From assembly GCF_003945235.1 (NCBI RefSeq), contig NZ_RSDW01000001.1:3570001-3602000 (forward strand): DNA of 32,000 bases, written 5' to 3'. Of the stretch, positions 1-32,000 are shown piece by piece (position 1 is the first letter of the stretch; each line of letters starts with the position of its first letter). Under the pieces are notes generated by a model. The model was not told where the DNA came from and searched no databases. It saw only the letters and a list, made by a program, of their open reading frames with translations. Made by a program: the position numbers and the translations under genes. Source of the stretch: Edaphobacter aggregans. Lineage in GTDB: Bacteria > Acidobacteriota > Terriglobia > Terriglobales > Acidobacteriaceae.

Positions 1-609
1 AATAAATATCACCACAGCACACAGATTCGCGAGGCAGGCCGCCAGCACTTTCAGCGAGTTCAGCGCATGCATCTCTTCCACGCCAAACAGCGCCAGCGCG
101 GTCATGATCAAAAAACCCGATCCCGCCCCAAAGTACCCAATGTAGAAACTCACCGGCAGCAACACAAAGAACAGCGGCACCAAAGCCGGAGTTCTCGGCA
201 AATGCGGCTCAGCCGACCTCCTCCGCAGCCACTGCGACACCGGCCCGCTAACCCAGAACAGCAGCGAAGCTATCAGCAGCAGCCAGGGCACAAGATGCAG
301 AAACGTCATCTGCCCGGTCTTCAGCAGCACCACCGCTCCGCTTACCCCACCCAGAATCGCAGCCCCGCACACCACCGGCAGCAGGTCCCGACGCAAATCC
401 CCACGCAACGCAGCCACCGAGGTCAACTGTCCCGGCCACAGCGCCACCGTGTTGGTCGCATTCGCCTGAATCGGCAGCACGCCCATAGCCAGCATCGCCG
501 GAAATGAAAGGAACGATCCCCCTCCCGCCATAGCGTTCATCACCCCCGCAACCAACGAGGCGGTCACTAGCCACACGTAATGCCAATGCAAGTTGAATCC
601 CGCTATCAT
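1..609 (-). CDS. TauE/SafE (DUF81) family anion/sulfite exporter permease, N-terminal 203 codons; 3' end lies beyond the left edge
   Basis: Absent from the ORF track because it runs off the edge. The reverse-strand frame from ATG (609-607) is open to position 1. GGAAGA lies just upstream and an in-frame TGA at 633-631 blocks longer starts. Reads MIAGFNLHWHYVWLVTASLVAGVMNAMAGGGSFLSFPAMLAMGVLPIQANATNTVALWPGQ...: multi-span hydrophobic, with the GGGSF and ANATN-type motifs I associate with TauE/SafE permeases. Confidence 0.8.
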   Translation of the reverse strand, partial: MIAGFNLHWHYVWLVTASLVAGVMNAMAGGGSFLSFPAMLAMGVLPIQANATNTVALWPGQLTSVAALRGDLRRDLLPVVCGAAILGGVSGAVVLLKTGQMTFLHLVPWLLLIASLLFWVSGPVSQWLRRRSAEPHLPRTPALVPLFFVLLPVSFYIGYFGAGSGFLIMTALALFGVEEMHALNSLKVLAACLANLCAVVIFI

Positions 610-643
610 CCATCTTCCATTGTATCGGCTTCACGACCGACCG

Positions 644-669
644 CGGATCACACGGATCAGCGCGGATCA
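644..669. repeat. Three tandem direct copies of CGGATCA (644-650, 653-659, 663-669; spacing 9 then 10 bp)
   Basis: Read directly from the sequence ccgCGGATCAcaCGGATCAgcgCGGATCAaaag, in the intergenic region 35-60 bp upstream of the TauE start. Confidence 0.7.
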
Positions 670-715
670 AAAGACAGACAGAAGCTCTTGTTCTTCACCT
701 CTTTGCCTGTTTTGG

Positions 716-742
716 ATCGGTGTCATCGGTGTAAATCGGTGT
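716..742. repeat. Three tandem direct copies of ATCGGTGT (716-723, 725-732, 735-742; spacing 9 then 10 bp)
   Basis: Read directly from the sequence ggATCGGTGTcATCGGTGTaaATCGGTGTtaag, in the same intergenic region 107-133 bp upstream of the TauE start. Confidence 0.7.
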
Positions 743-801
743 TAAGTATTTACTCGGCGGCGGCGCTCCAGCTAACGGCTCGAAGATGCATTTAATCCGT
801 T

Positions 802-1587
802 TTATCCGTGCAATCCGCGGTCGCCCGGCATCTCCGGAGTAGCCGCAATCAATCGCCGCGTGTACTCATGCGCCGGCTTCTCACAAACCTGCGCACACTC
901 CCCCAGTTCCACCAGTCGCCCACGCTGCATCACCGCCACCCGATCACACAAATACCGTACCAGCGGCATCGAATGCGAAATAAACAAATAAGTCAGCCCA
1001 TACTGCCGCTGCAAATCCCGCAGCAGATTCACCACCTGCGCCCCCACGCTTACATCCAGCGCACTCACCGGCTCATCCAGCACCACAAACTCCGGCCTTA
1101 GCGCCAGCGCCCGAGCAATATTGATCCGCTGCCTCTGCCCTCCACTAAACTCATGCGGATACCGTTCCAGAGCCGACTCATCCAACCCAACCTCACGCAG
1201 CATCACCACCAACTGATCCCTGTTCCCTGATCCCTGTTCCCTATGAATAGCAAACGGCTCCGCCAGAATCTCCCTCACCCGCATCCTTGGATTCAGCGCC
1301 GCAAACGGATCCTGAAACACCACCTGCATCCGCCGCCGCATCTCTCTCATCTCACCCGAGCTCGCAGCCAGCAGATCGACGCCTCCATACCGCACCTCGC
1401 CCGCCGTAGGTTCTACCAATCGCAGCAGCATCCGCGCCACCGTACTCTTACCCGACCCCGACTCCCCCACCAAACCCAGCGTCTCCCCGCGTCGTATCGC
1501 AAACGAAACATCGTCCACCACCCGCGCCCCCGTGCCGTACTGCTTCACCAGCCCCCGCGTCTGCACCAATACATCATCCATCGCCAT
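802..1587 (-). CDS. ABC transporter ATP-binding protein, dipeptide/oligopeptide (DppF/OppF-like) type
   Basis: 261-aa ORF with Walker A GESGSGKST, Q-loop VFQDP, ABC signature FSGGQRQR, Walker B FVVLDEP and H-loop ISHS. Confidence 0.9.
   Translation of the reverse strand: MAMDDVLVQTRGLVKQYGTGARVVDDVSFAIRRGETLGLVGESGSGKSTVARMLLRLVEPTAGEVRYGGVDLLAASSGEMREMRRRMQVVFQDPFAALNPRMRVREILAEPFAIHREQGSGNRDQLVVMLREVGLDESALERYPHEFSGGQRQRINIARALALRPEFVVLDEPVSALDVSVGAQVVNLLRDLQRQYGLTYLFISHSMPLVRYLCDRVAVMQRGRLVELGECAQVCEKPAHEYTRRLIAATPEMPGDRGLHG
1215..1242. repeat. Perfect head-to-tail duplication of the 14-mer GATCCCTGTTCCCT inside the ABC ATPase CDS
   Basis: Units at 1215-1228 and 1229-1242 are identical. 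They encode ...REQGSGNRDQ... on the minus strand. Confidence 0.8.
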
Positions 1588-1624
1588 AGCCGGATGCTAC
1601 CATCCAAAAAACGTCTGCAAAAAC

Positions 1625-2371
1625 ATGGAACGAACCCATACCCCTCGATCAGCAACCAGCCTCACCGGCAAGACCGCCCTCGTCACCGGAGCTAGTGCCG
1701 GAATAGGCCGAGCTACGGCTATCGCGCTAGCCCATCACGGAGCCAACCTGGTCGTCACCGCCCGCCGCGAAGACCGACTCCGTCAGCTTTGCGACCACAT
1801 CGAATCCACCGGCGCCAAAGCCGTCTTCCACGCCGGGGACGCCTCCCGCGACGACACCGCCCGCCAGACCGTAGCCCTCGCCATCGCCGCCTTTGGCCAC
1901 CTCGACATCCTCATCAACAACGCCGGTGCAGGGAACTACAAAAACCTCGTCGACACCACCGTCGAGGATTACGACACCCTCATGGACGCCAACATGAAGT
2001 CCAGCTTTCTCTTTTCCCGCCACGCCGCACCCCTCATGATTGAGCAGCGATCCGGCACCATCCTCTTCATCTCCTCCGTCGCAGGCCTGCAAGGAGCCCC
2101 CGGCGAATCCGTCTACTGCGCCACCAAGTTCGCTCAGGCCGGCTTCTCTCAATCGCTCGACGCGGAACTCCGCAAGCACAATATCAAAGTCGGAACCATC
2201 TTCCCAGGAGGCGTCAAAACTGAGTTCGCCCTCGGGAAAGGCCGCACCGAAGAGACCATCCGCAACTCCACTATGATGGACCCCGCCGAAGTAGCCGAAG
2301 CCATCGTCTTCGCCTGCCTCCAGCCTCCCAACCTACGTATCCCCCAGATGACCATTCGCCACATGGGCTGA
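1625..2371 (+). CDS. SDR family oxidoreductase
   Basis: TGASAGIGRA cofactor motif, NNAG, and catalytic YCATK (YxxxK). Start placed at ATG 1625 (MERTHTP...) rather than the track's GTG 1532, which would overlap the divergent ABC gene. Confidence 0.85.
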   Translation: MERTHTPRSATSLTGKTALVTGASAGIGRATAIALAHHGANLVVTARREDRLRQLCDHIESTGAKAVFHAGDASRDDTARQTVALAIAAFGHLDILINNAGAGNYKNLVDTTVEDYDTLMDANMKSSFLFSRHAAPLMIEQRSGTILFISSVAGLQGAPGESVYCATKFAQAGFSQSLDAELRKHNIKVGTIFPGGVKTEFALGKGRTEETIRNSTMMDPAEVAEAIVFACLQPPNLRIPQMTIRHMG

Positions 2372-2376
2372 GTCCA

Positions 2377-4299
2377 TCAATCCAGATTCGGATACATCCG
2401 ATGGAACCCCGTAGCCTCCTGATAAGCCCGCGCAAAAGCTGCCAGCCGGGCATCCGAGTACAACCCACCCAAAAATGTCAGTGACACCGGAGTCCCCGGT
2501 CCGCCCACATTATCCCGCCCTCCATCCTCATCGCTCTCCGGCTTCGGAGCGTCTTCGCCCCGCACACCATTCGGCACAATCACGGCAGGATGCCCCGTCA
2601 AATTCGTCCCCGACAACTGCGCACCGCCGCCAGGAGTCACAATCACATCCACCTCAGCAAACACCTTCTCCATCGCCTCAATCGCCAGCATCCGCGCCCG
2701 CTGCGCCTGCACATAATCCACCGCCGAATAAAGCCGAGCTATCCGAAACTGATTCGGCCAATCACCTGGCTTCTGTCCCGTAAGCAGTTTGTCCCTCCCA
2801 CTCAGAGTCAGCTCATCAAAAGCCGCAGCAGCCTCCGCGCCCAGCACTGGAGTGATATCGCCAAAGTGATACCCCTTCGGCATCGCCACCGGAACCAGCG
2901 TCACCCCCATCTTCTTCAGCCCAGCGATAGCCGCCTGTCCATACTTCGCATCGTAGATCTGCCGCGCATGGCCCCTCTTCTGCACGTCCGTCGCATCCGC
3001 CGCCAGCGCAGGCACCTCAAACTCGGTATTCAGATATCCCACCCGCAACTTCTTCCAATCGAACTCCGCATCCCAATTGAACGCCGCATCCTTCACGCTG
3101 CGATCATGCCCATCTGGCCCATAGATCGCGCTCATCACCAGCGCACAGTCTTCAACACTTCTGCAGATCGGCCCAATCTTATCCATCGTCCAGCTCAAAG
3201 CCATCGCACCCGTCCGCGGCACAAACCCAAACGTAGGCCGCAACCCCGTCACGCCGCACCGAGCACTAGGCGCCGAAATCGACCCCAGCGTCTCCGTCCC
3301 AATCGCAAACCCCACGCACCCAGCCGACACCGCACTAGCACTCCCCGCCGACGACCCACTCGACCCCTGCCGTGCATTCCACGGATTCCGCGTCCGCGCC
3401 CCAAACCAAAGATCCCCCTGCGCCAGCGCCCCCATCGTCAACTTCGCCACCAACACCGCACCCGCCTCATCCAGACGCTTGACCACCGTAGCGTCATAAT
3501 CAAACGTCTGTTCCTCAAATCCTCCCGCACCCCACGTAGTCCGATACCCCTTCACCGCGAGCAAATCCTTAGCACCCCACGGAATCCCATGCAGCGGCCC
3601 GCGATACTTACCCGCAGCAATCTCCTTATCCGCTGCCGCAGCCTGAGCAAGCGCCCGCTCTTCCGTCAGCGTAATCACAAAATGTAACCGTGGATCGTAC
3701 TTTTTCAACCGCTCCAGATAGATCTTCGTCAACGCAACCGAAGTCAGTTTGCGCGTCTTCAAAAGTTCCGCCAGTTCACGAACCGTCCCGAACGCGTACC
3801 CATCTTCACGGCTGTGGTCGCCTGCGTACCTACCAGTTTTGGCATCGATAGCACCTGCCAGCCCCCAGTCGAGTCCAAAAGCGCTCACATCCGGAGTTCC
3901 ACTCATCCGCATAGGCTTCCGCTCCGTATCCAGCTTCATCCCGGCCGGCGCCGGATCGAACACAAACGCCGGGGCCACGCTATTCGGAATCTTCATCGTC
4001 CGAATCACCGCCACCGAATCCCGCTGCTTGGTCAGCCCCTCCAGCATCATCGCTTTCTGATCCGCCGTCAGAGTCACCCCGGCAATCGCGGCCGCCGCAT
4101 CAATCATCTCCGGCGAAATCTTCGGCATCGCATGAGCATCCATCCCCGCCCGTTGCCCCGACGCACTCCCACCAGCCGTTTGCGCCTGGGCCGCCATCCC
4201 AAACAAAACCCCAGGCAGCAGTGTCTGCCCTAGCCCCACCGCCGAACAAACCCCAAGAAACCGCCGCCGATCCATCAACCCAGATTGTCCGCTCATCAT
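2377..4299 (-). CDS. Amidase-signature family amidase with twin-arginine (Tat) signal peptide
   Basis: Amidase signature GSSGSSAGSASAV with upstream WGAKD lysine. N-terminus MMSGQSGLMDRRRFLGVCSAVGLG is a Tat motif. GGAGGA lies immediately upstream of the tandem ATGs (4299/4296). The track's longer start at 4443 would overlap the upstream gene. Confidence 0.85.
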   Translation of the reverse strand: MMSGQSGLMDRRRFLGVCSAVGLGQTLLPGVLFGMAAQAQTAGGSASGQRAGMDAHAMPKISPEMIDAAAAIAGVTLTADQKAMMLEGLTKQRDSVAVIRTMKIPNSVAPAFVFDPAPAGMKLDTERKPMRMSGTPDVSAFGLDWGLAGAIDAKTGRYAGDHSREDGYAFGTVRELAELLKTRKLTSVALTKIYLERLKKYDPRLHFVITLTEERALAQAAAADKEIAAGKYRGPLHGIPWGAKDLLAVKGYRTTWGAGGFEEQTFDYDATVVKRLDEAGAVLVAKLTMGALAQGDLWFGARTRNPWNARQGSSGSSAGSASAVSAGCVGFAIGTETLGSISAPSARCGVTGLRPTFGFVPRTGAMALSWTMDKIGPICRSVEDCALVMSAIYGPDGHDRSVKDAAFNWDAEFDWKKLRVGYLNTEFEVPALAADATDVQKRGHARQIYDAKYGQAAIAGLKKMGVTLVPVAMPKGYHFGDITPVLGAEAAAAFDELTLSGRDKLLTGQKPGDWPNQFRIARLYSAVDYVQAQRARMLAIEAMEKVFAEVDVIVTPGGGAQLSGTNLTGHPAVIVPNGVRGEDAPKPESDEDGGRDNVGGPGTPVSLTFLGGLYSDARLAAFARAYQEATGFHRMYPNLD

Positions 4300-4337
4300 T
4301 CCTCCATAATTTGCAAAGCAACGCCAACCTCGGCGGT

Positions 4338-5717
4338 CTAGTATTCGTCCTCGTCGCCAGCCGACGCAGCGCCCGCTGGAACCGCCGGCTGCGGCACAGA
4401 AACCCCATCGCGCTTGTACACCCGTCCACCCTTCATAACCCAATCCACGTGCTCCATCACCGTGATGTCCTTCAGCGGATCGCCTTTGACTGCAATCAAG
4501 TCGGCGAACCGCCCCGGCTGAATCGACCCCGCATCTGCCGAAACCCCAAGCAAATCCGCAGCATTATGCGTCGCCGTCATAATAGCGTCAGCAGGAGTCA
4601 TGCCTGCGCCCACCATCAGCGTGAACTCATGTGCATTCGCGCCCGACGACGTATCCGTCCCGAACGCGATCTTCACACCGGCCTTATACGCTCCGCTGAA
4701 CATCCCCTTCATCAGCGGCGTTACCTCCAACGCCTTCTGCGCGCTCGACGGATTCAGTTGCTCCGGATGCAACCGCGCCGTCTCGTTCACCTGATCCGCA
4801 ACGAGCAGCGTAGGTACCAGGTACGTCCCATGCTCGATAAACAGTTTGTAGCTCTCCGCATCTGCGTATGTCCCGTGCTCAATCGAGTCCACGCCCAGCC
4901 GTATCGCATTATCAATCGCCGACTTCCCATGCGCATGCGCCGCCACTTTCATGCCCAGGTTGTGCGCCGTATCGATCACGGCCTTGATCTCCTCATTCGT
5001 CATCGTCTGGACCTTGGGATCATCGCCGATCGAGAGCACCCCACCCGAAGGCATAATCTTGATCAACTCCGCCCCACGCCGCCTGTGCTCTCGAACCTGC
5101 TTCATCGCCTCTACCGGTCCATCCACCACACTTCCGCCCCAGCTCGCATTCGTCCACGCCGGATCGATTCCGTTACGCGGATCACTATGTCCTCCGCTCG
5201 AGCTCAACGGCTCCAGCGACACTTGAATGCGTGGCCCCACCGCCCATCCATGATCGATCGCCCGCTTCAGCGCCAGGTCAGCGCCATCGCTCGAACCCAT
5301 ATTGCGCACACTCGTGAATCCCTCTTCCAGCAGCTTCCTAGCATTCGCTGCCGAGCCGATAGCCGTCTCCATCTCGCTCACCGTCAGTCGCGTTTGAAAC
5401 GGATTCAACCCCAGCCTCGGCGCGCCCCCCATATGTTTATGCGCGTCAATCAAGCCCGGCAACAGAACCTCATCGCCCAGCTCGATCACCTCAGCGCCAT
5501 CCACATTCGAAGTGCCCGACTTCACCGAAGTGATGCGCCCACCCTGAAGCACCACAGTCACCGGCCCCTGCATCTGCTTGGACACGCCATCCAGCATGTG
5601 CGCCGCATGAATAACGATCGTCTTAGCTGACCCGGACTGCGTCTGTCCACCTGAACTCACAACCGCACCTACACATAGAGAAAAGGCAGCGAAAGTCTTC
5701 CAACGCAGCTCGAGCAT
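4338..5717 (-). CDS. Metal-dependent amidohydrolase family protein, secreted (Sec signal)
   Basis: LPGLIDAHKH (HxH metal motif) and later conserved H/D residues of the amidohydrolase fold. N-terminus MLELRWKTFAAFSLCVGAVVSS looks like a signal peptide. GGAGAT sits 7 nt upstream of ATG 5717. Confidence 0.85.
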   Translation of the reverse strand: MLELRWKTFAAFSLCVGAVVSSGGQTQSGSAKTIVIHAAHMLDGVSKQMQGPVTVVLQGGRITSVKSGTSNVDGAEVIELGDEVLLPGLIDAHKHMGGAPRLGLNPFQTRLTVSEMETAIGSAANARKLLEEGFTSVRNMGSSDGADLALKRAIDHGWAVGPRIQVSLEPLSSSGGHSDPRNGIDPAWTNASWGGSVVDGPVEAMKQVREHRRRGAELIKIMPSGGVLSIGDDPKVQTMTNEEIKAVIDTAHNLGMKVAAHAHGKSAIDNAIRLGVDSIEHGTYADAESYKLFIEHGTYLVPTLLVADQVNETARLHPEQLNPSSAQKALEVTPLMKGMFSGAYKAGVKIAFGTDTSSGANAHEFTLMVGAGMTPADAIMTATHNAADLLGVSADAGSIQPGRFADLIAVKGDPLKDITVMEHVDWVMKGGRVYKRDGVSVPQPAVPAGAASAGDEDEY

Positions 5718-5816
5718 GGGATATCTCCGGAACAAATTGATTTCACGAATCCACCGAGTATAGACCATGCGGACTTGTTGTCAGTCCGCAGTCGCACCAC
5801 ACTTCATCCCAAAGGA

Positions 5817-5842
5817 AAACCCCGCCATCTTCAGCGGGGTTT
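5817..5842 (-). terminator. Intrinsic terminator downstream of gyrB
   Basis: 9-bp stem AAACCCCGC/GCGGGGTTT with an 8-nt loop. On the minus strand it is followed by TTTTCCTTT. It lies 26 bp after the gyrB stop. Confidence 0.6.
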
Positions 5843-5867
5843 CAAATGAAAATTGTTCCGAACTGCG

Positions 5868-8618
<2,751 letters not shown>

Positions 8619-8984
8619 TTAAGTATAGCACGGAAAGGGTCTCTTCGATATCCCCCGACACCATCTCGGCACCCCCCTCAAACCCTCTCTTTTCTGTCAC
8701 ATCTGCACGCTCTTTTTGCCGTCGTCCACGTTCCCAAAAAGCAGACCTGACCAACGCAGTCGCGGGCCCTTGTCCAACGGAAATGCCAGTAGCGGCCCGC
8801 ACAAATCGCACTTCGAGCAACGATAAAGTCCCGCATTCGACCTATTGCCCTCGGTGGCCTTGAGTAACCAAAAATTCGCAATAGACGTAACTGTTATTTC
8901 CGTTCTGAGGTCACCTGAAGTAACCCAAAAGTGGTACTCCCCTCCCACCCGCGGATTGCTATCTTCTTTTCACGAGGTGAAGTA

Positions 8985-9245
8985 ATGAAATTGAATCGTT
9001 TGATAATGGTTTCTCTAGTTGGATTATCTTTAGCTACCCCGGCATTGGCGTGTGAACCGGGCAAGGGTAGTATCTTCTCGTTCTTTCACCACAGCGACTG
9101 CGACCACGACAAAGACTCCAGCCAGAATCACGACCGCGATAAAGACAAGGACTCCCATCACGACTGCTCCGGTGGCGGGCACTCTGGTGGCGGTTCCAGC
9201 TCCGGCGGCGGCGGCTCAACGCAACCCACCAAAGGCACCGTCTGA
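8985..9245 (+). CDS. Small (86 aa) secreted or lipid-anchored His/Asp/Cys/Gly-rich protein, function unknown
   Basis: GAGGTGA SD 4 nt upstream of ATG 8985. Signal peptide MKLNRLIMVSLVGLSLATPALA followed by Cys. Mature part is CEPGKGSIFSFFHHSDCDHDKDSSQNHDRDKDKDSHHDCSGGGHSGGGSSSGGGGSTQPTKGTV. A dedicated terminator lies downstream. I recognise no homologous family. Confidence 0.55.
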   Translation: MKLNRLIMVSLVGLSLATPALACEPGKGSIFSFFHHSDCDHDKDSSQNHDRDKDKDSHHDCSGGGHSGGGSSSGGGGSTQPTKGTV

Positions 9246-9350
9246 TCCTTCTTCGGGCCATGTCCGAAATTCTGTCAAGCCCATCGACGATAAAACTACT
9301 TTAGAATAAGCAACATAAGCCTTTCGAAACTGTTGCAGGTCAACAGAGAG

Positions 9351-9378
9351 TAGCCCCGAACAGCAAAGTTCGGGGCTA
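9351..9378 (+). terminator. Intrinsic terminator after the small secreted-protein gene
   Basis: 11-bp perfect stem TAGCCCCGAAC/GTTCGGGGCTA with a 6-nt loop, followed by TCTCGTTTTGCG. Confidence 0.6.
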
Positions 9379-9486
9379 TCTCGTTTTGCGATGAATATTT
9401 CCCCATAAACTATCTGAATGCAATATGTTAGCGAAATTTAGTGCTATATCATTGCATACATTGCACGTGATAGTGAGCAAGAAGGA

Positions 9487-9518
9487 GCGGAGTACATGCG
9501 AAAGCAGTCAAACTCCGC
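9487..9518 (+). promoter_or_regulatory. Leader hairpin upstream of rpmI (7-bp outer stem, inner 3-bp stem capped by a GAAA tetraloop)
   Basis: GCGGAGT (9487-9493) pairs with ACTCCGC (9512-9518). The inner TGC-GAAA-GCA is at 9497-9506. The structure overlaps an AAGGAG (9482-9487) and an ATG (9496). Confidence 0.3.
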
Positions 9519-9593
9519 GCAACCCAACAGATTTGCCCAAAACTCATATATACTCAGAAGGTTGTCCAAAGCAGCACTTCGTTAGGAATCTCA

Positions 9594-9791
9594 ATGCCAA
9601 AGTTGAAGACACACAGCGGCGCGGCCAAGCGCTTCAAGAAGACCGGCACCGGCAAGTTCAAGCGCGGCCAGTCCAAGATGCGCCACATCCTCACTTCGAA
9701 GGCGACCAAGACCAAGAAGAAACTCGGTCGGATCGTTCTCGTCTCCGAAGCGGATACCGCGAAGGTCGCACGGATGCTTCCCTACGCGTAA
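9594..9791 (+). CDS. rpmI: 50S ribosomal protein L35
   Basis: 65 aa, [36 protein letters not shown]..., the canonical L35 sequence. Confidence 0.95.
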
Positions 9792-9975
9792 AGCGTAAAG
9801 GAGTCGTTCGATAGAGTCTTTCCAATCGAGCCGTCCCGAAACGGGCGAAGGGCCAGAAAAGCGTATCGGCCCCTGGAGCAGCGCAAGCGCTCCACTGAGA
9901 TCGGAAGTAGTAAGCGAGTGAAGAGGCCACCTTGCCTCCAGCCGCTCAAACGATGTACGCAAAAGGAGAAGTACG
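9792..9975 (+). promoter_or_regulatory. Structured 184-nt rpmI-rplT spacer (candidate L20 autoregulatory or processing element)
   Basis: At least four hairpins: CCCG-AAA-CGGG (9835-9845); GGGCC/GGCCC (9850-9872); GGAGC(A)GC-GCAA-GCGCTCC with a GNRA loop (9875-9893); GAGGC/GCCTC (9923-9938). The rplT SD AAGGAG is at 9963-9968. Confidence 0.3.
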
Positions 9976-10359
9976 ATGCCCCGTGTAAAACGGAGTACAA
10001 AACGCAGCGACCGCCGCAAAAAGATCCTCAAGCGCGCGAGTGGCTACTTCCTCACCAAGTCCAAGCTCTATCAGGCAGCCCAGGAAGCCGTCGAGCGCGG
10101 CCTCATGTTCGCCTATACTGGTCGTAAGCAGAAGAAGCGTCAGTTCCGCTCCCTCTGGATCGTTCGAATCGGCGCCGCCGCCAAGCTGAACGGCATGAGC
10201 TATTCGACCTTCATCAACGGCCTCAAGAAGGCAGGCAACCAACTCGACCGCAAGGTCCTCGCCGACATCGCCGCCAACGACCCCGCGGGCTTCACCACCC
10301 TCACGGTTCAGGCCAAGGCAGCCCTCAATGCAGCCAAGTCAGCAAAGGTCGCAGCATAA
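9976..10359 (+). CDS. rplT: 50S ribosomal protein L20
   Basis: 127 aa, [65 protein letters not shown]..., the canonical L20 sequence. Confidence 0.95.
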
Positions 10360-10382
10360 CGTAACCGTCATCGCAGCTCTGG

Positions 10383-10406
10383 AAGGCACGGCAGCCGCCG
10401 TGCCTT
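10383..10406 (+). terminator. Intrinsic terminator after rplT
   Basis: 10-bp stem AAGGCACGGC/GCCGTGCCTT with a 4-nt loop, followed by TCTTTTC. Confidence 0.7.
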
Positions 10407-10442
10407 TCTTTTCGCCCGTAACAGATTCCAGCGAAAGAAGCA

Positions 10443-11891
10443 ATGTGTCAAATGTCTAACGTCGAATCAACTCCGAATAGGCCTGCGACAAAGTATTCTG
10501 TATCCATGCCGCAGGTTGAAACCGAGCAAACCCAGCAGCGCTTAGGCTACGAACCCGACGCCCCCACCGGTCCCGCTTCCTTCGAGTCCTGGGGTCGCTA
10601 CCCCGCCTACAATGCAAACATCATCCCGATTCACTGGCAAGGTGATTTCCTTGACGCTGCGAGCAAACTCCACAACGGTGCACTTCCCGTCGGTATGGGG
10701 CGCAGCTACGGCGACGTCTGCCTGCTCAAGGATGGCAACCTCCTCGTCACCACCGGCATGAACCGGATCATCGACTTTGACCCCGAGACAGGTCTCCTCA
10801 CCGCCGAAGCCGGAATGTCCCTCGCGCAGATACTCGACTTTATCGTTCCCCGCGGTTTTTTCCTGCCTGTCACGCCCGGCACAAAATACATAACCCTCGG
10901 CGGAGCAATTGCCAACGACATCCATGGCAAGAACCACCACGTCGCCGGAACCTTCGGTTGTCACGTCACCCAGTTCGAGCTCATCCGCTCCAACGGTGAC
11001 CGCAAACTCTGCACGCCCACGGAAAACTCCGACCTCTACGCCGCCACCATCGGAGGCCTCGGCCTCACCGGCTTCATCTCCTGGGCCACTTTGCGCCTCA
11101 AGCCCATCGTCTCCCGCAAAATCGACTACGAAGGCATCCAGTTCCGTGGCATCGACGAGTTCCTCGACCTCACAGAAGAGAGCAAGGACATCGAGTACAC
11201 CGTAAGCTGGGTCGACGTCACATCCACCGGCCGCAACTTCTGCCGCGGCATCTTCATGCAAGGCGATCACTCGCCGAAGAAGGATGAGCTAAAGCCCTCA
11301 CCCGAATCCAAACTCGTCTTTCCCTTCGAAGCTCCCAGCTTCGCCCTGAATCCGTTCTCCGTAGGCGCCTTTAACACAGCCTTCTACCACAAGCAGATTC
11401 GCAAGCGGGTCATGTCTCTCCTGGACTACGAGCCCTTCTTCTACCCGCTCGACAAAGTTCTCCACTGGAAGCGCATGTACGGCAAGCGTGGTCTGCTGCA
11501 GTTCCAGTACGTCATCCCATGGGAGTACGCCCGCGAAGGTACCGTAGCTATCCTCAAAGAGGTCGCCAAGTCCGGTCTCGCCAGCTTCCTCGCAGTCCTC
11601 AAAGCCTTCGGCGACTTCCCCTCGCCCGGCCTCATGAGCTTCCCCAAGCCCGGCATCACCCTCGCGCTCGATTTCCCCATCAAGCCCGGCAAAAGCTTCC
11701 CCCTCTTCGAGCGTCTCGCTGACATGACCCTCGAGTTCGGCGGCCGCCTCTATCCCGCCAAGGACGCGGCCATGACCGCCCGCCAGTTCCAGGCCTTCTA
11801 TCCGCAATGGCAGGAATTCGCCCGCTACCGTGATCCCCTCCTCACCTCTAGCTTCTGGGAGCGCGTCACCGGTGATCGACCGACTTTATGA
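10443..11891 (+). CDS. FAD-dependent oxidase, decaprenylphosphoryl-beta-D-ribose oxidase (DprE1)-like
   Basis: Blocks match my recollection of M. tuberculosis DprE1: GMGRSYGD, GGAIANDIHGKNHH, LLQFQYVIP, LDFPIK, FGGRLYPAKD. The start is uncertain (ATG 10443, 10452 or 10506). Confidence 0.85.
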   Translation: MCQMSNVESTPNRPATKYSVSMPQVETEQTQQRLGYEPDAPTGPASFESWGRYPAYNANIIPIHWQGDFLDAASKLHNGALPVGMGRSYGDVCLLKDGNLLVTTGMNRIIDFDPETGLLTAEAGMSLAQILDFIVPRGFFLPVTPGTKYITLGGAIANDIHGKNHHVAGTFGCHVTQFELIRSNGDRKLCTPTENSDLYAATIGGLGLTGFISWATLRLKPIVSRKIDYEGIQFRGIDEFLDLTEESKDIEYTVSWVDVTSTGRNFCRGIFMQGDHSPKKDELKPSPESKLVFPFEAPSFALNPFSVGAFNTAFYHKQIRKRVMSLLDYEPFFYPLDKVLHWKRMYGKRGLLQFQYVIPWEYAREGTVAILKEVAKSGLASFLAVLKAFGDFPSPGLMSFPKPGITLALDFPIKPGKSFPLFERLADMTLEFGGRLYPAKDAAMTARQFQAFYPQWQEFARYRDPLLTSSFWERVTGDRPTL

Positions 11892-12652
11892 ATCAGACCC
11901 CAGGCACGACCGCACCCCGCAAAATTCTCGTTCTAGGAGCCACCTCAGGCATAGCCGAAGCCACCTCCCGCATTTGGGCCAGCCAGGGTGCGAGTCTCTT
12001 TCTCGTTGCCCGTAACGCAGAAAAGCTAGCCGCTGTAGCCGCCGACCTCAAGGCCCGCGGAGCCAGCTACATCGACACTGCCGTAGTCGATCTCGACAAC
12101 GTAGACCATCACCCAGCGTTGCTGGCCCATGCCATCAACTCGCTCACTGGCCTCGACGTCGCCTACCTCGCGCACGGAGTTCTCGGCGACCAGACCCAAG
12201 CCGAGCAGGACTTCAACGCGGCAGCCCACATCCTCTACACCAATCTGGTTGCCCCGGTCTCGCTCCTCACGTGGTTGGCCAACTACTTCGTGCAGCGCCA
12301 CTCCGGCACCATCGCAGTTCTCTCGTCGGTAGCCGGAGACCGCGGCCGCAAATCTAACTACGTCTATGGCTCCTCGAAGGCCGGACTCTCCGCCTTCCTC
12401 GCAGGCCTGCGCAACCGCGTAGATCGCGAAGGAGTCACGGTCCTTACCATCAAACCCGGCCCCACCAAGACCGCGATGACCGCTGGCATGAAGGGTAGCG
12501 AGAAGTTCGCCGACGTCAACAAGGTTGCAGAATCAATCGTCAGCGCGATCGACAGCGGCAAGGACAACCTCTACGTCCCATTCCAGTGGCAGCCCATCAT
12601 GTTCGTCATCCGCAACATCCCGGACCGCATCTTCAAAAAGCTAAATCTTTGA
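11888..12652 (+). CDS. SDR reductase, decaprenylphospho-erythro-pentofuranosid-2-ulose 2-reductase (DprE2)-like
   Basis: 254 aa, the same length as I recall for mycobacterial DprE2. Motifs LGATSGIAEA, YVYGSSKAGL (YxxxK) and a C-terminal IPDRIFKKLNL tail resembling IPRSIFRKLPI. ATGA start/stop overlap with the upstream DprE1-like gene. Confidence 0.85.
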   Translation: MNQTPGTTAPRKILVLGATSGIAEATSRIWASQGASLFLVARNAEKLAAVAADLKARGASYIDTAVVDLDNVDHHPALLAHAINSLTGLDVAYLAHGVLGDQTQAEQDFNAAAHILYTNLVAPVSLLTWLANYFVQRHSGTIAVLSSVAGDRGRKSNYVYGSSKAGLSAFLAGLRNRVDREGVTVLTIKPGPTKTAMTAGMKGSEKFADVNKVAESIVSAIDSGKDNLYVPFQWQPIMFVIRNIPDRIFKKLNL

Positions 12653-13670
12653 TCCACTCCAGACGGTCTGATTTCTTACTGGCAGTCTGCTGTTGTTGCG
12701 CCATCTGCTGCTGACGCGTAGGCGGAGGCAGTTGTTCCGGCAACTGCTGCGCCCTCTCCACCAGGATCGACCAGTCCTCAGGCACCGGCAGCTCCTGGTC
12801 AAGCGACGGCGCGCCTTCACTCTGCGTCACCCGCACCGCCACAGTAAGCTCACTCGCCGCCCGCCCGCGAAAGATCCCATGCGTCGGCGGAACATCCGAG
12901 TAATCCCGCCCAATCGCTGTCCGAATATGCCGGTCACCCGCCACCAGCCAGTTCGTCGGATCAAATCCAACCCACCCCAGATGCGGCATCAACACTTCAA
13001 TCCAGGCATGAGTGGCCGAGCGAATCGAGCGGTCCATATCACTCTCGCCATGAAATAAATAACCGCTCACATACCGGCAGGGAATCCGCAGCTTCGACCG
13101 AACCAGCGTAGTCATAATGTGCGCAAAGTCCTGACAAACTCCCGTCTTTGTACTCAGCGCAAGATCAATCGGCGAATCCACCTTCGTCGACTTCGGCTTA
13201 TAGTCAAAGTGCTCATACATCTGCTGATTCAGCTGATGCAGCACCATCATCGGATCATCTCTACGCCGAACATCCAGCTCCGAAGCCAGCTCATCCAGCG
13301 CATCCGTCGGAGCAGCAAACTCACTCGGCAGCAGCATCTCCCAGTAGTCTCCCTGCTCCACCATCGCATCCAGTTCATCCCACGCATCCGGAGCAAGAAA
13401 CGCCGGAACCTGCGGAAGCGGCTGCATCTCCACCAGCGACTCCGCCACAATTACCAACTGTCCATGCTGCCCCGGAATGTCGAAGTGGTGCACATGATTC
13501 GCCAGATGATCGCGATAACCAAACACCCTGCACCGCGGACTCACCGACAGATGAAACGTCAGGCAGCGCTGGTTCTGGTCGTTCCGCGGATGCATCCGCG
13601 TCTCCATCATGCTCTCGCTCACGGAGTTGCTGTACAGAAACTTCGTCAAGTGGCGAATCGAATAGTACAT
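12633..13670 (-). CDS. Transglutaminase-like cysteine protease family protein (Bact_transglu_N plus transglutaminase core) with a Gln-rich C-terminal tail
   Basis: N-terminus MYYSIRHLTKFLYSNSVSESMMETRMHP is typical of the family. Cys-His-Asp triad context: GVCQDFAH, THAWIEV, GFDPTN. AAGGAGGAG SD upstream of ATG 13670. Confidence 0.85.
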   Translation of the reverse strand: MYYSIRHLTKFLYSNSVSESMMETRMHPRNDQNQRCLTFHLSVSPRCRVFGYRDHLANHVHHFDIPGQHGQLVIVAESLVEMQPLPQVPAFLAPDAWDELDAMVEQGDYWEMLLPSEFAAPTDALDELASELDVRRRDDPMMVLHQLNQQMYEHFDYKPKSTKVDSPIDLALSTKTGVCQDFAHIMTTLVRSKLRIPCRYVSGYLFHGESDMDRSIRSATHAWIEVLMPHLGWVGFDPTNWLVAGDRHIRTAIGRDYSDVPPTHGIFRGRAASELTVAVRVTQSEGAPSLDQELPVPEDWSILVERAQQLPEQLPPPTRQQQMAQQQQTASKKSDRLEWIKDLAF

Positions 13671-13705
13671 CCAGCTCCTCCTTCTGCGTCGAATCTCATC
13701 TCTGC

Positions 13706-14689
13706 CTAACCCGCCAACGCCGCCTGGATCGGGTAGTCCACATAAAGCTCATAGATCATCTCGTGAATCGCCCTGCACTGTGTCTGAATATTGCGCAGGT
13801 AAGCCACCACATCGTCCTTCAGAATGTCGTCGACGCCGCTATAGCTCAACAACGCCTGCAGACGCCCCGACAAGCGACGCAGAGGCTCCGCCCGATTCTT
13901 GCCGCTCTCTCGATGGATCGCCTCCAGCGCATTCTGCATGCTGTCAATCGAGAACCTCAGCGAGTGCGGAAACTCCTCATCTAGCAGCAGGAACTCAAAG
14001 ATCCTGTCCGGCGTAAGATCGGCTGTGTAGACCTTGCAGTACGCCTCAAACGCCGTAGCCGACCGCAGCAAGCCCATCCACTCCAAATACTCGTTGCCCT
14101 CTGACATCCGCTCCGGATACCCCCACAGATCCTCGTGATAAGCCTCCAGCAACATCGCGGTCGCAGAAGCGCGCTCAATGTAACGCCCCACCTGAATAAA
14201 CTGCCAACCCTCACCATGGCTCATCGTCGAGTCAGTCACACCCTGAAACTGATGCACTGCCTCCATCACCGACTGTAGAAACTCCGTCGGCTGAGCCATC
14301 TCCTGCAACGCCTCTGCATGCATATCGCTCTGCATCTCAGGCCGCGTCACCTGCAAATACAGGCTATTCAGCCGATGCCACTGCTCCGTCGAGATCTGCT
14401 CCCTCACATGCCGCGAGTTCTCACGCGCAGAAATAATGCAAGACACAATAGCGGCCTTATTCTCCGTATTGAAAGTCAAGCTACGCATCAGCGCATACGG
14501 ATCGCCCGTAAACTCAACGCCCTTCGGATGCCCCAGCGCCTGCAACGCCCGATGCCACCGCCGCTCCGCACTAGTCGAGCTCTCATCCAGCATCAAATTC
14601 AGATTCACATCCAGCAGCCGCGTCGTATGCTCCGCCCGCTCGAGATACCGGCTCATCCAATACAAACTATCCGCAACACGGCTTAGCAT
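13706..14689 (-). CDS. Alpha-E domain protein (DUF403 family)
   Basis: MLSRVADSLYWMSRYLERAEHTTRLLDVN is the hallmark N-terminus of alpha-E proteins. Start placed at ATG 14689, 5 nt after GGGAGG. The track's GTG 14695 lies inside that SD. Confidence 0.85.
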   Translation of the reverse strand: MLSRVADSLYWMSRYLERAEHTTRLLDVNLNLMLDESSTSAERRWHRALQALGHPKGVEFTGDPYALMRSLTFNTENKAAIVSCIISARENSRHVREQISTEQWHRLNSLYLQVTRPEMQSDMHAEALQEMAQPTEFLQSVMEAVHQFQGVTDSTMSHGEGWQFIQVGRYIERASATAMLLEAYHEDLWGYPERMSEGNEYLEWMGLLRSATAFEAYCKVYTADLTPDRIFEFLLLDEEFPHSLRFSIDSMQNALEAIHRESGKNRAEPLRRLSGRLQALLSYSGVDDILKDDVVAYLRNIQTQCRAIHEMIYELYVDYPIQAALAG

Positions 14690-14701
14690 CGGCACCTCCC
14701 T

Positions 14702-16168
14702 TCATTGACTCAACACCCACGTATCCTTACTCCCGCCGCCCTGCGACGAATTCACCACCAGCGACCCACGCTTCAAAGCCACCCGCGTCAACCCACCCGG
14801 CACAACCGTCACCTTATCCCCATAGAGCACATAAGGCCGCAAATCCACATGCCGAGGCTCCAGCGCGTTATCAATCAAACAAGGCGCACGCGAAAACGAG
14901 ATCGTAGGCTGCGCGATATAGTTTCTCGGATCGGACTCGATCTTCCGAGCAAACTCCTCACGCTGCTCCGCCGTCGACTGCGGCCCGATCAGCATCCCAT
15001 ACCCACCGCTCTCACCCACAGCCTTCACCACCAGCTTGTCCAGATTCTGCAGCACATGCTGCCGTTCCTTCGGACGAGTCAGCAGATACGTCTCCACATT
15101 CTTCAGCACCGGCTCCTCAGTCAGGTAGTAGCGAATAATATCCGGCACATACGCATACAGCGCCTTATCATCGGCAACACCCGTGCCGAACGCATTCGCC
15201 AGCGTCACGTTCCCCGCGCGATACGCATTGAACAACCCGGCTACACCAAGAATCGAATCCCCACGAAACGCGAGCGGATCGATAAAGTCATCATCGACGC
15301 GCCGATAGATCACATCCACCCGCCGCAATCCATTCGTCGTCCGCATGTAGACGATGTTGTCGTGCGTCACCAGGTCGCGCCCCTCGACCAACTCAATACC
15401 CATCTGCCGAGCCAAATAAGCGTGCTCAAAGTAAGCCGAGTTGAACACCCCCGGCGAAAGCAGCACAATATTCGGCTCCGGCCGACCCTCAGGCGCAAGC
15501 GAACGCAGCGTCCCTAGTAACAACTGCGTGTACTGCTCAATCGGCCTGACGTTATAACTGCGGAACAACTGCGGAAAGATCCGCTTCATCACGCGCCGGT
15601 TCGTCAGCATGTAACTCACGCCGCTCGGCACTCGCAAGTTGTCTTCAAGAACGACAAACTCGCCGTTCTCCATCCGGATCAGGTCCGTACCGCAAACAGC
15701 GATATAGACATTCCGAGGCACCTGCAGCCCAATCATCTGTCGGCGATACTGCTTGCAGCTGTACACCACCTCACGCGGTACGATCCCATCCTTCAGGATG
15801 CGTCCCTCGTTATAAATGTCCCTCAGAAAAAGATTCAGCGCCGTAATTCGCTGCGACAGCCCCTGCTCCACAATCGCCCACTCGGCTGCAGTGATGATGC
15901 GCGGCAACAGGTCATACGGAAAGATCTTCTCCGTCCCCTCCTCGCGCCCATACACCGTGAACGTGATGCCCTGATTCAGAAAGCTGAGGTCCGCCGCCTG
16001 CTTCCGTCGCTGCAACTCATCCGGGGGCAGGGAAGTGAAGTGCTCCAGCAACAGCTGCGTGTGCTTGTGTAACTCACCCGGCCCAGCGAACATCTCGTCG
16101 TAGGCATGGTCCAGCAAATAGTTTTTCAGTGCAGGATGCTCGAACTGGATCGACTGAGTTGGCTGCAT
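14702..16168 (-). CDS. Circularly permuted type-2 ATP-grasp protein (COG2308-like amidoligase)
   Basis: 488 aa from ATG 16168 ([27 protein letters not shown]...). Conserved family blocks [54 protein letters not shown]. The stop is 12 bp before the alpha-E start. Confidence 0.85.
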
Positions 16169-16179
16169 TGGGAGCCTTG

Positions 16180-16208
16180 AGTATAGCGGCACATCCGCGC
16201 GCGACCAA
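16180..16208 (-). promoter_or_regulatory. Candidate sigma70-type promoter TTGGTC-17 bp-TATACT in front of the ATP-grasp gene
   Basis: Minus strand: TTGGTC (16208-16203), a 17-bp spacer, TATACT (16185-16180). The ATG at 16168 is only 11 nt downstream of the -10 box, implying a near-leaderless mRNA if the promoter is real. Confidence 0.25.
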
Positions 16209-16221
16209 GAAAATCCGAGCC

Positions 16222-16857
16222 TTACTTCTCCACCCGGTGCCCGTCCTTGCTGAAGTAGCTCAACTGACGCCGGTAGCAGCGCTGATGCTCCAAATCGAAC
16301 GCAATGCACGAATCAAAGGGCTTAGAGTACACATGCAGGCTGATGCACCCCACAGTGCCGGCATTCTCGATCTGGTGGATCGTCTGCAGCTTATCCACCG
16401 TCACCATGCCCGTCCCCTCAGCACAGCTTACCGTCCGCACCTTATCGATCTGCAACTCCGTCGCTCCACCCAGGCAGTCGATATTCACCACATTTTGGTT
16501 CTCCGGAGCGTTGCAACTCGTATGGTGAAACTCGTGCGTCAGTACCTCACCCTGCGACACCGTCATCCACCCAAGTTGCCCGTTATGTGTATGAATCGCG
16601 GTCTTCTGTCCCGGTGACCAGCAGATCGTCATCACCTCGAACAGCTCATCCCGATAGATCAGGTTGCGCGTATAGAAGCTGTCCCGCCACCACACATAGT
16701 CATGCAGAGACTCGGGCCGCAGCGTCATCGCCCCCATGTACTCCGCAATCCTATCCTTCGTAATCAGGTCCCGCTCCAGATCCCGCAGTCCGGCAATAAA
16801 GTCCGGCACGCTGGTCCTGAGCGGGTGGCTACAGTTCGCTATCGAAGCGCTTTCCAT
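16222..16857 (-). CDS. Cysteine dioxygenase type I family cupin (Arg-type, bacterial Gly variant)
   Basis: Blocks match my recollection of mammalian CDO: FYTRNL (Arg), [14 protein letters not shown] (HxH), TIHQIEN (third His), [16 protein letters not shown] (Tyr). Gly occupies the position of the eukaryotic cross-link Cys. GGGAGGAG SD upstream. Confidence 0.8.
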
Positions 16858-16911
16858 GGTCTCCTCCCAGATTCCTCTACATCCATTATCGCTCCGGGTG
16901 AAACGAAGGTC

Positions 16912-16923
16912 GCGAAATTTCGC
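16912..16923. promoter_or_regulatory. 12-bp perfect palindrome GCGAAATTTCGC between the zf-UBP stop and the CDO start
   Basis: Read directly from the sequence. It abuts the zf-UBP stop codon (16924-16926) and lies 55-66 bp upstream of the CDO ATG. Confidence 0.3.
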
Positions 16924-17187
16924 CTAATCCAACTCAAACATCAACTCATCGACATAGCACCAGTACCAGCTCTCGCCGGGCTCAATCGATCGAATGATTG
17001 GGTGCTTGGTCGCGTGAAAGTGCTTCGTCGCATGTTTTCCGATGGACGAGTCGCAGCAGCCCACATGCCCGCACTCCATGCACATGCGCAAATGCACCCA
17101 CGATTGCCCGATCTTCAAGCACTCTTCGCAGCCTTTGGTGTTGGGGTGGACAGGTTTGATCTGGTTTAGATGGTTACAGGTAGCCAT
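16924..17187 (-). CDS. UBP-type zinc-finger (zf-UBP) domain protein, 87 aa
   Basis: MATCNHLNQIKPVHPNTKGCEECLKIGQSWVHLRMCMECGHVGCCDSSIGKHATKHFHATKHP has the Cys/His spacing of zf-UBP. Start placed at ATG 17187, because the longer track start at 17247 falls inside the 15-bp hairpin. Confidence 0.75.
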   Translation of the reverse strand: MATCNHLNQIKPVHPNTKGCEECLKIGQSWVHLRMCMECGHVGCCDSSIGKHATKHFHATKHPIIRSIEPGESWYWCYVDELMFELD

Positions 17188-17226
17188 GCCTGAAAGTTTA
17201 CGCGCAATTCGTCCGAATGACGTATC

Positions 17227-17270
17227 GGAGTGAACGGACGGAAACACAATCGTGACCGTCCGTTCACTCC
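17227..17270 (-). terminator. Perfect 15-bp inverted repeat hairpin downstream of the SDR gene (terminator or operator; no U-tract)
   Basis: GGAGTGAACGGACGG (17227-17241) and CCGTCCGTTCACTCC (17256-17270) flank a 14-nt loop. It starts 7 bp after the SDR stop (17277) and lies upstream of the zf-UBP start. Confidence 0.45.
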
Positions 17271-17276
17271 CCGTAC

Positions 17277-18029
17277 TTACTGGCGCTGGCCGCCGGTCAA
17301 GAGCAGCGTCTGCCCCGTGACCCAGCCCGCATCATCCGAAGCGAAGAAGACGGCAGCCTTCGCGATATCCACTGGCTGCGCGATCCGCCCCAACGGAGTA
17401 ATCGACTCCACATGCTTGCGGAAGTCGCTCTCTGCGAACCCAACCGCATGCAGTCCTTCGGTCTCAACCATCCCCGGATTCAGCGAGTTCACCCGAATCT
17501 TCTTCGGCCCGAGCTCCTGCGAAAGTGAGATCGTGATGGCATCGACCGCCGCCTTCGTGGCACTGTAAACCGAGGCCTGCGGCACAGGCATCTGGCCCAC
17601 AATTGAGCTGATATTGATGATCGAGCCACCCTCCGGCCCAAAGTGCTTCACCGCCTCCTGAGTCGTCAGCAGCAAGCCCAGCACGTTCAAATCGAACTGC
17701 GAGTGAAAGTGCTCCGGCGTAATCGCCTCCAGCGGTTTGAAATCAAAGATGCCCGCATTATTGACGAGGATATCGACCTTGCCATAGGCCGCAAGCGTCT
17801 CCTTGAAGAGCTTCTGAATATCCTCCGCCTTCGAAACATTCCCTTGTACCGCAATGGCTTTACCACCCTTGCCGGTGATCTTCGCCACAACAGCATCCGC
17901 TCCGGCCTTGCTGCTGCTGTAGTTCACCACTACAGACGCCCCTTCGGCGCCAAGATGCTCTGCAATCGAGGCCCCAATGCCCTTCGAAGCGCCAGTAACT
18001 ACAGCCACTTTTCCTGCAAGCTTACTCAT
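17277..18029 (-). CDS. SDR family oxidoreductase (FabG / glucose-1-dehydrogenase-like)
   Basis: TGASKGIGAS, NNAG, YSATK. AGGAGA SD upstream of ATG 18029. Confidence 0.9.
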   Translation of the reverse strand: MSKLAGKVAVVTGASKGIGASIAEHLGAEGASVVVNYSSSKAGADAVVAKITGKGGKAIAVQGNVSKAEDIQKLFKETLAAYGKVDILVNNAGIFDFKPLEAITPEHFHSQFDLNVLGLLLTTQEAVKHFGPEGGSIINISSIVGQMPVPQASVYSATKAAVDAITISLSQELGPKKIRVNSLNPGMVETEGLHAVGFAESDFRKHVESITPLGRIAQPVDIAKAAVFFASDDAGWVTGQTLLLTGGQRQ

Positions 18030-18282
18030 GACTCAATCTCCTGTTCGATACGTCATTTTGACGATCATCTAACTATCATCCCGTTCCATGGGATGAGTCC
18101 GATAGGAAAAGGATGCACCTTGTTTCTGCATCAACCCCGCAATCTGACAATACTTTTACCCGATGTTGTTCTATTTACGCCCATTTCAAAAGCCAGGGCA
18201 GCCCCAACTAGCGTAAACTAGTAAGGACGCGCACTTTCCCCGAAACACCACTCCTAAGCGCACAGACAAGGACATAAACGCA

Positions 18283-20115
18283 GTGAGCACCTCAACCGCA
18301 GTTGCCGTTAAGCCCATCTTCAACATCGCCATCATTGCGCACGTCGACCATGGCAAGACCACCCTCGTCGACGCCATGCTGCGCCAGAGCGGCACCTTCC
18401 GCTCCAACGAGGCCGTCACCGATCGCGTCATGGACTCCAACGATCTTGAAAAAGAGCGCGGCATCACCATCCTTGCCAAGAACACCGCCCTCTACTACCA
18501 CGACAACAAGATCAACATCGTCGACACCCCCGGCCACGCCGACTTCGGCGGCGAAGTTGAGCGCGCCCTCAAGATGGTCGACGGCGTAGTCCTCCTCGTC
18601 GACGCCTCCGAAGGCCCCCTCCCCCAGACCCGCTACGTCCTCTCCAAGGCCCTCGAAGCTGGGCTGACCCCCATGGTCGTCATCAACAAGATCGACCGCC
18701 CCGACGCCCGTCCCCAGGAAGTCCTCAACGAGGTATACGACCTCTTCATCGACCTCGACGCCGACGAGTCCGTCCTCGACTTCCCCGTTCTCTACACCAA
18801 CGGCAAGCTAGGCACCGCGACCACCGATCCCGCGACACCCGGCACCGATCTTCAGCCCCTCTTCGAGCAGATCATCACCACCATCCCTGCCGCCAAGGGC
18901 GAGCCCGAAGGCGCAGTGCAGATCCTCGTCACCAACCTCGACTACTCCGACTACCTTGGCCGTCTCGCCATCGGTCGCGTCTTCAACGGCACCATGCGCA
19001 CTGGCCAGGAGTACAACGTAGCCAAGATCGACGGCACCTTCACCAAGCACAAGATCACCAAGCTCTTCAGCTTCTCCGGCCTCAAGCGCACCGACATCGA
19101 AGAAACCCAGATCGGCGACATCGTCGCCATCGCCGGCATCCCCGGCGTCACCATCGGCGAAAGCTTCTGCGACGTAGAAAATCCGCAGCCCCTCCCGCCC
19201 ATCGTCATCGACGATCCCACTATTGCTATCCAGTTCAACGTCAACAACTCGCCCTTCGCCGGCCGCGAAGGCAAGTTCGTCACCTCGCGCAACCTGCGCG
19301 ACCGCCTCGACAAAGAACTTCTCACCAACGTCTCCCTCAAGATGGAAGAGACCGGATCGCCCGATTCCTTCAAGGTCCTCGGCCGCGGCGAACTCCAGCT
19401 CGGCATCCTCATCGAAATGATGCGCCGCGAAGGCTTCGAACTCATGGTCAGCCGTCCCGAGATCGTCACCAAGCGCGTCGAAGGCGAGCTCATGGAGCCA
19501 GTCGAACACCTCTTCATCGACGTCCCTGAATCCTTCGTCGGCACCGTCATCGAGCGCCTCGGACCCAGAAAAGGTGAGATGACCAAGATGACCAACCACG
19601 GCTCCGGCCGCGTCCGCATGGAGTTCCGCGTACCCTCCCGCGGTCTCATCGGCCTCCGGTCTGAAATGCTGACGGAAACCCGCGGCACTATCATCATGAA
19701 CTCCATCGTCGACGGCTACGCCCCCTACCAGGGCGAAATCCCGCAGCGTCTCTCCGGAGCCCTCATCTCCGACCGCCAGGGCACCACCACCGCCTACGCG
19801 CTCGAAGGCCTGCAGGATCGCGGCGTCCTCTTCGTCTCGGATGGCGTTGAAGTCTACGAGGGCATGGTCGTCGGCGAGCACAGCCGCGACAACGACCTCG
19901 ACGTAAACTGCGTCCGCGAGAAGAAGCTCTCCAACATGCGCGCCTCCGGCTCCGACGACGCAGTCCGCCTCGTCCCCTACAAGCAGCAAACCCTCGAGCA
20001 GTGCATCGAGTTCATCGCCGACGACGAACTCGTAGAGGTGACTCCCAAGTCCCTGCGCATCCGCAAGAAGGTCCTGCAAGCCAACCGCCGCCCCCGCAAG
20101 GGCCAAAGCGAATAA
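18283..20115 (+). CDS. typA: Translational GTPase TypA/BipA
   Basis: 610 aa with a GTG start. G1 [10 protein letters not shown]3 [15 protein letters not shown]4 NKIDR, and EF-G-like domains throughout. Confidence 0.95.
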
Positions 20116-20137
20116 CCCTCTCCAATCGCTAATAAGA

Positions 20138-20169
20138 AACGGCTGGAACGATTCAATGTTCCAGCCGTT
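20138..20169 (+). terminator. Intrinsic terminator after typA
   Basis: 12-bp perfect stem AACGGCTGGAAC/GTTCCAGCCGTT with an 8-nt loop, followed by CCATTTTG. Confidence 0.7.
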
Positions 20170-20173
20170 CCAT

Positions 20174-20291
20174 TTTGTAGTTGTAGTTGCCCTTGCCGTT
20201 GCTGTTGCCTGTTCTTTTGGTTGTCATCTCGTAGGGATCTGCTTCTGTCTTTGTCGTTTCAGTTGTCGTTGTCTTTGCCGTTGCCCTTACC
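20174..20291 (+). repeat. A-poor, hexamer-periodic T/G/C tract: TTTGTA GTTGTA GTTGCC CTTGCC GTTGCT GTTGCC (20174-20209) and GTTGTC GTTGTC TTTGCC GTTGCC CTTACC (20262-20291)
   Basis: Read directly from the sequence. Only 8 A residues occur in 20174-20300. The two hexamer blocks are imperfect copies of each other. Confidence 0.6.
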
Positions 20292-20303
20292 CCTGGTTAC
20301 CCC

Positions 20304-20359
20304 AAGGCTTCAGCCTTAGGTCTCTCAGACAGCCACGAAAAGAAGGGGCTTCAGCCCCT
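20304..20359. repeat. Two related short hairpins sharing a GCTTCAGC centre: AAGGC-TTCA-GCCTT (20304-20317) and AGGGGC-TTCA-GCCCCT (20344-20359)
   Basis: Read directly from the sequence. They lie between the hexamer tract and the carboxylesterase start. Confidence 0.5.
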
Positions 20360-20418
20360 GGAGTATGCTCTCCTTCCCCCGCCACAAATCCTCAGGCACA
20401 GTTGCATCTCCTCCCACA

Positions 20419-22038
20419 ATGCCTGATCGTTATCGCATGACTCTCACCCGCCGCAAGATGCTGCAACTCTCCACCCTCGCAGCCATCTCTCCCCGCGTAC
20501 TGAAAGCCGAAACTGCCCCCATCGCCACCACAACCTCCGGCAAAGTCCGAGGCTTCATCGACAACGGCGTCAAAGTCTTCAAAGGCATCCCCTACGGCGA
20601 AGACACCTCCAAAACCCGCTTCCAACCTCCCGTCAAACCCCAGCCATGGCAAGGAGTCCGCGACACCATCGCCTTCGGCCCGCAAGCCCCGCAACCCATC
20701 CACGCCCGCAGCGGCCGCTCGGCCTTCTCACCCCTAGACGAAGAAACCCCCGTCAACAGCGAAGACTGCCTCCACCTCAACGTCTGGACCCGAGCCCTCC
20801 GCGACGGCAAAAAGCGTCCCGTCCTCGTCTACATCCACGGCGGAGCCTACTCCTCCAGCAGCAGCAACGGTCCGGTCTACAACGGCGTCAACCTCGTCAA
20901 CCGCGGAGACGTCGTAGTCGTCACCCTCAACCACCGCCTCAACCTCTTCGGCTACCTCTACCTCGCCGCCCTCGGCGGACGCGACTTCGCCGACAGCGGC
21001 AACGTCGGCCAACTCGATCTCGTCCTCGCCCTCCAGTGGGTACGCGACAACATCGCCGAATTCGGCGGCGACCCCACCCGCGTCCTCATCTTCGGCCAGT
21101 CCGGCGGCGGAGCCAAGTGCGCCACCCTCATGTCCATGCCCGCCGCCCACGGCCTCTTCCACCGCGTCATGACCATGAGTGGCCAGCAGCTAACCGCCAC
21201 TACACCAGAGCACGCCACCGAAACCGCCAAGGCAGTCCTTGCCGCCCTCGGGCTTACGCAGGCAAACCTCGACGACATCCGCGACCCCGCCAAAGTCCCG
21301 ATGGAGAAACTAGTAGCCGCCATCCGAGCCGGAAAATACTTCGGCCCAGTCCACGACGGCCGCTCCCTCCCCAGCGATCCCTTCTCCCCCGAAGCCCCCG
21401 CGATCTCCGCCAGCATTCCCATAATCCTCGGCAACACCCACGACGAAACGCGCCTCCTCATCGGAAGCTCCAATCCCGCGCTCTTCTCGCTCACCTGGGA
21501 CGAGCTCCCCGCAAAGCTCGAGCAATATCGTCAGTTCCTCGGCACCCTCAAGACCCAGGACATTATCGCTGACTATCGCGAGTGGCACCCCTCCTACACT
21601 CCCAGCGAGGTCTTCTTCGCCGTCACCACCGCCTTCCGCAGCTGGCACGGCATGGTCATCGAGAGCGAACGCAGAGCGCAGCAGCACGGCCCAACCTGGA
21701 CCTATAACTTCGCCTGGAGATCACCCGTGGACGGCGGCAAATGGAGAGCCCCGCACACCATGGACATCCCCTTCATGTTCGACAACATAGACATCGCAGT
21801 CCCCATGACCGCCGGGGACCCGGAAACCAAAAAGCTCGCAGCCCAGATGAGCAACACTCTCATCGCCTTCGCCCGCGCCGGCGATCCGAACAACCCCTCC
21901 ATTCCAAACTGGCCCCGCTACAATCTCGAAACCCGGCCCACCATGATCTGGGACATCCCCCCTGTCATCGAGAACGACCCCCGAGGCAAAGAGCGCAAGC
22001 TCATCGCCCAGGTCCCCTACCTCCAACCCGGAACCTGA
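20419..22038 (+). CDS. Type-B carboxylesterase/lipase family protein with Tat-like signal
   Basis: GKVRGF..FKGIPYG, EDCLHLNVW, and nucleophile elbow FGQSGGG. The N-terminus contains TRRKMLQLSTLAAI. The start is ambiguous (ATG 20365, 20419 or 20437) and none has a clear SD. Confidence 0.85.
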   Translation: MPDRYRMTLTRRKMLQLSTLAAISPRVLKAETAPIATTTSGKVRGFIDNGVKVFKGIPYGEDTSKTRFQPPVKPQPWQGVRDTIAFGPQAPQPIHARSGRSAFSPLDEETPVNSEDCLHLNVWTRALRDGKKRPVLVYIHGGAYSSSSSNGPVYNGVNLVNRGDVVVVTLNHRLNLFGYLYLAALGGRDFADSGNVGQLDLVLALQWVRDNIAEFGGDPTRVLIFGQSGGGAKCATLMSMPAAHGLFHRVMTMSGQQLTATTPEHATETAKAVLAALGLTQANLDDIRDPAKVPMEKLVAAIRAGKYFGPVHDGRSLPSDPFSPEAPAISASIPIILGNTHDETRLLIGSSNPALFSLTWDELPAKLEQYRQFLGTLKTQDIIADYREWHPSYTPSEVFFAVTTAFRSWHGMVIESERRAQQHGPTWTYNFAWRSPVDGGKWRAPHTMDIPFMFDNIDIAVPMTAGDPETKKLAAQMSNTLIAFARAGDPNNPSIPNWPRYNLETRPTMIWDIPPVIENDPRGKERKLIAQVPYLQPGT

Positions 22039-22230
22039 CTTCGAAGCGGTCCATCTTTTCCACAGAAATCTTTCAAAAATGTGGCCTCCTTTCAGCGCCT
22101 GAAAAGTGGCATCCCGCTTACCATCCTTGCCAGCCTTTTCACCGCTAAGAAACCACAAAAAACCACGCACAACGCACCGTTTTTCTCAAAATCCCCCGGA
22201 AAAACCAGCATTTCGCAGTTTTAAAAAATT

Positions 22231-22260
22231 ACGGGCCCTCCCGCCAAAGAGAGAGCCCGT
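22231..22260 (-). terminator. Intrinsic terminator after sodA
   Basis: On the minus-strand RNA, ACGGGCUCUCUC pairs with GGGAGGGCCCGU (12 bp including 2 G-U pairs, 6-nt loop), followed by AATTTTTTAAAA. Confidence 0.6.
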
Positions 22261-22275
22261 TTTCGATCCAAATCA

Positions 22276-22887
22276 CTACTTCTGAGCAGTAGCAAACCGC
22301 TTATTCACTTCATCCCAGTTCACAACATTCCACCACGCCGCAAGATAATCCGGCCGTTTGTTCTGATACTTCAGATAGTAGGCATGCTCCCAAACATCGT
22401 TGCCCAGAATCGGATAAAGCCCCTGCGACAGCGGATTATCCTGATTCGCCGTAGTCACAACCTTCAGCTTGCCGCCATCGAACACCAGCCAGCCCCAGCC
22501 CGATCCAAACTGCTTGGCTGTCGTCTCATTGAACAGCTTCTTGAAGTCCTCAAACGACCCAAAATCCTTCGTGATCTGATCACCAATCGCGCCCGTCGGA
22601 GCGCCGCCGCCATTCGGCTTCATGATCTGCCAGAACATCGTATGGTTGACGTGACCGCCGCCATTATTCTGAACAACCTTGCGCACGTCCTCAGGAATGC
22701 TGGCCAAATCCTTAATCAACTCCTCAGGAGACTTACTCCCGATCTCAGGATGCTTCTCAACCGCACCATTCAGGTTCGTCACGTAGGTCTGGTGATGCTT
22801 GTCATGGTGCAGCTTCATCGTCGCTTCGTCGATGGTGGGCTCAAGCGCCGCATAGTCATAGGGCAAAGGGGGTAGTTCGTAAGCCAC
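22276..22887 (-). CDS. sodA: Superoxide dismutase, Mn-type
   Basis: [32 protein letters not shown] (Mn-type GGGH rather than Fe-type AAQ), [19 protein letters not shown] start with AGGAGA upstream. Confidence 0.9.
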
Positions 22888-23097
22888 GGTGATCTCCTGT
22901 CGTCTTGCGTTTTCTCATTTTGCCGGCGCTGTCATCCACCGGCGTCAATAGGTTCTGATGCCATCCGTGCTCGCCGCGATGCAACAGCTTCAAGCCCGGT
23001 GCGGTCTTCGAAATCATAGCGCAACTGCAACATTCATCGCCTGTTCACGCCGACCGCATTCCCGTAATCCAACTTTTTGCGTTCTAATAGAAATCCA

Positions 23098-25539
23098 ATG
23101 AGCGATCCCACCCCTCTCTACCGCTGGCTCAAAGATGAGGGCCCAGCCTTTGGTGCACCTGGTCTCGCACCACGTTGGACCTCCAGCAGAAAAGACGCCG
23201 TCTCCACCTCCTACGCCGCCTCCAGCCGCGTCTGGTTTACCGTCTCTCACGGCATCCTCAACGAGATCTACTACCCCACCATCGATCGCCCCCAAACCCG
23301 CGACATGGAGCTCCTCTTCTCCGACGCCGAAACCTTCTGCCGCGAAGAAAAACGCGACCTCGACTACGACTTCGACTACATCGACTCCGACGCGCTCGCC
23401 ATCCGCGTCACCGCCACCGACCCCGACGGACGTTACGTCATCACAAAGGAGTTCATCACCGACCCCCACCACCCCGTCGTCCTGATGAACGTCAAGATCA
23501 CTGGCGACGAGACGCTGCTCTCTCGTCTCAAGTGTTACGCGCTCCTCGCCCCGCACCTCAACGGAGGCGGTGCCGGCAACTCCGCCCGCTCTATCGACGT
23601 CGCCGGCAAACGCTGCCTTGCCGCCTGGAAGGGCAACACCTCGCTGGCCTTCGGAGCCGACTGTGGATTCACCCGCTCCTCCTGCGGCTACGTTGGCACA
23701 AGCGACGGCTTTCAGAATCTCTGTCGCGACAAGGAGATGACCTGGCAGTTCGGCGAAGCGCTCGACGGCAACATCGCCATCATGGGCGAGATCGACATCG
23801 CCCGTCACCGCGAGTTCACCATCGCAATTGCATTCGGTGACGGCCACCACGCCGCCGTCGCTCAGATGATGCAGAGCCTCGCCACTCCATTCGATATCCA
23901 TCGCAGCCGCTTCCTCGTTCAGTGGGGCCGCGCCGCCTCGCCCGAGCGCCTCACCCCCGCTTCCACCGACGGCGGCGCCCTCATGCGCATCAGCCACAAC
24001 GTCCTCCTCACCCACGAGGACAAGACCTACTCCGGAGCCTTCATCGCCTCCGCCTCCATCCCCTGGGGAGCTTCCAAAGGCGACTCCGACCTCGGCGGCT
24101 ACCATCTCGTCTGGACTCGCGACATGGTCCAGACCGCCACCGCCCTCCTCGCCTGCAACCGAACCGACACCGCCCTCCGCGCCCTCGTCTACCTCGCCTG
24201 CACCCAGCGCCCCGACGGCAGCTTCGCCCAGAACTTCTGGATCGACGGAACTCCTTACTGGACCGGCATTCAGCTCGATGAAGTAGCTTTCCCCATCATG
24301 CTCGCGTGGCGACTCTCCAAAATGGACGCTCTCGGCAACTTCGACGTCGTCCCCTTCGTCGTACGCGCCGCAGCCTTCCTCGTCCAGTACGCTCCCATCA
24401 CCCAGCAGGAGCGTTGGGAGGAGACTCCCGGCTACTCCCCTTCCACTCTCGCCGCCGTCATCGCAGGCCTCATCTGCGCTGCTGATATCGCTCGCACGAA
24501 CCAATCCACCGAACTCGCAGCCTTCCTCGAAACCTACGCCGACTGGATCGAATCCCACCTCGATGAGTGGACCACCACCACCGAAGGCGTCCTTCACCCT
24601 GACGTGAAGTACCACTACATGCGCATCCGTCCGCCCGCCCCCGGCGAACCCTTCTACAACGAGCAGGCAGGGCCGGGCATCATCCGTATCGCCAACCGCG
24701 AGCCCGGCGAGCAGTTCGACTTCGAAGCCCGCCAGATCATCGACGCCGGCTTCCTTGAGCTCGTCCGCTACGGCATCCGTCGCGCCGACGACCCGCTCAT
24801 CATCGATTCCCTCAAGGTCGTCGACCACGTCCTCAAAATCGAGACTCCCTTCGGCACCTGCTGGCGCCGATACAACCACGACGGTTACGGCCAGAAGAAA
24901 GACGGGGGCCCCTACGACGGTTGGGGACAAGGCCGCGCCTGGCCACTTCTCACCGGCGAACGCGGCCACTACGAGCTCACCGCCGGCAACGACTGCACAC
25001 CCCACATCGCTGCCATGGAACGGTTCAGCTCCATCGGAGGCATGCTCCCCGAACAGATCTGGGATCAGGCGGATATGCCCGCCGAGCGTCTGTTCCTCGG
25101 CCGTTCCGCTGGTTCCGCCCAACCCCTGGTCTGGGCCCACTCTGAGTACCTCAAGCTCCTCCGCTCCACTGTCGACGGCCGCGTCTACGAGCGCATCTCT
25201 ATCGTCGAGCAGCGCTACGCCGTCCCACTCGACAAACGCACCTTCAAAAATCACGTCGAAATCTTCAAACTCCGCCGCCCCCTCACCGACATCGCCTTCG
25301 GCCACACCCTTCGCATCCTCCACACCGACCGTTTCCGGGTCGTCTATTCGCTCGACAACTGGGCCACTGTTCTCAATCAGGACTCCCACTTCGTCGGCTA
25401 TTCGGGCTACTTCGCCGACATACCCATAACCGGCCCCAACACCGGCACCATCATCTTCACTCTCTGCTGGTCCGACGAAGGCCAACCCGACCGCTGGCTC
25501 GGCAGAAATATCGAAGTCATCATCGTCCCCAAGTCTTAG
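23098..25539 (+). CDS. Glycoside hydrolase family 15 (glucoamylase/glucodextranase-like), no signal peptide
   Basis: N-terminal beta-sandwich region (ILNEIYYPTIDRPQTRD) and catalytic (alpha/alpha)6 motifs YHLVWTRD and QQERWEE. An extra C-terminal region of about 120 aa follows. Start placed at ATG 23098 rather than the track's TTG 23077. Confidence 0.85.
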   Translation: MSDPTPLYRWLKDEGPAFGAPGLAPRWTSSRKDAVSTSYAASSRVWFTVSHGILNEIYYPTIDRPQTRDMELLFSDAETFCREEKRDLDYDFDYIDSDALAIRVTATDPDGRYVITKEFITDPHHPVVLMNVKITGDETLLSRLKCYALLAPHLNGGGAGNSARSIDVAGKRCLAAWKGNTSLAFGADCGFTRSSCGYVGTSDGFQNLCRDKEMTWQFGEALDGNIAIMGEIDIARHREFTIAIAFGDGHHAAVAQMMQSLATPFDIHRSRFLVQWGRAASPERLTPASTDGGALMRISHNVLLTHEDKTYSGAFIASASIPWGASKGDSDLGGYHLVWTRDMVQTATALLACNRTDTALRALVYLACTQRPDGSFAQNFWIDGTPYWTGIQLDEVAFPIMLAWRLSKMDALGNFDVVPFVVRAAAFLVQYAPITQQERWEETPGYSPSTLAAVIAGLICAADIARTNQSTELAAFLETYADWIESHLDEWTTTTEGVLHPDVKYHYMRIRPPAPGEPFYNEQAGPGIIRIANREPGEQFDFEARQIIDAGFLELVRYGIRRADDPLIIDSLKVVDHVLKIETPFGTCWRRYNHDGYGQKKDGGPYDGWGQGRAWPLLTGERGHYELTAGNDCTPHIAAMERFSSIGGMLPEQIWDQADMPAERLFLGRSAGSAQPLVWAHSEYLKLLRSTVDGRVYERISIVEQRYAVPLDKRTFKNHVEIFKLRRPLTDIAFGHTLRILHTDRFRVVYSLDNWATVLNQDSHFVGYSGYFADIPITGPNTGTIIFTLCWSDEGQPDRWLGRNIEVIIVPKS

Positions 25540-25659
25540 CCCCTGACACCCGCAGAGATGCACGCATCCCCGTATCGCCTGTACACTGTCATGGATAGGC
25601 CCAAATTACATAAAACCAGTGTCGTAGCCATAGCGCTGCGTCCGTAACAAAGGAAAAGA

Positions 25660-27654
25660 ATGAGCGATCAGCAGCAGAACGATCTCGACCAGCTTTCAAT
25701 CAACGCCCTCCGTTTCCTCGCCGTCGACGCCGTTCAAAAAGCCAACTCCGGGCACCCCGGCGCCCCCCTCGGATGCGCACCCATCGCCTACCTGCTCTAT
25801 CACAAGTTCATGCAGCACGATCCCGCCGACCCCAAGTGGATCAACCGTGACCGCTTCATCCTCTCCAACGGCCACGCCTCGGCCCTCCTCTACGGCGCGC
25901 TTCACCTCTCCGGCTATAACCTGCCCATGTCTCAGCTGGAGCAGTTCCGCCAGTGGGGCTCCCACACCCCCGGCCACCCCGAGTACGGCGAGGCCCCGGG
26001 CGTTGAAGTCACCACCGGCCCCCTTGGCCAGGGCTTCGGCATGGCGGTAGGCATCGCGACAGCAGAAAAGCACCTCGCCGCCGTCTACAACCGCGACCAC
26101 TTCAACATCGTCGACCACTACACCTACGTCCTCTGCGGCGACGGCGACCTGATGGAAGGCATCTCGCACGAAACCGGTTCCCTCGCCGGAACACTCGGTC
26201 TCGGCAAGCTCATCGTCCTCTACGACGACAACCTCATCTCACTCGACGGCCCCACCGAGCTCTCCTACACCGAAGATGTCACGGAGCGCTTCCATGCCTA
26301 CCACTGGCAGGTTCTCTCCGTAGAAGACGGCAACGACCTCGTCGCCCTCGAAAAGGCCATCCTCGAAGCCAAGGCCGAGACCACCAAGCCCACTCTCATC
26401 CGTGTCCGCACCGTCATCGGCTTCGGAAGCCCTAAGGCCGGCACCAGCAAGGTCCACGGCGAAGCCCTCGGTGTCGAAGCCGTTAAGGCCACCAAGAAGA
26501 ACCTCGGCTGGCCCGAAGACAAGACCTTCTACGTCCCCGAAGAGGCCCGCGCCAACTGGGACACCATCAAGCCCCGCGGCGAGCTCGCCCATAACGCCTG
26601 GCACGAGAAGTTCGAGGAATACAAGAAGGCCTATCCCGAACCAGCATCTCAGTTCGAGCGCAGCGTCAAAGCCGAGCTCGAAGCAGGATGGGAGAAGAAG
26701 ATCCCGGTCTTTCCGACCGACAAGCCCGTTGCCACCCGCAACGCAGGCCAGGTCGTCATGAACGCTATCGCCGGTGTCGTCCCCGAGCTCTTCGGTGGTG
26801 CAGCCGACCTCACCGCTTCCACCAAGACCATTTTCAAGGATTCGCCCAGCTTCCACGTCGATCCCAAGGGCCGCAACGTCTTCTTCGGCGTCCGCGAGTT
26901 CGGCATGTGCGCCATGGTCAATGGCATGGCAGCCCACGGCGGTCTTATCCCCTTCGGCTCGACGTTCTTCGTCTTCTCCGACTACTGCCGTTCGGCCATT
27001 CGCATGGCAGCGCTGATGAACGTCCACTCGCTCTTCATCTTCACCCACGACTCCGTCGGCCTCGGTGAAGACGGCCCCACCCACCAGCCCGTCGAGCATC
27101 TGACGAGCCTCCGCGCCATCCCGCACCTCACCGACTTCCGCCCCGCCGACGCCAACGAGACCGCCGCCTGCTGGCAGCTAGCCCTCGAGCGCAAGAGCGC
27201 CAGCTTCATGGCTCTCTCCCGGCAGGATCTGCCCGTCATCGACGCCGAGAAGTACAAGGTGCACGAAGGCACGAAGCACGGTGCCTACGCGCTCGACAAC
27301 TCCGGCAAGGACATCATCCTCATCGCCACCGGCTCCGAGGTTCCGCTGATCCTCAAGGCCGCCGAAGAGCTCAAGGCCGCAGGCATCGGCGCTTCGGTCG
27401 TCTCCATGCCCAGCACCAAAATCTTCGACGAGCAGACCGACGCCTACAAGGCCACCATCCTGCCCGAGAGCACGCCCAAGATCGCTATCGAAGCGGGCGC
27501 GACCCTCGGCTGGTACAAGTACATCGGTCACAACGGAGTCGTCATCGGTATCGATCGCTTCGGAGCCTCCGCCCCGGGCCCGATCGCTCTCGACAAGCTC
27601 GGCATCAACGTCGCGCACGTCGTGGAGCAGGCCAAGAAGCTGGTTAAAAAGTAA
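25660..27654 (+). CDS. tkt: Transketolase
   Basis: 664 aa. SGHPGAPLG, GDGDLMEGISHE, and THDSVGLGEDGPTHQPVEHL. Confidence 0.95.
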   Translation: MSDQQQNDLDQLSINALRFLAVDAVQKANSGHPGAPLGCAPIAYLLYHKFMQHDPADPKWINRDRFILSNGHASALLYGALHLSGYNLPMSQLEQFRQWGSHTPGHPEYGEAPGVEVTTGPLGQGFGMAVGIATAEKHLAAVYNRDHFNIVDHYTYVLCGDGDLMEGISHETGSLAGTLGLGKLIVLYDDNLISLDGPTELSYTEDVTERFHAYHWQVLSVEDGNDLVALEKAILEAKAETTKPTLIRVRTVIGFGSPKAGTSKVHGEALGVEAVKATKKNLGWPEDKTFYVPEEARANWDTIKPRGELAHNAWHEKFEEYKKAYPEPASQFERSVKAELEAGWEKKIPVFPTDKPVATRNAGQVVMNAIAGVVPELFGGAADLTASTKTIFKDSPSFHVDPKGRNVFFGVREFGMCAMVNGMAAHGGLIPFGSTFFVFSDYCRSAIRMAALMNVHSLFIFTHDSVGLGEDGPTHQPVEHLTSLRAIPHLTDFRPADANETAACWQLALERKSASFMALSRQDLPVIDAEKYKVHEGTKHGAYALDNSGKDIILIATGSEVPLILKAAEELKAAGIGASVVSMPSTKIFDEQTDAYKATILPESTPKIAIEAGATLGWYKYIGHNGVVIGIDRFGASAPGPIALDKLGINVAHVVEQAKKLVKK

Positions 27655-27681
27655 ACCCTCGGGAACGGTGACAGGAACGAC

Positions 27682-28359
27682 ATGACGCAGGACGAAGCAA
27701 AGCTAAAGGCAGCCCAGCGCGCTCTGGACTTTGTTCAGGACGGAATGTCGCTCGGCCTCGGCTCCGGCACAACTTCGGCCATCTTCATCAAGCAACTCGG
27801 CGAACGCGTCAAGCAAGGGCTGCGCGTCCAGGGTATCGCTACCTCGGACGCCAGCCAGCGGCTCGCCGAGTCGCTCTCTATCCCAATCACCACGTTCGAC
27901 CAGTGTCCGGAGCTAGACATCGCCATCGACGGTGCAGATGAGGTCGGCCCTGACCTGGCTCTCATCAAAGGTGGCGGCGGAGCGATGCTCCGGGAAAAGA
28001 TCGTCGCTGGCGCCGCCCACCGCTTCATCGTCATCGCCGATTCCAGCAAACTCGTCGACACCCTCGGCCGCTTCCCATTACCCGTCGAAGTCATCCAGAT
28101 GGCGCTACCCCTTGTCTCCCGAAAGCTCGAAGCGCTCGACCTCAACCCGAAGCTGCGCCATCATCCCGACGGCTCCCTCTACATCACCGACGAGGGCAAT
28201 TTCATTCTCGACTGTGCCTGTGGCTCCATCCCGGATCCCGCCTGGACGGCATCAGAGCTCCGCGGCATCGTCGGCGTCGTCGAACACGGGCTCTTCGTAA
28301 ACATGGCTTCCCTCGCGCTCATCGCCGGCGACGACGGTGTCCGCGAGGTGCTTCCATAA
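27682..28359 (+). CDS. rpiA: Ribose-5-phosphate isomerase A
   Basis: LGLGSGTTS, DGADEV, IKGGGGAMLREKI, and FPLPVEVI, colinear with E. coli RpiA as I recall it. Confidence 0.9.
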   Translation: MTQDEAKLKAAQRALDFVQDGMSLGLGSGTTSAIFIKQLGERVKQGLRVQGIATSDASQRLAESLSIPITTFDQCPELDIAIDGADEVGPDLALIKGGGGAMLREKIVAGAAHRFIVIADSSKLVDTLGRFPLPVEVIQMALPLVSRKLEALDLNPKLRHHPDGSLYITDEGNFILDCACGSIPDPAWTASELRGIVGVVEHGLFVNMASLALIAGDDGVREVLP

Positions 28360-28436
28360 TGCGCACCAAACCGCTTCAAACTAAGCTCCAACTGCGGGCC
28401 TTGCATCGTTAGCACCCCACTGAGCGTCCTATAACT

Positions 28437-29315
28437 ATGCCGACTTCCATTGACCCCACTGCCGTCGCTGCCCCTAAGGATCGTGTCTGGTTCATCACCG
28501 GCACATCTACCGGCTTCGGTCGTCTCCTCGCAGAAGAAGTCCTCAAATCCGGCGGCAAGGTCATCGCAACCGCGCGCGACCGCCACAAGATAGCCGATTT
28601 GGTAGATCAATACCCGTCCACAGCAAAGGCCTTCGCTCTCGATGTCACCAACCCGGGCCAGATCGAGTCTGTGGCTTCTGAAGCCGTCACCCACTTCGGC
28701 CGCATCGATGTCCTCGTCAACAACGCAGGCTACGGCATCGCCGGAGCCATCGAAGAGGCCACCGAAGCCGAGTACATGCCAGTCTTCAACACCAACGTCT
28801 TCGGCCTCATCAACGTCACCCGCGCCTTTCTGCCTCAGTTCCGCAAACAACGCAGCGGCAACATCCTCAATCTCTCCTCCATCGCCGGTCTCAGCGGAGG
28901 TGCTGGCTGGGGCTTCTACAACACCACCAAATTCGCCGTCGAAGGATTCTCCGAAGCTCTCGCCGCCGAACTCGCTCCACTCGGCGTCCACGTCACCGTC
29001 ATCGAGCCCGGGCCCTTCCGCACCGACTTCCTCGGCCGCTCCGGCGTAGAAGCTGCCCAGCGCATCCCCGACTACGACGTCTCCGCAGGCAAAGCACGCG
29101 AGTACATGAACACTCAAAGCGGCAAACAAGTCGGCGACCCCCTCCGCGCCGTCCAGGCCATGATCGCCGTCGTCGAATCCCCCAACCCGCCGGTCCACCT
29201 GATCCTGGGCTCCGTAGCCCTCAAGCGCTTCCGCGCCAAGCTCGACCAGTGGAATCAGGAGATCGCTGCCTGGGAACCAACCACCCTCGGCGCAGACTTC
29301 CCGGAGGGCCAGTGA
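28437..29315 (+). CDS. SDR family oxidoreductase (292 aa)
   Basis: ITGTSTGFG, NNAGYG, and YNTTK. Confidence 0.85.
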   Translation: MPTSIDPTAVAAPKDRVWFITGTSTGFGRLLAEEVLKSGGKVIATARDRHKIADLVDQYPSTAKAFALDVTNPGQIESVASEAVTHFGRIDVLVNNAGYGIAGAIEEATEAEYMPVFNTNVFGLINVTRAFLPQFRKQRSGNILNLSSIAGLSGGAGWGFYNTTKFAVEGFSEALAAELAPLGVHVTVIEPGPFRTDFLGRSGVEAAQRIPDYDVSAGKAREYMNTQSGKQVGDPLRAVQAMIAVVESPNPPVHLILGSVALKRFRAKLDQWNQEIAAWEPTTLGADFPEGQ

Positions 29316-29950
29316 GCACCACCTCCATCAAGACCATCTTCTGGGACATAGGCGGAGTACTGCTTACCAACGGCTGGGACAAGGGCCAGCAGCAGCGCGT
29401 CCTCACGCGCCTTGGCGTCGATCTCGCCGACTACGACGCCCGCCACGACGCAGCAAATTACTTCTGGGAACGCGGCCTCTCCGACGCCCGTACTTTCTTT
29501 AACAAAACCGTCTTCCACGCCGACGCTCCTGCCTACAACTTCTCCTTCGAAGACCTCTGGGCCGCCCTCTGCGCTGAAAACCACGTCCTCCACAAAGAAT
29601 GTTTCGACATCCTCGCATCTCTCCGATCAATCGGCACCTACAAGCTAGCCACCCTCAACAACGAGAGCCGCGAACTCAACGCCTACCGCCTCGACGCCTT
29701 TCATCTCCGCCCCTACTTCGACTACTTCATCTGCTCCGGCTACGTCCACGAGATGAAACCCCACCCCGGCATCTACCAGGCCGCTATCGACATCTCCGGC
29801 TTCCCCGCCGATACCGCTCTCGTCATCGACGACAAGCTTGAAAACTGCGAAGCTGCAGCCGCTCTCGGCATGCACGCCATTCGCTTCGAATCACCCGCGC
29901 AGCTCAGCAATGAACTCGCTCAACTCGGCGTGCACGCCGTCTACGCATAA
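29312..29950 (+). CDS. HAD-superfamily hydrolase (subfamily IA-like, motif I DxG variant)
   Basis: GTG start overlaps the SDR stop (GTGA), with GGAGGG 5 nt upstream. Motif I is FWDIGGVL, motif II ATLNNES, Lys in EMKPHP, and motif IV VIDDKLEN. The track's longer start at 29249 overlaps the SDR out of frame. Confidence 0.75.
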   Translation: MSTTSIKTIFWDIGGVLLTNGWDKGQQQRVLTRLGVDLADYDARHDAANYFWERGLSDARTFFNKTVFHADAPAYNFSFEDLWAALCAENHVLHKECFDILASLRSIGTYKLATLNNESRELNAYRLDAFHLRPYFDYFICSGYVHEMKPHPGIYQAAIDISGFPADTALVIDDKLENCEAAAALGMHAIRFESPAQLSNELAQLGVHAVYA

Positions 29951-29965
29951 ATAAAAGGAAGACAC

Positions 29966-30871
29966 ATGGAACTCGGAATTATTGGACTTGGCAAGATGGG
30001 CTTCAACATGGCAGAGCGCCTCAAGCTCGCCGGTCACAAGGTTGTCGGCTTCGACTTCAACAAGGACGCCACCGCAAAGCTCACCGCCACCGGCTCCCTC
30101 GGCGTCAACTCGCTCGAAGACCTCGTCGCCAACCTTTCCGCTCCGCGCGCCGTCTGGATCATGGTCCCCTCAGGCGACCCTGTCGACCACACCATCGCAA
30201 GCCTCGAAGGTCTTCTGTCCCAGGGCGACACCATCATCGACGGCGGCAACTCCAACTACAAGGACACCCAGCGCCGCCACGCACAACTTGCGCCGACCGG
30301 CCTCGACTTCGTCGACTGCGGAACCTCCGGCGGAGTCTGGGGCCTCAAAGAGGGCTACTCCCTCATGATCGGCGGCGACAAAGCCCCCGTCGAGCGCCTC
30401 ACTCCCATCTTCCAGGCCCTCGCCCCCTCGCCCACCGAAGGCTGGGGACACGTCGGCCCTTCCGGCGCCGGCCACTTCGTCAAGATGGTCCACAACGGCA
30501 TCGAGTACGGCATGATGCAGGCCTACGCCGAAGGCTTCTCCATCATGCAGGCCAAAAAGCCCCTCAATCTCGACCTCACCCAGATCGCGCACATCTGGCA
30601 GAAGGGCTCCGTCGTCCGCTCCTGGCTCCTCGACCTCACCGCCGGCGCGCTCGACCACAACCCAACCCTCGCCGGCCTCGAAGCCTGGGTACCCGACTCA
30701 GGCGAAGGCCGCTGGACCGTCACCGAAGCCATCGACCTCAACATCTCCGCTCCCGTCATCACAGAGTCCCTCATTCGCCGTCTTCGCTCCCGCGAAGAAA
30801 ATAACTTCACCGACCGTATGATCTCCATCATGCGCGGAGCCTTCGGCGGCCACGACGTCAAAAAGGCCTAG
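29966..30871 (+). CDS. gnd: 6-phosphogluconate dehydrogenase, decarboxylating, short (about 300 aa) form
   Basis: Rossmann motif IGLGKMGFNMA, GGNSNY, GAGHFVKMVHNGIEYG, and WRxGS-like QKGSVVRSWLL. Confidence 0.9.
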   Translation: MELGIIGLGKMGFNMAERLKLAGHKVVGFDFNKDATAKLTATGSLGVNSLEDLVANLSAPRAVWIMVPSGDPVDHTIASLEGLLSQGDTIIDGGNSNYKDTQRRHAQLAPTGLDFVDCGTSGGVWGLKEGYSLMIGGDKAPVERLTPIFQALAPSPTEGWGHVGPSGAGHFVKMVHNGIEYGMMQAYAEGFSIMQAKKPLNLDLTQIAHIWQKGSVVRSWLLDLTAGALDHNPTLAGLEAWVPDSGEGRWTVTEAIDLNISAPVITESLIRRLRSREENNFTDRMISIMRGAFGGHDVKKA

Positions 30872-30930
30872 GCAGACCTCACCCGCCAAGCCACCAAATT
30901 TCTAACCATTAGCACGAGAGGTAATCTGAA

Positions 30931-32000
30931 ATGCCGACCTTAGAAGCCAATACATCACTCTCCGCCGCCCCGGCAACCCCGCAGCCCGAGCGCACCCCTG
31001 ACCCCTGCATCGTAGTCATCTTCGGTGCGTCAGGCGATCTCACCAAGCGCAAGCTCCTCCCTGCGCTCTATCACCTCGAGCAGGCAGGCCTGCTCCCCAA
31101 GGACTTCGCCGTCGTAGGCGTAGCCCGGCGTCCCCTCGAGGAGAGCTTCGCCCCCGACATGAAGGAAGGCATCGTAGCCGGAGGCGGTGTCGAAGAGAGC
31201 GATCCCAAACTCGCCCCCTTCGTCGATCGCATTCAGTACCACGCCATGAACTTCGACGACCCGTCCGGCTACGACGCCCTCAAGACCAAGCTCGCCGAGC
31301 TCGATAACAAGTACAACACCTGCGGCAACCGCCTCTTCTACCTCGCCACCGCACCCGAGTACTTCTCCGACATCGTCAACTACCTCGGCGAGCACGGCAT
31401 GGCCAAGCCCGACGTCGAAACCGCCCCCAACGGCTGCAAAGTCTGGGTCCGTACCATCATCGAGAAGCCCTTCGGCCACGATCTCAACTCCGCCAAGGCC
31501 CTCAACGACGAAGTCAACAAAGTCTTCTCTGAAGACCAGATCTTCCGCATCGACCACTACCTTGGCAAAGAGACCGTCCAGAACATCCTCGTCTTCCGCT
31601 TCGCCAACGGCATCTTCGAGAACGTCTGGAACCGCAACTACATCGACCACGTCGAGATCACCGCCGCCGAATCCATCGGCATCGAAGGCCGCGGCCCCTT
31701 CTACGAGACCGCCGGAGCCCTCCGCGACGTCGTCCAGAACCACGTCATGGAGCTACTCAGCTTCGTAGCCATGGAACCGCCCGTCTCCTTCGAGGCCTCC
31801 GCCGTCCGTGCCGAAAAGGTCAAGGTCTGGAAGGCCATCACCCCCATCCACCCCGCCGACACCGTCCGCGGCCAGTACGGCCCCGGCATCGTCGACGGCA
31901 AGCCCGTCATCGGCTACCGCCAGGAAGATCGCGTCCACCCGCGCTCCCAGACCGAGACCTACGCCGCCCTTCGCCTCGAGATCGAAAACTGGCGCTGGGC
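30931..32000 (+). CDS. zwf: Glucose-6-phosphate 1-dehydrogenase, N-terminal about 356 codons; continues past the right edge
   Basis: Absent from the ORF track because it runs off the edge. From ATG 30931: MPTLEANTS...CIVVIFGASGDLTKRKLLPALY, and the active-site block IFRIDHYLGKETVQNI near 31540. GAGAGG lies upstream. Confidence 0.9.
   Translation, partial: MPTLEANTSLSAAPATPQPERTPDPCIVVIFGASGDLTKRKLLPALYHLEQAGLLPKDFAVVGVARRPLEESFAPDMKEGIVAGGGVEESDPKLAPFVDRIQYHAMNFDDPSGYDALKTKLAELDNKYNTCGNRLFYLATAPEYFSDIVNYLGEHGMAKPDVETAPNGCKVWVRTIIEKPFGHDLNSAKALNDEVNKVFSEDQIFRIDHYLGKETVQNILVFRFANGIFENVWNRNYIDHVEITAAESIGIEGRGPFYETAGALRDVVQNHVMELLSFVAMEPPVSFEASAVRAEKVKVWKAITPIHPADTVRGQYGPGIVDGKPVIGYRQEDRVHPRSQTETYAALRLEIENWRW

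Follow-up and report, generated by a model that had tools for sequence, protein, structure and literature searches.

A conserved ATP-grasp/Alpha-E/transglutaminase-like triad and its variable neighbours in Edaphobacter aggregans

Background

Operons of the COG2308/COG2307/COG1305 type (Valas & Bourne 2008, PMC3235984; Iyer et al. 2009, as far as relayed in PMC3495828) unite genes for an ATP-grasp, an Alpha-E and a transglutaminase-like protein. The prediction is that they encode a peptide-ligase system, with the role of peptidase falling to the transglutaminase-like enzyme (PMC3495828). The neighbourhood often includes Anbu and its product is undemonstrated (PMC3495828, PMC6376114, PMC5666114, PMC3235984); a preliminary description of the locus analyzed here had stated this correctly, together with the wide conservation of the triad and the Aravind-group origin of the prediction. 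The ATP-grasp protein of Yersinia releases phosphate from ATP (PMC6376114), and nitrate, compared with ammonium, induces the Pseudomonas putida genes PP_2685 and PP_2688 by a factor of about 16 or more (PMC8050072, Table 2).

The stretch analyzed here, hereafter the window, comprises 32,000 nucleotides of the E. aggregans genome. At 12633-17187 five minus-strand genes follow one another, assigned by Pfam to zf-UBP, CDO_I (cysteine dioxygenase, CDO), circularly permuted ATP-grasp, Alpha-E and a transglutaminase-like family with a Cys-His-Asp site (Table 1). The preliminary description had read them as one candidate peptide-ligation or protein-tagging system.

Results

Gene inventory

All five domain assignments of the preliminary description proved correct, and its gaps, 15-bp hairpin, convergent overlap and absence of Anbu were confirmed on the sequence. 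With ATG starts at 17187, 16857, 16168, 14689 and 13670, the genes are separated by 66, 53, 12 and 35 bp, and a search of the window's sizeable ORFs revealed no Anbu or proteasome domain. The 3' end of the transglutaminase-like gene overlaps a convergent short-chain dehydrogenase (SDR) gene by 20 nt; beyond the latter, further upstream of that gene, lie a FAD_binding_4 oxidase gene and rplT, and this flank of SDR, FAD oxidase and rplT is kept in the closest relatives. The SDR gene at the other end occupies this position only in the window and in L003, L091, L092 and L093.

Table 1. Coordinates of the genes and candidate regulatory elements at the locus
Feature	Position	Strand	Support
zf-UBP mini-protein gene, stand-alone, 87 aa	16924..17187	-	Pfam zf-UBP 4.6e-13
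Arg-type cysteine dioxygenase (CDO) gene, 211 aa	16222..16857	-	Pfam CDO_I 1.7e-15
Circularly permuted ATP-grasp gene, 488 aa, triad gene 1	14702..16168	-	CP_ATPgrasp_2 6.3e-172, CP_ATPgrasp_1 1.9e-154
Alpha-E gene, 327 aa from ATG, triad gene 2	13706..14689	-	Pfam Alpha-E 5.5e-90
Transglutaminase-like cysteine peptidase gene, 345 aa, triad gene 3	12633..13670	-	Bact_transglu_N 9.5e-21, Transglut_core 1.7e-17
Candidate sigma-70-like promoter of the triad	16180..16208	-	conservation across relatives
GATAAT -10-like hexamer, zf-UBP/CDO spacer	16885..16890	-	conservation across relatives
Perfect 15-bp stem-loop	17227..17270	-	folding energy vs shuffles
Upstream short-chain dehydrogenase (SDR) gene, flank outside the system	17277..18029	-	adh_short_C2 2e-61
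Convergent short-chain dehydrogenase (SDR) gene, flank	11888..12652	+	adh_short 1.4e-35

The triad

Among the five genes the triad alone is a conserved unit. We compared 80 Acidobacteriaceae genomes, in which the ATP-grasp protein shows 75-92% identity and 74 loci were informative for triad order; the order ATP-grasp, Alpha-E, transglutaminase-like was retained in 71 of these 74. Alpha-E likewise follows ATP-grasp in 71/74 loci, the median distance between the two hits being 39 nt. For the ATP-grasp protein, a match is PDB 3N6X, named "putative glutathionylspermidine synthase" by its depositors (9.8e-175, about 65% identity as read from the alignment); a sequence search for solved homologues of Alpha-E returned none. 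An alternative GTG start of the Alpha-E gene is possible at 14695. In the transglutaminase-like protein, Cys179 (GVCQDF), His221 (THAWIE) and Asp237 (GFDPT) align with the equivalent motifs in PDB 3ISR and 6G49. This protein also has a Gln-rich C-terminal tail.

The window thus shares with the known operon the three Pfam families, their order and the catalytic Cys-His-Asp, and the triad is an ordinary, Anbu-less member of this already described operon family. Unlike the many members that carry Anbu, neither the window nor the inspected relatives L088 and L092 have an Anbu gene. It also differs from the known operon in its candidate promoter, which is sigma-70-like and nearly leaderless, and some relatives carry unrelated genes, Acyl_transf_3 and Peptidase_M61, between the Alpha-E and transglutaminase-like genes.

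Candidate promoters

Ahead of the ATP-grasp gene we find a -35 hexamer TTGGTC (16208-16203), a 17-nt spacer and a -10 hexamer TATACT (16185-16180). Since this candidate promoter lies only 11 nt before the ATG, the leader would be very short. A generic consensus scan made no call here because only 8 of 12 positions match. Nevertheless, all 30 of the closest loci (L001-L030) have TATACT ahead of the ATP-grasp ATG, at a distance of a few to about 20 nt, whether the gene upstream is typA, CDO or another, and many of these loci also have TTGnnn at a spacing of 16-18 nt. Alternatively, the conserved 13-nt block CGCTATACTCAAG may serve as an operator or 5'-UTR element instead of a -10 box.

A GATAAT hexamer, a candidate promoter element belonging to the CDO gene itself, precedes the CDO start by about 25-75 nt in the window and in L093, L092, L003, L011, L007 and L088; the next gene upstream differs among these loci, being a zf-UBP, an SDR or a divergent phospholipase C gene. 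The promoter-like elements before the CDO and ATP-grasp genes argue for separate transcription, and the caveat of the preliminary description, that a promoter at 16180-16208 might split the triad from the two genes upstream, gains support from the conservation of TATACT. No terminator-like structure was found between the zf-UBP and CDO genes (folding z = -0.2) or, in this genome, between the CDO and ATP-grasp genes, so that read-through of all five genes is possible.

Cysteine dioxygenase

The preliminary description had called the CDO bona fide-looking, and we agree: alignment with the rat and human enzymes shows conservation of Arg64 (YTRNL), His89, His91, His161 and Ser173-His175-Tyr177, with Gly96 at the position of the mammalian Cys93. 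Glycine in place of the cross-linking cysteine also occurs in other bacterial CDOs. The window CDO shares the cupin 3-His iron site, the arginine for the substrate carboxylate and the Ser-His-Tyr triad with bacterial Arg-type (type I) CDOs (PDB 3EQE, 4QM8) and mammalian 2B5H; it is longer (211 aa) than the Bacillus CDOs, and its alignment to the mammalian enzyme scores higher than that to the Bacillus CDO.

Its gene adjoins the triad in only four of the 80 genome loci, all from close relatives. In the closest relatives, L001 and L002, typA lies directly beside the ATP-grasp gene, and the CDO gene is missing from these two and from L005, L006 and L008 despite equal ATP-grasp identity. Where it is present, other genes can intervene before the ATP-grasp gene, namely a convergent alpha/beta-hydrolase in L007 and a MazE/PIN toxin-antitoxin pair in L088. 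Within the clade, every CDO gene lies at the typA-triad locus and has the orientation of the triad (L003, L004, L007, L011, L087, L088, L092, L093). From these comparisons the CDO appears to be an independent neighbour confined to a few close lineages, and its position beside the triad is probably a clade-specific accident.

The zf-UBP mini-protein and the hairpin

The zf-UBP protein matches PDB 2IDA, a "hypothetical protein" (4.7e-37, about 65% identity), and has the same length and the same single domain as the stand-alone bacterial zf-UBP mini-proteins (PDB 2IDA; "group07" in PMC2602986). The homologue search scored at least 8000 clusters. Homologues with 76-78% identity adjoin melibiase, lactonase or SDR genes, and at 46 of the 79 loci from other species the gene follows one for a receiver/thioredoxin-reductase-like/cNMP-binding/histidine-kinase protein.

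In the zinc fingers of USP5 and HDAC6, the arginine of the G-R motif binds the Gly76 carboxylate at the ubiquitin C-terminus. Alignments with USP49 and USP16 place this arginine on Ser or Asp of "CCDSS" in the window protein, which therefore lacks a residue that the eukaryotic USP ZnF-UBP domains in these alignments carry.

Upstream of the gene, 6 nt past the stop codon of the SDR gene, stands a hairpin with arms GGAGTGAACGGACGG and CCGTCCGTTCACTCC. Its folding energy is -33.8 kcal/mol (z = -5.3; none of 200 shuffles as stable), and no T-run follows it. Compared with L003, the closest Edaphobacter genome, the zf-UBP gene and the hairpin form a single indel of about 330 nt.

Discussion

One reading of the locus is a five-gene peptide-ligation or protein-tagging system, in which the zf-UBP protein would read a free C-terminus, the CDO would supply a cysteine-derived block, the ATP-grasp protein would ligate it and the transglutaminase fold would form or remove the bond. 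The single strand, the gaps of 12-66 bp with no strong terminator between genes, the confirmed domains and the recurrence of the five-gene order in metagenome contigs of the same species (L093, L091) are in keeping with it. The preliminary description had proposed to judge it by the synteny of the zf-UBP and CDO genes with the triad, and this comparison came out against a single system. The zf-UBP gene was absent within +/-10 kb at all 80 triad loci, and among 80 metagenome loci of its closest homologues a CDO gene or the triad was nearby only in the same-species contig L093; CDO, ATP-grasp, Alpha-E and transglutaminase-like genes were found at none of the 79 loci from other species. Membership of the zf-UBP gene is thus not borne out, and that of the CDO gene largely not, given its four loci, the unrelated genes that intervene in some and the lack of linkage outside the clade. 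Because these neighbours are limited to a few close relatives or to this species, the tagging system is not supported; the conserved promoter-like elements before the CDO and ATP-grasp genes, the missing G-R arginine and the species-specific indel also speak against it. We regard it as extremely improbable, and on the proposed synteny comparison it is already refuted.

Narrower links are also unlikely. The CDO, without zf-UBP, may have been recruited to the triad in an Edaphobacter/Granulicella subclade, e.g. with the ATP-grasp protein using cysteine sulfinate as its carboxylate or amine substrate. Every CDO of at least 79% identity with readable context sits in the interval from typA to the triad, in the triad's orientation, but the gene is patchy among the closest relatives, its adjacency is broken by unrelated genes and the candidate triad promoter is unchanged with or without it. 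Homologues of 60-63% identity outside the clade stand in unrelated contexts, none of the four linked to the triad, and the pattern is consistent with a single ancestral insertion and later losses at a plastic locus. A link limited to this clade seems very improbable. The zf-UBP and CDO genes might instead form a thiol/redox module of this species apart from the triad, the Cys/His-rich zinc protein sensing or buffering thiol or zinc status and working together with the enzyme that oxidizes cysteine. The 66-bp gap without stable structure, the strong Shine-Dalgarno sequence GGGAGGAG before the CDO gene and the receiver/thioredoxin-reductase-like genes ahead of zf-UBP at the 46 loci, which hint that the family has a redox context, are compatible with this. 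The pairing is nevertheless seen in this species only (L091, L093), other CDO loci lack zf-UBP, the CDO has its own conserved GATAAT within that spacer, and the thioredoxin-reductase-like association may be simple lineage synteny. Such a module is very unlikely.

Conclusions

Chance is a possible explanation for the adjacency of the zf-UBP and CDO genes to the triad, as that adjacency is not conserved. Very probably the locus consists of three independent units, the triad, the CDO and the zf-UBP gene, which by happenstance share a strand, head to tail, in a core-chromosome segment of Edaphobacter/Granulicella type. The zf-UBP protein would then be a member of a very large bacterial family, its gene inserted together with the stem-loop in this species only. 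The CDO would act alone and serve cysteine catabolism or thiol homeostasis by oxidizing free L-cysteine to cysteine sulfinate, its gene occupying the variable typA-triad gap in a few related genomes with its own conserved -10-like element. The triad would run from its own TTGnnn-N17-TATACT promoter, almost atop the start codon. Judging by the protein families, its ATP-grasp protein, probably with Alpha-E, would activate a carboxylate as an acyl-phosphate and form an amide or peptide bond, either on a small molecule or on a protein, and the transglutaminase-fold enzyme would hydrolyze or transfer the bond so made.

Gene array and genomic setting

The array of five genes at 12633-17187 that the preliminary description had noted is confirmed. 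The genes lie on one strand, the gaps of 66, 53, 12 and 35 bp are exact with the assigned start codons, the five domain assignments are correct by Pfam, and the last gene of the array overlaps a convergent dehydrogenase gene by 20 nt.

Genes of the array and the gene upstream of it (window positions)
Feature	Position	Strand	Evidence or remark
zf-UBP, 87 aa	16924-17187	-	Pfam zf-UBP 4.6e-13
CDO (cysteine dioxygenase), 211 aa	16222-16857	-	Pfam CDO_I 1.7e-15
ATP-grasp, 488 aa	14702-16168	-	Pfam CP_ATPgrasp_2 6e-172
Alpha-E, 327 aa	13706-14689	-	Pfam Alpha-E 5.5e-90
Transglutaminase-like, 345 aa	12633-13670	-	Pfam Bact_transglu_N + Transglut_core
Upstream short-chain dehydrogenase (SDR) gene	17277-18029		Stop codon 6 nt before the hairpin

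The perfect 15-bp hairpin at 17270-17227 folds much more stably than shuffled sequence does (-33.8 kcal/mol, z = -5.3). We reject it as the edge of a "system": it belongs to the upstream SDR gene as its 3' stem-loop and lies within the zf-UBP indel described below. A reading of the region as defence or mobile element was also rejected, the window being ordinary core chromosome with gyrB, rplT, typA, sodA, tkt, rpiA and the 6-phosphogluconate dehydrogenase gene. NCBIfam and PADLOC searches gave no match for any of the five proteins, so the region does not count among catalogued defence systems. Rfam and tRNA scans of the window found nothing.

Across the whole window (1-32000) there is a very strong and uniform strand-wide GC skew; (G-C)/(G+C) is about -0.24 for the window as a whole and ranges from -0.07 to -0.42 in single genes. 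Genes of either orientation have negative values, so the skew reflects a strand (replication-type) bias, not a coding bias; it also yields many long spurious ORFs on the opposite strand. Downstream of the triad formed by the ATP-grasp, alpha-E and transglutaminase-like genes, genes for a FAD_binding_4 oxidase (482 aa) and a short-chain dehydrogenase share 4 nt (10443-12652, overlap 11888-11891). This pair is kept at the same place in the closest relatives and may resemble the DprE1/DprE2-type epimerase pair.

The conserved triad

What is conserved in this region is a three-gene operon, described in comparative genomics as COG2308/COG2307/COG1305, and the preliminary description was right to treat it as an established neighbourhood. 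A scan of one genome per species gave 80 loci with an ATP-grasp 75-92% identical to that of the window, all of them in Acidobacteriaceae (Tunturibacter, Granulicella, Edaphobacter, Terriglobus, Terracidiphilus and others), and tblastn with the window proteins covered these loci and +/-10 kb around each. The ATP-grasp, alpha-E and transglutaminase-like genes follow one another in this order in 71 of the 74 loci with enough downstream sequence.

The ATP-grasp protein (PF14403/PF04174) scores 572 bits against a Pfam cut-off of 32 and matches PDB 3N6X, a structural-genomics entry, at 9.8e-175 and about 65% identity; its mycobacterial homologue is presumably Rv2411c. Alpha-E (PF04168), encoded directly downstream, scores 302 bits against a cut-off of 20.8, and no solved structural relative of it was found by sequence. 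Its AlphaFold2 model is unusable (mean pLDDT 40.6, pTM 0.32; alignment of 33 sequences, all 80-87% identical). In the transglutaminase-like protein both Pfam domains exceed their cut-offs, and Cys179, His221 and Asp237 stand in the expected motifs, so that the catalytic triad is intact. The C-terminal ~60 aa of this protein (12633-12830, minus strand) form a Gln/Pro-rich low-complexity tail, …QQLPEQLPPPTRQQQMAQQQQTASKK…, which runs into the convergent dehydrogenase gene; tblastn matches from relatives end short of it, which suggests a variable tail.

In several relatives unrelated genes are inserted on the same strand between the alpha-E and transglutaminase-like genes. They encode an Acyl_transf_3 membrane acyltransferase in Tunturibacter empetritectus (L001:12464-13471) and in a further relative (L092:5974-7026), and an M61 glycyl aminopeptidase in another triad locus (L012:12690-14669). 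The transglutaminase-like gene is therefore less tightly coupled than a single operon would imply.

Variable neighbours upstream of the triad

Between typA and the triad lies a variable, plastic slot. In the two closest cultured relatives, T. empetritectus and Granulicella sp. S190, typA directly adjoins the ATP-grasp gene, and depending on the genome the gap contains nothing, a dehydrogenase, an ArsR-type regulator, a phospholipase C, or CDO. Even where CDO is present it may be separated from the ATP-grasp gene, by a convergent alpha/beta-hydrolase gene in Granulicella aggregans (L007) and by a MazE-like antitoxin/PIN-domain toxin pair in a Granulicella-like lineage represented by three assemblies (L088:7695-8353).

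The preliminary description had proposed that zf-UBP and CDO act with the triad in a peptide-ligation or protein-tagging system, and this proposal fails the synteny test that the description itself had set. Seen from the triad, CDO is present in four of the 80 loci (L003, L004, L007 and L011) and zf-UBP in none, even at E = 10 (tblastn, +/-10 kb). Seen from CDO, homologues of at least 79% identity with readable context are all at the typA-triad locus, and the four of 60-63% identity, outside this clade, whose position could be read all have neighbours of other kinds (PPK2, RibD_C, an aminotransferase, ABC transporters) and no triad in the vicinity. For zf-UBP, its closest homologues were located in 80 metagenome loci (68-99% identity; at least 6 kb long in 53 of them), and CDO or ATP-grasp was near zf-UBP in only one of them, contig L093, which is 99-100% identical to the window and so belongs to the same species. 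The other 79, from other species, contained no CDO, ATP-grasp, alpha-E or transglutaminase-like gene.

When the window is aligned with L003, the closest genome that carries CDO, hairpin and zf-UBP gene form one block of about 330 nt found only in the species of the window, where the same arrangement recurs in a short contig (L091). The zf-UBP gene also has the lowest G+C of the region (0.53) and the weakest strand skew (-0.07 vs -0.18 to -0.26 in its neighbours), a weak hint of recent arrival. Insertion into a plastic intergenic slot is the best explanation for the five-gene combination, which is confined to one species, and CDO and zf-UBP are accidental neighbours of the triad. One could still imagine that CDO was functionally recruited in the small Edaphobacter/Granulicella subclade where it stands between typA and the triad, that cysteine sulfinate or a derivative is the substrate of the ATP-grasp/alpha-E ligase, and that zf-UBP adds a recognition step in this one species; we consider this highly improbable. 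The preliminary description is thus partly supported, being right on the domains, the background of the triad and its promoter caveat, while its unifying hypothesis fails its own synteny test.

Putative promoters and transcription units

That caveat concerned a possible promoter at 16180-16208 splitting the triad from the two upstream genes, and this is the most robust regulatory signal of the region. On the minus strand TTGGTC (16208-16203) and TATACT (16185-16180) are separated by a 17-nt spacer, 11 nt before the ATG of the ATP-grasp gene. The 13-nt block CGCTATACTCAAG, or at least TATACT, stands a few to ~20 nt before this ATG in each of the 30 closest loci (L001-L030), irrespective of the upstream gene (typA, CDO, a hydrolase or another), and a TTG at -35 recurs in many of them. 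A generic consensus promoter/terminator scan gave no more sites than in shuffled sequence and did not report the TATACT site, so that the evidence for this promoter is conservation, not consensus score. Lying so near the ATG, CGCTATACTCAAG implies an mRNA that has almost no leader and no Shine-Dalgarno sequence, or else an operator that overlaps the -10 box. The more distant relatives (L031-L080) lack the block and have AAGGA-type ribosome-binding sites instead.

The 66-bp spacer between zf-UBP and CDO contains a GATAAT (16890-16885). This hexamer is conserved before the CDO start in seven loci whose upstream genes differ. Judged by these conserved motifs, each unit appears to bring its own promoter. 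Neither terminator scan nor folding gave a convincing terminator between the genes, and read-through across all five is possible.

Cysteine dioxygenase

The CDO had been called bona fide-looking, and its residues bear this out. Alignment with rat and human CDO shows that the three iron ligands (His89, His91, His161), the substrate-binding Arg64 in YTRNL and the Ser173-His175-Tyr177 triad are kept; they align with His86, His88, His140, Arg60 and Ser153-His155-Tyr157 of the rat enzyme. Gly96 occupies the place of the mammalian cross-linking Cys93, and the Cys-Tyr cross-link feature is absent. Glycine is the usual state at this position in bacterial CDOs, so the missing cysteine is no argument against CDO activity. 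These residues together mark true bacterial "Arg-type" cysteine dioxygenases and set them apart from the "Gln-type" 3-mercaptopropionate dioxygenases. The protein is best read as an ordinary enzyme of cysteine catabolism.

The zf-UBP mini-protein

With its Cys/His zinc ligands, the zf-UBP protein (PF02148) scores 49.6 bits against a cut-off of 22.7 and shares about 65% identity with PDB 2IDA, a bacterial protein of 102 aa that is uncharacterised. In USP5 and HDAC6 the arginine of the G-R motif contacts the C-terminal Gly-Gly carboxylate of ubiquitin. The window protein shares the PF02148 domain with these ZnF-UBP proteins but lacks the arginine of the GRY motif: in alignments with the zinc fingers of USP49 (c-GRY) and USP16 (cGRN), the place of their arginine is taken by Ser or Asp of "CCDSS" (residues 44-48). 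The suggested reading as a recognizer of free C-termini would have had its justification in this one residue, and the protein therefore lacks it. The protein is best read as a member of an uncharacterised mini-protein family of stand-alone proteins of 85-90 aa, with at least 8000 homologous clusters, whose occurrence in Acidobacteria and other phyla had been recorded by 2008 (PMC2602986).

Homologues of 76-78% identity adjoin melibiase or lactonase genes. In 46 of the 79 other metagenome loci (L094-L172; e.g. L123:2780-5974, L135:8192-9166), zf-UBP lies downstream of a same-strand gene for a signalling protein of ~1000 aa, at a median gap of ~113 nt, and a convergent TerC membrane protein gene follows it. 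The large protein combines response-regulator receiver, thioredoxin-reductase-like Pyr_redox_2, cNMP-binding and histidine-kinase ATPase domains, and its gene is the only recurrent zf-UBP partner seen in the 79 loci. This partnership may point to a redox or zinc role for the family, or may be mere lineage synteny.

Predicted function and significance of the triad

The COG2308/COG2307/COG1305 operon often has the proteasome-like Anbu after it (PMC3235984, PMC5666114), although COG2308 is also present in genomes without Anbu (PMC3235984); Anbu is frequent, not obligatory. The window triad lacks it, as the preliminary description had stated: the sizeable ORFs scanned gave no proteasome-family Pfam match, and no Anbu or proteasome-family gene is among the called genes of two further loci (L088 and L092). 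What we have here is an Anbu-less acidobacterial example of an already known operon, beside CDO and zf-UBP genes of known families.

PMC3495828, citing Iyer et al. 2009, gives the operon as a predicted peptide-ligase system: the ATP-grasp would attach a tag through an amide link or assemble a peptide, and the transglutaminase-like enzyme, as the peptidase, would take it off again. By experiment, only phosphate release from ATP was shown, for the Yersinia ATP-grasp protein, with no complexes or substrates found (PMC6376114); nitrogen limitation induces the Pseudomonas putida operon (PMC5666114; PMC8050072, Table 2), and Rv2411c is reported not to make GABA-trehalose (2026 preprint). As the best available inference we adopt the predicted ligase/peptidase mechanism for the window triad: the ATP-grasp, with alpha-E, would activate a carboxylate as acyl-phosphate, and the Cys-His-Asp transglutaminase-like enzyme would hydrolyse or transfer the bond formed.

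If true, the five-gene reading would have given the first substrate clue, a cysteine-derived unit, for the orphan triad, together with a bacterial protein that reads free C-termini; with the comparative data this substrate clue falls away. What is left is of modest value: a clean acidobacterial case of the triad without Anbu, a promoter element that is sharply conserved, almost leaderless and could serve in expression studies, and an ATP-grasp/alpha-E/transglutaminase-like order that tolerates inserts between its last two genes.
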